From UHGV virus genome UHGV-0036034: a stretch of DNA of 26,061 nucleotides; one strand, given 5' to 3'. Below the pieces are notes generated by a model. The model had not been told where the DNA came from and did no database searches. It saw nothing but the letters and a program-made list of their open reading frames with translations. Each line of letters starts with the position of its first letter. The stretch's first letter is position 1. Source of the DNA: a virus. Shown piece after piece: positions 1 to 26,061 of this stretch. The position numbers were made by a program, and so were the translations under genes.

Positions 1-9
1 TGAAGATAA

Positions 10-37
10 AAAACCCTCTGTAGTAACAGAGGGTTTT
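10..37. terminator. Stem-loop downstream of the lysis cassette, possibly a bidirectional intrinsic terminator
   Basis: Inverted repeat AAAACCCTCTG / CAGAGGGTTTT around a 6-nt loop, with an A-run on one side and a T-run on the other, so it is followed by U residues on either strand. Lies about 150 nt past the Rz stop on the minus strand. Confidence 0.45.
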
Positions 38-186
38 GTTCATTCATAGTGCAGGGTCAAATCATTCCCACTCAATTATTTACGACATACATAACCAATT
101 GACTGATAACAACTTTCTGCAACTTGATTTTCACCATACCGTTTTATATACCGTCAACAAAAATCAGTACCATGAAAAATGCCATG

Positions 187-669
187 CTATCTGGTCAGGG
201 TGTCGTACTGTTTTTCGCAGACTCTTCCGGCTTCGGCTGCCCGGTCAGCATACTCTGCCAGTTGTCTATTTCTCTCGAGAGATTTGCTGAACACGTCGGC
301 AAGCAAAACTCCGGTATCTGCGGCTGACGCCCCAGCGCCGACAATGGCGTTATACTGCCTGAGCTGCTCACGGATGGCAACGAGCTGTTGCTGCAACCTG
401 CCAGCGCGAGCGGCAGCATCAAGAGCATCGCTGCGCGCCTGATCGATCCTCTGCTGCGCTTCACGTTCATTGGTCGCTTTCTCCTGTTCGTAGTGCTGAC
501 GAGCCTTTTCTTCTTCGGCTTTGCGGTCTTCTTTCGCCTGCGCATACCCGGCGTCGTACTGACGACTGCCGTGTGCATTCCAGGCTACAACTCCTGACAT
601 GACCAGAACAGCAAGGATCGCCATGATAACCAACTGTTTCCAGTATGCTTTTACGAATGCCCAGATCAT
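187..669 (-). CDS. i-spanin (Rz-like lysis protein)
   Basis: 160-aa ORF with an N-terminal TM helix ([16 protein letters not shown]) followed by a charged Q/R/E/A-rich region. Its ATG overlaps the endolysin stop (ATGA at 666-669). An out-of-frame lipoprotein ORF is embedded, as in lambda Rz/Rz1. Confidence 0.7.
195..428 (-). CDS. o-spanin (Rz1-like outer-membrane lipoprotein), fully embedded in the Rz frame
   Basis: Internal Met of the +1-frame ORF 195..578 gives [12 protein letters not shown]..., with lipobox L-A-G-C. The mature peptide is short and Pro/Ser-rich. Start could equally be the Met three codons later. Confidence 0.65.
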   Translation of the reverse strand: MLLMLPLALAGCSNSSLPSVSSSGSITPLSALGRQPQIPEFCLPTCSANLSREIDNWQSMLTGQPKPEESAKNSTTP

Positions 670-1295
670 ACCGCCAGCACCTTACTGGCAGTGATGTAAC
701 GCGCCCGCCGGTCGTCGATGCCGTTCCTGCCACCATTGATAATCAGAGTTACACGTACAATATCTCCGGAATACTTCATGCAGCCTTTGCTGGAGAAAAA
801 CCACGCCGCGCTACGAGCCGCATATTCGTCCTGCGCCAGCAGTTCAGGATTCTCCAGCAGGTCCACTTTCAGGCCGTTTCCGCAGTCACGATAGTTATTC
901 AAACCGGTAATCTGGATAAGTCCGCGCCCACGGTAATTCCATCCATCGCCTGGGGCATTGTTACCCATGCGTTTGCTGTACACCAGATTTGCGATCGCGC
1001 GCTGGCGCTCGAGTGGCAATGGTGGTTCACCAGCACGGCGACCCAGTGCGTTGGCCTGTCCCTGAGTGAGACGTCCTGCCCGAACAAAGTTAACCAGTCC
1101 TGTGATGCTGTAGTTGAAATTCTCCTGCAACCTGGTGAAGCCACCAGACTCATGCCCGACTTGAGCAATAAACATTGCCTGATCTTCTGCTTTGCTGATG
1201 CCAAACTCTTTCATTGCAGAAGTTATATGCGAGAACCAGCGAGCGGCCAGCGCCTCGCTAATACCAGCAGCTCGCTGGAATTGTTTAATGTCCAT
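666..1295 (-). CDS. Endolysin, glycoside hydrolase family 19 (chitinase-like lysozyme)
   Basis: 209-aa ORF with GH19-type motifs [10 protein letters not shown] and [16 protein letters not shown]. Sits between the membrane proteins and the spanins in a lysis cassette. Confidence 0.85.
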
Positions 1296-1578
1296 GCTGA
1301 GACCTCGTTATCTTGAAAATTTGCACCACGTTCCCTTTTGTCTTGATAAGGGCTGCCAGGAACACGGCTTTGATGATGATTTCTGACCAATCTGCGCATA
1401 TGTAATGCCCGTAAAAAGTACGAATAGGCACGCTGGCAGCAGAGACAATAAGAAGGTAAGCCAGCCACCCGCCCCACCAGCGATGGCGTGCCCCGTCACG
1501 ACGGAACAGCAGGACTCTGATTGCAATTCCGCCGCAGATTGCGGCGTTCAGGATGAGAAGTAGCTCAGGACTGGCCAT
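1285..1578 (-). CDS. Small membrane protein, candidate holin or antiholin partner
   Basis: About 97 aa from the internal ATG at 1578 ([25 protein letters not shown]...). Two to three hydrophobic helices. Its stop overlaps the endolysin start by 11 nt. The longer 1285..1740 track ORF would overlap the upstream gene, so it is disfavoured. Confidence 0.5.
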
Positions 1579-1981
1579 CGTCTTTTCTCCCCGGGATAAG
1601 GTCGCGCGGATTTTCAGAGCTGTGATACAGCCAGATACCAATGCGGACAGCAACGATTGCTGATACGAAAGCACCGGCAGAAAACACAATGCCCTTCTCA
1701 AAAGAATCCTGCGTGATCGTTGGTATGAGGCTGGCAACACCGATGAGAATTGATGCTGTCGCTTTGTAGAAGAGAACTCCGCAGAGGAAGCTGAGAATAG
1801 CCAGGATCAGCCGCCGTTTTATTGGGTACTCAACTGCCGAGGTAACAAAAATTACCGCACCAGCAAGAGCACCTAACGCTACTTCTGGAGGAACCCCGGC
1901 AACAACGGAAGCCAGCGCACCAAGGCTAAGCCCCTGATTAAGTGACTCCGTTGTCAGCGTGGTTGCCATAGTGACCACCAT
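1565..1981 (-). CDS. Holin-like multi-TM membrane protein
   Basis: 138-aa ORF (134 aa if started at the second Met, codon 1969), MVVTMATTLTTESLNQGLSLGALASVVAGV..., with 3-4 predicted TM segments. First gene of the lysis cassette. Two in-frame Met codons four residues apart; GGTGG lies 5 nt before the second. Confidence 0.55.
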   Translation of the reverse strand: MVVTMATTLTTESLNQGLSLGALASVVAGVPPEVALGALAGAVIFVTSAVEYPIKRRLILAILSFLCGVLFYKATASILIGVASLIPTITQDSFEKGIVFSAGAFVSAIVAVRIGIWLYHSSENPRDLIPGRKDDGQS

Positions 1982-2031
1982 CTATTGTGCATAATAACCT
2001 CCTTAGTTGGAGAGTTTATCATACACATTTT

Positions 2032-2045
2032 AACCATATATGGTT
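2032..2045. promoter_or_regulatory. Perfect 14-bp palindrome AACCATATATGGTT between tailspike and lysis genes
   Basis: Read directly from the sequence. Lies in an AT-rich intergenic stretch with -10-like hexamers (TAAAAT, TATAAT) on the minus strand just upstream of the holin RBS AAGGAGG. Confidence 0.35.
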
Positions 2046-2083
2046 GACTGTGATTGATTATATCTATGGCATATTTTTAACGA

Positions 2084-4486
2084 TCACGCCCATGTCGCAT
2101 CTATGTAGAACGTTGGAGATGTAGTGGTGGACCCTTCAATCGATATTTGTCCTGTTGAAGCATTAATGGTGGCCATTGCCATGCCAAATGAAACGCCATC
2201 ATCAGTGAACGGTACAGGGACATTTTTGGTTACTTTTGGTCTGCACCACCTCGGAAGCGTTAGAACAGTATTGCCATTCGCAAATGAAGTGGCTGCCAGT
2301 TTAATATTAATTGAATTGGCAGTTAAACTTGACGGTGCCTGTACTGTTACGTTTGTTCCAGCCCACCATTGAACAGCTGCTCTTGGCGTGTAATCAACAC
2401 GCGACCACCAGTCGATAATGGCAGAGCAGATAATTTCCGCATACAGACGATACCCTAACTGGCTTTGGTGAATGTCATCACGCAGAAGTGGGTCGTATTG
2501 CGTGTTGAAATACTCTGGATATGGGGCCGGGAGCTGGTGAGTTGTTGTTACACAAATGACGTTATTGCCATATTTCATCATCTGGCGTTTACCAGCCTCG
2601 CGTAACTCCGCAACACCATCGTAATTTGCTGATGGCTGACCAGCCCCTCCAATAAATGACTGGCTATACCACATCCACGGCTCAACCCAAACAGGTACAC
2701 GCCCGAGACTGTTGCAATATAAGACAAACTCATCTATCAGTGCCGCCATATAATCGCCGTTTTGGTTTCCCTGCCCTTCGTTAGTTCCGGCAACCATAAT
2801 AACGATGTAAGCATCACCCGGCCCCTGAGCCTTCAGGAGATCTAACTGTTGCCTCATTGTCTGTCCGGCAACCGCCTTGTTTACAATGCTATATGAACGG
2901 TGTCCGTTCGCTCCATCCATTAATTGCGGAATGTACGAGCTGAACGCAGAAATGAAATCCTCAGCTGTACTATCACCGTGGATAAGGATATTAAGTGGAG
3001 GCTTACAGTGCACACCATTATCAGAGGTATAGCTAGTCACGCCAGTTACTCGTACAATCGTATTGGGAGCACTACTATTAGCTACAAATCCTACCTCGTA
3101 AACGTCACCTACCGCCGAAGTATCATATGGCAGTCTAAAGCTAACACCATTCATTGTAATTACAGCCCAGTTCTTTGACTGTAATGCCACCCCAATAGTA
3201 GCCTTACCGGGAGCGTAGGACAGCAACCCTCCAGGAAGTGAGAATGGAGAACCGTTTACTACCGCGCCTCCAATTGCTTTCTGCCGTACATCCCATTGTG
3301 GAGCACCAGGAGCGCCGTAGAACATCACCCATCCACCTGAGCACCGTAACACAATACCCACTTCATTAAGAGTATTAGACTCAGCACGAATATGTCCTGA
3401 CACATGCTCACCTACTGCAATGGGTACGAACAATCCACGGGTAACAGAATCGGGTAGAGCAAATAGGGCTGCCGTTTCGGAGCTAGCGAATAATGGACCC
3501 TGAGGCGTAAATGAATCCCCGTCCACTGCATAGACAACACAATCAGACCATTCCACTCGCTTCATGCGAATAGGGTTTCGGTTGAGGATGGCCTGCTTAG
3601 CCAGATAATCCACTTCTCCACCGGTTGTTGTGAAATTAAGATGGGAAAACTCAAAAGTGCATTCACCTTCAAACTTCAGCGACTTATAAAGCGAGTAAAG
3701 ATCGCTGTCGAATTTAAGAATGACGTTTTTATCAACGATTACACGGGAGTTTTGCAGATTTCCTGCCTGTGAGGCCGTTCCTGGTATTGTATAAGTTTTC
3801 TTTGTTGCAGAGTGGCAAGGGAAATAAACATAGCCATAGAGATTTACACTCTCCACCCATGCTGCAACAACGTTTGATTGATTGTAAGATGGCATAACGG
3901 TGATTGGTATCGGCTCAAATTTATCCACACCACCGATCTTTTTCCATCCGTCAGGCTGAGCAAGAAGAATCAGCACTTCACTGGCAGAAGCACTCGGAGG
4001 GAGAATGGCTATAGGCTGCCCACTGTCATCCCAGCCAAAAATCATATTCCGGCGACTTGATACCTTTGGCACCAGGTTTACACTGTTTTCAGGAACCCTA
4101 AGCGTATTTCTCTGAAGAGCACCGATGTTGAACATCGCATGCTGAATAAGCATGGTCAGGTAGTCGAATGCATCCTCATGGACCTCTGCAAAAAATTTCC
4201 CCTGATTTCTTAAATCAGTTTCCTGCACTGCTGGAAGGTTACGAGTGATTGATATTGTAATGCCTGGCAAAACAGGAGATGACGTAATAACGCTTCCACC
4301 GGAAGATAAGCCAGCACCTGTAACCATGTAATCTGTCCCCAGGCTCATTGGAGAAACAAGACCGTCAGCGGTTATTGTGCTTACATCAAGATCTGTGTCT
4401 TTAAAAATTCTGAAAGTATATGGGAATGATGTCGTGACTCCATTCCCGAGATACTCATTGTGGCTGATTTCGGTTGAGACTGTCAT
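2084..4486 (-). CDS. Tailspike with podovirus-type N-terminal tail-attachment domain and C-terminal SGNH/GDSL esterase domain
   Basis: 800-aa ORF with GGAG RBS 8 nt before the ATG. The N-terminus (MTVSTEISHNEYLGNGVTTSFPYTFRIF) matches the conserved pattern of T7 gp17-like tail-fibre/tailspike N-termini. The C-terminal part carries the SGNH blocks in order: GDS (NILIHGDSTAEDF, Ser about 506), GTNE (about 567-570), DxxH (DDIH, about 670-673). Confidence 0.85.
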   Translation of the reverse strand: MTVSTEISHNEYLGNGVTTSFPYTFRIFKDTDLDVSTITADGLVSPMSLGTDYMVTGAGLSSGGSVITSSPVLPGITISITRNLPAVQETDLRNQGKFFAEVHEDAFDYLTMLIQHAMFNIGALQRNTLRVPENSVNLVPKVSSRRNMIFGWDDSGQPIAILPPSASASEVLILLAQPDGWKKIGGVDKFEPIPITVMPSYNQSNVVAAWVESVNLYGYVYFPCHSATKKTYTIPGTASQAGNLQNSRVIVDKNVILKFDSDLYSLYKSLKFEGECTFEFSHLNFTTTGGEVDYLAKQAILNRNPIRMKRVEWSDCVVYAVDGDSFTPQGPLFASSETAALFALPDSVTRGLFVPIAVGEHVSGHIRAESNTLNEVGIVLRCSGGWVMFYGAPGAPQWDVRQKAIGGAVVNGSPFSLPGGLLSYAPGKATIGVALQSKNWAVITMNGVSFRLPYDTSAVGDVYEVGFVANSSAPNTIVRVTGVTSYTSDNGVHCKPPLNILIHGDSTAEDFISAFSSYIPQLMDGANGHRSYSIVNKAVAGQTMRQQLDLLKAQGPGDAYIVIMVAGTNEGQGNQNGDYMAALIDEFVLYCNSLGRVPVWVEPWMWYSQSFIGGAGQPSANYDGVAELREAGKRQMMKYGNNVICVTTTHQLPAPYPEYFNTQYDPLLRDDIHQSQLGYRLYAEIICSAIIDWWSRVDYTPRAAVQWWAGTNVTVQAPSSLTANSINIKLAATSFANGNTVLTLPRWCRPKVTKNVPVPFTDDGVSFGMAMATINASTGQISIEGSTTTSPTFYIDATWA

Positions 4487-4563
4487 GTTAATTCTCCAGA
4501 TAGTCGCAGCACCCGTTGCGCCGCATATCCGGTTATTCTATTACCCGAAAAACCACATATGGA

Positions 4564-4605
4564 TAGACAACCCATAAATACGAACAGATATTACCTTTCA
4601 GGTGA
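4564..4605 (+). promoter_or_regulatory. Promoter-like element with 15-bp inverted-repeat site (copy A)
   Basis: -35-like TAGACA (4564-4569), 17-bp spacer, -10-like GATATT (4587-4592), then TTACCTTTCAGGTGA (4591-4605). Sits about 90 nt upstream of the 86-aa plus-strand gene. Confidence 0.4.
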
Positions 4606-4623
4606 TTCGCAAAACGTGCTGGA

Positions 4624-4644
4624 TAGCAAACAAATTATTTGCTA
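4624..4644. promoter_or_regulatory. Inverted repeat TAGCAAA-N7-TTTGCTA in the leader of the 86-aa gene
   Basis: Read directly. It is the second copy of a TGGATAG(A/-)CAA direct repeat (4560-4570 and 4620-4630) and is followed by an AT-rich TATAAATATA stretch. Confidence 0.3.
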
Positions 4645-4681
4645 CTGTATAAATATACAGTTATTGCATGGAGAAGATAAG

Positions 4682-4939
4682 ATGCAGCAGTATCACTATC
4701 CACTGGAAGACGGATTTACCGAAAGGATTCACACGCCGGGAGGCGTCAGGTCACTGGTGGAGGGATCGCACTTGATGAAATTACTCCGGGATCTCGATAA
4801 GGATGGATTTAATGTCGATGGCCCACTTGCCGAACTGACTGCACTGATTAACTACGTCACCAGCTCGCAGATGTCTATGCAGGATCTGCAAACACATCTC
4901 GACTATTGTGCCGAACAATTACGAAAACAAACCAGATAA
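4682..4939 (+). CDS. Hypothetical protein (86 aa), plus-strand cargo gene
   Basis: ATG at 4682 preceded by GGAG at an 8-nt spacing. Opposite orientation to the structural operon. Protein MQQYHYPLEDGFTERIHTPGGVRSLVEG... has no recognisable motif. The track start at 4559 has no RBS. Confidence 0.55.
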   Translation: MQQYHYPLEDGFTERIHTPGGVRSLVEGSHLMKLLRDLDKDGFNVDGPLAELTALINYVTSSQMSMQDLQTHLDYCAEQLRKQTR

Positions 4940-4942
4940 GGT

Positions 4943-4985
4943 TTGAAATTACCAAATGGAGTGCTTATATTTACCTTTGCGGTAA
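4943..4985 (+). promoter_or_regulatory. Promoter-like element with 15-bp inverted-repeat site (copy A')
   Basis: -35 TTGAAA (4943-4948), 17-bp spacer, -10 TATATT (4966-4971), then TTACCTTTGCGGTAA (4971-4985). The same inverted repeat could instead fold as a weak terminator hairpin for the 86-aa gene. Confidence 0.4.
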
Positions 4986-5126
4986 ATTTACATCGCACTC
5001 CTCTTGTGCCATAGTAATCGGGCACTGGCAAAATCCAGTGCTGGGATTGGTCTCCCGGATTACTACAGAGTTAGTGCTACACTCATTGACGCCACATTGA
5101 GGTGGCTTATAGATGGAAATTTCACA

Positions 5127-5288
5127 ATGAAAAAAGCATTTGCTGCACTGTTCGTTTTGTTGTCTCTGGTAGCTTCAACTCAGGCCTTTGCCGGTCGTTG
5201 TCAGCACGACAGCGACACTGCTGCTGACGGCTCCCGCTGCGGTGGGCGTTCTGCGGATTCCCGCCCTGGCGGCGGTGGCATTCGTTAA
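5127..5288 (+). CDS. Signal-peptide microprotein (53 aa)
   Basis: MKKAFAALFVLLSLVASTQAFA-GRCQHDSDTAADGSRCGGRSADSRPGGGGIR: textbook Sec signal (basic n-region, hydrophobic core, AFA-G cleavage motif) and a roughly 31-aa Gly/Arg/Asp-rich mature part with two Cys. No obvious RBS; possible upstream promoter TTGACG (5086-5091). Confidence 0.4.
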   Translation: MKKAFAALFVLLSLVASTQAFAGRCQHDSDTAADGSRCGGRSADSRPGGGGIR

Positions 5289-5310
5289 AAACAAGGCCGC
5301 GAAAGCGGCC
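5285..5310 (-). terminator. Intrinsic terminator of the minus-strand ejection/membrane-protein operon (convergent with the plus-strand cargo)
   Basis: GGCCGC-GAAA-GCGGCC hairpin (5295-5310), followed on the minus strand by TTGTTTTT. Lies directly after the stop of the 98-aa membrane protein gene. Confidence 0.55.
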
Positions 5311-5311
5311 T

Positions 5312-5323
5312 GTGACATGTCAC
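5312..5323. repeat. 12-bp perfect palindrome GTGACATGTCAC, copy 1
   Basis: Exact 12-mer. It overlaps the TGA stop of the membrane-protein gene 5320..5616 and abuts the terminator hairpin. Confidence 0.9.
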
Positions 5324-5616
5324 GTTCCTTTTCTGAATGATAGCCGTTCGAAAAATGATGACATTCCACCGCAGACAATAGCAAAGATGATCCCACCAAA
5401 GAAGAGAAGGCCAGCCTGCCACCACTCCCACCGCCATACATCCACAGCACCAACCATACCAACAATCGCTCCAACAAATGGAATATAGCTCACGATGAAA
5501 GCAATGGGGGCTGCAATTATCCAGTGCAATCCCCACCATGATTCAAGCCCAGCCATAATTGCTGCCAACTGAAAAAGACCAACGACGATATAAACAATGA
5601 ATCCTATAGCTTGCAT
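5320..5616 (-). CDS. Small Trp-rich integral membrane protein (98 aa, about 3 TM)
   Basis: AGGTGA RBS 6-11 nt upstream of the ATG. Three long hydrophobic segments (IGFIVYIVVGLFQLAAIMAGL, IIAAPIAFIVSYIPFVGAIVGMVGAV, LLFFGGIIFAIVCGGM). Last gene of the minus-strand operon before the terminator. Confidence 0.7.
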   Translation of the reverse strand: MQAIGFIVYIVVGLFQLAAIMAGLESWWGLHWIIAAPIAFIVSYIPFVGAIVGMVGAVDVWRWEWWQAGLLFFGGIIFAIVCGGMSSFFERLSFRKGT

Positions 5617-5628
5617 GTAGTCACCTAT

Positions 5629-5802
5629 TTACCCAGTAAAAATCAGAGGCCTCCCCTCAATAAGGCTTGCAACAAGAACTATTCCCTGCACAACAAAGAT
5701 GAACCAGCAAATAGCTTGAGTCTGAGGGTTAAGAAAATATTTGTAGCGGTCAATAAATAACAACCCACCAGAAATTATCACACTCAAAATAATTAAAAAC
5801 AC
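5629..5802 (-). CDS. Candidate small 2-TM membrane peptide (about 57 aa, GTG start), below the 60-aa track cutoff
   Basis: Open frame immediately after the TAA of the 824-aa gene. AAGGAAG RBS overlaps that stop, then GTG about 4 nt downstream. Translation V/MFLIILSVIISGGLLFIDRYKYFLNPQTQAICWFIFVVQGIVLVASLIEGRPLIFTG. Its stop overlaps the RBS of the next gene. Confidence 0.35.
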   Translation of the reverse strand: MFLIILSVIISGGLLFIDRYKYFLNPQTQAICWFIFVVQGIVLVASLIEGRPLIFTG

Positions 5803-5811
5803 AACACTTCC

Positions 5812-8286
5812 TTATTGCGGAGTGACATCCTGAGGTCGCCACCAGTATGTCTGATTAAACTCTTTCTTCGAACGTTGCTCCATTTTACGCAAATAGCCTG
5901 GTGAAAAATACTCCTGCATCTGGTTAAAGATCATATGATCGAGAGCCGCCTTTAAGTACCAGAGATTCGCACCGGGCATCAAACCTTTCCCCAGCTTCAC
6001 CAGATCACCACCAGTCTGCTCACTCTTCCCTTCCACAGCATTTAACGGTATGCCCTGAGCAATCTTCACTACGTCATCAACCAGACCAGCTACCGGGCCA
6101 AGCATCGACGCCAGCGCGCCGCTTCCGTACCTAGTGTGATCTGACAATAAAAAGTCACCGTAAAGGCCAAGGCCACCACCTTTCAGTAGAGCACCAAGCC
6201 AGAATTTTGCGGCACCTTCTCCTGTCATCTCTCGAGGATTACGACCAGACGCAAGGTCGTTAAGTTGCTGCGACAAAGCGCCAAGAATGGTCGTACTGGC
6301 AATAAACGTCGCAATATATGCCGCACGCCCACCAGCAGACGGCATACCCATAGCGCGTGACCAGTGACGCATAACAACCGAGATAGGGAACGATTTAAAC
6401 AGGAAAACACTTCTCGTTAATTCACCTTTCCATGTTCCACGCTGAATACCAGAACCGGTTATCAGTTGCTCACGAGCTCCCGGTGTAATAACAGCCATAT
6501 CAACTTCTTCAGTTACGGCACCGAGCAATTTACGCATTGCCTCAAATTTCACGCGCTCAGGCTCACCAAGATGTTTAACTGCTGAATCAGGGATACGCAT
6601 AATGCTTTCCGGTGTCAGCATCGTATTATTACCGTTCCCCCAGTCCTCCTGTTGCGCCAGCTTCCATACGCTCCAGTCTGTGTCAGTAATCCCTTTGCTT
6701 TTCAGGATACGAAAATCAGAGTCATCGAGGCTACGAAGGTCTGGTGTCCGTGACACTACTTCTCCCAGGCTTCCCATCATGGTTACGCCATAGGCGCGCT
6801 TGTGCGCATCTGACCATGCTGTAAGCCCACTGGCACGCATTACCGCCGTTGCCGCCCAACGAGACACTGACGGCCCCATATTATCCATCGCCCAGCGGTT
6901 AACGCTGCCAAGTAGAGATTCCATCGCCAGACCAGCGCGGCGCGCCCGCGCAAGTTCTGTACGGTTCGTTGGGTCCATAGCTTCAAGCTGGTTGCGGAAT
7001 AACTGGTTCATTGGAAGGTTGGTAACCTTCGCAGACAGATACATGGTTCCAAGATCAGAGAACGATGACAGCAACGCGGATCCGAGTCTGCTGGCAACCA
7101 GCCAGTTGCGGATATTGTCAGACCATCGCGCGATGTGCGGATTCGCTACAGGCTGTGTCTTTCCGGAAATAAAGTTGTACAGATTCTCTGTGTTGTTCGC
7201 CAGCCGCTCGACTTTACCGGTTTTACTCGGGTTAGCTGTTGCCGTTTCTGCCTTCACCTGATCAAGAAGAGAGCGGAAAACATGATCGGGGTTTGGGCCA
7301 TATGTTTCCACCAGTGCAATATCTTTACTGATACCTTCCAGGTGACCGACCATGATTTCCCATAGAGAGCGATCACCATAAAGTTGTTGATATTGGAGAT
7401 AGGAATCTGCATCTTTGAAATGTATCTGTCGTGATGCATTACCACGGTTAGCACGTGCGCCGGAAATTCGCATTCCGGTATCAGTAAGCTTATTCAGCCC
7501 ACCAGTAGCGATCGTGTTATAAGCCTCTCCAAGAAATGCAGACAACTCGGCATCGTTCATCAGTTGTCCATCGGCTCGGGTATAATATTTGCGATCCAGC
7601 TTACCTATAACATCGCCAACCCACTTATCCTTTGATACCGCCCCAACCTTTTCCATAGAATGATGTTGAGGGATCCCCCAGTTTTCGAGATAGCCAATGT
7701 CCCCACCAGCATCATTAAACCGGCGGCGCAGCAGCTCTGTAACTTCTCTCCACGCCTTAGCACCTTTTCTTGCTTTAGCATTGCCAGTATTTTGCCCCCG
7801 CATTTCATATACCAGGTCACGTACGCCCGCTTCATCTTCAAACAGACCAAAAAAGCGAGGATCAACTGCTTCGAATGCCTCCTGCAATTGACTCAATGCA
7901 TAATCACGGGTGGCTTTTGTTCTGGATTCAACAGAGAGGAAATTAGATTTACCGTCTGCATTAAAAGCTATAGTACGGTTAAGAGCGCCAAGTTTCCCAT
8001 CAGCCCCTTGATAGCTATTGATAAATTTATCCAATCTCTGACGCGCGGCTATAGTGAGAGCCACACGACGTTTCTTTAATGCCGCTTCTCGCTGTAATTC
8101 TTCAGATGCCAATTGTGCTGCTCGATATAGCCGCTCTGATTCGGAAAGTTGTCGCCACGACATCGGATCATCACGAGCAATGGAGCGCATATTTCGATAA
8201 ATGCGGTCTTCAATGTTCTGTATTTCTCGCGCCGTTAACGTGCGCTGCGCCGCCTGCTGGACCGCTTGTATACATTCCTGTCTCAT
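5812..8286 (-). CDS. Large internal virion / ejection-type protein (824 aa)
   Basis: GAGG RBS. Third of three large genes between the tail tube genes and the tailspike, the position held by internal core/ejection proteins in short-tailed phages. No catalytic motif recognised. Confidence 0.6.
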   Translation of the reverse strand: MRQECIQAVQQAAQRTLTAREIQNIEDRIYRNMRSIARDDPMSWRQLSESERLYRAAQLASEELQREAALKKRRVALTIAARQRLDKFINSYQGADGKLGALNRTIAFNADGKSNFLSVESRTKATRDYALSQLQEAFEAVDPRFFGLFEDEAGVRDLVYEMRGQNTGNAKARKGAKAWREVTELLRRRFNDAGGDIGYLENWGIPQHHSMEKVGAVSKDKWVGDVIGKLDRKYYTRADGQLMNDAELSAFLGEAYNTIATGGLNKLTDTGMRISGARANRGNASRQIHFKDADSYLQYQQLYGDRSLWEIMVGHLEGISKDIALVETYGPNPDHVFRSLLDQVKAETATANPSKTGKVERLANNTENLYNFISGKTQPVANPHIARWSDNIRNWLVASRLGSALLSSFSDLGTMYLSAKVTNLPMNQLFRNQLEAMDPTNRTELARARRAGLAMESLLGSVNRWAMDNMGPSVSRWAATAVMRASGLTAWSDAHKRAYGVTMMGSLGEVVSRTPDLRSLDDSDFRILKSKGITDTDWSVWKLAQQEDWGNGNNTMLTPESIMRIPDSAVKHLGEPERVKFEAMRKLLGAVTEEVDMAVITPGAREQLITGSGIQRGTWKGELTRSVFLFKSFPISVVMRHWSRAMGMPSAGGRAAYIATFIASTTILGALSQQLNDLASGRNPREMTGEGAAKFWLGALLKGGGLGLYGDFLLSDHTRYGSGALASMLGPVAGLVDDVVKIAQGIPLNAVEGKSEQTGGDLVKLGKGLMPGANLWYLKAALDHMIFNQMQEYFSPGYLRKMEQRSKKEFNQTYWWRPQDVTPQ

Positions 8287-8291
8287 TTAAT

Positions 8292-10094
8292 TTAACCTCT
8301 CAAGAAACACGCCACAGCAACATCAAACAGGCTGGAATCCTGTATTGCCTGCTCACTTTCCCTGTTCGCTTCATCCAGTACTTCACGCGCACTGCGCGAT
8401 TGTGGATTACCATCATCATCCAGTACGGTGATTATCATGTCCGGAGATTCAAGCAGCGAGTCTTCAGCTATACGCAGATCAATATCTCCTGCCGGATCTG
8501 CCATCATTTTTTGTTCTGCCTGTTGCAATATTTTATCAGGCTCAAAAGGAGCTACTTCGTCTGGCGTCCTGACCTCTGCTGTTTTATAGAATGAAACAGC
8601 CTGAGCATTAAGTTCACTTTCTGCCTGCTTTCTCCGAGCCAGTTCTGCTCGAGCTTCAAAAAACTGACCGCCAGGCTCGTGCGGTGCCAACGCGTTACGG
8701 GAAAATTCCAGGCGTTCTTGTGCCTGCCGGATTCGTTGATCAATATCGCGAAGTCTGGCCTGTTTATCTGATCGAGCACGAGACAAAGCTTTACCGCTAC
8801 CGGTTGGCTCTTCTGCAAGAATTTGTGCACGCTGTTCAGTGAGATTTTCAATAATTCGTTGGCTATTAGCGATTTCAGACTGGTAAACCTGTCTATCTCC
8901 ACGCGGCAAAAGCTGCGCGGCCTGTTCTTCAAGCAACCGATTTTCTATAGCGCGCGCCGTTACTCCATCATCTACAGATGACAGAGCCTCATTAACTGCC
9001 TGAGACAGCAGACTCTTGCGCCCAGGAATTTCACTGAAAGATGCAGACTCAACAATGCTGGCAACGTCTACAGGTCTCCCCTGGCTAACATCAGACATAG
9101 CTTTTCGCAGAGCCTGAATGTGAGAATTGCGCGAAAGCACGTTGATCGGCACGCCGGGCGCAATATCAATTTCAGCATGATGAGCGGCATTCGCCGCCAG
9201 TGCAGCATCGATATCAACTGGTGAAAAGTTTGGTGCGTTTGTAGACTCGCCGCGAGAGTTAATAAATCTGCCGACACCACCAAACGCCACCCCAAGAACA
9301 GCATCAATAGCAATTGCCTGTCGATCCAACACATCATACTGGTTAGCCATTTCGCTATAGCCACCATCACGAAGCGTTTTTGCAGTAAGCCCACGCTGTG
9401 CCATACCGAACGCAATATTTGTACCTGCGGCATAGGCAATATCTGGCGTTGCACGTACTGCTGTTGCCGCGGCGCGTCGCACTGAACTTTCACCCGTCCG
9501 CGCAAGCTGAGCCGCCACACCTTCCGCTAGCGCACCACCAGCACGTAACCCGAGACTCATAGGGATCAGTGTTCCGGCACCAGCAGTAATACCCTGCACT
9601 AATCCCGCTTCCTGCGCCGTCCTGAAATCAACCCCCTGCGCTGTCAGTCGTTCAAACTCAGAAAAACCCTGTAGCGAAGTTACCGCCGCAGCACCTCCGA
9701 TCGGACCACCGAGCGTTGTACCGACAACAGCCTGCCCGCCCATATCGAACAACCCATAAAGAACCTGCCCTGCGGTTCCGGTTGTCGCGGCATCAGGCGT
9801 CAGCCGCTTAACCTGCTGCTCTGCTAGTTTTCTCTGCTCGGCAATGTATGAAACTGAAGTGTCATTGAGCGAGGTGTTTTCGTTAACAAACTGAGCAATC
9901 GGGGATACGATTTTATCCATCCCTGCCCATAGCAACTGATCTGGCTTTGCCACCAGCCCGGAGTACAAACCAGACAATGCCGCTCCTACAGCATTGTCGA
10001 AAAAACCAACATCGCTGTTAAAGCCAGCTGGATTTGATGCTGCTTCGTCAAGCTGCTGATTCTGGTTTACTGGATTAAGGCCAAAGTAACTCAT
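8292..10094 (-). CDS. Internal virion / ejection-type protein (600 aa), Gly/Ala-rich with coiled-coil-like C-terminal half
   Basis: ATG overlaps the upstream stop. Low-complexity G/A-rich N-terminal half and charged helical C-terminal half. Function inferred from position. Confidence 0.6.
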   Translation of the reverse strand: MSYFGLNPVNQNQQLDEAASNPAGFNSDVGFFDNAVGAALSGLYSGLVAKPDQLLWAGMDKIVSPIAQFVNENTSLNDTSVSYIAEQRKLAEQQVKRLTPDAATTGTAGQVLYGLFDMGGQAVVGTTLGGPIGGAAAVTSLQGFSEFERLTAQGVDFRTAQEAGLVQGITAGAGTLIPMSLGLRAGGALAEGVAAQLARTGESSVRRAAATAVRATPDIAYAAGTNIAFGMAQRGLTAKTLRDGGYSEMANQYDVLDRQAIAIDAVLGVAFGGVGRFINSRGESTNAPNFSPVDIDAALAANAAHHAEIDIAPGVPINVLSRNSHIQALRKAMSDVSQGRPVDVASIVESASFSEIPGRKSLLSQAVNEALSSVDDGVTARAIENRLLEEQAAQLLPRGDRQVYQSEIANSQRIIENLTEQRAQILAEEPTGSGKALSRARSDKQARLRDIDQRIRQAQERLEFSRNALAPHEPGGQFFEARAELARRKQAESELNAQAVSFYKTAEVRTPDEVAPFEPDKILQQAEQKMMADPAGDIDLRIAEDSLLESPDMIITVLDDDGNPQSRSAREVLDEANRESEQAIQDSSLFDVAVACFLRG

Positions 10095-12604
10095 TGCGGA
10101 ATATCTCCGGAGAATCTCTGACGCTTCTGTGTCAGATCAAGAACAACAGGAGAACCATCATCCTTCAGCAGATATCCAGTCCCAAGTTTTACCAGGTACT
10201 GACTATCGCCGTAACTTTGCAAACCATACTGACCAGGCGGTGTTTTTATCCCGGTGCCGACAACTTGTTCATTCCAAGCCTGATTAACCTGCTTATCGAA
10301 TTGCTCTGCAGACATTCCCCACGGCAAAAGAACATTCCCCATTCCGTTATAGTCATGCACGCCACCTGTAGCTACGTTAACAGCCTGTTTCCAGATATCA
10401 TTGTCAATTTCGCCTGATACCACGCCTTTTTTCGCCATCACACCAGCGTAATAGTCCTTTGCGATCTCGTATGCCATTGATGCCCCATGAGCATCACCAG
10501 CAAATGCATCCTTCACCATGTCAGAAAACTCAAGGCGAAGATCAGCATCTTTAGGCATCGGAATACCTTTCGCATCATCAGTACCTTTACGAGCCGCCGC
10601 GCCAGCAAGAATTGTCTGCGCAGCGGTTTCAGGAGACACGGAAACATCCGGATTAAACCAGTTTTTTTCTGCCAAAATACCACCTGGCTTATCCATCAGT
10701 ATCCCGGCAACGGCAGCAGATGGAGCGTTGGCACTGATCTGCTGTAGTGCTGACATATACACCTGCCCACCACCAGTGCTCTGCCTGATGGTATCGAGAT
10801 ATGCTGCCTGTTGGGAAACGGGCGCATCACGAAAGAAAACACCGATCTGATTGGCCTCGTCTTTGGAAAAGAACGTCAGTGGAGTGCCATATGACTTAGC
10901 AAGGTCACTGACCTGAGCAGCACGCAAGGCAACGCTCTGTCCAAAGTTATCCTTATTGCTCATGTCGATAGGCTTTGCCTGTCCGGCGGCAAGAGAGAAC
11001 TGCACAGGATCCGATTGCCGCTGCTTTATCACCTGATTTGCAGCCGAAACAACGTTGTCATAAAGAGCTGCGCGTGCCGCATACCCCTCCCCTGTCTCAC
11101 CAGTATCCGGGCGTAATTGCTCAACATATGCTGTAATGCTGCTTGTCGGCATGTTGCGGAAAGAGCCTATATACTGTCCGGCGATCTGCGTATTCTTAAA
11201 CTCGGTATATCGCAGGTTTCCTTCTCTGACTCCATAAGCTGCAATAAAATCATCCTCACCAGGTGGGTTAGGAAATTCAACGCCACGCATATACGCAGCT
11301 GTCGCATCGCGAACCTGGCTGTCAATCATCGTTTTATATTCAGCCTGCTGCTGCCGACGCAGTTGATCTGCCTGTCGCATAAAACTTGCCTGCGCCTCAG
11401 GAGATGCAGCATCGAATGCTGCATTACCGGTATAGCGTTTGGTGTTGGTTGGAATTGTTGATAAACCAAGTGCTGCACTGACACCAGCAGTTAACTGCTG
11501 ATCACTGTATGGCTGGCTACCGTTCTCATGATGGATAATGGCTGCACAAAGCGCCTTCAGGGTATCAGGATTAGATGCATCGAGAGGCTCATCAGCAGAA
11601 ACGCCAAGTTGTTCGCACACTGCTTTGATATACGACATAGTGTCATTTTTATCAGTAGGCGGTGCCCAGCGATTAATTATCTCGCTGACGGTATCAATAC
11701 CCTGCCTCTGATACGACATCAGGTTTCGCCCTAATGCACGAATCCCGTGTTCAGGTGTTTCGAATTTAGCAAATCGACCATCATCACCGGTCTGGCCTAC
11801 CCACGGATTAGTTTTGCTGTATTCGAGATTTCCTGGGTTATTGTTGCGTATGCCACGGGCACGCTCGGAAGAGTCACTATCTGCTACAGCACGGCGAGCT
11901 CCAGCAGCAGTATCACTTAACTCGCCATTACTTTGGATGAATGCGGTCGCATTGTTTGCCGACCACTGGGACAATGCGGCATCAGCAACCTTCTCTTTAA
12001 ACTCGATTTTCTTGGCCTGTATTTGCTCGTCGCTCCAGCCATGCGCAACGCCGTAATCCTCAATTTGCTGGAAAGTTTGCTTATTAGCCAATACGTATGC
12101 GGCGTTGTCGCCATACAATGCTGCGGCATTTTTACCATTGTTCAGCAGCGTCGCCTGAAACTGGCCTTCTTCGTAGGCATTTATTTGCCCTATCTCGTGC
12201 CGCCCGGCCTGCGTAGTGAACTGAATACGCTGCTGCTGCGCCTGTTGCATGAAAGCATTACGAGCCTGTTCATCCGGCAGCGACATAGCCAGTTGTTCGA
12301 TCTGAGCATCAAACTGCTGCGTATACTCCTGACCTTTTCCAATAGCATTTTTCCCTTTCAGGTTAAGCAAACCTGTTTCAGGGTTATTCAACAGATCGCT
12401 GCTTATCTGGCTTAAGCTAAGAGAAGCATCCTGAGCCATAGCAACATTCGCACGCTGTTTTGCCTGCGCAACAATACCTGCATATTGCTCTGCAACATCG
12501 CCAAGTACATCACCGACATTTGGTGTCTGAAACGATGAGAATCCCTGAGTCGAAATCCCTCTGCTCTGAACCTGACGGCCCGATGTTGTTGGTACAACTG
12601 GCAT
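10091..12604 (-). CDS. Large internal virion protein (about 837 aa from ATG 12604; track ORF extends to GTG 12679)
   Basis: ATG at 12604 shares one base with the upstream stop and follows a GGAGGA RBS. Contains a conserved-looking block ARGIRNNNPGNLEYS...FAKFETPEHGIRALGRNL (about aa 275-395). Function inferred from position. Confidence 0.6.
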   Translation of the reverse strand: MPVVPTTSGRQVQSRGISTQGFSSFQTPNVGDVLGDVAEQYAGIVAQAKQRANVAMAQDASLSLSQISSDLLNNPETGLLNLKGKNAIGKGQEYTQQFDAQIEQLAMSLPDEQARNAFMQQAQQQRIQFTTQAGRHEIGQINAYEEGQFQATLLNNGKNAAALYGDNAAYVLANKQTFQQIEDYGVAHGWSDEQIQAKKIEFKEKVADAALSQWSANNATAFIQSNGELSDTAAGARRAVADSDSSERARGIRNNNPGNLEYSKTNPWVGQTGDDGRFAKFETPEHGIRALGRNLMSYQRQGIDTVSEIINRWAPPTDKNDTMSYIKAVCEQLGVSADEPLDASNPDTLKALCAAIIHHENGSQPYSDQQLTAGVSAALGLSTIPTNTKRYTGNAAFDAASPEAQASFMRQADQLRRQQQAEYKTMIDSQVRDATAAYMRGVEFPNPPGEDDFIAAYGVREGNLRYTEFKNTQIAGQYIGSFRNMPTSSITAYVEQLRPDTGETGEGYAARAALYDNVVSAANQVIKQRQSDPVQFSLAAGQAKPIDMSNKDNFGQSVALRAAQVSDLAKSYGTPLTFFSKDEANQIGVFFRDAPVSQQAAYLDTIRQSTGGGQVYMSALQQISANAPSAAVAGILMDKPGGILAEKNWFNPDVSVSPETAAQTILAGAAARKGTDDAKGIPMPKDADLRLEFSDMVKDAFAGDAHGASMAYEIAKDYYAGVMAKKGVVSGEIDNDIWKQAVNVATGGVHDYNGMGNVLLPWGMSAEQFDKQVNQAWNEQVVGTGIKTPPGQYGLQSYGDSQYLVKLGTGYLLKDDGSPVVLDLTQKRQRFSGDIPQ

Positions 12605-13149
12605 TATAATCCTCCGGGTAATCTGGTTCCTGCTGCTGCCCCGATTGGCGCAGGAGTGCTTTGAGTAAACGGACTCCACGTCCCACCAAACATCTGGTAC
12701 GCACCGTATGCCTTCAGAGGCGCAGTGAGCAATGTTGTTGCTGCTCCCACATTCCCCTGTTTACGGGCTGAACTGGCTTCTGCTTTATAGTTGGCAGCCT
12801 GAACCTGATAACCGTAAGCCTCGCGTTGCGCGTTATTCACCGTCGTCAGCGAATCAAGAGCGCCAAACTGGGCAGTGTCGCCAAATATATCCAGCGCGTT
12901 ACCTGTAGATAAATCAGCGCCGGTAGCCCCCATTGTCGCCGCCTGTGTACCAAGCCGCTGTCGGGTCTCTCTGCGCCGTTGCTCAGCTTCAGCGTTACCT
13001 CTGTTTATTGCATCATTTGCCTGAGCTGTGGCTATATCTGCGTTCGCTTCTGCAACCTTCGAGGCATACTTTCCCTGTTGGTACTGGGTGTATGCCTGAA
13101 TGCCACTCATGGCGAGCATTGCGCCACCAGCAATAACCGGATCGCACAT
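12604..13149 (-). CDS. Internal virion protein candidate (181 aa), Ala/Gln-rich
   Basis: Translationally coupled to neighbours on both sides. Helical low-complexity composition. Function inferred from position. Confidence 0.5.
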   Translation of the reverse strand: MCDPVIAGGAMLAMSGIQAYTQYQQGKYASKVAEANADIATAQANDAINRGNAEAEQRRRETRQRLGTQAATMGATGADLSTGNALDIFGDTAQFGALDSLTTVNNAQREAYGYQVQAANYKAEASSARKQGNVGAATTLLTAPLKAYGAYQMFGGTWSPFTQSTPAPIGAAAGTRLPGGL

Positions 13150-13616
13150 TATTTTCTCTCCATGTGAAATCTGTGGAAATTAAGACCAAGAGCACCATAA
13201 GGCGCGGCTTCTTCAAGCCTGAATCCAAGCCAGTGCAGCCATGCTTTGGCAACATGGTTTCGCTCGTCGACGTAGTTTTCCAGGCGCGGATAAACTGCCA
13301 GCATCAGCTGCAATACAGGGCGGCAGTGGCGAAGAAATGTCTTCTGATATTTTTCAATACGGCTGGTTCCGACCAGCCAGGGTGTACCATTGCCACCGAT
13401 CATTGACGCCGGAGATACACCAAACATGGTTACCAGTTCTCCGTTCGCGAACCCTGACCAGGCCATAGTCGCAGTGCGAAGACCAACACGCAGCGCATCT
13501 TCGGTAGTCATCAGTGATACCGCATACAGTTCGTCAATATCAGCCTGACGAACATCCGGCAAAATCATCTGAAGATGCTCTTCGGTAGCGGGAATAATTT
13601 GAACATCGATCATCAT
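13149..13616 (-). CDS. Hypothetical protein (155 aa) with GNAT-acetyltransferase-like C-terminal motif
   Basis: Coupled ATG overlaps between the nozzle gene and the next gene. The C-terminal NHVAKAWLHWLGFRLEE resembles the GNAT-fold C-terminal motif, but the acetyl-CoA pyrophosphate-binding motif is not evident. Confidence 0.5.
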   Translation of the reverse strand: MMIDVQIIPATEEHLQMILPDVRQADIDELYAVSLMTTEDALRVGLRTATMAWSGFANGELVTMFGVSPASMIGGNGTPWLVGTSRIEKYQKTFLRHCRPVLQLMLAVYPRLENYVDERNHVAKAWLHWLGFRLEEAAPYGALGLNFHRFHMERK

Positions 13617-16084
13617 AATCCCCCAACAGTAAGGCGAGGAATAACGGCAAGAACAGACAGCGGCAACGGGTCAAGCTGACGGATTTTTACACGCCCGTTT
13701 TTGCCCCAGTTACTGTCCAGTTTCACTTCTACTTTTCCGGTAGCATCATCAACAGGATCATCGTAGAACTCGAATTCACGCTGTGGATATTCGTACCATT
13801 TACCGCCGGGCGTAGTCGCCCAGATGCCGCGACTGGCATTCACAACCAGAGTAACGGACGGGATCACCTGTTTTTTGTCCAGCAGCGTTTCCTGTCCGTT
13901 AATGTTGATATCCAGTGTTTCGAATTCAGCAGTTATTGGCAGGCCGATGTGCACTACAGCCCCCGGAGATTCCAGCGTGACGGTACCTCCGGAAACCACT
14001 TTCTGTGGTTCCACGTTCGCATCAGAGAGAATGTTTACGGTCTGGCCTTCAAGATGAGACAGGCCTCCAAATGTCCGGCGCGCCATCTGCCAGTTCGTGG
14101 TGGCCACATTCCTGAGGGATGATGGGACGTTCCTGTTAGGACGAACCACTACAGCGGTATTGCTGGTTACAGAAATAATGTCGCAACGTAATTCTTTTGA
14201 CACTTCATCGCCAGTATCAGGATCAGTTCCGGTATAAGGGAATTGTAGTTGCGCACCGACATCACTACTGGTGAAGTACGCACCACCAGAAATACTGATT
14301 GTATATTCCACGCGGTAATCCCATTCACCAGAACCACCAGTGATGGTCATCGTTCTGTCAGACGTATTTCTTCCATCATAGCTAAGGCCAGAATCAACAA
14401 AGAAAGCATCTTCATCGCTGGTAAATAAACGGCTGGACAGTCGCTCTATGTATCTCACTGTTTGCCCGTTAACGGTTCGGTTAACGACGAAATACACCGC
14501 ATCTTCATTGCCTTCGCTGATACTGCATGTGCTTTCATATTTCCCGGTACTGGATTGTGGTGCCCATGCAAAAACCTGCTGATCACGCAAATAGGTCATC
14601 ACCAGTAATTTACCGTCATCACGAATGCAGAAGGCGCTGGAGTAAGGGACAATAGAGAAGCACCAGTCAACAATGCTGTGCTTCTGAAAAAGATGATTGG
14701 CAAGGATGGTCAGGTCGTTCCCCTGATAGCCGTCAACATCGAATGAGTAGGCCAGATCACGGACAACACTGCCTTTCTCCTGGACGAACAGAGCAATATT
14801 CGCCACGGCAATTGGTGGGACATTGCTCGAGCCATTTGATCCCTGAGAGCTGAATGCAAATGATGATGGGGTTAACACTTTGTTCTGGTCGCCGGTGATG
14901 ACGTACTCACCTCCGGAAGTCAGTGCCACCAGCGAACCGACATCAATCAGGTGGCGGATCTCATTAACCTGACGCCCGGCATAGGTGTAGATAATTCTGT
15001 CGTCATCCTGCGTAGGATTGCTTTTGCCAAAATCCTTATAATCCCCAGTACGGCTGGCCCAGATAGTCTGAGGGAACGCTGTCGATGCGGCGAAGTAAAG
15101 ACGTTGTTGATAATAAACAACAGTGCCAGGATAACCGTTAACACTATTCCAGGCATATTTAGCCCATTTATAGCTGGCATTATCCTCGCCAACTACCTGC
15201 GAAGGGATATAGGAAATCACCTCAGCAGTTGCAGTAGTTCCATTTGCAGCAGAGATACGGGCAATGCCAAAACCACTGTGCAGATACTCCCACTCAATGC
15301 CAGTATCATCATCACCGGATCCGCCCCAGCCATCCCATGATGTGCCTTCTGTATGCGAAGGGCGCAAAGTACCTGTTTTGCCTGCTGTAACGGCGCGATA
15401 GTAGTTACTGTCTGCACGGCGAATATCGCCAATCGACGTACTCTTACTGGTTTCCCATACCGGCACAGAATCCACTGCAGGCTGTTCCAGATAGAACAAT
15501 TTGCCTACCTGCTCCGCGCCAAAAATAGAGGCGCTTGCCGTTAACGTAATTGTCCCGGTGCTGGCGCTGGCATAAACCGTCACTGACTCGTCAATATTGA
15601 TATCTTCAAATGGCCCGTTCTTCGTTACCACATCAACCAGTTGCCAGTTGTCATGCGCATAGCGGCGCAACTCTTTCGGCGGGTATGCCGGATGAACCAG
15701 CGTAAGCACGTCTGCGCTTTGCGTGAATTTAATTCGGAACAGATCGGCTTCAGTATATGGCGTGGCAATTTCATAAATAACATTGCTGCTGTTCAGCACC
15801 AACGCACCATCTTTGATAACGCGCATGTACTGGTGTCCGAACTCCAGAGCATAAGTCTGAACCGTCGAGAACTGGAACGGGATCAGGCGGCATTTCCGAT
15901 TTGGGTATTTGGCGGCACCGACAAAACGCGTACCAGGTCGATTCTCAACGCCGCCATACTGCCGCACGATAAAGTTATCGCACTTGCGCAATGCCACCTG
16001 GTACTTCGCCATGTCGATACGACCGTACAACGACGGTCCAATCTCACCACCGGCAAAGCTGGGCTGGATCCAACTGATAGCCAT
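13613..16084 (-). CDS. Tail tubular protein B (nozzle), T7 gp12-like
   Basis: 823 aa, the size and position expected for a gp12-like protein. N-terminus MAISWIQPSFAGGEIGPSLYGR parallels the T7 gp12 N-terminal pattern (...LKGGISQQP...). ATGA overlap with the upstream adaptor gene. Confidence 0.65.
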   Translation of the reverse strand: MAISWIQPSFAGGEIGPSLYGRIDMAKYQVALRKCDNFIVRQYGGVENRPGTRFVGAAKYPNRKCRLIPFQFSTVQTYALEFGHQYMRVIKDGALVLNSSNVIYEIATPYTEADLFRIKFTQSADVLTLVHPAYPPKELRRYAHDNWQLVDVVTKNGPFEDINIDESVTVYASASTGTITLTASASIFGAEQVGKLFYLEQPAVDSVPVWETSKSTSIGDIRRADSNYYRAVTAGKTGTLRPSHTEGTSWDGWGGSGDDDTGIEWEYLHSGFGIARISAANGTTATAEVISYIPSQVVGEDNASYKWAKYAWNSVNGYPGTVVYYQQRLYFAASTAFPQTIWASRTGDYKDFGKSNPTQDDDRIIYTYAGRQVNEIRHLIDVGSLVALTSGGEYVITGDQNKVLTPSSFAFSSQGSNGSSNVPPIAVANIALFVQEKGSVVRDLAYSFDVDGYQGNDLTILANHLFQKHSIVDWCFSIVPYSSAFCIRDDGKLLVMTYLRDQQVFAWAPQSSTGKYESTCSISEGNEDAVYFVVNRTVNGQTVRYIERLSSRLFTSDEDAFFVDSGLSYDGRNTSDRTMTITGGSGEWDYRVEYTISISGGAYFTSSDVGAQLQFPYTGTDPDTGDEVSKELRCDIISVTSNTAVVVRPNRNVPSSLRNVATTNWQMARRTFGGLSHLEGQTVNILSDANVEPQKVVSGGTVTLESPGAVVHIGLPITAEFETLDININGQETLLDKKQVIPSVTLVVNASRGIWATTPGGKWYEYPQREFEFYDDPVDDATGKVEVKLDSNWGKNGRVKIRQLDPLPLSVLAVIPRLTVGGL

Positions 16085-16689
16085 CAGGACAACCTCGCAA
16101 TGGTAAACTCGTCAACCGGTGGCTGTGGTTCCTGTGATTCATTCTGGCTATGCGAGCCAGCACTAAGAATCACGCTATTGTACATATTGAGGGCAAACGT
16201 ACCGAGGTCTGCATTCCCAGTCAGCGCCATGTTAATAGCTGCCGCAAGACGCCAGGCTAACGCCTCCATAAAAATGGCATCAAACATGTTCACATCTGAA
16301 ACGCGAGAGACATACTTGAGCCATGCCTGAGGCTGGTCTGTGTAGATCAACTTTCCTGTTCCGTTGGTGTCTGCACCAACTTCGTACTGAACGCGCATTG
16401 ATGCTGTTGGATTGCGTACACCAGGAAGCATAATTTCAGTAATGCGCAGACAATCTGACGGGTATTGGTACGCATATTCCCAGTCAGGCGGTGGATTGCT
16501 CGTATCTGCAAGCGCCACGCGTTTGGTAGCAAAGTTCCAGTCAAAATCAGAAAGCACAGCATCACGGCAGGCCTCAAAGTGCAGCGAACATTCCCCCGCT
16601 TCCTTGCTGGCTTCCGTCAGGCTGTTAATGCTGCGGCTGTTGCCAATATTGGACAGCGCACGATTACAGATCTCTACTACAGAGGCCAT
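16084..16689 (-). CDS. Tail tubular protein A (adaptor/gatekeeper), T7 gp11-like
   Basis: 201 aa. N-terminal region ICNRALSNIGNSRSINSL...FEACRDAVLSDFDWNF parallels T7 gp11 (...VNDILASIGEPPVSTL...INRQIQSRGWTF). Immediately precedes the nozzle gene. Confidence 0.6.
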   Translation of the reverse strand: MASVVEICNRALSNIGNSRSINSLTEASKEAGECSLHFEACRDAVLSDFDWNFATKRVALADTSNPPPDWEYAYQYPSDCLRITEIMLPGVRNPTASMRVQYEVGADTNGTGKLIYTDQPQAWLKYVSRVSDVNMFDAIFMEALAWRLAAAINMALTGNADLGTFALNMYNSVILSAGSHSQNESQEPQPPVDEFTIARLS

Positions 16690-17012
16690 CGCTCACCTCC
16701 GTTACCGTACAGAGTTTCAGCCGCTGATTTTTCTACATCCCCGGAAACAGGAGCGATCGCCATATCAGTGATCTGCAGATCGGCGCTGCGATTAACGCCA
16801 TCGTCAGTTTCTCTGGCAGACAGGCCTCGAATAACAGCCTTTGCAGTTATCATCACTTCTGTTCCGACGCCCTTAGGTTGCGCCTTCAGCTTATTCAATG
16901 TGTCGTTATTCAGCGTGATGCACAGCCCCCACGGGTATTCATCGCGAGTTCTGGTTTCTCCGCTCTCATCCTGGTAGCTGTCAGTGCCGGTTTTGAGGTT
17001 TACGAGTTCCAT
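16677..17012 (-). CDS. Hypothetical structural protein (about 111 aa)
   Basis: ATG at 17012 with AGGAG RBS (the track ORF starts at an upstream GTG). Lies between the head genes and the tail adaptor. Confidence 0.5.
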   Translation of the reverse strand: MELVNLKTGTDSYQDESGETRTRDEYPWGLCITLNNDTLNKLKAQPKGVGTEVMITAKAVIRGLSARETDDGVNRSADLQITDMAIAPVSGDVEKSAAETLYGNGGERWPL

Positions 17013-17028
17013 ATACACTCCTGCAATA

Positions 17029-17046
17029 AAGGGGCCGAAGCCCCTT
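17029..17046 (-). terminator. Internal intrinsic terminator/attenuator between head and tail gene blocks
   Basis: AAGGGGC-CGAA-GCCCCTT hairpin, followed on the minus strand by TTTATT just before the AGGAG RBS of the next gene. Confidence 0.45.
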
Positions 17047-17062
17047 GTCTGATCCGCGAGGC

Positions 17063-17398
17063 TTACACGCCCAGTTCTTTACGCTTATCTGCGATCTTCT
17101 CGCGGAGCGTTTCGGCTTTGGCGTTATGGTGTGGCTTCTCGTTAAAGAGCAATTCGTACTCTTCACGGAGCTTATCCAGTTCACCATCATCTGACACATC
17201 GTTGATGATTTTGGTGCTGGTTGCTGCCATTGACACCTTTCCTGCAACTTTTGCTTTTGCCTGTCTGGCTGCATCGTTAACAGGTTCCAGTGCGCTACCA
17301 GGCTCACCTTCGTATTCGATTTCTGCCCCCTCCGGCCACAGAGTGTTATGGATATGAGAGAGGCGCAGAACGCGGTATCTTGGTTTCTCACCTGACAT
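17063..17398 (-). CDS. Hypothetical protein (about 111 aa), acidic with helical C-terminus
   Basis: ATG at 17398 with AGGTGA RBS at a 6-nt spacing. Lies in the head-gene block. Confidence 0.5.
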   Translation of the reverse strand: MSGEKPRYRVLRLSHIHNTLWPEGAEIEYEGEPGSALEPVNDAARQAKAKVAGKVSMAATSTKIINDVSDDGELDKLREEYELLFNEKPHHNAKAETLREKIADKRKELGV

Positions 17399-17408
17399 CG
17401 ATATCACC

Positions 17409-17846
17409 TTAACCAGTTACTTTTGAGCGGATCGGGTACGGCGTATTGGCATCAACATCAAGACTGATACCAGCAGTGAATTCGCCAGCCGTTAGTGGGC
17501 CAGTTGCGACGGAGTAGTTAACACGCAGATATCGCTGAACACCGGCAGGCACCTTTGCAGAAACAACTCGTTTACCTGCTGTCAGGGCGGTCTTTGCCAG
17601 TGCGCCACTATCATAAATAGTGGTCCATGAGCTGTTATTCTCACTCGTCTGCAACTGGATGTTTACAGTTGCATCACCGCTTGCCGCGGCGGCTGTGTTA
17701 ACCAGCGCCCAAAACTCAAGCGGGTAACCAACGCCGATATCACGACGTTTTCCGTCAATTGGACCGAGATCGATTACGTCAGTAGAAGCCGCGGTATTCG
17801 TAACCGCCTGTGCTTCGGAGAACATCAACAGTTTGTCGGTGATCAT
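17409..17846 (-). CDS. Candidate capsid decoration or other minor head protein (145 aa)
   Basis: GGAGAAAG RBS. Directly downstream of the major capsid gene. Beta-rich T/S/A/V composition. Function is positional inference only. Confidence 0.5.
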   Translation of the reverse strand: MITDKLLMFSEAQAVTNTAASTDVIDLGPIDGKRRDIGVGYPLEFWALVNTAAAASGDATVNIQLQTSENNSSWTTIYDSGALAKTALTAGKRVVSAKVPAGVQRYLRVNYSVATGPLTAGEFTAGISLDVDANTPYPIRSKVTG

Positions 17847-17897
17847 CTTCTTTCTCCATTAGTGGGTCTGTTACGACCCACAGGTTAATAACAGGCG

Positions 17898-18884
17898 TTA
17901 CACCACGCGGGCTTCTGTTTCCAGAAGCGCATCAGTTTCACGGATTGGTACACCACGGAATGACGTCCACCACTCGCCTTCAGTCTCTTTTACGCTAATC
18001 GCCAGAGATGTTTTCTCCAGAGACTGCAGATCAAGAGCCTGGCCTACAGTGCGGTTCATGTAGAACACCGGGCGGCCCATGCCACGGTTTGGAATGCGAT
18101 GCAGTGCTTTAACCATCAACTTCGCAATATTTGCGGCAGAGGAAGGTTCTGAAAGATTGCTGACATCGATGTTTGCAATGCGAACAACATAACGCCAGTC
18201 ACGCAGAGCAAGTCCGTTGTCCCATTTGTAATGGGTACGGTAGCCTTCGTACTTGCCGCCATTAGCATCTTCCAGTGTCACCTGGCCTTTATCTTCCATC
18301 TGGATGCCAGCCTTCTGCCCTTTCGGGAAGATGCCATGCACGGTGTTTTCGCCCCACACCACTAACCAGATTGAGGTGTTATCTGTACCCGTGCCACCAG
18401 CATCAATGATGTTCTGAGCATTACCCGCAGACAGGCTGGAATAGCGGGAGGACAGTCCCATAAACTGCTGAGGGTTAACGCTGGAGTCACCATAAAACAG
18501 CGTCTGCGCCATCTGCTGATTCATCGCTTCAATAAATGCGCGGTCTTCAGACAGGCGGAATTCGGCGGTATTACCGTTCAGATCAGCCAGTGACTTATCG
18601 ACTTCAGCATAGGTTTCCAGCATGCCAACGGAGTCGGTGACCTGCACTGTGGTTGATTTGCTTGGCTGTACGCCATAGTTCAGCAAACGCCAGGTGGCTG
18701 AAGGTAAACCAGAACGAATGGTGGTTCGGTGTCCGGTAGGAAGGTTCCCTTCGACAAAAGGCATATCCTGAAGGATCGGGTTAGTTTGACCGAGAAGCTC
18801 GATAATCTTATCGACTTTCCCGTTTAGATCGACGCGCTTACCCCAGTCAGCCAGCGTTAGCGCAGTTAAGCCTTTAACAGACAT
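17898..18884 (-). CDS. Major capsid protein
   Basis: 328-aa ORF directly after the scaffold gene. Size and position match a major capsid protein of a tailed phage. Confidence 0.75.
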   Translation of the reverse strand: MSVKGLTALTLADWGKRVDLNGKVDKIIELLGQTNPILQDMPFVEGNLPTGHRTTIRSGLPSATWRLLNYGVQPSKSTTVQVTDSVGMLETYAEVDKSLADLNGNTAEFRLSEDRAFIEAMNQQMAQTLFYGDSSVNPQQFMGLSSRYSSLSAGNAQNIIDAGGTGTDNTSIWLVVWGENTVHGIFPKGQKAGIQMEDKGQVTLEDANGGKYEGYRTHYKWDNGLALRDWRYVVRIANIDVSNLSEPSSAANIAKLMVKALHRIPNRGMGRPVFYMNRTVGQALDLQSLEKTSLAISVKETEGEWWTSFRGVPIRETDALLETEARVV

Positions 18885-18898
18885 TGTTATTTCCTCTC

Positions 18899-19600
18899 TT
18901 ATTTGCCATAGAGCACTTCGGCCGCACTACGCTGGCCTTCATTACCACCGGTGACCATGCCATCTTCAGACATCGCCTTTCCGATTTTCACGAACGTTTT
19001 GACCAGATCAGGGTGATTACCCAGCCCGGTGGTGTTCAGATATTCTTTGAGTTCAGGTGTCCCGAACTGGTCAAGCGCACGCTGTGCGGCGCTAAGGTTA
19101 GAAATCAACTTGTCGCCACCGATTTCTTTGTCAGCTTTTACATCCGCAGCCCACTGCTCGGTTGTTTTCTGCCAGGCTTCTGCCTGGCGCTGCTGAACAC
19201 CTGCCAGAATCTTCGGATAAGCATCAACCAGCTTTTGCGCTTGCTCGTTGGTCAGGTTAAGTTCTCGCGCCACCGGCTCGAATTCCTTCAACGCTTCTGT
19301 ATCCAGCTCTACGCCTTCGGCAGCCTGAAACTCGTACTTCTCAGGAGCACCCTCTGGTTTATCGCCGTTCTTTTTTTCACCCTGCTTATCGTTTTCAGGC
19401 TTTTTGTCATCAGCAGGTTTATCGCCATCAGCAACAGGTTGTGGCTTATCACCTTCCTGTTGTGATGGATCACCAACTGGAGCAGGGTTATCACCTGCAT
19501 GCGCTGACGGTTCTGACGCAGCCGGAGCTGCCCCGCCATCGGCTGGCTGCTCATTGCAAAGACGGCGATACAGCAAACGCTCAAATAAATTCATGATCAC
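18899..19600 (-). CDS. Scaffolding protein
   Basis: 233 aa, highly acidic and Pro/Lys/Glu/Asp-rich low-complexity N-terminal half with a helical C-terminal half. Sits between portal and capsid genes; its start overlaps the portal stop. Confidence 0.65.
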   Translation of the reverse strand: MIMNLFERLLYRRLCNEQPADGGAAPAASEPSAHAGDNPAPVGDPSQQEGDKPQPVADGDKPADDKKPENDKQGEKKNGDKPEGAPEKYEFQAAEGVELDTEALKEFEPVARELNLTNEQAQKLVDAYPKILAGVQQRQAEAWQKTTEQWAADVKADKEIGGDKLISNLSAAQRALDQFGTPELKEYLNTTGLGNHPDLVKTFVKIGKAMSEDGMVTGGNEGQRSAAEVLYGK

Positions 19601-21570
19601 TCCTGTTCACTGGCCTCTTTGGCCATCTTCAAATACTGTTCAGGGCAATGAGCCATAACGCGCTGAAACAGTTCCAGCGCCAGATTGCGTTGCCCCTCAT
19701 TAAATGCCATTGCCATAGCGTCCATCGGTGAGATAGCGGAAAACACACGGCCTTTCTCCAGCACCGACCAGACAACGCGACGCCCCTGTTCACTGCTCAT
19801 GACAAAGCGAATGTCATCAATTTCACGCTTCGCCATGTCACGTTGCTTACGGGCGTTTTCTTCTTTCAGTTGATCGTCTTCGTAATCTGTCATTGTGATT
19901 GCCCCCCCCTGACCACTAACTGCATTCGCCATAGCTGACAAAACACTCGGATCCGAAGTTTTAGCTTCGCTTAGCGTCTTGGCACCCTGTGCCGCCGCCA
20001 TCCCCATCGCCATCATTTGTTGCTGCTGTTGCTGCTGTGCCCGTTGCTGGCGAGCCTGCTCAACCTGTTCCTGCGGAACAATAACGGTTGGAGACACTCC
20101 GGACATATCAGCGAATGCATCGATCGCCTGATCAACGTTGAGTTTGTCGAGAGCTTCTGGTTTCGCTTGCGCAAGTTGACCAATGAAGTTAACCGTGGAC
20201 GCCAGACTGGACAGGCCGATAGACTTCTGCGCCTGAGCCATGACGGAAATGTATTCGACCTTCAGGGGCATGCCTTCCATCGCGTCAGGCGGTGGCGGCA
20301 GCATGTTTTTACGCACCATCATCGAGAAAGCGCGGTCAATGAGAGGATTAAGACATTCGTCGTTCAGACGCTCCAGAACCGGCCCCAACATCAGAAGTTT
20401 TTCTTCTTTCATTTCGATCACCGCTTCAACAGGCATCGAGCGGGTATTGATGTTCTGCAACATCATGAACAGATCGACAAAGTAGGCGCTGTTAATGATT
20501 TGACGAGTGTCCTGAATGTCTGCCACCAAATCTGCTGTACTGGGGTTAACCAGATAAGCAGGCCTGAAGCCATCCTGACCAGTAATCTGATCGATATACG
20601 TGATGTCGCCAGGAAGAAGGGAGGCTCGCTGATTCTTGAGGGAAGTCGGAGCAACCATCGGCGGATTGGTGGCTTTATCAATCAACTGCGACTTGCGCTT
20701 CTGGAGAAGCTGCAATGCCTTAACAGGTCCAAGAGCCAGCATACCCGGGCATGATGATCCATAAACATCTTCGCCGTTAACTTCCCAGCGCGGAGCCATA
20801 ATTGGAAACTCATCGAATCCGGACTCACGCAACAACTTGTCGTTATCGCCACCAACCTCGTAATAAACCGATTTGAATGGCTTGTTCTTGCTATCCAGCT
20901 TCGATGTATCGCGGTCAATGTTCGGGTAAACCGAGTGCATCACTTCAATCCACTTCTCGTAGGTGCCGCTTTCCCACATGCTTTTTACGTATTCGCTGAC
21001 GTTATTTAGCCCGAACTCCTGAACAAGCTGACGAACAGTCATAGAGAACTTGCGAAAACAGGTGTCCACACTGCCACGAGGTGAGTTAGCCAGGTAGTAA
21101 CTGCCTATCGGGAATGGCATTGTGCGAATAATGTCCTCGTCATCCTCCAGCACCGCCATTGCACCAGTGCTGTATGTTCCGAGGCTTCCGTATAACTGCG
21201 GCAGCGACTGATAGAGATTCGACTTATTGAACATATCGTTCATGCGGTTCTGCACCGCCTCAAGCCACAACTTAACAGGGCCATAATCCATCATTTCAGG
21301 ATCTGGCGTAGCCAGACGAAACCACGGACGCGCGGGGCTTGTGATGCCTGACATCATGCCGCTGGCGAGAGTGCGCGCCGCCATAGTCCCGGTCGAATCA
21401 ATAATGCGTGTATTCCGTCGATCGTTACGATTGACCTCAGAAGTCAGAAAGCGGGAACCACGCGGGTTGATGTAATCACTCAACTCGCGCCAGTGCGGCT
21501 CGAACGACTGACGCTCGCTTTCAAGTTGTGCGAACTGTTTGTTCAATCGCTCTTTAGTTGTTTCCGCCAT
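19597..21570 (-). CDS. Portal protein
   Basis: 657-aa ORF placed after the terminase and before scaffold and capsid. Size and position typical of a portal. Confidence 0.75.
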   Translation of the reverse strand: MAETTKERLNKQFAQLESERQSFEPHWRELSDYINPRGSRFLTSEVNRNDRRNTRIIDSTGTMAARTLASGMMSGITSPARPWFRLATPDPEMMDYGPVKLWLEAVQNRMNDMFNKSNLYQSLPQLYGSLGTYSTGAMAVLEDDEDIIRTMPFPIGSYYLANSPRGSVDTCFRKFSMTVRQLVQEFGLNNVSEYVKSMWESGTYEKWIEVMHSVYPNIDRDTSKLDSKNKPFKSVYYEVGGDNDKLLRESGFDEFPIMAPRWEVNGEDVYGSSCPGMLALGPVKALQLLQKRKSQLIDKATNPPMVAPTSLKNQRASLLPGDITYIDQITGQDGFRPAYLVNPSTADLVADIQDTRQIINSAYFVDLFMMLQNINTRSMPVEAVIEMKEEKLLMLGPVLERLNDECLNPLIDRAFSMMVRKNMLPPPPDAMEGMPLKVEYISVMAQAQKSIGLSSLASTVNFIGQLAQAKPEALDKLNVDQAIDAFADMSGVSPTVIVPQEQVEQARQQRAQQQQQQQMMAMGMAAAQGAKTLSEAKTSDPSVLSAMANAVSGQGGAITMTDYEDDQLKEENARKQRDMAKREIDDIRFVMSSEQGRRVVWSVLEKGRVFSAISPMDAMAMAFNEGQRNLALELFQRVMAHCPEQYLKMAKEASEQE

Positions 21571-21584
21571 TTCAATGACTCCGG

Positions 21585-21791
21585 TTACTGACCAAGCAGC
21601 GTTTTACCGCTGGTATTAGCGGTTGATGTGTCGCCCTGAGAACCGGTAAGCAGCGTAGAACTACGACCAGCAGCAGCGCGACGGCGACGTGTTTCTTCGT
21701 CGCGGGCATCAACAACGGCGGCATCCTGCTCCTGTGGTGCTGCCTGAACTTCTGGTGTTGCAGGCACTGATGGTGAGCTACCCATGCACAT
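21585..21791 (-). CDS. Small hypothetical protein (68 aa) upstream of portal
   Basis: ATG with GGAG RBS at an 8-nt spacing. Charged low-complexity protein. The alternative overlapping frame 21572..21811 looks like a shadow ORF. Confidence 0.45.
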   Translation of the reverse strand: MCMGSSPSVPATPEVQAAPQEQDAAVVDARDEETRRRRAAAGRSSTLLTGSQGDTSTANTSGKTLLGQ

Positions 21792-21852
21792 ATCAATGAC
21801 TCCGTACGCAATTAAATTATTACCAATTTAACCACATATGATTTATTTATCG

Positions 21853-21896
21853 TAGACAGTTGACATTTAACGCACGAATTATTACCTTTCAGGTAA
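21853..21896 (+). promoter_or_regulatory. Promoter-like element with 15-bp inverted-repeat site (copy B)
   Basis: TAGACA (21853-21858) and consensus TTGACA (21860-21865), about 17 bp, then TTACCTTTCAGGTAA (21882-21896). Lies in an AT-rich divergent intergenic region. Confidence 0.4.
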
Positions 21897-22218
21897 CCAA
21901 AGAGTTCATTCCGGTTACTAACCTGACTGGCTTGTCGTTAAATTGAACTGGTGGAGTGAGCTTTTATTTTGAGCAGTACGGCGTATGGCACATGCGCCGA
22001 TAGCGGTCTGGATACGTTTAAGGGGCACCCTCCCTTGCTCGGGCAAACGAACCAGGTAGCCGGAATGTGCAAGTCGAGCGGTTTTATTCCGCGCACGGGG
22101 ATTCACCATCCCGGCGATTCGGTGTGACGCCTCGGAAGAGACGAGGGTACAACGATGAGAGCATTTATGGAGCCGCGACAAAGTGTGGTGCCTTAACAGG
22201 CTAAGTGCTCTCAGCGTT

Positions 22219-22295
22219 GTGGCATTAGCTCAGTCGGACAGAGCAACCGCCTTCTAAGCGGTTGGTCGCAGGTTCGAATCCTGCATGCCACGCCA
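22219..22295 (+). tRNA. tRNA-Arg (anticodon UCU), reads AGA
   Basis: 77-nt cloverleaf read directly: acceptor GTGGCAT/ATGCCAC, U8-A9, D stem GCTC/GAGC, anticodon stem ACCGC/GCGGT, loop CTTCTAA (anticodon TCT), 5-nt variable loop, T stem GCAGG/CCTGC with TTCGAAT loop, discriminator G, encoded CCA. Resembles the host argU-type tRNA. Confidence 0.9.
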
Positions 22296-22338
22296 GAATC
22301 ACGCCTAAGGACCGTGATGCCAGAAGTTCCAGGTGCTT

Positions 22339-22380
22339 GGCGGTGATGGTTTCCCTTGAAGGACTATCACCGCCCTTTTT
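22339..22380 (+). terminator. Intrinsic terminator downstream of the tRNA
   Basis: 9-bp stem GGCGGTGAT / ATCACCGCC followed by CTTTTT. Confidence 0.6.
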
Positions 22381-22458
22381 ACAGCAGGACGCCATTGCGA
22401 TGACTTCATGCTGTAAACCCGTACAGCCACGGAAGGCATAACTCATTGCTTCCAGTTC

Positions 22459-22482
22459 GCCCGGTTCGCCGGGCATTTTTTT
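22459..22482 (+). terminator. Hairpin plus T7 tract immediately upstream of the 22494 gene RBS (terminator or attenuator)
   Basis: GCCCGG-TTCG-CCGGGC followed by ATTTTTTT, then the AAGGTGAG RBS and ATG at 22494. Confidence 0.55.
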
Positions 22483-22493
22483 AAGGTGAGATT

Positions 22494-22850
22494 ATGAACG
22501 ACCAGCAAATCGAAAAAGAAATCGTTGAGAAAGGCAAAACCGCTCCGCGAGTTACGCCTCAATATATCGAAAGCATCATTCTTGAAGAGCATTTCTTTAC
22601 TGCTTATGACGGCATTCGTGCTGCCAATATGGGCGTTGGCGATTCATGGACAGCGCATAAATCTACAGACCTCCTGACTTTCTGCGTACTGGTGCTGAAG
22701 AATGGCTTCACCGTCACCGGAGAAAGCGCCTGTGCAAGCCCGGAAAACTTTGATGCAGAAATTGGTCGGAAGATTGCCCGGCAGAATGCTGTAAACAAAA
22801 TCTGGATGCTCGAAGGTTACTTGCTGAAGCAGAAGCTAAGCGAGCAATAA
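22494..22850 (+). CDS. Small conserved phage protein (118 aa); possibly N4 gp49 / Sf6 gp66-like family (recalled from memory, unverified)
   Basis: Strong RBS AAGGTGAG. Plus-strand gene inside the minus-strand structural block. Protein MNDQQIEKEIVEKGKTAPRVTPQYIESIILEEHFFTA...NGFTVTGESACASPENFDAEIGRKIARQNAVNKIW. The family assignment needs a profile search. Confidence 0.7.
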   Translation: MNDQQIEKEIVEKGKTAPRVTPQYIESIILEEHFFTAYDGIRAANMGVGDSWTAHKSTDLLTFCVLVLKNGFTVTGESACASPENFDAEIGRKIARQNAVNKIWMLEGYLLKQKLSEQ

Positions 22851-22854
22851 CACC

Positions 22855-22866
22855 GTGACATGTCAC
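22855..22866. repeat. 12-bp perfect palindrome GTGACATGTCAC, copy 2
   Basis: Exact 12-mer, 4 nt after the TAA of the 22494..22850 gene and 4 nt before the terminator hairpin; about 75 nt past the terminase large subunit stop. Confidence 0.9.
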
Positions 22867-22870
22867 AAAC

Positions 22871-22898
22871 AGCCAGCCTATGAGCTGGCTTTGTTTTA
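22871..22898 (+). terminator. Intrinsic terminator of the 22494..22850 gene
   Basis: AGCCAGC-CTATGA-GCTGGCT hairpin followed by TTGTTTTA. Confidence 0.6.
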
Positions 22899-22940
22899 TC
22901 CTCACCAGAGGATATCAACGACATTATCCCCACCAGCGGA

Positions 22941-24416
22941 TTAAGCATAGGGATCGTAATCTGTGATGGCCTTGCCTTGCTGGTTCTGCTGACCGGGAAT
23001 TCGCAGACGCTTCGACACAGGGAACGCAAACGTCAGCAGTAGCGCATCGCCTTTACCAGGAGAACGCCCAAGTCGCTCTTTGATATCTTCCTTCGGTTCG
23101 ATAACGATTTTACCGTCCACTCGAACTTTGTACTCTGCTGCCGACAGGTCGTCCGCTGTTTCCTGGTCATCAAGCATGCCGCCCAGCCTCAGCCATGTCT
23201 TGCATGAGTTGAACATCTCCCCACGCTTGTTGAGCATCTGCGGGTCAGTAGACGCGCCACCGAACTGAACAAGTTGCCATGTACGACCCCAGCCGTCACC
23301 GATTGACTTCAGACCAGTTCCGTAACCGAAGTCGATGAACACTGCGTCAGCCTGGTACTGGTCTTCAAAGTCAGCGATACGCTTCGCCATAATCAGATCG
23401 TCAGTGGTCTTGTTGCCGGTCCACAGCACCTTACTATGCAGCCCCTGCCGCAGGTATATCACAGCGTCATCAACACCGGAGTATGCCGGGTCAACGCCGA
23501 TTATCACCGGAGCATGTGCAACCTGCGCAGCGGTTACCACCCGTTTCATTGCCTCGTCAGTAAGGCCGGTAGGGATAAACTGCAATTCAGATGCATCCGG
23601 GAATATGCCGCGCACACGGATTTTAACGAAGTCGCTGTCTTCCCCGTAGTCATCAACCCATTTCTGCAACTGCTGTTTGTTAGTGCCTTCCACCGTCCGG
23701 CTGTCAATCTGCGCAGTTTTCCAGCGGTGTTTATATTTGCGGAAACATTCGCGAAAACGCCCGGTGTTACGTGTAGGGTTTCCGAACGCCACCCAGATAA
23801 TCTCAGTGTCTTCGTCCGTAAGCGCACCCTCGGCAACTTCCCACACCAGATCCGCAATGTTCGACGCTTCATCAAACACCACGATGATGCGTTTGCGCTC
23901 GTTGTGTAGTCCGGCGAATGCCTCGGTGTTGTGCTCAGACCAGGGGATTGCGTCAGCTCGCCACCGCTTGTCGTGCCCAGGATCATTGCTGTACATCGCG
24001 GTAGCGGTACAGGTAAACCAGTCTTTCGTGATAGCAAGGTTTGACCACTTGATAATTTCCGGCCAGGTCTTCGTTCGTAGCTGGTTGTCGGTGTTGGCGG
24101 TCACCACGACCTTACAATCCTCGCAAGTGGACATGCCCCAGTTGATCAGCATTGAGATGAATGCGGATTTACCAATACCGTGACCAGAAGCACGTGCCAG
24201 CATAAGCGGCTGATAACGCGTCTCTGGATTCTGCAGGTGATCACGTATCTCTCGGAACGCATCGGCCTGCCACTGACGTGGGCCGGTGGCATGTGCCAGT
24301 TCAGTCCCCTCTTCCCCCCACGGGAACGCATAGAGGGCATAGCCAAGCGGATCGTGAGTGAACCCTGCAATATCCTCGATTAACTGCTCTTCAGGAGATA
24401 ACGCTGTATCTGTCAC
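22941..24416 (-). CDS. Terminase large subunit
   Basis: 491-aa ORF with Walker A-like P-loop (ARASGHGIGKS) and Walker B-like IIVVFDEAS in the N-terminal ATPase half, and acidic nuclease-type residues in the C-terminal half. ATGA overlap with the small subunit. Confidence 0.85.
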   Translation of the reverse strand: MTDTALSPEEQLIEDIAGFTHDPLGYALYAFPWGEEGTELAHATGPRQWQADAFREIRDHLQNPETRYQPLMLARASGHGIGKSAFISMLINWGMSTCEDCKVVVTANTDNQLRTKTWPEIIKWSNLAITKDWFTCTATAMYSNDPGHDKRWRADAIPWSEHNTEAFAGLHNERKRIIVVFDEASNIADLVWEVAEGALTDEDTEIIWVAFGNPTRNTGRFRECFRKYKHRWKTAQIDSRTVEGTNKQQLQKWVDDYGEDSDFVKIRVRGIFPDASELQFIPTGLTDEAMKRVVTAAQVAHAPVIIGVDPAYSGVDDAVIYLRQGLHSKVLWTGNKTTDDLIMAKRIADFEDQYQADAVFIDFGYGTGLKSIGDGWGRTWQLVQFGGASTDPQMLNKRGEMFNSCKTWLRLGGMLDDQETADDLSAAEYKVRVDGKIVIEPKEDIKERLGRSPGKGDALLLTFAFPVSKRLRIPGQQNQQGKAITDYDPYA

Positions 24417-25009
24417 TGATTACTATCCTGACGTTCTTTGAGTCGCTTCCTGGCTGCTGCTATGCGATCAGCAATTGTCACATTCACATTAACATCCAGA
24501 CGTTCTTTGAACGCGTTGACATCAACATGCTTACCAATCAGCTCAAGGTTCTTCACCTTGTCAGGCCATTTAATTTTTTTGAGGATTGTCTCTATCGAAT
24601 CCTCGTTCATGTTCATGATGGTCGATGACAGATCAAAGCCACTAAGCGTAGTGCGCCAGATTTTCGGCCACTCGCGGATTGGCTTAAGGCTCCCATCGTC
24701 GTTGAGGATGTCGATCACGTCCATCTGGTCGATCTCCACCAGGCGCATGAGAACGTAATCAGCACTGACGCGCATTCGTTTGTTGCGCTCCTCCATCAAC
24801 TCGGCAATCCGTTTTTGAATGCGTTCATCGCGCATCATGACACTGGCTTTAACTGCCGCTGTATTTGGGGAGAATCCTGCGTTAATCGCTGCCTGAGTCT
24901 GGTTTTCAGGCGTTTTGATGTATGACTGGCAATAAGCCTCCTGCATTGCTGTGAGCGGCTTAAATTGCGTTGATTTGCGTTTATAGGTTTTAGGTTCAGC
25001 AGGCATCAT
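24413..25009 (-). CDS. Terminase small subunit
   Basis: Start taken as ATG 25009 or 25006 (MMPAEPKTYKRK...) with GGTGG upstream, rather than the track's TTG at 25087, because a terminator hairpin and tandem repeats lie in between. Helix-rich basic protein immediately upstream of and overlapping the large subunit. Confidence 0.7.
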   Translation of the reverse strand: MMPAEPKTYKRKSTQFKPLTAMQEAYCQSYIKTPENQTQAAINAGFSPNTAAVKASVMMRDERIQKRIAELMEERNKRMRVSADYVLMRLVEIDQMDVIDILNDDGSLKPIREWPKIWRTTLSGFDLSSTIMNMNEDSIETILKKIKWPDKVKNLELIGKHVDVNAFKERLDVNVNVTIADRIAAARKRLKERQDSNQ

Positions 25010-25016
25010 AACCACC

Positions 25017-25048
25017 GTGGTAATAGTTACCGTTGTGGTAATAGTACC
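25017..25048. repeat. Tandem direct repeat GTGGTAATAGTTACC / GTGGTAATAGTACC in the terminase leader
   Basis: Two copies with an 18-bp period (25017-25031 and 25035-25048). Each contains GGTAA..TTACC half-sites in the opposite arrangement to the 15-bp motif. Confidence 0.6.
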
Positions 25049-25050
25049 AT

Positions 25051-25078
25051 GCAAAATAAAGCCGCCATAGTTGGCGGC
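25051..25078 (-). terminator. Intrinsic terminator separating the upstream small genes from the terminase/structural operon
   Basis: GCCGCC-ATAGTT-GGCGGC hairpin (25061-25078), followed on the minus strand by TTTATTTT. Confidence 0.55.
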
Positions 25079-25119
25079 AGTATTCAAAGTCCATCAAATT
25101 CATCATGCATAATCTACTC

Positions 25120-25131
25120 GTGACATGTCAC
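25120..25131. repeat. 12-bp perfect palindrome GTGACATGTCAC, copy 3
   Basis: Exact 12-mer overlapping the TGA stop of gene 25128..25469, about 30 nt before the terminator hairpin upstream of the terminase small subunit. Confidence 0.9.
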
Positions 25132-25469
25132 ACTATTAATTTCGTTTCATGCCAGCCTTTGGTCACCCAGCATTGCGAGTCACCACTACACGGGCATGAA
25201 TTCACAGGAACTCTCTCGCCGCACTTACCGCAACGTTTTCTGCTGATCGATTTTATACGCCCGCGCACGCGTGCATCATCCTGGCGGATCAGTAACGCTA
25301 TATACTCACCAAATTCGTAAGGCGCACGCCCGGGGCGACGCGTGGCGCAGTTCCGCTCCAGCATTTCAATTTCCTGAGCATCAAGCACAATCTCCAGCTT
25401 ACGTACACCGGATGCAGCTTGTCTGGCTCTCTGAGCGGCTTTGCGCTCTGCTGCTGATTTAGCCATCAA
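25128..25469 (-). CDS. Small basic protein with C-terminal Cys cluster (113 aa), possible DNA-binding or zinc-ribbon protein
   Basis: Basic N-terminal helix region (AERKAAQRARQAASGVRKLEIVLDAQEIEMLE) and C-terminal CGKCGERVPVNSCPCSG. Start overlaps the upstream gene by 11 nt. Confidence 0.55.
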   Translation of the reverse strand: MMAKSAAERKAAQRARQAASGVRKLEIVLDAQEIEMLERNCATRRPGRAPYEFGEYIALLIRQDDARVRGRIKSISRKRCGKCGERVPVNSCPCSGDSQCWVTKGWHETKLIV

Positions 25470-25740
25470 TATTCACCTTTATCGCGAACACTTTTACCGG
25501 TTTATCGCCGAAGTGCGGATGCGTGATTGTCTTGATTTCATATCCGTCATACGAAACATCAATTCTACGGCTGGAATCGTCGCGCTTCGGATATCCCTTT
25601 GTGATAATCAGGCGGTCATACTCCCGGAACATAATTCGCTTATTCCAGTAGTCATTACACAGGCGATATTCTTCTGTTTTCTCTCCGCAAATCATGGCAT
25701 CGAAGTATTCACCTTTAACGGCAAGTTGCAGGTTAGCCAC
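25459..25740 (-). CDS. ASCH/PUA-like small protein candidate (93 aa)
   Basis: N-terminal LAVKGEYFDAMICGEKTEEYRL resembles the ASCH-domain opening strand pattern. Translationally coupled to both neighbours. Assignment from motif memory only. Confidence 0.5.
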   Translation of the reverse strand: MANLQLAVKGEYFDAMICGEKTEEYRLCNDYWNKRIMFREYDRLIITKGYPKRDDSSRRIDVSYDGYEIKTITHPHFGDKPVKVFAIKVNIDG

Positions 25741-26053
25741 GGTTAACCTCCTGCGGCGGTTCTGGTAGCGGCATCCAGTGTGTTACCTGCTCAACACCAT
25801 TGCCCGGCTTAATCGTTGCATCTCCGCGCCGGAATGTGCTTCCGGTATAGCGTGCGGAGCATATTAGCGGTTCAACCAGAGAGCTATCAAAATTCACCGA
25901 AATAAGCACGTTCTGGCCCTTTTCAGGCATTTGATCACTACAGCTTATCCAGCCATCCGTAGTTACCGGAGGAGTGCCCGATAGCGCGGTCTGCTCCAGT
26001 GATGCTTTTACAAACCACGCGGCCTGAACTATTACGTCATGAATCCAGCGCAA
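25733..26053 (-). CDS. DUF551-like phage protein candidate (106 aa)
   Basis: GWISCSDQMPEKGQNVLIS and the C-terminal HWMPLPEPP pattern are characteristic of the DUF551 family common in enterobacterial prophages. The start lies 8 nt from the window edge, so the true N-terminus may lie outside. Confidence 0.5.
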   Translation of the reverse strand: MRWIHDVIVQAAWFVKASLEQTALSGTPPVTTDGWISCSDQMPEKGQNVLISVNFDSSLVEPLICSARYTGSTFRRGDATIKPGNGVEQVTHWMPLPEPPQEVNRG

Positions 26054-26061
26054 ATCAGCCT

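Follow-up and report, generated by a model that had tools for sequence, protein, structure and literature searches.

The closest described counterpart of the locus studied here is the Ant-Rep switch of Salmonella phage SPC32H, which was reportedly characterized by Kim & Ryu (2013) and Kim et al. (2016) and is represented by the structures PDB 5D50 and 5D4Z. A mechanism connecting LexA, Ant and Rep is treated as established for this phage in two sources (PMC9638917, PMC7380047). A second type of antirepressor control is found in the immI locus of P1 and P7, where the antisense RNA C4 controls icd-ant; the pairing of isrK with C4 occurs in P1/P7 and APSE phages (PMC7313666), and the same pairing is found at Gifsy-1 (PMC4825925). 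A third layout is that of P22, whose genes are ordered 7-20-16 / sieA / mnt-arc-sar-ant / 9 / gtrCBA.

The DNA analyzed here (the window) is the whole 26,061-nt stretch of virus genome UHGV-0036034, and it shares 99.8% identity with a Uetakevirus prophage excised from E. coli NADC1036. Prophages of this group were found in 564 of 5426 complete E. coli genomes (about 10%). A preliminary description had singled out four small genes between the ejection-protein genes and the tailspike gene as the best candidate in the window for an undescribed exclusion, surface-modification or defence module. We report that the interval is mostly ordinary and is a candidate exclusion module only in part. We consider it likely that the island is the immunity-I-like accessory region of a Uetakevirus podophage, consisting of four independent units rather than a single module.

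Results

Across the region the ejection genes are followed by the small membrane genes, then ant and then the tailspike gene (Table 1). All four small ORFs exist as previously described, apart from the plus-strand gene at 4682-4939, which encodes 85 and not 86 aa. Hydropathy analysis agrees with two hydrophobic segments in the GTG-start 57-aa peptide and three in the Trp-rich 98-aa protein, which has seven Trp residues; it also finds a single N-terminal segment in the 53-aa protein, whose conservation pattern is of the signal type, in keeping with its description as a signal-peptide microprotein. The genes on the two strands do converge, and they meet at a G+C-rich hairpin. The AT-richness ascribed to the island is real but modest: its GC content of 0.455, against 0.50 for the window, falls in the lowest 3% among same-size windows, but the tailspike gene is at 0.464 and the 53-aa gene at 0.574. 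Promoter-like hexamers are present, as had been claimed for each plus-strand gene, but their number is not above chance (six observed versus 3.1 +/- 1.9 expected), and those at 4943-5015, probably the ones meant, are part of an isrK remnant and do not belong to the 53-aa gene. A search of the island for repeats gave nothing meaningful. Outside it, the tailspike has a GDSL_2 match in Pfam of 21 bits, below the cut-off of 32.9, and the phage has a complete lysis cassette elsewhere, with two holins in the window.

The interval proves to be an accessory slot of hypervariable content. At 44 related loci, ant and the last ejection gene are separated by 193 to 5180 bp, and 41 distinct sequences occur. 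Relatives carry YafO-family toxins, HicAB or DUF4760 in the slot, and the 44-locus survey shows that lipoprotein genes can stand in for the 57/98-aa pair at the same spot. The 53-aa gene is present at 44 of 73 loci and the 98-aa gene at 14 of 73, with both together at 8 of 73. Conservation, on which the preliminary description had made its reading depend, was found for the small genes: in comparison with Klebsiella phage BUCT711, the 57-, 98- and 53-aa genes are under purifying selection (pN/pS 0.26, 0.06 and 0.15, respectively).

Table 1. Features of the interval between ejection and tailspike genes and of its flanks (positions in the window)
Feature	Position	Strand	Remarks
Tailspike gene, 800 aa	2084-4486	-	Flank; N-terminal 117 aa match tail/tailspike PHROGs and PDB depolymerase N-domains
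Interval under study	4487-5811	mixed	Separates DNA-ejection genes from tailspike; epsilon15/phiV10-type E. coli prophage
Divergent regulatory intergenic region	4487-4681		Tailspike leftward, ant rightward; holds palindrome and LexA box
Palindrome ATTACCTTTCAGGTGAT	4590-4606		Position of epsilon15's annotated repressor-binding site
Predicted LexA (SOS) box CTGTATAAATATACAG	4645-4660	+	Exact CTGT-N8-ACAG; 22 nt before ant ATG
ant, SPC32H-type antirepressor, 85 aa	4682-4939	+	Homologous to epsilon15 gp19 and phiV10 p24; PDB 5D50 chain E; phrog_450
Promoter-like site TTGAAA-17-TATATT	4943-4971	+	Just upstream of isrK-like element; 10/12 consensus, best in region
Truncated isrK / C4-target (a1 b1) RNA	5009-5065	+	Rfam; first two hairpins only remain
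Deletion junction	5066-5068		About 1.6 kb missing relative to phiv142-3
Leader of 53-aa gene	5069-5126	+	Extended -10-like TGCTACACT at 5076-5084; hairpin GCCAC-N6-GTGGC at 5091-5106
53-aa protein	5127-5288	+	NCBI 'transmembrane anchored protein'; phrog_14503 (moron); signal peptide with AFA|G site; two Cys in mature part
Bidirectional intrinsic terminator AGGCCGCTTTCGCGGCCT	5294-5311		Between convergent genes; 7 pairs, 6 of them G-C; T-run on minus strand, A-run before it on plus strand
98-aa Trp-rich three-helix membrane protein	5320-5616	-	phrog_3075 (E 5e-54); last gene of ejection-protein operon
57-aa two-helix membrane protein	5629-5802	-	GTG start; positional analogue of epsilon15 gp18, phiV10 p21 and SPC32H_019
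gp17 homologue, 824-aa internal virion (ejection) protein	5812-8286	-	Flank; phrog_684 'virion structural protein', 1285 bits; compare phiV10 p20

The 85-aa protein, which had been reported to have no recognisable motif, closely resembles a crystallised antirepressor: a phmmer search of the PDB aligns residues 2-84 with 5D50_E, 'Anti-repressor protein' (E 4.1e-47, about 87% identity). The SPC32H gene annotated ant occupies the same position, and ant is a core gene, carried by every one of the 35 related phage records found, although the homologue is labelled 'hypothetical protein' in most deposited relatives. Blocks of the adjacent intergenic region are conserved in SPC32H, phiV10, TL-2011b and Klebsiella phage BUCT711. 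The palindrome in this region has four copies in the window versus 0.19 expected, and the half-sites of the LexA box are kept while its flanks diverge in five phages of three host genera, including the four phages just named. A homologue of Rep lies outside the window, at 31304-31888 of the 99.8%-identical record; it matches 5D50_A (E 4e-42) and also 5D4Z_A, the C-terminal domain responsible for tetramerisation and Ant binding (E 4e-20). As judged from its sequence, the 85-aa protein is the SOS-controlled antirepressor Ant, a regulator of induction and not an exclusion or defence gene. In a lysogen, LexA would occupy its box and keep ant off; DNA damage would remove LexA and allow Ant to be produced, and Ant would then break up the Rep tetramer, leading to prophage induction.

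Most relatives have a second antirepressor cassette in the slot. Full-length isrK and C4 RNAs score above the gathering threshold (61-78 bits) in phiV10, TL-2011b and phiv142-3, and among 73 relatives isrK is kept in 61 and C4 in 64. The C-terminal domain of the relatives' Bro-N protein resembles Ant (42% identity, E 3e-20). In the window, isrK scores 42.1 bits (E 4e-8), below the gathering score of 50, and c4-a1b1 scores 31.5 bits, below 46.7; in a blastn comparison with the isrK of phiV10 only the first 44 nt (model positions 1-44) survive. No C4 RNA was found in either the window or the complete near-identical phage record. Comparison with phiv142-3 gives clean end-points, with window positions 4404-5065 equivalent to 1729-2390 of the phiv142-3 segment and 5069-6000 equivalent to 4001-4933; the segment missing between them comprises the 3′ portion of isrK together with the C4 RNA, the gene for the Bro-N antirepressor, and Orf9 and Orf10. 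This alignment shows that the P1-type isrK-C4-Bro-N::Ant cassette of most relatives has been lost by deletion, leaving a 5′ isrK stub. The promoter-like site at 4943-4971 is a putative promoter of the isrK element, its position being the sole basis for the assignment.

Directly after the deletion junction lie the leader and coding sequence of the 53-aa protein. The leader has a folding z-score of -2.2; Klebsiella leaders retain TACAAT and the hairpin stem, and at more than 30 other loci the leader segment follows the intrinsic terminator of an upstream cargo gene. In an alignment of the protein family the signal region is variable, while the motif CxHDxDxAxDGSRCGGRSxDSRPGG is nearly invariant, and the mature peptide is strongly conserved among phages of E. 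coli, Klebsiella, Cronobacter, Pectobacterium, Dickeya and Salmonella. Among deposited phages the gene is found only in epsilon15-like podophages. It has the architecture of a moron, a designation that follows from the conserved leader with terminators upstream of it in relatives, the terminator after the gene, the deviant GC content, the patchy presence and the signal-peptide-type conservation. Its product would be exported to the periplasm as a peptide of about 30 residues with two cysteines. The protein matches no functional family in Pfam or NCBIfam and has no fold assignment; in a structure model the signal helix alone is confident, the mature part being of low confidence. An Excalibur/EF-hand-like or Ivy-like (CKPHDC) metal-binding reading of CQHDSD...DGSRC was considered and dropped, as no model supports it. 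A literature search on the 'transmembrane anchored protein' of prophages found no paper.

Each of the two minus-strand genes has a good Shine-Dalgarno sequence, and they follow the preceding stop codons by 9 and 12 nt; the Shine-Dalgarno sequence of the 57-aa gene, AAGGAAG, lies 6 nt upstream of the start and overlaps the gp17 stop codon. BUCT711 has an unannotated 57-aa homologue with a TTG start, and at 13 of the 14 E. coli-type loci the 57-aa gene is found together with the 98-aa gene; the 57-aa protein has no sequence similarity to epsilon15 gp18. For the 98-aa protein there are 26 homologues of 45-90% identity with an invariant W-x-W-x-W-W-Q-A..LFFG motif, and the gene is at the same operon-end spot in prophages of E. 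coli, Klebsiella, Cronobacter, Kosakonia, Yersinia and Salmonella, the gap to the upstream ejection gene being 2 bp in Cronobacter and Kosakonia. An exhaustive HMM search expands the family to 739 clusters at 50% identity and finds the domain elsewhere fused to DUF805, RDD or MORN; these fusions give no functional lead, but together with the breadth of the family they indicate that the domain need not be phage-specific. The AlphaFold model of the 98-aa protein has a pLDDT of 90, and a Foldseek search with it gave nothing significant in the PDB or BFVD. Since the two genes are packed tightly onto the end of the ejection operon, their inner-membrane products would be made at least late in infection. 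A consensus scan of the minus strand from 5600 to 8400, which is weak evidence, found no sigma-70-like promoter before them; this argues against expression in the lysogen and hence against a classical prophage-encoded exclusion function.

In HMM and structure searches the three small envelope proteins matched no exclusion, defence, holin or conversion family. With all four proteins, PADLOC-DB gave 0 families at E <= 1, and scans of Pfam, NCBIfam and PHROGs gave only function-less PHROGs and Ant-related matches; in Pfam, NCBIfam and PADLOC there was no match to defence, exclusion, holin or O-antigen-modification families. The only Pfam match bearing on exclusion or lysis was Phage_holin_5_2 at 15.1 bits, below the cut-off of 29.2. 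The exclusion families considered were P22 SieA, SieB (PF14163) and T4 Imm (PF14373). In hhalign comparisons the 98-aa family scored a probability of 0.3% against P22 SieA and at most 0.2% against both holins of the window, and no island protein matched a family of O-antigen polymerases, polymerase inhibitors or acyltransferases.

Discussion

Two key questions about the island are: (i) whether its genes form a single unit; and (ii) what the three small envelope proteins do. With regard to the first, it is very improbable that the four genes together are one undescribed exclusion, surface-modification or defence module, as had originally been proposed. The slot is indeed hypervariable, relatives use it for defence-like or toxin cargo, its position equals that of sieA/immI in P22, and three of the four products are envelope-targeted. 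However, ant is a core regulator of known mechanism, the genes do not travel together, there are at least three transcription units, PADLOC matches are absent, and the conversion genes of this phage group lie beyond the tailspike. That the genes are distributed independently of one another, and that one of them is ant, refutes the idea of a single module. Even less credible is that the small ORFs are leftovers without a function or artefacts of annotation, although PGAP calls no 57-aa ORF in either the near-identical record or BUCT711 and the region has clearly been hit by a deletion. Against this stand pN/pS values of 0.06-0.26 at near-saturated synonymous change relative to Klebsiella, the conservation of reading frames and Shine-Dalgarno sequences, the retention of a non-ATG start (GTG versus TTG) and the occurrence of exact copies on 577 to at least 1000 contigs for each ORF; the selection analysis effectively refutes this explanation.

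The second question allows several answers, none of which we would call probable. By analogy, the 57-, 98- and 53-aa proteins may act at the envelope on an incoming phage, in a SieA-like exclusion of DNA entry, which is our best guess, though a tentative one. A more specific version, which we hold to be somewhat more doubtful, is that the 57- and 98-aa proteins represent a new and widespread podophage family encoded at the end of the ejection operon that blocks the DNA-delivery channel of relatives (a non-homologous analogue of SieA), while the 53-aa moron exports a disulfide peptide of 30 residues that would be a conversion or exclusion factor of a new kind, acting in the periplasm. Alternatively, the 57- and 98-aa proteins could serve the phage's own lytic cycle through ejection-protein handling or membrane targeting, protection of the producer cell or tuning of lysis, and give no protection to the lysogen. 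The position of the genes at the operon end is clear, packed against the last ejection gene or 2 bp from it and with no separate promoter detected; every Uetakevirus examined has a small two-helix membrane gene here, of unrelated sequence, and in six genera whose ejection proteins differ the 98-aa family is always encoded at this spot. On the other hand, SPC32H, phiV10 and epsilon15 are viable without the 98-aa gene, the replacement of the pair by lipoprotein genes makes it look like accessory cargo rather than an essential function, and the proteins resemble neither of the phage's holins, its lysis cassette being complete without them. We consider a lytic-cycle role possible but not the probable outcome. 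A comparably guarded view applies to the 53-aa peptide as a lysogenic-conversion or fitness factor that acts on the host envelope or in the animal host, for example in stress or serum resistance, and has no anti-phage role. Its moron architecture and the strong conservation of the mature peptide across the six host groups named above are consistent with such a role, and orf10, which phiv142-3 carries as neighbouring cargo in this slot, is reported to raise serum resistance (PMC7724020). Yet the serum-expression list for phiv142-3 includes orf8 and orf10 while homologues of the 53- and 98-aa genes are absent from it, and the peptide is without a family or fold assignment.

Several implications follow from the organization of the locus. 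Recognition of Ant and its LexA box allows the induction switch of this prophage group to be annotated correctly. Up to three antirepressor systems are combined in the slot, namely LexA-Ant, isrK/C4-BroN::Ant and Arc/sar-Ant, and the window is a natural deletion that has LexA-Ant alone, making it a useful genotype for studies of induction control. The three uncharacterised envelope proteins of the island, which are both conserved and abundant, may be candidates for exclusion or lysogenic conversion.

Among known systems, lambdoid morons resemble the 53-aa gene, which is small and apparently autonomous, is preceded by a -10-like element and followed by a terminator, varies in its presence and deviates in GC content. 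The 57- and 98-aa proteins are similar to membrane-level exclusion proteins such as P22 SieA, T4 Imm and HK97 gp15 in being small inner-membrane proteins encoded beside DNA-delivery genes; however, those proteins have no sequence or fold relationship to the island proteins. As in the immI locus of P1/P7 and the isrK locus of Gifsy-1, isrK and C4 of the relatives lie directly upstream of a (Bro-N) antirepressor gene, whereas C4 and the Bro-N gene are deleted in this window.

The analogy with the sieA/immI position of P22 is well founded, because the gene orders correspond: ejection proteins are followed by one or more membrane genes, an antirepressor with its control region, the tailspike and then, in relatives, O-antigen conversion genes. 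TL-2011b even carries a P22-type Arc-sar-Ant cassette in the slot. The differences are that the 98-aa protein is not homologous to SieA, that sieA has a promoter of its own and runs on the opposite strand whereas the 57- and 98-aa genes form a co-directional operon tail, and that the present Ant is unrelated to P22 Ant and controlled by LexA rather than by Mnt/Arc. The companion statement that epsilon15-like phages have serotype-conversion genes at this position is mistaken. Conversion genes lie beyond the tailspike (epsilon15 gp21/gp22, oac of phiV10 and SPC32H, P22 gtrABC), and in epsilon15, phiV10 and SPC32H they are between the tailspike and lysis genes; in the window this conversion slot is empty, with the holins directly following the tailspike.

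The parallels are closest with the SPC32H switch. The locus described here differs in that its host is E. coli, that two additional genes separate ant from the small membrane gene, and that Rep is known by sequence only, from the near-identical record. Common to both phages are an Ant of the same length and 87% identity, the location of ant between a small membrane gene and the tailspike gene from which it diverges, a conserved LexA box, and a Rep homologue in the same phage genome.

Composition of the island

The island between the tailspike gene and the ejection-protein genes is genuine, but independent parts rather than one module make it up: an SOS-controlled antirepressor, the scar of a second antirepressor, a moron and two small inner-membrane proteins. 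The preliminary description had treated it as a single four-gene candidate for exclusion, surface modification or defence. All four reading frames were found, one of them encoding 85 rather than the 86 aa claimed. Hydropathy shows two hydrophobic segments in the 57-aa protein, three in the 98-aa protein, which has seven Trp, and a single N-terminal segment in the 53-aa protein; the strands do converge, meeting at a strong hairpin. The promoter-like hexamers exist but are not enriched (6 versus 3.1 ± 1.9 expected), and the AT-richness (GC 0.455 versus 0.50 for the window) is only loosely valid, because the tailspike gene has a GC of 0.464 and the 53-aa gene 0.574.

Features of the island and of associated sites in the window
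Feature	Position	Strand	Remarks
Tailspike gene	2084-4486	-
Palindromes ATTACC-N5-GGTRAT	4590-4606, 21881-21897, 25008-25024, 25026-25042
LexA box (predicted)	4645-4660	+	CTGTATAAATATACAG; perfect match, 22 nt before ant ATG
ant	4682-4939	+	85 aa; SPC32H-type antirepressor by homology
Promoter-like site	4943-4971
Partial isrK/C4-target match	5009-5087
53-aa gene	5127-5288	+	phrog_14503 'membrane associated protein', moron category
Terminator hairpin	5294-5311		Between convergent 53-aa and 98-aa genes
98-aa gene	5320-5616	-	phrog_3075
57-aa gene	5629-5802	-	GTG start
Terminator-like hairpin with T-run	5645-5666	-	Within 57-aa gene 3′ end, just ahead of 98-aa gene
tRNA gene	22219-22292	+	Between portal-side genes and terminase; Arg per RefSeq annotation

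Source phage and hypervariable slot

Window positions 4300-6000 are matched over their full length, at 99.8% identity, by NZ_CP076267.1, a circular 38.7-kb record ('pNADC1036guaAphage') from E. coli NADC1036. Its annotation is that of a complete temperate podophage, with integrase, replication genes, terminase, portal, capsid, three large internal proteins and tailspike, and on the lysis side two holins, a GH19 endolysin and DUF2514. The nearest named phages (phiV10, phiv142-3, TL-2011b, SPC32H and epsilon15) are all Uetakevirus or close to it. Among 5426 complete E. coli genomes, 564 match part of the queried region, but just three have the exact arrangement of the window. The tailspike gives a GDSL esterase signal below the Pfam threshold (21 bits versus 32.9; residues 504-681), and its matches to solved structures are confined to the N-terminal adaptor domain. 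In Klebsiella phage BUCT711, the tailspike adjoining the same small genes is annotated as a GDSL-type esterase.

Comparison with relatives bears out the suggestion of variable cargo. The interval from ant to the gp17-like gene, the last of the ejection-protein genes, is hypervariable: the 44 loci that include both borders show 41 distinct sequences and lengths of 193 to 5180 bp. Its smallest state is a small membrane gene alone (SPC32H, 65FD). The cargo of relatives includes Bro-N::Ant (32 slots), YafO-family toxins, DUF4760 and DUF2335 proteins, a Zn-ribbon membrane protein, HicAB in Cronobacter, and lipoproteins of 137-138 aa adjoining gp17. The lipoprotein genes of some relatives (slots L017 and L027) lie on the minus strand beside the gp17-like gene in place of the 57/98-aa pair; their products, which have no Pfam match, are alternative envelope cargo closing the ejection operon.

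Two antirepressors, one deleted

The 85-aa protein, previously credited with no recognisable motif, matches a crystallised antirepressor. Its one PDB match by phmmer is 5D50 chain E, 'Anti-repressor protein' (E 4.1e-47, residues 2-84), which is Ant of Salmonella phage SPC32H. In SPC32H the gene annotated ant occupies the corresponding position, with a 46-aa membrane gene on one side and the tailspike on the other. In the SPC32H-type switch, LexA cleavage permits Ant synthesis (PMC9638917, PMC7380047). The half-sites of the predicted LexA box are kept in SPC32H, phiV10, TL-2011b and BUCT711 amid divergent intergenic DNA. A homologue of Rep is encoded in NZ_CP076267.1, matching 5D50_A at E 4e-42 and the C-terminal domain structure 5D4Z_A at E 4e-20. 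Ant homologues, most labelled 'hypothetical protein', occur in 35/35 related phage records found. On homology, the 85-aa gene is ant, and its presence in all of these records makes it a core regulator rather than cargo.

The four palindromes (0.19 expected) are probably Rep operators, or late-regulator sites, ahead of the structural operons; the copy nearest ant matches the annotated 'repressor' binding site of epsilon15 and is conserved in five phages.

Downstream of ant, Rfam scans gave sub-threshold matches to isrK (42.1 bits, gathering 50, E 4e-8) and to C4 target sites a1/b1 (31.5 bits, gathering 46.7), aligned over the first two hairpins only. In phiV10, TL-2011b and phiv142-3, a complete isrK (68-77 bits) occupies this place and is followed by a complete C4 antisense RNA (61-78 bits) and a Bro-N gene, in that order. 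C4 is the regulator of the P1/P7 antirepressor, and Bro-N genes of APSE phages are preceded by isrK and C4 (PMC7313666); in Gifsy-1, isrK governs a locus that includes an antirepressor (PMC4825925). By blastn, window 4404-5065 corresponds to phiv142-3 1729-2390 and window 5069-6000 to 4001-4933. The ~1.6 kb cleanly absent from the window between these segments comprises C4, Bro-N, Orf9, Orf10 and a 3′ portion of isrK; Orf10 is reported to increase serum resistance (PMC7724020). No C4 RNA was found in the window or in the whole of NZ_CP076267.1. Among 73 IMG/VR loci with near-identical Ant and sufficient flank, full isrK is kept in 61 and C4 in 64.

The Bro-N protein of phiv142-3, Orf8 (L003:2582-3238), is 42% identical to Ant over its C-terminal 74 residues (E 3e-20), a domain homologous to the whole of the small Ant. 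It is thus a second, RNA-controlled Ant-domain protein, and most Uetakeviruses therefore have two such proteins under different control. TL-2011b (L096 1461-5921) stacks three antirepressor systems (LexA-controlled small Ant, isrK/C4 with Bro-N, and an Arc/sar RNA/P22-type Ant cassette), and its slot adds a YafO-family toxin and the 53-aa gene.

Envelope proteins

The three envelope proteins are conserved, abundant and uncharacterised. The 53-aa protein ('transmembrane anchored protein' at NCBI) has homologues of 70-100% identity in E. coli, Shigella, Klebsiella, Citrobacter, Cronobacter, Pectobacterium, Dickeya and Salmonella; among deposited phages, its gene occurs in epsilon15-like podophages only. 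Aligned homologues have a variable N-terminal hydrophobic region that retains small residues at -3 and -1 (AFA↓G) and an almost invariant mature part, CxHDxDxAxDGSRCGGRSxDSRPGG, and pN/pS is 0.15. This is the signature of a predicted cleaved signal peptide and a predicted periplasmic peptide under selection; structure prediction of the mature part was uninformative. A conserved leader of ~75 nt, with an extended -10-like element TGCTACACT (TACAAT in Klebsiella) and a hairpin GCCAC-N6-GTGGC (stem retained in Klebsiella), together with the terminator, gives the gene a moron layout. In >30 other loci it follows the intrinsic terminator of an upstream cargo gene. In the window the isrK terminator is deleted, so transcription might also read through into the gene from the promoter-like site past ant.

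The minus-strand genes come 9 and 12 nt after the gp17-like gene and the preceding gene, respectively, each with a good Shine-Dalgarno; a consensus scan of the minus strand over 5600-8400 found no sigma-70-like site upstream of them. The hairpin ahead of the 98-aa gene could attenuate transcription into it. Homologues of the 98-aa protein are 45-90% identical with an invariant W-x-W-x-W-W-Q-A..LFFG motif, pN/pS is 0.06, and three helices are confidently predicted (pLDDT 90). The gene keeps its place in prophages of Cronobacter, Kosakonia, Klebsiella, Yersinia, Salmonella and E. coli, invariably standing at the 3′ end of the ejection-protein operon and on its strand. It starts 2 bp past the last large gene in Cronobacter and Kosakonia, another small gene intervenes in Yersinia and one Klebsiella locus (L093), and what lies downstream varies (a Bro-N gene, a gene of Ant size, a tailspike). 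It is optional, being missing from SPC32H, phiV10 and epsilon15. An exhaustive search placed its domain in 739 clusters at 50% identity, some fused to DUF805, RDD or MORN-repeat proteins, and also in tandem copies; it is not, then, restricted to phages. It is a widespread small membrane domain, for which the search gave no functional lead.

The 57-aa gene accompanies the 98-aa gene in 13/14 loci. It is unannotated in the near-identical RefSeq record, as is its homologue in BUCT711 (L097 about 4992-5188, minus strand; TTG start, pN/pS 0.26), and looks like a small gene missed systematically. Neither protein showed similarity to SieA, holins, PADLOC models, solved folds or viral predicted folds. 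An exclusion role for the three envelope proteins, supported by their position and localisation only, is a reasonable hypothesis, if less likely than not.

Comparison with known phages

The 57-aa protein corresponds in position to epsilon15 gp18, phiV10 p21 and SPC32H_019, although the sequences are unrelated. The earlier analogy with epsilon15, which put conversion genes at the position of the island, is wrong: in epsilon15 (gp21/gp22) and in phiV10 and SPC32H (oac), those genes are found between the tailspike and lysis genes, a position that is empty in the present phage. The regulatory half of the island is biology already known, and the P22 analogy (7-20-16 / sieA / mnt-arc-sar-ant / 9 / gtrCBA) is a good one, chiefly because immI is an antirepressor region.

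Follow-up and report, generated by a model that had tools for sequence, protein, structure and literature searches.

The 15-bp inverted repeat found at three promoter-like sites in this prophage DNA is the core of a 17-bp palindrome, ATTACC-N5-GGTAAT, and the 17-mers are most probably operators for Rep, the immunity repressor of the epsilon15/phiV10-like (Uetakevirus) temperate phages. We put the probability of this reading at roughly 85%; Rep binding is inferred, and the database annotation that agrees with it is a prediction in its own right. The operator set belongs to a known repressor family, and orthologous sites are already marked in epsilon15.

The palindrome and its distribution in Uetakevirus genomes

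Sequence matches to the window, a stretch of 26,061 nt, include phiV10, epsilon15-like phages of E. coli and numerous E. coli prophages. Host DNA takes up bases 1 to about 59, and the att core AATCATTCCCACTCAAT, a sequence reported in PMC9782041, follows at 60-76, which makes the window one arm of an integrated phiV10/epsilon15-like (Uetakevirus) prophage of E. coli. Such prophages are widespread, with 563 of 5,426 complete E. coli genomes matching this region. The structural genes are on the minus strand of the window, and the immunity region, including rep, lies outside it in the other arm of the prophage. Two genomes served as stand-ins for this missing region, namely the complete, circular pNADC1036guaAphage (L004, referred to here as the NADC1036 phage), which is 99.9% identical to the window over 4300-5900, and the integrated prophage copy HN257 (L022). 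Six Uetakevirus genomes were compared (phiV10, the NADC1036 phage, SPC32H, Tyrion, BUCT711 and epsilon15), which together represent the host genera Escherichia, Salmonella, Enterobacter and Klebsiella.

The three 15-mers described in the initial annotation are present on the plus strand as TTACCTTTCAGGTGA (4591-4605), TTACCTTTGCGGTAA (4971-4985) and TTACCTTTCAGGTAA (21882-21896). The judgement that their recurrence is far beyond chance is also borne out: the degenerate 15-mer, with up to two mismatches, occurs six times in the window against 0.22 expected, a count that none of 100 shuffles reached. When one mismatch is allowed, TTACC-N5-GGTAA has five matches in the window against 0.46 expected; two of the five, which had been missed, lie at 25009-25023 and 25027-25041, upstream of and adjacent to the terminase small-subunit gene. 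The full symmetric unit is the 17-mer (A)TTACC-nnWnn-GGTAA(T), whose central position is A or T in 98% of 55 sites. All three focal copies fit this palindrome and its central W: ATTACCTTTCAGGTGAT at site 1 (4590-4606), TTTACCTTTGCGGTAAA at site 2 (4970-4986) and ATTACCTTTCAGGTAAC at site 3 (21881-21897).

The enrichment extends to the relatives. Exact copies of TTACC-N5-GGTAA number 8-11 per genome in the six Uetakevirus genomes, against 0.02-0.05 expected, and in an unbiased count of all 5-N(2-9)-5 palindromes this one ranks first in each of the six. With one mismatch allowed, phiV10 has 14 copies (0.78 expected), and SPC32H has 10 copies of the palindrome, including two to three between rep and cro. 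No exact copy was found in a control Pseudomonas phage. When the six phages, which come from four host genera, are aligned, the central five nucleotides and the flanks vary but the operator arms do not.

A motif scan of the complete NADC1036 phage, which had been proposed as a check, returned 13 copies with up to one mismatch, and all 13 fall within the non-coding 8.8% of that genome (a count that takes the shorter terS start, consistent with epsilon15). None of the 13 is in coding sequence, where the motif had been named as an argument against an operator role. Besides the three focal sites, there are two (to three) operators between the cro-like gene and rep, at 31186/31234 and 32030/32078 (NADC1036 phage, HN257), overlapping a predicted cro-side promoter. 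A pair 62 bp apart just 3′ of rep stands on either side of the early-left promoter TTGACA-17-AATTAT, where the junction of -10 and operator is the same as at the focal sites. A single operator lies 5′ of the p42-like gene, another 62-bp pair 5′ of the DUF1064 gene, an 18-bp pair at terS, and one copy adjoins int. The terS pair is the tandem at 25008-25042 of the window, reading ATTACCACAACGGTAAC and ATTACCACGGTGGTTAT on the minus strand and spaced 18 bp centre to centre; on one side of it is the early-right operon's terminator, on the other the probable true start codon of terS. The HN257 prophage has the same 13 sites as the NADC1036 phage and agrees with the window letter for letter in the 15-mers of the three focal sites. 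Spacings of 62 bp and 17-18 bp recur in all six phages. Together, these data indicate that the motif is a shared, predicted protein-binding operator at promoter-like sites rather than a chance repeat, as had been suggested. The narrower proposal of an operator reserved for cargo genes does not stand, the approximately 13 copies being found also in the rep/cro, early-left, replication, DUF1064, terS and int regions.

A second conserved palindrome, AACCATATATGGTT, was seen at the lysis, tail-fibre and gp3-portal promoters, with seven matches in the NADC1036 phage against 1.55 expected.

The three focal sites and their transcription units

The initial annotation placed each 15-mer 17-18 bp downstream of a -35-like hexamer, overlapping the -10 and the start site. 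Sigma-70-like hexamer pairs are indeed present at all three sites, but 17-18 bp is the distance from -35 to -10 and not to the 15-mer. The 15-mer begins at the final one or two bases of the -10-like hexamer. TTACC is separated from the -35 hexamer by 21, 22 and 23 nt at the three sites; counted from the invariant TTGACA, the distance at site 3 is 16 nt. The overlap with the -10 and start site holds at sites 2 and 3. At site 1 the overlapping promoter is not conserved, being absent from epsilon15, Tyrion and BUCT711, and the overlap is therefore secure for the other two sites only.

Site 1 separates the tail-fibre gene, which starts at 4486 on the minus strand, from ant, which starts at 4682 on the plus strand. 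Its arms are invariant in the six-phage alignment and its flanks are variable. The promoter-like pair at this site, TAGACA-17-GATATT (4564-4592), is confined to the E. coli lineage, and no conserved plus-strand promoter was found at the site in epsilon15, Tyrion or BUCT711. The sole promoter-like site in the ant/tail-fibre intergenic region of epsilon15 and BUCT711 is TTCATA-17-TAGAAT, directed toward the tail-fibre gene; in Tyrion the scan found no promoter-like site in this region. At the matching place in the window, a putative promoter block in the tail-fibre direction occupies 4535-4563 on the minus strand (TCCATA at 4563-4558, 17 nt, TAGAAT at 4540-4535). This block contains an operator half-site, GGTAAT (the reverse complement of 4540-4545), together with the element ATATGTGGTT, and its sequence ATTCTATTACC...AACC..ATATG is invariant in the six phages. 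Inspection by eye found no IHF consensus in the AACC element. Site 1 sits at roughly -57 and -69 from the two predicted divergent start sites, those of ant and the tail-fibre gene. It may block a second ant promoter specific to the E. coli lineage, or it may act cooperatively via the Rep tetramer.

The gene following site 1 had been taken for an 86-aa cargo gene whose product might bind the motif. It is ant (4682-4939, plus strand), encoding an 85-aa antirepressor (phrog_450) that matches PDB 5D50 chain E ('Anti-repressor protein') over residues 2-84 in a phmmer search (E 4e-47), and it is therefore not a candidate for the motif-binding protein. A LexA box, TACTGTATAAATATACAGTT (4643-4662), is positioned 20 nt 5′ of ant, and its CTGT-N8-ACAG is invariant in the six phages. 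The window thus has both parts of an SPC32H-type Ant/LexA module, a homologue of 5D50 chain E and a LexA box on its 5′ side. Kim and Ryu reportedly described LexA control of ant in SPC32H in 2013, and the arrangement in the window matches.

Site 2 begins 32 nt past the ant stop codon and abuts a promoter-like pair, TTGAAA (4943-4948)-17-TATATT (4966-4971). Both the operator and a -35/-10 pair next to it persist in phiV10, Tyrion and BUCT711 (TTGACG-16-TAAGAT); the surroundings of site 2 in BUCT711 are otherwise barely alignable. The site was not found in the Salmonella phages, where no gene follows ant, and for this reason it has no counterpart in epsilon15. Looping between sites 1 and 2 was considered and is not favored: their spacing is 380, 383 or 412 bp and is not conserved in phase, and the Salmonella phages are without site 2.

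Transcription from the site 2 promoter is predicted to enter what is probably the remnant of an isrK or C4-a1b1-type antisense-RNA module (5009-5087, plus strand). Its Rfam scores are 42.1 bits for isrK (gathering threshold 50, E 1e-7) and 31.5 bits for c4-a1b1 (gathering threshold 46.7). At the same position phiV10 scores 75.9 bits for isrK and 77.7 bits for C4 (RF01695), followed by a Bro-N antirepressor gene. In P1 and P7, the immI locus consists of Op51, the c4 antisense RNA, icd and ant, with the promoter under a main-repressor operator. phiV10 has the immI layout, with the operator and promoter of site 2, the a1b1/isrK element, the C4 RNA and the antirepressor gene. The window has neither a C4 match nor a Bro-N gene, and since these are missing and the isrK and c4-a1b1 scores are below threshold, its module is best read as a truncated remnant. 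The sole protein-coding gene downstream of site 2 here encodes a 53-aa microprotein (5127-5288, plus strand) with a signal-peptide-like N-terminus, which belongs to phrog_14503 ('membrane associated protein', moron category).

Site 3 is flanked by gp3, which starts at 21791 on the minus strand, and by the plus-strand tRNA-Arg unit. The scan reported the pair TAGACA-18-AATTAT (21853-21882), but this TAGACA was rejected as the -35 because it is not conserved, whereas the TTGAC 7 nt downstream is invariant. TTGACA (21860-21865) is 16 nt 5′ of the TTACC of site 3, and TTGAC and the operator arms are invariant in the six phages. A 17-nt spacer would therefore put the -10 (TACCTT) within the operator. 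This is the best-conserved non-coding block of the region, and conservation ends directly after the operator.

The tRNA-Arg(UCU) gene (22219-22295, plus strand) starts 323 nt 3′ of the operator, which leaves a leader of about 320 nt. The initial annotation treated the tRNA and the 118-aa gene as units served by this site. Site 3 does head the tRNA-Arg unit; a joint unit with the 118-aa gene, a member of the gp49/gp66 family, is doubtful because two terminator-like hairpins (22339-22374 and 22459-22474) lie between the two. A CTGT-N8-ACAG at 22411-22426, which might be read as a LexA box serving the 118-aa gene, is probably not one: its center is GC-rich and it forms a hairpin. AGA accounts for 6.4 per 1000 codons in the phage, roughly three times its average frequency in E. 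coli, so that a tRNA switched on together with the lytic genes makes sense.

Rep as the probable binding protein, and competing explanations

The gene adjoining the densest operator cluster encodes Rep, a 194-aa protein with two helix-turn-helix regions. Rep of the NADC1036 phage is 100% identical to phiV10 p40, and this protein matches PDB 5D50 chain A, the SPC32H repressor (E 4e-42). PMC9638917 and PMC9986798 describe SPC32H Rep as a tetramer on palindromic DNA sites that is released by tetrameric Ant. Furthermore, epsilon15 (AY150271.2; Kropinski et al. 2007) carries the same 17-bp palindrome, ATTACC-N5-GGTAAT, and its GenBank record labels seven 17-mers as protein_bind 'repressor, lysogeny', an annotation that is itself a prediction. 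Among the labeled sites are orthologues of site 1 (19895-19911), site 3 (2931-2947) and the terS site (12-27); orthologous sites in that phage stand 5′ of gp19 (ant)/the tailspike gene, of gp3 and of the replication/RuvC genes, at terS, and 3′ of rep. The two systems differ in their repressors, since epsilon15 gp38 is only 42% identical to the Rep of the E. coli lineage.

The distribution of the palindrome follows the type of Rep. The segment NLVNRW of the Rep N-terminal domain is invariant across Reps that are only 43-44% identical, paralleling the invariant half-site. When one genome was scanned for each species, six more enterobacterial prophages with an (N/T)LVNRW Rep came to light, and in all six the palindrome is top-ranked and the layout around rep is alike. 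Conversely, none of five distant Rep homologues with a different helix carries the palindrome, and no analogous repeated palindrome was found 5′ of their genes. The half-site is identical in every Uetakevirus and enterobacterial prophage with this Rep type; because all relatives use this one half-site, the association is one of presence and absence and not of heteroimmune covariation. As to earlier descriptions of the operators, the ZX5 paper (PMC9782041) only speculates on them, and a full-text literature search, with Kropinski 2007, Kim & Ryu 2013 and Kim 2016 outside its reach, yielded nothing specific.

The most serious competitor of Rep is the 75-aa cro-like protein, which could be the main binder of the palindrome or could share it with Rep as CI and Cro do in lambda. 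It is encoded divergently from rep with an operator cluster in between, it matches a 'transcriptional repressor' PHROG, and the computed evidence separates neither protein from the other. We nevertheless regard this as unlikely: in the epsilon15 record the sites are attributed to the repressor, presence of the motif goes with the Rep recognition helix from locus to locus, and silencing of late, lysis and tRNA units would suit a repressor of lysogeny better than a Cro acting in the lytic phase. Even if both proteins used the sites, their reading as operators would be unchanged.

Considerably less probable is the idea that the repeat is a core-promoter or discriminator element, carried to the three units by duplication of a single promoter cassette and lacking a binding protein of its own. 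Sites 1 and 3 do resemble each other over about 75 bp, a stretch that includes ATTACC-N6-AACCACATATG, and TACCTT could be the -10 at site 3. A three-way version of this upstream similarity (ATTACC-N6-AACCA.ATA.G) was rejected, being solid for sites 1 and 3 and perhaps coincidental at site 2, where it is probably coding-constrained because it overlaps the final ant codons and the stop. Against a cassette, the symmetric arms recur at more than 55 sites with unrelated flanks and in different promoter geometries, and several copies occupy not the -10 but a promoter spacer or a position upstream of a promoter. Tandem copies at fixed distances of 17-18 and 62 bp are, moreover, typical of cooperative protein binding.

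The initial annotation offered as an alternative a recurring short RNA hairpin, which at the 5′ end of plus-strand transcripts might act in stability or processing. Each 15-mer does fold, weakly (-4 to -6 kcal/mol, z -2 to -4), and site 2 is part of a larger inverted repeat, GGAGTGC...GCACTCC (-17.6 kcal/mol); such stability, however, is what any palindrome gives. Compensatory pairing, the mark of a structured RNA, was not found: among one-mismatch variants in the six genomes pairing is kept in 6 of 33, all via G-U, and among two-mismatch sites 3 of 124 are compensated, with no excess and with all three inside coding sequence. The copies occur in divergent regions and in both orientations to transcription, and the predicted starts lie inside the motif, so that only part of the hairpin would be transcribed. 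In phiV10 the center of site 2 is inverted and its arms are unchanged. These observations leave a functional hairpin highly improbable. Equally improbable is the site of a host transcription factor conserved in Enterobacteriaceae, which the identical motif in phages of Escherichia, Salmonella, Enterobacter and Klebsiella might suggest, because the 48.7 kb of E. coli host/ICE DNA contain no exact copy, compared with 8 in 38.7 kb of phage DNA, and the motif is concentrated at phage immunity genes and co-occurs with one Rep type. We know of no E. coli regulator with a TTACC-N5-GGTAA site.

Relation to other repressors and proposed regulation

The proposed Rep binding at dispersed operators has partial parallels in other temperate phages. 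Like lambda OR and OL, the Uetakevirus operators are 17-bp twofold-symmetric sites, with tandem copies between divergent repressor and cro genes that overlap -10 and -35 elements. Lambda operators occupy two regions only, and later genes depend on N and Q antitermination; in contrast, the Uetakevirus operators are also at late (terS), tRNA, int and accessory units. The means of derepression differ as well, since in the literature Uetakevirus Rep is removed by an antirepressor, whereas lambda repressor undergoes RecA-stimulated self-cleavage. P1 C1 is a single repressor with many operators scattered over the genome, and the dispersed layout described here is like that of P1 C1 rather than lambda. 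The P1 operators are asymmetric 17-mers of unrelated sequence, and C1 is unrelated to Rep; by membership, the present set is a Uetakevirus Rep system. The stoperators of mycobacteriophages L5 and Bxb1 are similar in that many repressor sites are spread across the genome. However, stoperators (L5 gp71) are asymmetric, biased in orientation, located inside operons and act by stopping elongation, whereas the sites considered here are symmetric and, in the NADC1036 phage, 13 of 13 are in intergenic control regions.

A close relative is the Rep-Ant-LexA switch of SPC32H (PDB 5D4Z, 5D50), with which the window and its relatives share homologues of Ant and Rep, a LexA box 5′ of ant, and the palindrome. 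To our knowledge, the SPC32H work dealt with the switch proteins and not with dispersed operators at tRNA, terS or ant-distal units. Compared with SPC32H, the E. coli lineage adds a second unit 3′ of ant that is probably also under Rep control.

These comparisons suggest the following model. In a lysogen, Rep, with its two helix-turn-helix regions and its ability to form tetramers, would occupy the approximately 13 dispersed operators and would silence almost every transcription unit directly, beyond the cro-side and early-left promoters. At sites 2 and 3 the operator extends from the end or the inside of the -10 over the predicted start site, and bound Rep would therefore exclude RNA polymerase. 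The unit of the isrK/C4-type RNA and the microprotein, and the tRNA-Arg(UCU) unit, would in this way be kept off. Upon DNA damage, LexA would leave its box 5′ of ant and Ant would be made; Ant would then strip Rep off the DNA, as published for SPC32H, and all operator-controlled units would switch on together.

A stronger version of this model, which we put forward tentatively and consider possible rather than probable, is that Rep acts as a P1-C1-like tetrameric global silencer of every unit through its approximately 13 operators, with the palindrome AACCATATATGGTT as the site of a late regulator. The units shut would then comprise those for packaging and late functions, the lysis-proximal unit, the integrase, the tRNA, and the antisense-RNA/antirepressor unit. 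Operator pairs at 17-18 bp and 62 bp would serve bridging by the tetramer, and single operators such as site 1 would loop or block an upstream activator instead of acting by occlusion. Among the searchable papers on Uetakevirus, neither this global-silencer layout nor the AACCATATATGGTT palindrome seems to have been described.

The gain for the biology of these phages is modest, because sites of this kind are already marked in the epsilon15 record. If Rep binds as we propose, the tRNA-Arg(UCU) unit, the microprotein and the isrK/C4-like RNA would be under repressor control and would serve induction or infection, instead of being morons that the lysogen expresses. The supposed cargo gene of 86 aa becomes an SOS-controlled antirepressor central to the switch, and the 17-mer offers annotators a straightforward and highly specific way to mark control regions and to recognize the immunity type of Uetakevirus prophages.

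Spacing of the operators and the start of terS

Several copies of the 17-bp operator ATTACC-N5-GGTAAT, the inferred binding site of the immunity repressor Rep, are paired at fixed distances. In all six phages (L003–L008), operator pairs are separated by strictly 62–63 bp, centre to centre; in the NADC1036 phage (L004) these pairs lie at 31946/32008 and 28793/28855, and the same pairs are found in phiV10 (L003) and the other four genomes (L005–L008). The full operator preceding the tRNA-Arg unit (site 3, 21881–21897) likewise has a half-site (ATTACC, 21819–21824) at a distance of exactly 62 bp. The operator pairs at rep-cro and at the terminase small-subunit gene terS are spaced by 17–18 bp, again in all six phages. 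These fixed spacings fit a single Rep tetramer holding two operators.

At terS (annotated at 24413–25087 in the window and 41–715 in L003), the first operator is adjoined by an extended -10 element, TGTTACTAT. Immediately after the two operators lies an alternative ATG (25006–25004, minus strand), which would yield a 197-aa protein like terS of epsilon15 and would render both operators intergenic. The start annotated for phiV10 and its RefSeq counterparts is probably too far upstream.

The tRNA-Arg unit and a second recurrent palindrome

Two strong terminator-like hairpins (22339–22374 and 22459–22474) were predicted between the tRNA-Arg gene and the gene for a 118-aa protein of the gp49/gp66 family (22494–22850); because of these hairpins, the two genes may not share one transcription unit. 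A search for a promoter-like site serving the 118-aa gene found none. Of every 1000 codons across the whole L004 genome, 6.4 are AGA and 3.6 are AGG. Both values are several times those usual for E. coli, which is consistent with the presence of a tRNA-Arg(UCU).

A second palindrome, AACCAyATATGGTT, recurs in the window and in L004, with 7 matches in L004 against 1.55 expected. Copies lie at 2032–2045, 4551–4564 and 21830–21843 of the window, and also at 4930–4945; those in L004 include 30830–30843, 28813 and 31989. The copy 5′ of the lysis cassette is a perfect palindrome. Read on the minus strand, the element takes the form ATATnTGGTT-N7-TA..A. at the starts of the lysis, tail-fibre and gp3-portal genes, and this form is kept in the six phages. 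It carries no annotation in epsilon15, and may be a late-promoter element or a site for some regulator.

The attachment site and the immunity region

Within positions 1–76 of the window, the first ~59 bp come from the host and 60–76 form the att core AATCATTCCCACTCAAT; the window thus spans a boundary between prophage and host at the guaA-associated attachment site. Strain HN257 has a copy of the same host flank, but there it is separated from the prophage by an ICE-like island that encodes an integrase of its own.

The operator following the antirepressor gene ant (site 2, 4970–4986) sits in phiV10 within a 41-bp palindrome (L003 20484–20524; arms GGAGTGCTTATATTTACC and GGTAAATATAAGCACTCC) that is imperfect only at its central 5 nt, which are inverted between phiV10 and the window (GCAAA versus TTTGC). 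The window counterpart (4958–5001) retains only the outer arms, GGAGTGC/GCACTCC, with a predicted RNA fold of -17.6 kcal/mol, and the inverted-repeat structure may also serve as the ant terminator. Located 3′ of site 2 is a remnant resembling isrK and C4-a1b1 RNA (5009–5087; scores below the Rfam thresholds). phiV10 encodes complete isrK and C4 antisense RNAs (L001 3595–3793) followed by a Bro-N antirepressor gene, a set resembling immI of P1, as a second immunity module. In the window's prophage this module is truncated and joined to the 53-aa microprotein gene. The 85-aa product of ant itself (4682–4939) is an SPC32H-type antirepressor (match to 5D50_E, the SPC32H Ant chain of PDB 5D50, E 4e-47), and a near-consensus LexA box, TACTGTATAAATATACAGTT, lies immediately 5′ of the gene (4643–4662). 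Together, the LexA box and ant are the SOS trigger of the prophage.

Follow-up and report, generated by a model that had tools for sequence, protein, structure and literature searches.

The 53-residue reading frame at positions 5127-5288 of UHGV virus genome UHGV-0036034 is predicted to be the coding part of an autonomous prophage moron cassette that spans 5069-5325. We consider it probable that the product of this cassette is exported by Sec, cleaved and closed by a disulfide bond, and that the resulting periplasmic peptide binds a conserved envelope partner and acts in lysogenic conversion or host protection. Throughout, the window denotes the whole 26,061-nt stretch of DNA that was analyzed; it is an epsilon15/phiV10-like (Uetakevirus) E. 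coli prophage, 100% identical to strain HN257 over the region tested.

Coding evidence for the microprotein gene

Does the reading frame at 5127-5288 encode a protein? The frame and its predicted product comprise the following features.

5127-5288, plus strand: microprotein ORF, with ATG at 5127 and stop codon TAA at 5286-5288
5127-5192, plus strand: signal peptide, residues 1-22 (MKKAFAALFVLLSLVASTQAFA), with a predicted SPase I site after A22
5193-5288, plus strand: mature 31-aa peptide GRCQHDSDTAADGSRCGGRSADSRPGGGGIR and stop codon, a Cys-x12-Cys mini-domain

Translation yields 53 aa, MKKAFAALFVLLSLVASTQAFA followed by GRCQHDSDTAADGSRCGGRSADSRPGGGGIR, with the predicted cleavage point between the two; the frame, its length and its two cysteines are as described in the sequence-only reading of this DNA, which had proposed a secreted two-cysteine microprotein. 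The product is 100% identical to RefSeq WP_000708858.1, labeled 'hypothetical protein' by PGAP, and to existing phage entries. It matches PHROG 14503 over its full length (residues 1-53 versus profile positions 1-53, E 2.3e-40), a family described as 'membrane associated protein' in the category 'moron, auxiliary metabolic gene and host takeover'. Elsewhere at NCBI the family is named 'transmembrane anchored protein' (e.g., TL-2011b gp43, YP_007001994.1), and PHROG 3117 is a further database family for the same proteins. A literature search on the protein name, accession, motif and TL-2011b found no functional paper. Databases already list the gene, under an unnamed family, and a moron that encodes a secreted small protein is a familiar kind of element; the database entries carry an automated or descriptive name only, without function, processing, domain definition or regulatory anatomy.

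Evidence for translation comes from a codon comparison of eight loci in five genera, with copies from E. coli, phage phiv142-3, Klebsiella, Pectobacterium, Dickeya, Cronobacter and a divergent E. coli element. Within the 25 core codons, from C25 to G49, the variable sites number 5, 3 and 25 at codon positions 1, 2 and 3, respectively, and the pairwise codon changes comprise 349 synonymous versus 48 non-synonymous. Between the window and the Dickeya copy there are 15 synonymous codon differences and 0 non-synonymous ones. The signal-peptide codons show the opposite pattern, with 146 synonymous versus 223 non-synonymous changes. The core of the mature peptide is under purifying selection. Because third positions are saturated while the amino acids are unchanged, we take the ORF to be a genuine protein-coding gene under strong conservation. 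The sequence-only reading had suggested looking for homologous short ORFs in related prophages and for conservation of the frame; such ORFs were found across several genera and prophage types, and the codon pattern just given shows the frame to be conserved.

One could suppose instead that the ORF is untranslated and that the conserved DNA is an RNA or regulatory element, a view to which the weak Shine-Dalgarno sequence of the E. coli copy and the conserved RNA leader and terminator described below would lend themselves. Constraint at the RNA or DNA level, however, cannot account for saturated third positions with an unchanged protein, and the stability excess of the whole-transcript fold over shuffled sequences is not significant (z = −1.9). 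We regard the probability of this alternative as negligible. Two other assignments of the coding region were rejected. Overlapping ORFs on the opposite strand or in other frames, at 5175-5477 and 5188-5340, were ruled out by the codon-position pattern. A longer N-terminus, which begins at TTG 5004, gives 94 aa and appears in some gene calls and in PHROG 3117, was rejected because the Klebsiella copies contain in-frame stops upstream and because the added stretch is the promoter and hairpin region.

Signal peptide and export

The N-terminus had been called a textbook Sec signal, and the comparison with homologues bears this out. The n-region contains KK, the hydrophobic core AFAALFVLLSLVA is 13 residues long with a GRAVY of 2.74, and alanine occupies positions −3 and −1 of the cleavage region (A-F-A at −3 to −1); the sequence thus carries the charged n-region, the h-region of at least 10 residues and the small neutral residues at −3 and −1 that mark Sec/SPase I substrates. 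Residues A22 and G23 are at least 90% conserved among 66 diverse homologues, while the sequence of the hydrophobic core drifts freely, and the signal variants across copies retain both the hydrophobicity and an A-x-A motif with the predicted cut before the following G. The product is most likely a Sec-type exported microprotein.

Is the signal cleaved? The N-terminus could also remain in place as a type II signal anchor, leaving an inner-membrane microprotein that exposes a 31-aa tail to the periplasm and acts as a small regulator like MgrB. The names 'transmembrane anchored protein' (NCBI, TL-2011b) and 'membrane associated protein' (PHROG 14503) speak for an anchored form, and so do the cyanobacterial homologues, in which the same domain is preceded by a lipobox and a G/S/T linker in place of the signal cleavage site, indicating that tethering is compatible with function. 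The database name, however, is an automated label for which no supporting paper was found, and the conservation (at least 90%) of A at −3 and −1 and of G at +1, while the helix drifts, is a pattern typical of cleaved signals. We consider an anchored product quite improbable and favor cleavage after A22. AlphaFold2 (AF2) places a helix over residues 2-22 in one model and over residues 2-15 in another.

Two further envelope-protein classes were considered and set aside. A lipoprotein processed by SPase II is rejected for the window copy, whose first cysteine lies in the context A-F-A-G-R-C, without a lipobox; the lipobox is limited to the cyanobacterial homologues. An o-spanin of the Rz1 type is rejected in view of the lysis genes, which lie at about 187-1981, beyond the tailspike gene.

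A Cys2 mini-domain in a broad family

The mature peptide (31 aa, 3.06 kDa, with C25 and C38 as its two cysteines) had been regarded as low-complexity. It is instead the most conserved region of the protein and forms a Cys2 mini-domain that a profile search of 1.84 billion representatives recovered in 385 clusters at 50% identity (E ≤ 1e-3). The family motif is G-x-C-x3-[DQ]-x-A-x-DGSRCG-x-R-[SA]-A-x-x-RPGG, and its form in the window is C-x-H-D-x-D-T-A-A-DGSRCGGRSADSRPGG. Ten residues (C25, A32, G35, S36, C38, G39, R41, R46, G48 and G49) are invariant in 66 diverse sequences, the His of 'CQHD' varies across the wider family, and the tail after RPGG differs among carriers (GGIR, GGYR, EGAR, Q, K or D). 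The composition of the mature part is polar, rich in Asp, Arg and Gly, without a hydrophobic core. A C25-C38 disulfide is predicted. In the AF2 model built on the 66-sequence alignment, of moderate confidence (pLDDT 72-81 over residues 21-40), residues 31 and 37 form a beta-bridge and short turns follow C38.

A second profile search returned 687 clusters at 90% identity, all of them unnamed or named 'transmembrane anchored protein'. Most family members are precursors of 47-55 aa made up of a signal peptide and the domain, and they come from Enterobacterales, Pseudomonas, Rhizobiales, Vibrio, Bacteriovorax, myxobacteria and cyanobacteria. The domain also occurs as a C-terminal module in proteins of 100-300 aa. 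Multidomain relatives carry it after signal peptides or alongside SH3_3 domains, and a 4-Cys 'CPCPY' variant is found beside SH3_3 domains as well; in some larger relatives a hydrophobic helix precedes the domain, and simple topology would then put the domain in the cytoplasm. For the ORF product, Pfam-A 2025 gave no match at E ≤ 10, NCBIfam 20.0 only noise (E 0.07-0.16) and PADLOC 2.0 no match, and scans of 20 larger family members with Pfam, NCBIfam and PADLOC yielded no model covering the domain. A profile search of the PDB gave 0 matches at E ≤ 10, and Foldseek of the AF2 model against the PDB and BFVD found nothing at E ≤ 0.001. The mini-domain is without description in any curated database or solved structure among those searched.

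What might such a domain do? It could be a small tag that anchors to or binds peptidoglycan, LPS or divalent cations, so that the peptide on its own would modulate the envelope simply by occupying sites. The domain ends at most three residues from the protein C-terminus in 110 of 182 instances, often after Gly/Ser-rich linkers; it co-occurs with the bacterial SH3_3 domain and is present in tandem, as in proteins P0076 and P0185, and its polar Asp/Arg/Gly-rich composition without a hydrophobic core would also suit a tag. Against this, the domain matches none of the known cell-wall-binding or sorting domains, the residue C-terminal to RPGG is not conserved, and no processing enzyme or sortase-like gene is linked. 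We give this proposal only a small chance. A broader reading, which we offer tentatively and hold to be doubtful as it stands, is that 'DGSRCG-RPGG' is a widespread extracytoplasmic Cys2 mini-domain with one conserved envelope activity, for example enzyme inhibition or capping, which podophages and a 3.4-kb plasmid may have captured as a stand-alone protective gene, equipped with a promoter of its own and a 5′ hairpin that would stabilize the mRNA. The range to which this last reading extends takes in Proteobacteria, cyanobacteria, Bacteriovorax and myxobacteria, and podophages from Pseudomonas to E. coli.

Anatomy of the cassette

In the BLAST comparison, homology sets in abruptly at query position 170, corresponding to window position 5069. 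The only stretch common to relatives is 5069-5650, and in several phages it is reduced to about 5069-5325. The cassette so delimited contains the following elements in addition to the ORF.

5069-5325, plus strand: conserved moron cassette (promoter −10, leader hairpin, ORF, terminator), starting at the BLAST homology boundary
5075-5083, plus strand: putative extended −10, TGcTACACT, with TAnnnT conserved, 3-7 nt before the hairpin
5091-5106, plus strand: leader stem-loop GCCAC-ATTGAG-GTGGC, formed in the MFE fold, at or near the predicted mRNA 5′ end
5113-5130, plus strand: five-codon mini-ORF MEISQ*, whose TGA overlaps the main ATG (ATGA) and which includes GGA 5115-5117
5294-5311, unstranded: GC-rich hairpin AGGCCGC-TTTC-GCGGCCT, common to convergent genes, a terminator of bidirectional type

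Upstream of the gene, 15 diverse loci are near-invariant at just three columns, namely the T, the A and the last T of TAnnnT. A generic promoter scan, which needs a −35, missed this −10, and the predicted cassette promoter has no recognizable −35 in the window. The elements follow a composite order, in which the −10-like TAnnnT is followed 3-7 nt on by a GC-rich hairpin of 5-7 bp and the ATG lies 15-28 nt after the hairpin. This composite, a motif defined post hoc after inspection of the data so that its enrichment is likewise post hoc, is present in 14 of 19 loci versus 1-2% of shuffled or random controls. Pairing in the stem is maintained by at least eight different stem sequences, including GCGCC/GGCGC in Pseudomonas. 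The loops were misaligned in a MAFFT alignment of the leaders, from which RNAalifold predicted no structure for this reason, and an explicit hairpin search with controls was used instead.

Translation of the window copy would start from a weak ribosome-binding site, as the sequence-only reading had noted in finding no clear RBS: it consists only of the GGA at 5115-5117, 9 nt before the ATG. Distant copies have clear Shine-Dalgarno sequences (AAGGA, AGGAGG), and an ATGG 11-15 nt upstream of the ATG is conserved in many loci, in varying frames. At the other end of the cassette, a hairpin lies directly 3′ of the stop codon in every homologous copy, and in some loci (L011, L075) it is a clear plus-strand terminator. 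The hairpin at 5294-5311 has a canonical T-run on the minus strand only, an A-run preceding it on the plus strand; the convergent neighbor that uses it is a gene for a 98-aa membrane protein.

Is this cassette expressed on its own, or does it belong to the region upstream? Three elements precede the homology boundary.

4943-4971, plus strand: sigma-70 promoter-like element TTGAAA-17-TATATT, with 10 of 12 consensus matches the best of the region, upstream of the cassette
4971-4985, unstranded: operator-like palindrome TTACCTTTGCGGTAA (TTACC-N5-GGTAA), adjoining the −10 of the 4943-4971 element
5009-5068, plus strand: truncated two-hairpin RNA element resembling IsrK and c4-a1b1, ending at the cassette boundary 5069

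The palindrome TTACC-N5-GGTAA has five sites in the window (4591, 4971, 21882, 25009 and 25027) versus 0.46 expected, and we predict that it is a real operator-like site. The RNA element scores 42.1 bits for isrK (E 7e-8) and 31.5 bits for c4-a1b1, both below the gathering score, with the 3′ part missing. Phages phiV10, TL-2011b and phiv142-3 and a Klebsiella prophage contain full IsrK (68-77 bits) and C4 (61-78 bits) elements together with a Bro-N antirepressor gene; the window lacks the C4 RNA and the antirepressor gene, which are deleted relative to these relatives, and just 2 of 5426 E. coli genomes contain its junction between immI leader and cassette. The promoter at 4943-4971 and its palindrome belong to the remnant of a P1-type immI (IsrK/C4) leader. 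A related layout, IsrK-orf45-anrP, is found at the Gifsy-1 IsrK locus (PMC4825925).

The sequence-only reading had given the gene its own promoter-like element carrying the 15-bp motif. The plus-strand element and the palindrome do exist, but they lie about 140 nt upstream of the ORF, in the immI-type leader and outside the conserved cassette. The leader element that travels with the gene in other phages is a different one, TAnnnT followed by the 5′ stem-loop. As for membership of the immI operon, IsrK and C4 are found upstream in relatives, yet a strong terminator and a separate −10 intervene, and C4 is deleted in the window. Because that strong terminator precedes the −10/hairpin element in phiv142-3, TL-2011b and Klebsiella, we read the cassette as a separate transcription unit.

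Morons are defined as independent transcription units with their own promoter and terminator and a deviant GC content (PMC3594210). The cassette agrees with this definition: it has the conserved −10 and leader hairpin (the promoter being predicted), a hairpin terminator, variable presence and deviant GC, at 57% for the ORF and 69% for its mature part versus 44-50% in the flanks.

Carriers and genomic contexts

Of 5426 complete E. coli genomes, 422 (about 8%) carry the 257-bp cassette at a coverage of at least 80%. Among related phages, the gene is absent from phiV10 and present in phiv142-3 and TL-2011b. In epsilon15-like prophages of E. coli, Klebsiella, Cronobacter, Kluyvera and Buttiauxella it lies between the tailspike and ejection-protein genes, usually as the last plus-strand gene after the antirepressor module, and one ejection protein beside this slot carries an SLT domain. 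A Pseudomonas alloputida epsilon15-like prophage has the gene in the same slot, co-oriented with the structural genes. In an unrelated Pectobacterium/Dickeya prophage it adjoins a MuF_C giant protein, and in an E. coli element it follows the lysis cassette and a RelB/YafQ pair. The gene is a mobile one, found also on large plasmids, and it is the only non-backbone (cargo) gene of a 3,360-bp mobilizable ColE1-like Klebsiella plasmid. Chromosomal copies among housekeeping genes occur in Agrobacterium, Dolichospermum and a 1.65-Mb genome. No neighbor gene recurs over 49 loci examined for 3 kb on each side.

These contexts bear on the possibility that the peptide is a superinfection-exclusion factor, one that would act in the periplasm to inhibit either the muralytic or ejection machinery of an incoming podophage or another enzyme that attacks the envelope; exclusion was also among the roles first suggested for it. 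The slot between the tailspike gene and ejection-protein genes (one with an SLT domain) is shared from Pseudomonas to E. coli, a homologue of the T6SS-immunity protein Rap1a is encoded two genes away in the Klebsiella prophage, and a sole cargo gene on a 3.36-kb plasmid fits a self-sufficient protective gene. Phage P22, moreover, presumably carries sieA in a slot analogous to that of the microprotein gene. A precedent exists in HK97 gp15, the first characterized moron, which is an exclusion protein (PMC3594210). Nevertheless, the position in an accessory slot is expected of any moron, the product has no similarity to PADLOC models or to the Sp, Ivy, MliC and PliC families, and the near-identical chromosomal homologues in housekeeping, non-phage contexts argue for a general cellular role. 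The original suggestion of a periplasmic effector or exclusion factor is a reasonable one; superinfection exclusion in the specific sense given here, though attractive, we judge to be unlikely as the function of the peptide.

A second possibility is that the peptide is released and affects other cells, whether as toxin, bacteriocin or arbitrium-like phage signal. STb enterotoxin is a small Sec-dependent Cys peptide encoded on E. coli mobile elements, the tail past RPGG varies by carrier, and the gene adjoins the immunity (immI) region, all of which could be read in this sense. However, no immunity, exporter or receptor gene is linked to it in the contexts examined, and the precursor lacks a double-glycine leader; the 25-residue core does not vary from one unrelated phage, plasmid or chromosome to another, contrary to what a phage-specific code would require, and occurrence in plant-associated and free-living bacteria and in cyanobacteria argues against a toxin for animal hosts. 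We consider release very unlikely, and the peptide signal raised by the sequence-only reading is unlikely to be a phage-specific one, with a core near-invariant between unrelated phages and chromosomes and no receptor gene alongside. Two specific candidates were likewise rejected: a class II microcin or bacteriocin, since the leader is of Sec type and no exporter or immunity gene was found in any context examined, and an arbitrium (AimP-like) peptide, since there is no conserved neighbor or receptor gene and the 25-residue core is identical between unrelated carriers.

Proposed mechanism

We propose that an extended −10 promoter within the cassette drives its transcription. With the IsrK terminator, the C4 RNA and the antirepressor gene deleted in the window, read-through from the immI-type promoter at 4943-4971, which is under operator control, would probably contribute as well. 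The mRNA would begin with the conserved stem-loop, which is probably stabilizing, with the weak Shine-Dalgarno sequence downstream. Sec would export the 53-aa precursor, signal peptidase I would cleave it behind AFA22, and C25 and C38 would be oxidized in the periplasm, presumably by DsbA, so that the disulfide staples a small mini-domain made of a beta-hairpin and a turn. The soluble 3.06-kDa peptide would then bind a conserved component of the cell envelope, or an enzyme that acts on the envelope, rather than a phage-specific partner, and the prophage copy would serve as a lysogenic-conversion or host-protection factor. A near-identical mini-domain is encoded by chromosomal genes of Rhizobiales and cyanobacteria and on plasmids; because chromosomes of such distant bacteria encode near-identical peptides, a conserved envelope target seems to us the most likely one.

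Small exported proteins receive systematically little study, and for most prophage morons no function has been assigned. A 25-residue core that is essentially frozen across genera despite saturated synonymous sites points to a precise, conserved target in the envelope, and its recurrence in unrelated phages and plasmids connects the prophage gene to a family of hundreds of uncurated bacterial microproteins and domains. Furthermore, the predicted promoter and 5′ stem-loop leader would make up a compact and portable expression cassette.

Comparison with known systems

Several known systems resemble parts of the cassette or its product. The Excalibur motif is DxDxDGxxCE, and DxDxDG loops bind calcium; the microprotein has in common with them an acidic D-x-A-x-DG-S-x-C stretch by a cysteine in an extracellular mini-domain, but the spacing differs and there is no Pfam Excalibur match even at E ≤ 10. 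T4 Sp (spackle) inhibits the gp5 tail lysozyme, and Ivy-type proteins are lysozyme inhibitors, which makes them the nearest parallels in logic to an exclusion peptide; these and MliC and PliC are small Sec-exported periplasmic protectors of the envelope, of about 100-150 aa and with a hydrophobic core, and Ivy has a short disulfide-closed loop, CKPHDC. The microprotein has no similarity to T4 Sp, Ivy, MliC or PliC in sequence or fold, and the His of its 'CQHD' is not family-conserved.

The HK97 gene 15 moron is likewise one small gene of deviant GC that has a promoter and a terminator to itself, located between structural genes and variably present (PMC3594210), and the microprotein gene, too, is expected to be expressed from the prophage. 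The two products differ in that gp15 is an inner-membrane protein of no sequence relation to the microprotein, and exclusion has been demonstrated experimentally for gp15, whereas function is only inferred here. Finally, in relatives of the window the microprotein gene lies downstream of an IsrK/a1b1, C4 and Bro-N module like those of P1/P7 immI (C4 antisense RNA, icd-ant) and Gifsy-1 IsrK-orf45-anrP (PMC4825925), and the window itself retains the first two hairpins of such a module together with its promoter and operator. The microprotein, however, stands outside these described systems, from which the terminator and its own predicted −10/hairpin set it apart.

Translation start and putative regulatory motifs

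A second, very short reading frame abuts the microprotein gene:

5113-5130: five-codon mini-ORF (MEISQ, then stop), its stop overlapping the main ATG (ATGA)

The loop and 3' arm of the leader hairpin contain an SD-like GAGG, 10 nt upstream of this mini-ORF. The Kluyvera and Enterobacter copies of the gene display the identical stop/ATG overlap; in the copies other than these two and the window's own, the upstream ATG is either in frame or out of frame.

Two palindromes recur in the window:

4591-4605, 4971-4985, 21882-21896, 25009-25023 and 25027-25041: TTACC-N5-GGTAA, operator-like
5312-5323, 22855-22866 and 25120-25131: GTGACATGTCAC, a perfect palindrome

The first occurs five times against 0.46 expected, and its sites, a pair of which stand in tandem at about 25.0 kb, overlap the -10 or start of promoter-like elements on the + strand. 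The motif is also present in phage phiv142-3 (locus L002, about 2310) and, in Cronobacter, upstream of the small ORF itself. TTACC-N5-GGTAA is probably a binding site for a phage repressor or regulator. The second palindrome, GTGACATGTCAC, is found in three copies against 0.1 expected, and all three are located at gene boundaries. The copy at 5312-5323 sits immediately 3' of the terminator hairpin shared with the convergent gene, and the Cronobacter and Klebsiella loci keep the palindrome after the hairpin.

The junction upstream of the cassette

Relatives carry a P1-type immI module upstream of the microprotein gene. In this prophage (window 5009-5068, junction at 5069) IsrK has lost its 3' half, and neither the C4 antisense RNA nor the Bro-N antirepressor of those relatives is left. 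This junction is present in only two of 5426 complete E. coli genomes, HN257 and NADC1036. In NADC1036 the junction sequence appears additionally on a separate 38.7-kb record, NZ_CP076267.1, which is possibly the excised phage.

Neighbouring genes and other carriers

Two further genes of the window are relevant here:

5320-5616 (- strand): 98-aa multi-pass membrane protein, convergent; phrog_3075, a function-unassigned family
22219-22292 (+ strand): tRNA gene (Rfam, 73 bits)

The membrane protein shows a weak Pfam similarity (E 0.027) to holin superfamily V. Its gene directly follows the ejection-protein genes and is often, though not always, found together with the microprotein cassette. The tRNA gene lies within a structural region otherwise encoded on the - strand, and an operator-bearing promoter at about 21860-21896 is upstream of it.

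Other genomes contribute the following:

L078 (NZ_CP138754.1), 2104-2265: microprotein gene on a plasmid
L075-L077, 6001-6141: homologous 46-aa gene, epsilon15-like Pseudomonas alloputida prophage
L004, 8711-9094: homologue of Rap1a (T6SS amidase-effector immunity), Klebsiella prophage

The plasmid is a 3,360-bp mobilisable ColE1-like element of Klebsiella pneumoniae and the single PLSDB record of a small plasmid whose only non-backbone gene is the microprotein gene; its variant also occurs on metagenomic contigs of roughly 3 kb. The Pseudomonas alloputida gene occupies the same slot as in the window, with ejection proteins on one side and the tailspike on the other, and has the usual leader (-10, hairpin, ATGG) and a strong terminator. 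Unlike the window copy, it shares the orientation of the structural genes.

Five larger proteins (P0072, P0073, P0113, P0138 and P0142) contain the mini-domain after a signal peptide or lipobox, a domain of about 80 aa and a hydrophobic helix, in that order. Simple topology would make their mini-domain cytoplasmic, a placement at odds with the rest of the family, whose pattern is extracytoplasmic. Finally, the Rap1a homologue of the Klebsiella prophage lies two genes away from the microprotein gene, in an accessory slot common to both.

Follow-up and report, generated by a model that had tools for sequence, protein, structure and literature searches.

A palindrome at transcription-unit ends of epsilon15-like phages as a candidate operator of the gp49/gp46 protein family

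Why does an epsilon15-like prophage carry one and the same perfect palindrome at the 3' ends of three genes, each time next to an intrinsic terminator? The question is raised by UHGV-0036034, a viral DNA of 26,061 nucleotides (hereafter the window, meaning the whole stretch analysed), in which a preliminary description had pointed out three exact copies of the 12-mer GTGACATGTCAC. We found exactly three in the whole window, at 5312-5323, 22855-22866 and 25120-25131, as described, and no near-copy with up to two mismatches elsewhere in it. The three copies share a 14-mer, CGTGACATGTCACA, in the minus, plus and plus orientations, respectively. The low chance expectation claimed at the outset stands for this particular sequence, which is expected 0.0022 times per window under a first-order Markov model, and a palindromic 12-mer of any sequence occurred twice in 2 of 300 simulated windows. 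The count taken alone is weaker than it had seemed, since some 12-mer occurred three times in 31 of the 300 simulations, and it is the comparative data that decide.

By megablast, the window belongs to the phiV10/epsilon15 group of temperate podoviruses (genus Uetakevirus) and represents an Escherichia coli prophage, with 96-97% nucleotide identity to phiV10-like phages and ~77% to Salmonella phage epsilon15. At least 80% of it is present as a prophage in 280 of 5426 complete E. coli genomes (~5%). Epsilon15- and phiV10-like phages are in use as reporter and typing phages. The window is reversed relative to the phiV10 record, and the late genes therefore lie on the minus strand. Gene positions were assigned by comparison with annotated phage records, which places terS at 24413-25087, terL at 22941-24416 and the portal gene at 19597-21570, all on the minus strand, the virion-protein genes reaching down to 5320 on the same strand, the tail fibre gene at 2084-4486 and the lysis genes at the left end of the window. 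A moron island in the terL-portal interval harbours a tRNA-Arg gene (anticodon TCT; 22219-22295, plus strand), neighboured by two strong plus-strand terminators (22339-22374 and 22459-22474).

Copy 1 (5312-5323) provides, with its internal TGA (5322-5320, minus strand), the stop codon of a gene for a 98-residue hydrophobic protein (5320-5616, minus). This gene occupies the position of epsilon15 gp18 and phiV10 p21 (phrog_3075) and is the last of the virion-protein operon, in agreement with the earlier proposal that copy 1 ends an operon. The motif is abutted by a terminator (5286-5311, minus; AGGCCGC-TTTC-GCGGCCT and a T-tract), whose hairpin, running from 5311 to 5294, starts 0 nt from the motif and has a U-tract in the minus direction only. 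Converging on copy 1 is a 53-residue membrane-protein moron (5127-5288). Among the sigma-70 matches of the window, the best (TTGAAA-17-TATATT, 10/12; 4943-4971, plus) points at this moron and abuts a CI-type operator. Copy 2 (22855-22866) starts 4 nt past the TAA of a p03-like moron gene (22494-22850, plus; Pfam PF13876, the N4 gp49/Sf6 gene 66 family) that is antisense to the late genes, at a convergent junction with terL. The terminator of the p03-like gene (22871-22898, plus; AGCCAGC-CTATGA-GCTGGCT and TTGTTTT) has a hairpin at 22871-22890 that begins 4 nt past the motif; in the terL direction, its U-tract is no more than partial. As the order of stop codon, motif and terminator runs on the plus strand, copy 2 belongs to the p03-like gene and not to terL. 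Copy 3 (25120-25131) contains the stop codon of a gp49-family gene (TGA at 25130-25128, minus), in a register identical to that of copy 1. Here the terminator, located between the gp49-family gene and terS (25053-25078, minus; GCCGCCA-ACTA-TGGCGGC and TTTATTTT), has a hairpin from 25078 to 25061 that begins 41 nt past the motif. Read along the strand of the ending gene, all three sites thus show the order stop codon, motif, terminator. The preliminary observations that the copies lie at gene 3' ends, that two of them use the internal TGA and that terminators are close by (0, 4 and 41 nt from the copies) are all borne out. We nevertheless rejected the motif as an integral part of the terminator, because it folds apart from the GC-rich hairpin and has no share in its stem or U-tract, because the distance between the two ranges from 0 to 41 nt and because most contexts in other genomes have no terminator.

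The same three junctions are occupied by the motif in six more Uetakeviruses, namely epsilon15 (exact copies at 2142, 19517 and 39612), phiV10, Tyrion, SPN1S, 65FD and BUCT554. The comparison with relatives that had been proposed thus finds the motif at the same places, not scattered, even at the ~77% identity of epsilon15, an outcome that speaks for a function. Across the distinct contexts compared, the motif is 99-100% identical versus 54-64% for the non-coding flanks, the tolerated variants being GTGACCTGTCAC and GTGACATGTTAC. The overlap with the gp49 stop codon seen at copy 3 is also found in epsilon15, Tyrion, SPN1S, N15 and many others. In phiV10, two copies are exact, and site 3, which is split across the ends of the record, reads GTGACATGTTAC, with a mismatch in one half-site. 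Of the relatives examined, the closest two, NADC1036 and TL-2011b, have no copy 2. Both the dispensability of copy 2 and the mismatch at site 3 of phiV10 count against the operator model proposed below. In TL-2011b, a unit made of the motif and the AGGCCGC hairpin sits after a different gene, Ant.

Outside of the Uetakeviruses, the motif is inherited together with one gene. In BLASTP comparisons, gp49 is the only epsilon15 ORF common to phages ZF40, N15, Yersinia vB_YenM_42.18 and Vibrio K308, any other ORF reaching at most one of them, and the motif is present in all four. Three exact copies of the 12-mer are present in the Pectobacterium myovirus ZF40 (gp22, 67% identity), one of them 2 nt past the gp22 stop codon. 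The siphovirus N15 (gene 46, 35% identity) has three copies of GTGACYRGTCAC, and its GTGACTGGTCAC overlaps the TGA of gene 46 in the register found in this window. K308 carries three GTGAC(R/G)CGTCAC copies in 23.7 kb, and the P2-like phage vB_YenM_42.18 a single motif copy. We extended the comparison to 25 loci from different Enterobacterales species, retrieved by a three-sequence profile search of genome contigs (protein identity 50-86%). They contain 32 motifs in 449 kb, versus 0.43 expected, and in 18 of the 25 a motif is found at a distance of 0-14 nt from where the homologue ends. Another 45 viral loci (43 N15-like and 2 K308-like) have 97 motifs versus 0.76 expected, with a copy at the homologue stop codon in 43, i.e. 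the N15-like ones. The latter also share two more conserved motif positions, one inside repA and the other upstream of the antirepressor operon. In a reverse test, 120 viral fragments of 2-15 kb were chosen solely because they contain TGTGACATGTCACA, which covers a subset of the motif forms; 32 of them encode a gp49-family protein on the same fragment, and the ORF that most often ends at the motif is precisely that protein. As for the p03-like protein (PF13876), we considered and rejected it as the binder, since N15, ZF40 and K308 do not encode it.

The palindrome thus moves between unrelated phages together with the gp49-family gene, and it is therefore most likely the DNA site of the corresponding protein. 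The motif is conserved, co-inherited with this gene and placed at its 3' end and a few other junctions, and it is from these correlative features that we infer binding. According to the preliminary description, no feature that could be named explained the palindrome; what had been missed is that the gene terminating in copy 3 encodes the likely binder.

The putative binder is a protein of 112 residues (25128-25466, minus; ORF 25128-25469) of the epsilon15 gp49/N15 gp46 family, which matches phrog_536 (PHROG 536) with an E value of 2e-54 and has no match in Pfam, NCBIfam or PDB sequences. Its homologues epsilon15 gp49 and phiV10 p55 are annotated as 'transcriptional regulator'. It has a basic, arginine-rich N-terminal helix and a cluster of Cys residues; C40, C79, C82 and C99, as well as a core made of R43, P49-Y50, E54 and L59-I60, are invariant in both family alignments. 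Comparison with ribbon-helix-helix proteins (Arc/MetJ/CopG) gave scores below significance and no Pfam match for this fold, and no sequence or detectable fold similarity was found to the Q families of the lambda, 21 and 82 types. Using tblastn, we identified homologues in 154 phage records of varied architecture, including epsilon15 gp49, ZF40 gp22 and N15 gene 46, and a profile search yielded about 209 family clusters at 50% identity. Its members occur in podoviruses, myoviruses and siphoviruses with hosts that range from Vibrio to Escherichia. We looked for Uetakeviruses devoid of gp49 that might serve as natural knock-outs and found none. A large DNA methyltransferase gene (phrog_116/23072) ends within the gp49 homologue in ZF40 (locus L008, 12444-14941) and in several lambdoid prophages (L099, 7854-10339; L108; L114). 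The overlap suggests that the two genes are translationally coupled and that there may be a functional connection with methylation. The frequent presence of a methyltransferase gene before gp49 homologues is left unexplained by the operator model. We also considered the 'gp46' of the NAR688 lysogen proteome as evidence of expression in lysogens and rejected it, as the supplement shows this protein to be the CB repressor, not the homologue of N15 gp46; NAR688 does encode such a homologue, with a motif at its stop codon. Among the papers covered by a full-text literature search, we found none that mentions the 12-mer or the motif or that characterises the gp49/gp46 family, and the element is not mentioned in the ZX5 'regulatory protein' paper.

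The architecture of the site indicates how it may be recognised. The full site reads Y-GTGAC-N2-GTCAC-R. The GTGAC/GTCAC half-sites are kept between clades whose proteins are 32-37% identical and whose genome architectures are unrelated, whereas the two central bases depend on the clade, being AT in Enterobacterales, TG in N15-like phages and RC or CC (AC, GC, CC) in Vibrio phages; CT is also among the centres observed. At the flanks, a pyrimidine precedes each half-site on either strand. All three copies in the window have C...A flanks, a pair that is impossible in RNA, and a 12-nt RNA hairpin would have a free energy of -1.2 kcal/mol (z about 0), no better than that of shuffled sequence. In N15-like phages, the variant with an asymmetric centre occurs in both orientations relative to transcription. 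Taken together, the invariant half-sites, the variable centre, the Y/R flanks and the negligible hairpin indicate that the palindrome is probably read by a symmetric dimer on double-stranded DNA.

The placement of the motif over all genomes points to the ends of genes. Among 222 distinct contexts, it lies at most 15 nt from a stop codon at co-directional or convergent junctions in 97, inside ORFs such as N15 repA and cII-like genes in 60 and in divergent intergenic regions in 15; these contexts are not independent by descent. There are 2-4 sites per genome. A terminator starts within ~45 nt in 72 of 270 contexts, versus 5% of random positions and 6.6% of positions after ORF stop codons, and the motif-terminator arrangement is also found outside of the Uetakeviruses, in Pantoea, Rosenbergiella and Photorhabdus prophages. 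The link with terminators is not obligatory, given that ~73% of the distinct contexts have no terminator nearby and that 60 of the 222 are inside ORFs. At a few places, the motif abuts ribosome-binding sites, namely those of N15 gene 47, K308 terS and one more K308 gene. As the sites are found at 3' gene ends and few are at divergent promoters, which would be uncommon for a regulator of initiation, the protein probably acts on elongating polymerase.

Some lineages place the motif elsewhere. In epsilon15-like prophages of Providencia, Proteus and Morganella (L104, 17605; L105, 17936; L107, 17412), it lies between the genes for a Bbp16-like cement protein and a gp9-like protein, its central ATG being the start codon of the latter gene, and a second copy provides a TGA stop codon ~1 kb upstream of gp49. 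In two prophage lineages (L008, 7622; L109, 6865), the motif is found within cII-like activator genes, in the frame xDMSx and ~65 nt before the stop codon. In lambda, the antisense oop RNA ends at the equivalent position.

The region between copy 3 and terS contains elements that are not part of the motif system. Going 3' from copy 3, the terminator is followed by an extended -10-like element, TGnTACTAT (25041-25049, minus), a CI-type operator and terS; the -10-like element, TGGTACTAT, and the operator, ATTACCACAACGGTAAC, together span 25026-25049 (minus). The TGnTACTAT element is conserved directly after the gp49-terS terminator in most Uetakeviruses, and the epsilon15 record annotates a repressor site at the place homologous to the CI-type operator. 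The probable start codon of terS, judged by homology, is the ATG at 25006 (MPAEPK...). The TTG at 25087, which begins the longest terS ORF and corresponds to the phiV10 annotation, would make the gene run through the terminator. From this succession of a terminator, a -10-like element and a CI operator, it appears that the terminator closes the early-right operon and that terS is transcribed from a separate, CI-repressed promoter. Sites of the form TTACC-N5-GGTAA at 4971-4985, 21882-21896 and 25027-25041 match the immunity-repressor operators annotated in epsilon15 and are found at homologous places, before the tail-fibre region, the gp3/portal unit and terS, which suggests that a CI-like repressor acts directly on the late units. 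The palindrome was itself rejected as an operator of the immunity repressor, since the operators annotated in epsilon15 have another sequence, ATTACC-N5-GGTAAT, and the immunity region has no copy of the 12-mer. We likewise rejected GTGACA as a -35 element: the spacing to -10-like hexamers fits in the epsilon15 and Pantoea contexts only, and such a role is impossible at sites 1 and 2. Finally, in BUCT554 (L007, ~8190-8258) and in L092, L093 and L098, a LexA-box promoter, TACTGT-N8-ACAGTA, whose -35 element is separated from the gp49 motif by 2-7 nt, comes right after this motif and drives a gene inserted between gp49 and terS.

On balance, we think it probable that the palindrome is an operator of the putative binder encoded at 25128-25466 (minus), located at the ends of transcription units, where we favour a role as a block or insulator. 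A symmetric dimer would recognise both GTGAC half-sites, one operator being retained at the end of the binder's own gene and two or so more elsewhere in the genome. In this window, the three operators, each between a stop codon and a terminator, would mark the ends of the early-right operon, the p03 moron and the virion-protein operon, and the bound protein would meet elongating RNA polymerase at these boundaries rather than control initiation. It might thereby act as a bidirectional, 'stoperator'-like block or insulator that backs up one-direction terminators. At sites 1 and 2, both of them convergent junctions, the U-tract of the hairpin is complete for one direction of transcription and not for the other. 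A symmetric bound protein there could stop the opposing polymerase, which is why we prefer a boundary or roadblock role. We infer the sign of the effect, a block over read-through, less firmly than binding itself. Speaking against the model, a roadblock would be redundant for sense transcription when placed upstream of a working terminator, and no antisense promoter is known at site 3. Among the roles put forward in the preliminary description, that of a site for a transcription-termination or antitermination factor remains the best reading.

The main alternative to a block, which we regard as unlikely, is that the same protein and DNA site let polymerase pass the adjacent downstream terminator, in a delayed-early to late switch similar to that of lambda Q. 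Repeated where the virion operon ends, the same action would carry transcription into the tail-fibre and lysis genes. The succession of regulator gene, site, terminator and terS does mirror that of lambda Q, qut, tR' and the late genes, the Uetakeviruses have no recognisable Q homologue, and sites 1 and 3 are both upstream of late-strand terminators. Furthermore, the motif followed by a terminator is found 12-41 nt past the regulator gene in Pantoea-type lambdoid prophages, where it precedes NinB, as well as in Rosenbergiella and Photorhabdus loci. However, at site 2, where the terminator is on the antisense strand, read-through would run against terL. The apparent promoter of terS, i.e. the -10-like element and CI operator found after the site-3 terminator, weakens a pure Q-like mechanism at that site as well. 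In addition, ZF40 and N15 already carry Q-like proteins, many sites have no downstream terminator and the regulator resembles no Q family. To our knowledge, there is no precedent for a DNA-bound factor acting terminator by terminator.

It is less likely still that the motif works as RNA, in the form of a protein-bound GUGA-CAUG-UCAC hairpin that displays a UGA stop and an AUG start codon and controls translation or coupling at gene junctions, or interferes with the terminator hairpin in the manner of RAT or boxB. Consistent with such a function, the TGA of the motif serves as a stop codon in many lineages, the central ATG is the start codon of gp9-like genes in the Providencia, Proteus and Morganella prophages, the motif lies 12-19 nt upstream of start codons in K308 and N15, and an arginine-rich helix and a Cys cluster are present in the protein. 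Against it, the predicted stability equals that of shuffles, the stem shows no compensatory changes and is not extendable by the C...A flanks, and the 'loop' differs by clade, with loss of the AUG. The N15-like repA site has its asymmetric centre reversed relative to transcription, and several sites, e.g. those before terminators, have no obvious translational role. A boxB- or RAT-type element proper was rejected, because the hairpin is unstable, its loop varies and its stem is invariant without covariation.

The motif had also been proposed to be a recombination linker at module boundaries. It is very unlikely to be such a linker or part of a mobile terminator cassette, in which case the link to gp49 would reflect the ancestry of the cassette rather than binding. 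Variable DNA does begin right past the motif in the loci with LexA-box cassettes (BUCT554, L092, L093 and L098), the motif and the AGGCCGC hairpin have together ended up after Ant in TL-2011b, and copies 2 and 3 bracket the terminase genes. Nevertheless, a linker needs neither a palindrome nor base-exact invariance amid drifting flanks, and no recombinase is associated with it. Moreover, the half-sites persist between clades of 32-37% protein identity and unrelated architecture, and the motif is also found within genes such as repA and the cII-like ones and elsewhere in N15, ZF40 and Vibrio phages, always with one gene.

Least probable of all, and by our estimate close to negligible, is a target of a methyltransferase or restriction enzyme, as initially suggested, or of a host transcription factor: the motif includes ACATGT, rare outside of it in the window (1 versus ~6 expected), and two GTSAC sites, and a large DNA methyltransferase gene is directly upstream of the gp49 homologues in ZF40, L099, L108 and L114, but the CATG core is lost in the N15-like and Vibrio clades, where the GTGAC half-sites alone are kept, phages normally avoid restriction sites rather than keep them at fixed junctions, methyltransferase genes adjoin the regulator in some lineages only, belong to differing families and are far from gp49 in Uetakeviruses, and hosts that span Vibrio to Escherichia make a single host factor unlikely.

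Returning to the operator reading, a family without a Pfam model or a characterised member gains a candidate DNA target, Y-GTGAC-N2-GTCAC-R, and a small regulon is defined for each phage. It is tempting to speculate that gp49/gp46 proteins represent a new class of elongation regulators, a DNA-tethered, terminator-proximal switch between stopping and read-through that loads from palindromes ahead of terminators and at gene junctions and is set for each unit, although we hold this to be rather improbable. If true, such a switch would be distinct from N, Q, put RNA and RfaH/ops. In Uetakeviruses, for which no late regulator is known, it would determine the change from early to late transcription. 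An action of the protein at terminators would provide a new way to insulate or link phage transcription units. If it is a simple repressor, the protein and its operator would be a compact orthogonal pair with clade-specific centres, usable in synthetic biology.

Regulators with dispersed operators are known, and several systems invite comparison. The stoperators of phage L5 are short sites bound by gp71, dispersed in the genome in small gaps at gene junctions and often overlapping stop or start codons. They are located downstream of promoters and thought to affect elongating polymerase. Like them, the sites described here are short, conserved and repeated at gene junctions rather than promoters (97 of 222 near stop codons). 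In contrast, L5 sites are asymmetric, biased in orientation and number ~30 per genome, whereas here a perfect palindrome occurs 2-4 times per genome, and its asymmetric N15 variant is found in both orientations. Furthermore, the L5 binder is the immunity repressor, unlike the putative binder here, which is encoded by a late-position gene of an uncharacterised family. The arrangement also resembles that of lambda Q with QBE-qut and tR', in that the last early-right gene encodes a regulator and is followed by a DNA site, an intrinsic terminator and the late genes. However, there is no homology to the Q family, the sites number three, including one on the antisense strand, and no promoter position at the motif holds consistently. 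At sites 1 and 2, the adjoining hairpins leave no space for one, the -10-like matches past GTGACA are inconsistent between lineages, and the terS promoter apparently comes after the terminator. Membership in either group thus fails, because the binder is not an immunity repressor and the site is palindromic, and because neither Q homology nor a promoter is found. As for ribbon-helix-helix repressors (Arc, Mnt, CopG, omega, ParD/MazE), the gp49/gp46 proteins differ from them by an extra C-terminal module with conserved Cys residues and by operators that mark 3' gene ends instead of covering the promoter of the protein's own gene. The operators of P1 C1, an immunity repressor, are asymmetric 17-bp sites at promoters. 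As in P1, a single regulator would act on few, dispersed and highly conserved operators over separate units; unlike in P1, the palindrome is symmetric and at gene ends, and the putative binder is not the immunity repressor. What is unusual here is the terminator-proximal, stop-overlapping placement of the sites, together with a candidate binder from an uncharacterised family.

Follow-up and report, generated by a model that had tools for sequence, protein, structure and literature searches.

In phage P1 the tRNA genes trnA, trnT and trnI of the ban operon lie on one strand within an early operon under repressor control. GOLLD and ROOL are large ornate phage RNAs of about 600-800 nt, often located beside tRNA genes and of unknown function. 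The C4 RNA of P1 and P7 and the CI RNA of P4 are phage regulatory RNAs matured by RNase P, and MALAT1-mascRNA is a comparable arrangement. Classic morons are independent units inside the late regions of temperate phages; they have promoter and terminator signals of their own, are oriented against the late operons that flank them, are active in the prophage and have a protein as their first product. Among the antitermination RNAs (lambda nut, HK022 put and the rrn boxA leader), the put RNAs consist of two stem-loops in about 70 nt (PMC9378689).

The locus considered here lies in the virus genome UHGV-0036034, of which a stretch of 26,061 nt (the window) was analysed as a whole. A preliminary description had noted a plus-strand island, consisting of a tRNA-Arg(UCU) gene and a 118-aa gene, inside the minus-strand packaging and head genes. 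This tRNA and this gene, an Acb4-family member judging from sequence and fold, are of known kinds and by themselves leave the island ordinary. What is new is the RNA in front of the tRNA, which is widespread in phages, strongly structured and absent from the catalogues.

A close parallel is the ban operon, in which, as is probably the case here, tRNAs lie on the same strand of a repressor-controlled early unit. The same core RNA adjoins trnI in P1, and a P1-like plasmid has the same type of spacer hairpin between its units. P1 differs in that the core is 3' of the tRNA and before ban, that no terminators follow the core, and that the tRNA species are others. GOLLD and ROOL resemble the core RNA in being phage-borne, highly structured and linked to tRNAs, but they are much larger and belong to other bacterial groups, and the Rfam search gave no match to either family in the element. 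By analogy with C4, CI and MALAT1-mascRNA, the adjoining tRNA or tRNA-like fold could set the end of its neighbour through RNase P, although the core has no sequence or structural similarity to these RNAs.

In lambdoid relatives the RNA occupies the position of the put and nut RNAs, after the early leftward promoter and before terminators, and two features of the element family recall nut and rrn, namely a UGCUCUYU that resembles boxA and a hairpin whose loop is rich in purines. However, the core is about 170 nt long and comprises six or more helices together with one or two pseudoknots, and no sequence similarity between it and put, nut or the rrn leader was found. The island shares with morons its own promoter-like and terminator-like signals and its opposite orientation between late operons, but it has an operator-like palindrome over the promoter, and its first product would be an RNA. 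Its promoter and terminator signals are at consensus level and conserved, while the scanner counts of such signals are not above chance.

Genomic context of the island

The window is a phiV10/epsilon15-like temperate phage of the genus Uetakevirus. Where aligned, the DNA of the island is 97-98% identical to phiV10 and O157 typing phages 9 and 10 (85-100% of the query) and to TL-2011b and phiv142-3 (65-70% of the query), and 90.8% identical to vB_EcoP_ZX5 (100% of the query). On the minus strand, the island is flanked by genes for the small terminase subunit (PF03592), for a gp3 homologue of 68 aa, for the portal (PF12236) and for the major capsid protein (PF20911). The large terminase subunit (TerL), which is without a Pfam match in the window, is named from the records of the relatives.

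The preliminary description had placed the island between terminase and portal and considered this position unusual. The antisense position in the gap holds, with the refinement that the island lies strictly between TerL and gp3 and the portal comes next. The position is, however, conserved within the genus: the same island is found between TerL and gp3/portal in phiV10, typing phages 9 and 10, TL-2011b and ZX5. The same tRNA-Arg(UCU) is present in those Uetakevirus relatives that were checked. It is already annotated in the records of typing phages 9 and 10 and phiv142-3, and one tRNA is mentioned in the ZX5 paper (PMC9782041). In the phiV10 and ZX5 records a spurious ORF is annotated over the tRNA; otherwise the island shows no essential difference in these phages. 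None of the GenBank records of these relatives annotates the upstream RNA or names the gene Acb4.

Among relatives, epsilon15 has lost the core and the tRNA slot by deletion, yet keeps terminator t2 and acb4. CRISPRi directed at trnI and ban of P1 caused no plaque defect (PMC10695390). The core and slot element is thus accessory in nature.

Transcription signals

The following signals delimit the unit.

21860-21865 and 21883-21888, plus strand: sigma-70-type promoter candidate, with -35 TTGACA, 17 bp and -10 TACCTT (sequence)
21853-21858 and 21877-21882, plus strand: overlapping alternative promoter, with TAGACA, 18 bp and AATTAT (scanner)
21881-21897, no strand: operator-like palindrome ATTACCTTTCAGGTAAC, which overlaps both the -10 hexamer and the probable transcription start
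22339-22382, plus strand: terminator t1, a 14-bp stem followed by CTTTTT (scanner)
22383-22458, plus strand: conserved segment between t1 and t2, beginning ACAGCAGGACGCCATTGCGATGACTTCATGCTGT
22459-22482, plus strand: terminator t2, GCCCGG-TTCG-CCGGGC followed by ATTTTTTT (scanner)
22871-22890: terminator t3, common to the plus-strand unit and the converging terminase operon (scanner)

The consensus TTGACA of the promoter-like region noted previously is present as an exact match, and the TTGACA-17-TACCTT layout recurs in epsilon15; the same stretch also includes the approximately 245 nt of conserved structured RNA, which had been missed. The scanner reports the TAGACA-18-AATTAT pair, and since this is one site against 1.3 expected, a consensus promoter match is not significant alone.

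The palindrome fits the pattern ATTACC-N5-GGTAAT, instances of which are annotated in epsilon15 as 'repressor' binding sites. The pattern occurs six times in the window (0.69 expected) and 15 times in phiV10 (1.1 expected), where three of the sites flank the repressor gene. It is on the basis of the GenBank prediction and this enrichment that the palindrome is taken as a repressor operator. With a predicted operator over the -10 hexamer, the mature tRNA is therefore more likely to be an early lytic product than a product of the lysogen, and the unit as a whole is probably kept off in lysogens and transcribed in the early lytic phase. In mEp460 the element stands behind a palindrome-flanked promoter just after cI, and in P1 it lies inside the C1-controlled ban operon; by analogy, these two settings support repressor control in the window. 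In 75 of 146 loci a gene for a cI-type repressor precedes the element on its own strand.

The three plus-strand terminators of the preliminary description were recovered by the scanner as hairpins at 22339-22374, 22459-22474 and 22871-22890, the last of which is annotated in phiV10 as the terminator following TerL. A weak fourth terminator-like hairpin is found at 21911-21930 on the plus strand. The number of terminators is by itself not beyond chance, because four were found against 1.8 ± 1.5 in shuffled sequences. The first two are conserved in distant relatives. A t1-like GCGGT...ACCGC-TTTT element follows the module in many relatives, according to a regular-expression count that is only rough and includes false matches in P1. 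A separate terminator scan of our own design gave no information, as its reverse-complement control matched equally often. The segment between t1 and t2 is nearly identical in the lambdoid and epsilon15 versions. The scanner found no promoter in it, nor any further promoter between 21900 and 22494. Only 12 nt separate the end of t2 from the ATG of the 118-aa gene, and t2 is conserved beside this gene in epsilon15.

A conserved structured RNA upstream of the tRNA

The approximately 245 nt before the tRNA constitute a conserved, pseudoknotted plus-strand RNA with strong covariation. Its parts and the leader that precedes it, all on the plus strand, are as follows.

21890-21977, plus strand: untranslated leader with the 5' hairpin GGTAACC...GGTTAC (sequence, and comparison with epsilon15 and locus L076)
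21978-22149, plus strand: core of the uncatalogued structured RNA (covariation, covariance model)
21979-84/21994-99, plus strand: core helix A
21988-93/22065-70, plus strand: proposed core pseudoknot PK1
22008-11/22052-55, plus strand: core helix B
22073-75/22113-15, plus strand: closing helix C0 of the core
22098-101/22109-12, plus strand: core hairpin C2
22104-07/22121-24, plus strand: core pseudoknot PK2
22130-34/22142-46, plus strand: core hairpin D
22150-22219, plus strand: spacer hairpin E, with the 5' strand CAACGATGAGAGCA at 22150-22163 and the 3' strand TGCTCTCAGCGTTG at 22206-22219

In the core alignment 95% of the cells are paired, as against 29-44% when the partners are slid, and 15-18 pairs are changed on both sides; the observed values were reached by none of 500 shuffles. 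There are many G-U pairs, which would be A-C on the opposite strand, and this argues for a plus-strand RNA. The covariance model scores 152.8 bits, with a single copy in the window. Both strands of the proposed PK1 are nearly invariant, and in three distinct variants with changes in PK1 the changes are uncompensated. The core includes a nearly invariant 19-mer, GGTAGCCGGAATGTGCAAG, at 22055-22073.

The last G of the 3' strand of hairpin E is position 1 of the tRNA, and the insert between its strands (22164-22205) is variable. Of 36 distinct variants, 35 can form stem E, and changes in it are compensatory. It was assessed by comparing the folding energies of cognate and non-cognate strands, because an ungapped MAFFT alignment misregistered two length classes; the mean energy of the variable part of the stem is -12.9 kcal/mol for cognate and -9.1 kcal/mol for non-cognate strands. 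The same type of hairpin separates the tRNAs and tRNA-like units in a P1-like ban operon, and a remnant in the leader, GGAGTGAGCTTTT, resembles the 3' strand of the spacer hairpin.

The core element matches 1840 of 5426 complete E. coli genomes. Species-representative genomes gave 19 matches, 18 of them from Enterobacteriaceae and the remaining one from a short contig with the label Bacillota. The core is conserved across unrelated phages (P1/P7, lambdoid, Klebsiella and Enterobacter phages) and in lambdoid phages immediately follows the gene for the cI-type repressor. Its single-stranded blocks, the 19-mer among them, hardly vary among phages of Escherichia, Klebsiella, Citrobacter, Kosakonia and Erwinia.

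A permissive search of Rfam 15 yielded no family over the element at E<1 in the window, mEp460, an Stx2c phage, P1 or BUCT708, and a literature search by sequence string and topic found no description of the core RNA. The Pas sRNAs of prophages correspond to other regions. In BUCT708 a weak RprA-like match (50 bits, gathering score 70) lies downstream of the element, and Rfam C4 matches occur elsewhere in lambdoid loci, not over the element. The core is very unlikely to be protein coding: no frame is open across the homologues, many of which have stops in all six frames.

The tRNA and its slot

The tRNA and the hairpin behind it have the following positions.

22219-22295, plus strand: tRNA-Arg(UCU), 77 nt, CCA encoded (ARAGORN, Rfam)
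22298-22318, plus strand: conserved hairpin ATCACG-CCTAAGGAC-CGTGAT just 3' of the tRNA slot

As had been described, the tRNA is complete and of canonical form. ARAGORN reports it as the single tRNA in the window, a tRNA-Arg with anticodon tct (at position 35), and it scores 73.3 bits with the Rfam tRNA family (RF00005; gathering score 29, E=1.1e-15), so that the cloverleaf is accepted by both. The CCA is encoded, because the gene ends with ...ATGCCAC-G-CCA. In comparison with argU of E. coli K-12, 63 of 77 positions are identical (82%) and 14 differ, and all differences in stems are compensatory. The D arm (one D-loop base aside), the anticodon loop and the T arm are identical between the two, while the acceptor and anticodon stems differ with retention of the identity elements. 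The identity elements for ArgRS are A20, C35, U36 and a purine at 73; the phage tRNA possesses these elements, with its anticodon tct, its argU-like D arm and G as the discriminator base.

By comparison of sequences, the tRNA occupies an exchangeable slot, in which relatives have tRNA-like units. A tRNA-Arg is directly 3' of the core in 29 of 129 loci and a tRNA(cat) directly 5' in 18, while the remaining loci have units starting with GTGGTGAA or GTGGTAAT. The hairpin that follows the slot in the window also follows the alternative tRNA-like units in lambdoid relatives. A 16S-rRNA-like hairpin is among the cargos of the slot. One cargo region resembles, by eye, the annotated 'dicF-like region' of P1.

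The 118-aa gene

The 118-aa gene of the preliminary description is confirmed as a plus-strand ORF within the island.

22494-22850, plus strand: acb4 homologue, 118 aa, Gp49/Sf6 gp66 family, PF13876 (Pfam, PDB profile, fold)

The match to PF13876 scores 118.6 bits (E=1.7e-34, cut-off 27) and covers positions 1-82 of the 82 in the profile. A profile search against the PDB gave Acb4 of phage SPO1 (9e4w, E=5.3e-5). The AlphaFold model of the protein has a pLDDT of 81, and the top 13 Foldseek matches are all chains of 9e4w, with a probability of 1.0 and TM-scores of 0.43-0.56. PF13876 is the Acb4 family, of which eight of eight tested homologues bound 3'3'-cGAMP; these homologues assemble as tetramers, bind 3'3'-cGAMP or related signals and thereby protect phage against CBASS (PMC11722364). 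From sequence and model, the 118-aa protein is a member of this family and a predicted cyclic-dinucleotide sponge (anti-CBASS). Like Acb4 of the Bacillus phage SPO1 it has a full-length PF13876 domain and the same fold, but the identity is only about 24% and the window protein has an extra N-terminal helix.

PADLOC gave no match for the protein, and in PHROGs it matches only families of unknown function. The 'anti-CRISPR' label on a homologue in phage Huey was taken as automatic annotation, as the evidence favours Acb4. The protein is unrelated to the product of the gene that follows the element in mEp460, which is itself not N-like, and a shared downstream gene was thus rejected.

Proposed account

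On balance, the island is best regarded as an early host-takeover and counter-defence accessory unit, to which the tRNA would most likely contribute extra AGA decoding. It appears to be a self-contained transcription unit in the gap between two late operons, pointing the opposite way. Its candidate sigma-70 promoter, overlapped by the operator-like palindrome, would probably be silent in the lysogen and become active soon after induction or infection. Roughly the first 500 nt, which are untranslated, may form a composite stable-RNA precursor; in order, they comprise the leader, the pseudoknotted core of about 170 nt, the 14-bp spacer hairpin, tRNA-Arg(UCU), the conserved hairpin and two intrinsic terminators. 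An RNase P cut at G22219 and 3' trimming to the encoded CCA would release a tRNA that reads AGA, with the core RNA remaining as a product of its own. Read-through of t1 and t2 would then allow synthesis of the Acb4-family sponge, which, if it acts as the tested homologues do, would blunt CBASS immunity. The structures and their order along the unit are results of the analysis, whereas the start site, co-transcription, processing and timing are all inferred by us in this account. Two good terminators between the promoter and acb4 speak against it, as does epsilon15, in which t2 and acb4 persist although the core is gone.

Alternative explanations

As regards the core RNA, it is possible, if doubtful, that it is a trans-acting stable RNA, cut from the precursor by the tRNA-processing machinery, which would bind a conserved partner of host or phage origin and serve as its decoy or inhibitor or join it in an RNA-protein complex. 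A tRNA is directly alongside it, 3' here and 5' in P1. Moreover, its single-stranded blocks, including the 19-mer, are nearly invariant across phages of five genera; the downstream gene is not conserved and the element is accessory; and the cargos of the slot include the 16S-rRNA-like hairpin and the lookalike of the 'dicF-like region'. On the other hand, the RNA has no typical Hfq-type 3' end and no known partner.

Somewhat less probable is that the core acts in cis as a processive antiterminator, in the manner of lambda nut, HK022 put and the rrn leader, and overrides Rho, t1 and t2, so that the untranslated array and the genes behind it (acb4 in the window) would be transcribed. The lambdoid element is found where nutL or putL would be expected, immediately behind the promoter that lies downstream of cI and is flanked by palindromes, and it is not followed by an N-like gene in lambdoid relatives; both there and in the window, two terminators are succeeded by a gene without its own promoter. 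By our own comparison, hairpin D has a purine-rich GAAGAGA loop like that of boxB. The 3' strand of stem E (UGCUCUYU) resembles boxA, and two variants have a canonical rrn boxA directly after hairpin D; the strict boxA pattern was found in one of 147 related loci (L088), and BLAST with the rrn boxA found L088 and L045. However, the boxA-like sequence is paired within stem E, where the window has the form UGCUCUCAG, and the consensus boxA (GCUCUUUAA or CGCUCUUA) is absent from the window. The P1 element is 2.4 kb from Pban, past an internal terminator, with none before ban. The put RNAs have another architecture, and epsilon15 retains t2 and acb4 without the core.

As regards the tRNA, rare-codon supply, which the preliminary description had suggested as its benefit to the phage genes, is plausible. 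In E. coli, AGA and AGG are used about 2 and 1 times per thousand codons, respectively; in the ORFs of the window they are used 6.7 and 4.0 times, an approximately threefold enrichment over the host average. AGA is, however, absent from the genes for the capsid, the scaffold/protease, the portal, TerL and TerS and from acb4. The suggestion is thus borne out for the phage ORFs as a whole but not for the most highly expressed late genes, and codon supply as the main role of the tRNA is weakened because the capsid, portal, scaffold and terminase genes lack AGA. For the same reason it seems rather unlikely that the island is a simple tRNA moron, expressed also in the lysogen and serving solely to relieve AGA limitation for phage genes. 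The completeness of the tRNA, the enrichment of its codons and the promoter-like and terminator-like flanks agree with such a moron, but it conflicts with the operator-like palindrome over the -10 hexamer and with the fact that epsilon15 manages without the tRNA, and it leaves unaccounted for the conserved 245-nt RNA and the replacement of the tRNA by non-tRNA units in relatives.

Alternatively, the tRNA might serve mainly in counter-defence, by making up for host tRNA-Arg lost through cleavage or depletion to tRNA-targeting immunity, such as retron, PARIS-type, Schlafen or colicin-D-like nucleases; this too we regard as unlikely, though not extremely so. The tRNA lies next to a predicted anti-CBASS gene in one putative early unit, its acceptor and anticodon stems are unlike those of argU while the identity elements are kept, and the slot turns over rapidly. 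Phage tRNAs are known to rescue infection from tRNA-targeting systems (PMC11555353, PMC11464382, PMC10264068), and retron Eco2 cuts host tRNA-Arg among others (PMC12916289). Nevertheless, no defence system is known to target tRNA-Arg(UCU) specifically, and the argument is one of guilt by association only. The anticodon loop is identical to that of the host, and evasion of anticodon nucleases through loop mutations (PMC10264068) is therefore inapplicable.

It is very improbable that proteins are encoded on the minus strand of the conserved DNA that precedes and covers the tRNA: two ORFs, of 87 and 83 aa, do exist there (21918-22181 and 22225-22476, the latter annotated as PhiV10p04), and hypothetical proteins are annotated in phiV10, ZX5 and mEp460, but the second ORF overlaps the tRNA, the variation tracks base pairing that includes G-U pairs valid on the plus strand only, and the records of typing phage 9 and P1 have no gene there. 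Finally, many phages integrate into tRNA genes, as DLP12 does at argU in K-12, but the idea that the tRNA is a host argU fragment marking the prophage end is refuted by its full-length cloverleaf with only 82% identity to argU and by its internal site between the terminase and portal genes in the virion genomes of relatives. The attP of the genus, located at guaA beside the integrase, likewise argues against an attachment-site fragment (PMC9782041).

Implications

The reading of the island as an early host-takeover and counter-defence unit leaves room for a broader one, which we put forward tentatively and hold to be less probable than its opposite. The 245 nt may represent an uncatalogued class of ornate phage RNA, in which a core with pseudoknots is joined to a spacer hairpin resembling boxA and to an exchangeable slot for a tRNA or tRNA-like unit. 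In P1-like, lambdoid and epsilon15-like phages it would be among the earliest products once the repressor has gone, and would serve host takeover at the level of RNA. Such an RNA might be a decoy or inhibitor of RNA-targeting immunity, or might provide RNA-only read-through of Rho and intrinsic terminators, and tRNA-Arg(UCU) would be a single cargo among several that can replace one another.

The RNA, with its strong covariation and a length of about 170-245 nt, has matches in one third of complete E. coli genomes and is present in P1, one of the best-studied phages. In three unrelated phage types the core RNA lies behind an early promoter with known or predicted repressor control and beside tRNAs, and here also beside a predicted anti-CBASS gene. 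These positions suggest that it functions early in temperate phages and at the level of RNA. Moreover, a phage tRNA gene may be one cassette of a larger RNA that undergoes processing, a possibility relevant to why phages have tRNAs at all.

Organization of the island

The island between the terminase large subunit gene and gp3/portal carries, in this order, a structured plus-strand RNA (the core RNA, with helices A, B, C0, C2 and D and pseudoknot PK2 and a proposed pseudoknot PK1), a canonical tRNA-Arg(UCU) and a gene of the Acb4 family. Its features are as follows.

21860-21865, plus: candidate -35 element TTGACA (exact), 17 bp, then TACCTT (sequence)
Overlapping the TTGACA region, plus: promoter pair TAGACA-18-AATTAT (promoter scanner)
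21881-21897: operator-like palindrome ATTACCTTTCAGGTAAC, overlapping TACCTT (match to the epsilon15 consensus)
21978-22149, plus: core RNA
22150-22163 / 22206-22219, plus: stem E, 14 bp around a variable insert, 3' of hairpin D (pairing and comparison)
22219-22295, plus: tRNA-Arg(UCU) (ARAGORN; Rfam tRNA model)
22339-22374, 22459-22474 and 22871-22890, plus: terminator-like hairpins of t1, t2 and t3 (terminator scanner)
22494-22850, plus: 118-aa ORF (ORF prediction; PF13876)

The island region is 97-98% identical over the aligned parts to phiV10, O157 typing phages 9 and 10 and TL-2011b, and 90.8% identical to vB_EcoP_ZX5, all belonging to the genus Uetakevirus of epsilon15-like temperate podophages. 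The tRNA-Arg is already annotated in typing phages 9 and 10, phiv142-3, SPN9TCW and SPC32H, while in the phiV10 and ZX5 records a spurious ORF covers the tRNA, which ARAGORN still calls in both. The island as first described is already known, and its position and orientation, considered unusual in the preliminary description, are the same in the relatives compared. The neighbours (small and large terminase subunits, a 68-aa gp3 homologue, portal and the capsid protein) are indeed on the minus strand; however, the shared terminator 22871-22890 closes the terminase operon, and the island thus lies between two late units and not within a packaging/head block.

Minus-strand ORFs 21918-22181 (87 aa) and 22225-22476 (83 aa; a hypothetical protein in the phiV10, PhiV10p04, and ZX5 records) overlap the structured RNA and the tRNA, and are probably annotation artefacts. 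On the portal side, the portal ORF (19597-21570, minus strand) encodes 657 aa with a C-terminal Bbp19-like domain (PF25181); portal and Bbp19-like protein are two genes in phiV10 and epsilon15, of 559 (556 in epsilon15) and 98 aa. The gene strand has a run of 8 G at 19902-19909 versus GGGTGGG in phiV10, and this one extra base fuses the two frames. Either a homopolymer sequencing error or a genuine frameshift or fusion could account for it.

A conserved structured RNA

In 30 sequences of less than 93% identity, the proposed helices are paired in 95.4% of cells, versus 30-44% with slid partners; 15 pairs are changed on both sides, and none of 500 shuffles reaches four of the five measures. The 72 distinct model-aligned sequences, whose alignment was fitted to the nested helices and not to the pseudoknots, give 95.1% versus 29-43%; here 18 pairs and 234 cells show changes on both sides, and none of the five measures is reached by any shuffle (0/500). 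The pseudoknot CACC/GGUG becomes AACC/GGUU in six sequences with zero mismatches, and the proposed GCACAU/AUGUGC pseudoknot is nearly invariant, its changes in three variants being uncompensated. The RNA is assigned to the plus strand because G-U pairs are frequent. In many homologues, none of the six frames is free of stop codons.

Window 21978-22218 shares about 83% identity with unannotated lambdoid DNA (cdtI, mEp460, Stx2c phages, Ayreon, 2H10); over its first 163 nt, identity with P1 and P7 is about 80%. The 19-mer GGTAGCCGGAATGTGCAAG, invariant among the first six aligned sequences and used to scan viral contigs, occurs in at least 120 of them, which contain at least 107 distinct cores in at least 45 clusters at 95% identity. 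Among complete E. coli genomes, 1840 of 5426 have a match, unannotated every time. The covariance model finds one copy in the window and 19 hits in species-representative genomes, 18 in Enterobacteriaceae and one on a 1.7-kb contig labelled Bacillota. Viral contig L026 has two same-strand copies (3986-4156 and 4793-4961), about 800 nt apart. Rfam 15 contains no family matching the element, either in the window or in the four other contexts searched.

The tRNA and the exchangeable slot

The tRNA-Arg (anticodon tct) is the sole tRNA found by ARAGORN in the 26-kb window and scores 73.3 bits (E = 1.1e-15) with the Rfam tRNA model. The gene ends in ...ATGCCAC-G-CCA, and CCA is therefore encoded, so that the complete cloverleaf read from the sequence is upheld. 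A truncated argU at the prophage end is refuted: the tRNA is identical to K-12 argU at 63/77 positions, with all stem differences compensatory and the D arm (except one D-loop base), anticodon loop and T arm the same, and the integration site of Uetakevirus is the 3' end of guaA (PMC9782041). The island-query search, most of whose matches are in the 90-95% identity band, also returned 65 Synechococcus phage records, presumably across 22219-22295; this AGA-reading tRNA sequence seems common to many unrelated phages.

Position 1 of the tRNA is the last G of stem E, the spacer hairpin. Of 36 distinct variants, 35 form this stem, compensatory changes included. The sequence after the conserved ...CGUU|GUGG junction, here called the slot, varies among loci. 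The tRNA-Arg(UCU) follows directly in 29 of 129 loci; many others have 100-250-nt units starting with GUGGUGAA or GUGGUAAU and closing with an acceptor-like ...CCACCAC, whose stem covaries from GUGGUGA/UCACCAC (mEp460) to GUGAUGA/UCAUCAC (P1-like plasmid). The hairpin 22298-22318, t1, the inter-terminator segment and t2 recur 3' of the alternative units. In P1-type loci a tRNA(cat) stands immediately 5' of the core instead, and the P1-like plasmid has stem-E-type hairpins between its tRNA-Thr, a tRNA-like unit and one more unit. In some lambdoid versions (L072 4603-4642; L099) the tRNA-like slot includes 29-40 nt copied from a 16S rRNA hairpin (approximately positions 254-282, 88-90% identity). 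In L088 and L045 a canonical rrn boxA, TTTGCTCTTTAACAATCTGGAT, lies directly after hairpin D, about 100 nt past the 19-mer; it matches the boxA region in the 16S-23S spacer of E. coli rrn at 95-100% identity across 15-22 nt. Since the slot contents vary while the flanks recur, the tRNA is one cassette in a modular, high-turnover RNA array.

In the P1-like plasmid NZ_CP033848.1 (L130 1316-1640), two stem-E-type hairpins, ACAACAGGTAAGGG...CCCTTACCGTTG, follow tRNA-Asn and tRNA-Thr and flank the tRNA-like unit; in P1 (L007 543-620) one such hairpin precedes trnA, and trnT is followed by the beginning of another. All are unannotated. By eye, the Stx2c cargo GTCAGGTTGACCATACGCCTGAGTGACAAC in a GTGGTAAT-type slot (L006 3241-3360) resembles the annotated 'dicF-like region' of P1 (L007 269-370), GCCAGGTTGACCATGCGCCTAAGTGGCAAC; neither matches Rfam DicF.

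Probable control and context of the element

The preliminary description's three plus-strand terminators and TTGACA promoter-like sequence are present. Scanner counts alone are not above chance (promoters, 1 versus 1.3 expected; terminators, 4 versus 1.8 ± 1.5), and the layout is kept in relatives. The epsilon15 GenBank record lists 'repressor' sites (consensus ATTACC-N5-GGTAAT), one of which overlaps the -10 of its equivalent TTGACA promoter. Predicted sites number 6 in the window (0.69 expected) and 15 in phiV10 (1.1 expected), where three flank the repressor gene. From this enrichment and the overlap of the predicted operator with the -10, the island promoter would be closed in the lysogen and open early.

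Further copies of the operator-like palindrome in the window lie at 4590-4606, 25008-25024 and 25026-25042, with weaker ones at 4970 and 12606. Typing phage 9 uses a shorter small-terminase start, and the two copies near 25 kb stand just upstream of it; thus the listed 224-aa TTG-start ORF may be too long.

At 75 of 146 loci the element is preceded by a cI-type repressor gene that has the same orientation and ends about 250 nt before it. The order in mEp460 is repressor, terminator, promoter overlapped by two TTGCA-N5/6-GCAA palindromes, and element, a placement that matches the leftward early promoter PL; the gene after the element is not N-like. The P1 core belongs to the C1-controlled ban operon, with trnI on one side and ban on the other. 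The epsilon15 locus seems to have arisen by deletion from an island of the phiV10 type: the slot and most of the core are gone, roughly the first 45 nt of the core remain (L004 2810-2888), and helix B is joined to t1 at a shared 13-nt repeat, TTCCCTTGATGCT. The tRNA is missing; t2 and the acb4 homologue are kept. Given this loss, and since CRISPRi at trnI or ban leaves P1 plaques unimpaired (PMC10695390), the element is accessory.

The acb4 homologue and the possible role of the tRNA

The 118-aa plus-strand gene was recovered as described, and its product matches PF13876 (N4 Gp49 / Sf6 gene 66) over its full length (118.6 bits). This family, characterised in 2024-2025, is Acb4, viral sponges that sequester CBASS cyclic dinucleotide signals; 3'3'-cGAMP was bound by 8/8 homologues tested (PMC11722364). 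Among solved structures, only SPO1 Acb4 (PDB 9e4w) is a significant match, at E = 0.006 for the single sequence and 5.3e-5 when a profile built from 23 homologues is used. In a PDB search with the AlphaFold model (pLDDT 81), the top 13 structures are all 9e4w chains (probability 1.0, TM-score 0.43-0.56). The gene is therefore filed as an acb4 homologue, and its product would act as a sponge, by analogy with the tested homologues. The PF13876 homologue of phage Huey (L176 1504-1884) is labelled 'anti-CRISPR protein', probably an automatic mis-assignment, as the evidence favours Acb4 (anti-CBASS).

The proposal that the tRNA offsets rare-codon limitation holds in part. AGA and AGG (6.7 and 4.0 per thousand in 25 window ORFs) are at about three times the E. 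coli average, but AGA is absent from the capsid, scaffold, portal, terminase and acb4 genes. Supply for tail and internal virion genes is plausible; as the sole role of the tRNA it is not compelling. Its proximity to acb4, together with published cases (PMC11555353, PMC11464382), suggests that the tRNA may act in counter-defence. Evasion via anticodon-loop mutation is inapplicable, because the loop is the same as in argU.

Proposed expression of the island

The tRNA, core RNA and acb4 would all be expressed from a single, repressor-controlled promoter, with RNase P and 3' trimming freeing the tRNA and parting the core from it, and acb4 reached by read-through of t1/t2. The core may be a processed RNA acting in trans or a cis-acting antiterminator. 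No description of the RNA module was found in Rfam 15, in GenBank annotation or by literature searches, which is notable for a module so abundant and present in P1.

Follow-up and report, generated by a model that had tools for sequence, protein, structure and literature searches.

What separates the packaging genes from the early genes that precede them, and what two tandem repeats running up to the gene for the terminase small subunit (terS) do there, are the questions raised by positions 25010–25131 of a 26,061-nucleotide stretch of viral DNA (UHGV-0036034; the whole stretch is referred to here as the window). A palindrome, an intrinsic terminator and the repeats had been noticed in a reading made from the sequence alone (the sequence-only reading), and all three are present where it had placed them. 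With a probability of roughly 0.7, the early-right operon here meets a separately controlled packaging operon (terS–terL), and at this junction a terminator is followed by an extended −10 promoter lying under two operators, O1 and O2, of the prophage repressor Rep. The analysis computed which sequence elements are present, how they are conserved and where the motif lies across the genomes; we infer Rep as the binder, the use of the −10 element and the mechanism of repression.

The window is 97–99% identical to phiV10-type phages in BLAST comparisons with phage records (E. coli O157 typing phages 9 and 10, PAS61, TL-2011b, ZX5 and phiV10), with more distant matches to epsilon15, SPN1S/SPC32H, PAT1, Tyrion and Klebsiella phages. 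It is assigned by its sequence to the late region of a Uetakevirus (epsilon15/phiV10-like) prophage, with the late genes on the minus strand. The genes that bear on the question are as follows.

25128..25466, minus strand: 112-aa gene (epsilon15 gp49/phiV10 p55/N15 gp46 family), phrog_536 'transcriptional regulator'
24413..25006, minus strand: terS, 197 aa, Terminase_2 family (PF03592), start ATG 25006 (MPAEPK)
22941..24416: terL, after terS
22219–22295, plus strand: tRNA-Arg (anticodon TCT), in the terL–portal gap, on the strand opposite to the late genes

The portal and structural genes come after terL, and a DUF551 gene, a small ORF and the 112-aa ORF lie upstream of terS; the 112-aa gene is the last of the upstream early-right operon. 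That the packaging operon begins here, as the sequence-only reading had it, agrees with the PF03592 assignment of terS and with the position of terL after it. TerS resembles SF6 G1P (3ZQP, E = 6.5e-7), and a PDB sequence search with TerL gave no match. Several listed ORFs over the tRNA-Arg gene (e.g., 22225..22476) are artefacts of translating the tRNA region.

In order of transcription, the elements between the two operons are these.

25120..25131: palindrome copy 1, GTGACATGTCAC, overlapping the TGA stop (25130–25128) of the 112-aa gene
25079..25119, minus strand: variable spacer of 41 nt between palindrome copy 1 and the terminator
25053..25078, minus strand: intrinsic terminator, stem-loop GCCGCCA-ACTA-TGGCGGC (25078–25061), then TTTATTTT (25060–25053)
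25041..25049, minus strand: predicted extended −10, TGgTACTAT (TG, 25049–25048; hexamer TACTAT, 25046–25041)
25026..25042, minus strand: operator O1, ATTACCACAACGGTAAC (ATTACC-ACAAC-GGTAAC; 11/12 matches to ATTACC-N5-GGTAAT)
25008..25024, minus strand: operator O2, ATTACCACGGTGGTTAT (ATTACC-ACGGT-GGTTAT; 11/12 matches)
25012..25016, minus strand: Shine-Dalgarno sequence GGTGG, 5 nt upstream of ATG 25006 and only 2 nt from ATG 25009

The 11-mer GTGGTAATAGT occurs exactly twice, 18 bp apart, on the plus strand (25017–25027 and 25035–25045), and the copies reach 15 and 14 nt, in agreement with the tandem 14/15-bp repeats of 18-bp period described in the sequence-only reading. The term 'direct repeats' is literally right, yet the repetition is a by-product of neighbouring inverted repeats and a −10 element that resembles a half-site: the 15-bp 'direct repeat' consists of the right half of one palindrome, the intervening base and the left half of the next. 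O1 and O2 are 17-bp inverted repeats with one base between them, 18 bp apart from centre to centre. The last bases of the −10 hexamer lie within O1, as does the predicted start site, and O2 overlaps the Shine-Dalgarno sequence and the first ATG.

O1 aligns base for base with a 'protein_bind: repressor' feature of epsilon15 (12..27), which stands directly before terS and just past a hairpin that closes the record and carries a terminator annotation. The epsilon15 GenBank record (AY150271.2) holds seven such sites, from which the consensus ATTACC-N5-GGTAAT was extracted and which may themselves be bioinformatic predictions. O2 varies among lineages, being good in phiV10, BUCT554 and Erwinia types and degenerate in the Klebsiella type. 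Because of this degeneracy, and because the O1–O2 distance varies by 0–2 nt among relatives, O2 is regarded as an auxiliary, lineage-dependent site; its conservation is confounded with that of the Shine-Dalgarno sequence. A literature search on the palindrome and operator strings returned nothing relevant, and the vB_EcoP_ZX5 paper defines no operators.

The operator motif is far from confined to the terS region. With up to two mismatches, ATTACC-N5-GGTAAT is found six times in the window against 0.69 expected, a number reached in 0 of 100 shuffles; with up to one mismatch, phiV10 has 9 copies (0.07 expected) and epsilon15 has 11 (0.13 expected). Complete genomes carry 9–12 good copies, placed around rep and where operons begin. 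In phiV10, epsilon15, Tyrion and SPC32H, nearly all sites with at most one mismatch are intergenic; they cluster on either side of rep (OL and OR) and head the terS, portal, tailspike/antirepressor, lysis and replication units. OL/OR clusters are also present in those of the 10 prophage loci (described below) that reach far enough upstream; the window itself has no immunity region. Elsewhere in the window, the following sites were found.

21881..21897: operator-like site with one mismatch before the portal operon; its epsilon15 orthologue is the repressor site 2931..2947
4590..4606: operator-like site with one mismatch, where the tailspike gene and the antirepressor region diverge
4970–4986: weaker operator-like site in the same tailspike/antirepressor divergent region

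The sites in the portal and tailspike/antirepressor regions match sites annotated in epsilon15.

Certain spacings recur among the operators: paired sites at OR abut (17 bp), and those at PL and the replication promoter are 62 bp apart. The 62-bp pairs, measured from start to start, lie at 31952/32014 and 35069/35131 in phiV10 and at 32554/32616 and 35906/35968 in epsilon15, and likewise in Tyrion, SPC32H and further related loci; one site of each pair is over the −10 and the other is upstream of the −35. Their exactness suggests a fixed loop or wrap geometry of a tetrameric repressor. When the sequence was inspected by eye for a third operator 62 bp upstream of O1, in the style of PL, none was seen.

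Since the window has no rep gene, its cognate repressor is deduced from the relatives that are 97–99% identical to it. The phiV10 Rep is homologous to the crystallised Rep of SPC32H (5D50, E = 4e-42), which a secondary source reports to bind palindromic sites as a tetramer (PMC9638917). A single operator consensus is shared by all 20 relatives compared. Most likely, O1 and O2 would be bound by the tetrameric CI-type Rep of the prophage (SPC32H Rep/epsilon15 gp38 family), and a Cro-like protein may use the same operator sites.

The promoter under these operators was approached by aligning the region upstream of terS from 10 phages and 10 prophage loci, with TerS identities down to 68% and at least 11 genera represented; the prophage loci are from Pseudocitrobacter, Citrobacter, Erwinia, Klebsiella, Scandinavium, Superficieibacter, Kluyvera, Pseudescherichia and Buttiauxella. 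The pattern TG-n-TA-n-TAT is invariant in 20/20 relatives, including five that have a non-homologous upstream gene and lack the terminator. The O1 half-sites are essentially invariant as well, and the 5-bp spacer between them changes freely; constrained half-sites around a free spacer, seen in the 20 relatives and in 67 near-identical loci, are the signature of a dimer-type site. In the latter set, taken from IMG/VR, 8 of 14 predicted non-contact positions are variable vs 1 of 32 contact positions (Fisher p = 9e-5).

On this conservation, TG-n-TA-n-TAT is predicted to be an extended −10 promoter element, not a third half-site. A third upstream half-site, GGTACT, was considered and rejected, as the conserved positions in relatives fit TG-n-TA-n-TAT better than GGTAAT. 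The predicted start site is near 25034–25036, within O1. The 'AT' of ATTACC also forms the end of the −10 hexamer, and this register recurs in phiV10/epsilon15 at PL and at the p45 promoter, where the −35 boxes are good. At terS, the −35 is not recognisable (TATGGC at 17-bp spacing, 1/6 matches), and a consensus promoter scan called no promoter at this −10; the terS promoter may need an activator, or terS may be transcribed by read-through alone. Upstream of the terminator, the scan found GTGACA-18 nt-CATGAT (9/12 matches), the −10 part of which is not conserved.

The intrinsic terminator upstream of the repeats, proposed in the sequence-only reading, is supported by three observations. A terminator scan gives a stem of 7 bp with six GC pairs and a loop of 4 nt; the hairpin forms in the minimum-free-energy fold of the RNA; and it is conserved in relatives, the orthologous hairpin being annotated as a rho-independent terminator in epsilon15. 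It is accordingly placed in the sequence as the predicted end of the early-right operon (25053..25078).

In Klebsiella, Citrobacter, Kluyvera, Enterobacter, Erwinia and Pseudocitrobacter relatives, the position of the 41-nt spacer is occupied by a small gene behind a perfect LexA box. From a weak alignment of the C-terminal ends (...DEFDGL* in the window vs ...DDEFKLI*), the spacer is probably a remnant of such a LexA-box-controlled gene. Either of two small genes is inserted directly after palindrome copy 1 in relatives, one for a product of 85 aa and the other for a 109-aa product with a UmuD-like annotation, and both follow a consensus LexA box, TACTGT-N8-ACAGTA (Klebsiella, Enterobacter, Citrobacter, Erwinia, Kluyvera); this position is a hotspot of SOS-controlled accessory genes. 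Among close relatives in IMG/VR, the distance from the palindrome to the promoter is 267–268 nt, not 81–82 nt, in 24 of 66 measurable loci, in which an insertion of roughly 186 bp separates the palindrome from the terS promoter.

The start codon of terS bears on how the repeats are read, since a TTG-start extension (TTG 25087) would carry translation through them. The sequence-only reading had doubted this extension, and three findings agree: the frame upstream of MPAEPK has stop codons in Klebsiella and Enterobacter/BUCT554 relatives, GGTGG lies 5 nt from ATG 25006, and two close relatives read ATT-ATG, so that the first ATG is lost and the second is kept. The extension, which is not conserved, is therefore rejected as an artefact of translating the operators, and ATG 25006 is assigned from these comparisons as the start of terS. 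In phage Tyrion, the corresponding position carries a ribosome-binding-site annotation. Database records differ, with terS starting at the upstream TTG (675 nt) in phiV10 (DQ126339.2, CDS 41..715) and VB_ST_E15, and at the ATG (594–597 nt) in epsilon15, TL-2011b, Tyrion and SPC32H. The annotated TTG start, as in the phiV10 record, should give way to ATG 25006.

The palindrome at the upstream edge of the region has a distribution of its own, and neither its three copies nor its link to a gene is visible when this region is viewed by itself. The sequence-only reading had described it as overlapping the preceding stop codon, and on the minus strand it indeed occupies 25131–25120, over the TGA at 25130–25128. 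The 12-mer GTGACATGTCAC (as RNA, GUGACAUGUCAC) is present three times in the 26-kb window, each time in the order stop codon, palindrome, 1–41 nt, intrinsic terminator. In addition to copy 1, the copies are as follows.

22855..22866: palindrome copy 2, 4 nt past the stop of a plus-strand gp66-like ORF (22494..22850); 4 nt further on is the terminator AGCCAGCC-tatga-GCTGGCT-ttgtttt, convergent with the end of terL
5312..5323: palindrome copy 3, where the long minus-strand structural operon finishes; 1 nt further on is the terminator GGCCGC-tttc-GCGGCC-ttgttttt

One site closes the early-right operon, another lies in the convergent gap that follows terL, and the third is where the structural operon ends; epsilon15, phiV10, Tyrion and SPC32H have the palindrome in these same positions. 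Copy 1 is kept in 7/10 aligned phages and, with a variable central dinucleotide, in 10/10 prophage loci, even those in which a gene has been inserted behind it.

In the general form GTGAC-NN-GTCAC, the motif occurs exactly three times each in epsilon15, SPC32H, Tyrion, ZF40, N15 and Vibrio phage K253, against approximately 0.04 expected from composition, and a homologue of the 112-aa gene is present in all six genomes. Lineages differ in the central dinucleotide (AT, TG/CA or CG/GC). The positions are 5125, 7622 and 14944 in ZF40; 28550, 33237 and 39269 in N15; and 21342, 33227 and 35942 in K253. In the myophage ZF40, a copy is found 2 nt after the stop of the 112-aa homologue (67% protein identity), and in N15 the stop of the homologue gp46 (35% identity) is embedded in G-TGA-CTGGTCAC; among N15-type loci, the motif is at the stop codon in 49/49 although the flanking codons vary. 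K253, a Vibrio siphophage (homologue 31% identity), has no copy at the stop of the regulator gene, the nearest being approximately 226 nt downstream of the gene; two of its copies precede start codons, among them that of terS, by 19 nt. Taken together, sites 13–19 nt before start codons, including the terS start, are present in N15 and K253. An unbiased count of 5-N2-5 palindromes occurring at least three times per genome returns GTGAC in every genome examined. In N15, the same count also recovers the SopB centromere sites, which therefore serve as a positive control.

Several other identities were considered for the palindrome. A CRP site and a LexA box were rejected on spacing and sequence, against the generally known consensus sites. 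The N15 SopB centromere sites IR1–4 have the sequence GTGCGACC-NN-GGTCGCAC (PMC7205306), which differs from that of the palindrome, and this identity was also rejected. A role as a promoter −35 would be possible for copy 1 only and misfits copies 2 and 3; in a check for a lambda Q-type late module, which consists of a promoter, a short transcript and a terminator behind the antiterminator gene, copies 2 and 3 were found to abut terminators, leaving no room for a promoter. The suggestion that the start of the phiV10 record represents a physical DNA end inside the palindrome was rejected, since the record starts after the stop codon of the last gene.

The motif is at, or within 2 nt of, the stop of the phrog_536 gene in Uetakevirus, ZF40 and 49/49 N15-type loci, and the gene and three sites are conserved together in podo-, myo- and siphophages of Enterobacteriaceae and Vibrio. 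For the 112-aa protein, a strand-helix-helix (ribbon-helix-helix-like) arrangement is predicted in the N-terminal part, and a CxxC...CPC cluster of cysteines is conserved. Searches of Pfam, NCBIfam and PDB gave no match for it, and its AlphaFold model is of low confidence (pLDDT 62), with no structural match in Foldseek. From the shared distribution, it is proposed, as somewhat the better bet, that the palindrome is the cognate site of the adjacent 112-aa protein. A more far-reaching proposal is tentative: GTGAC-NN-GTCAC, as the cognate site of phrog_536 proteins, might form a previously undescribed protein-controlled switch acting on the RNA signal just downstream (terminator or ribosome-binding site) and gating late/packaging expression. 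In such a switch the cysteine cluster could conceivably be of a zinc-binding type, a part of the proposal that is speculative to the same degree. The association of palindrome and regulator is the sole unexplained, and possibly new, item in the region.

In the reading preferred here, transcription from the early genes would end at the terminator (25078–25053), and the weak, −35-less extended −10 promoter immediately downstream (25049–25041) would drive terS–terL. With Rep bound to O1/O2 in the lysogen, RNA polymerase would be kept from the terS promoter; the same would apply to OL/OR and to the portal, tailspike, lysis and replication operons, which carry the motif at their heads. Removal of Rep by the antirepressor would then release the packaging operon along with the other operons. 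The palindrome would be a separate element, placed in Uetakevirus just before terminators.

The missing −35 is compatible with other explanations of the same elements. If there were no promoter at all, terS would be served by antiterminated read-through from the early-right operon, Rep at O1/O2 would act only as a roadblock in the manner of L5 stoperators, and the palindrome and 112-aa protein would control the terminator. Such an arrangement would account for a conserved palindrome before each of the three terminators and for its evolutionary tie to a regulator gene just before a terminator. It is nevertheless unlikely: TG-n-TA-n-TAT is invariant even in relatives that have other upstream DNA and no terminator, read-through at copies 2 and 3, which are at convergent gene ends, would yield antisense RNA, and the annotations of the related phage records examined include no N- or Q-like antiterminator. 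Promoters without a −35 are also typical of activator dependence, and a gene for a small putative DNA-binding protein lies directly upstream, where late regulators often sit; the repeats might on that account be a late-gene activator site, as the sequence-only reading had favoured, at which, for example, the 112-aa regulator switches on the late promoter. Against this, the sites match the repressor-operator consensus and have a repressor-like position, over or downstream of the −10, the start region and the ribosome-binding site, instead of at −40 to −60. The motif also forms the OL/OR clusters around rep and heads early operons, and the motif that tracks the 112-aa gene is GTGAC-NN-GTCAC, not ATTACC-N5-GGTAAT. 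An activator site is thus very unlikely.

The sequence-only reading had also allowed that the repeats mark the packaging recognition region, and membership of TerS in the Terminase_2 family and its resemblance to SF6 G1P would suit a pac site, all or part of which is formed by the repeats and bound by TerS. In such phages (SPP1, P22, P1), pac is in or next to terS. The motif is, however, not unique, with six copies in the window and 9–12 good copies per complete genome, and the constraint is confined to the half-sites of a dimer-type palindrome. GenBank records that start near terS reflect conventions, not mapped ends. Because the same motif stands at nine or more other operon starts per genome, a packaging signal is likewise very unlikely. 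The sequence-only interpretation is supported for the start of the packaging operon, the terminator and the spurious TTG extension, and poorly supported for the activator site and the pac signal.

The result on Rep control of terS is mainly corrective, in that the repeats are best read as repressor operators over a promoter and not as an activator or pac site. As the orthologue of this control region is already annotated in epsilon15, the part comprising repeats, terminator and start codon is ordinary. It supports a simple layout of the epsilon15 type, in which one tetrameric repressor would act directly on the promoters of most operons, including that for packaging. With one repressor on most promoters, induction by the antirepressor can release early and late functions together, and this layout is relevant to the engineering of phiV10/SPC32H-type reporter phages. 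The palindrome is the part that could matter more than the repeats: a three-copy motif co-inherited with a small regulator in unrelated phages is a directly testable handle on a protein family without known function.

Among known systems, the closest are the epsilon15 operators and the Rep/Ant switch of SPC32H (5D50, 5D4Z), with which the window shares the consensus, the orthologous position before terS, the upstream terminator and, as judged from complete relatives, the distribution over the genome. In contrast to epsilon15, the window has a well-formed O2 (one mismatch vs two in epsilon15), and binding here is predicted from sequence. The 18-bp direct repeat is visible because the well-formed O2 makes a clean double operator that reaches the start codon.

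Phage P1 (C1) and mycobacteriophage L5 (gp71) each use one repressor at many dispersed sites, silencing lytic or late units directly and not just by way of a cascade. The operators described here resemble the P1 C1 operators and L5 stoperators in that many sites across the genome would serve one prophage repressor. They differ in being symmetric 17-bp palindromes over promoters, whereas P1 operators are asymmetric and L5 stoperators are asymmetric, orientation-dependent blocks to elongation. As at lambda OR/OL, where CI binds cooperatively, a promoter is overlapped by neighbouring 17-bp palindromes whose repressor oligomerises; unlike OR/OL, O1 and O2 would control the packaging operon and not the immunity region. 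Rep is described as a preformed tetramer with a fold unlike that of lambda CI, inactivated by an antirepressor and not by RecA-stimulated cleavage (PMC9638917).

As for the remaining two systems, the comparison concerns packaging and partition sites. In SPP1/SF6, pacL is in the promoter region of gene 1. Like the pacL–pacC–pacR arrangement, the repeats are upstream of a Terminase_2-family terS and overlap its promoter; unlike pac, they are not unique to the terS region and match the immunity operators. GTGAC-NN-GTCAC, for its part, resembles the SopB sites of N15 in being a short palindrome with a few scattered copies in each genome. It differs from them in sequence, in that Uetakeviruses integrate and are without a Sop system, and in that the motif tracks phrog_536, not sopB.
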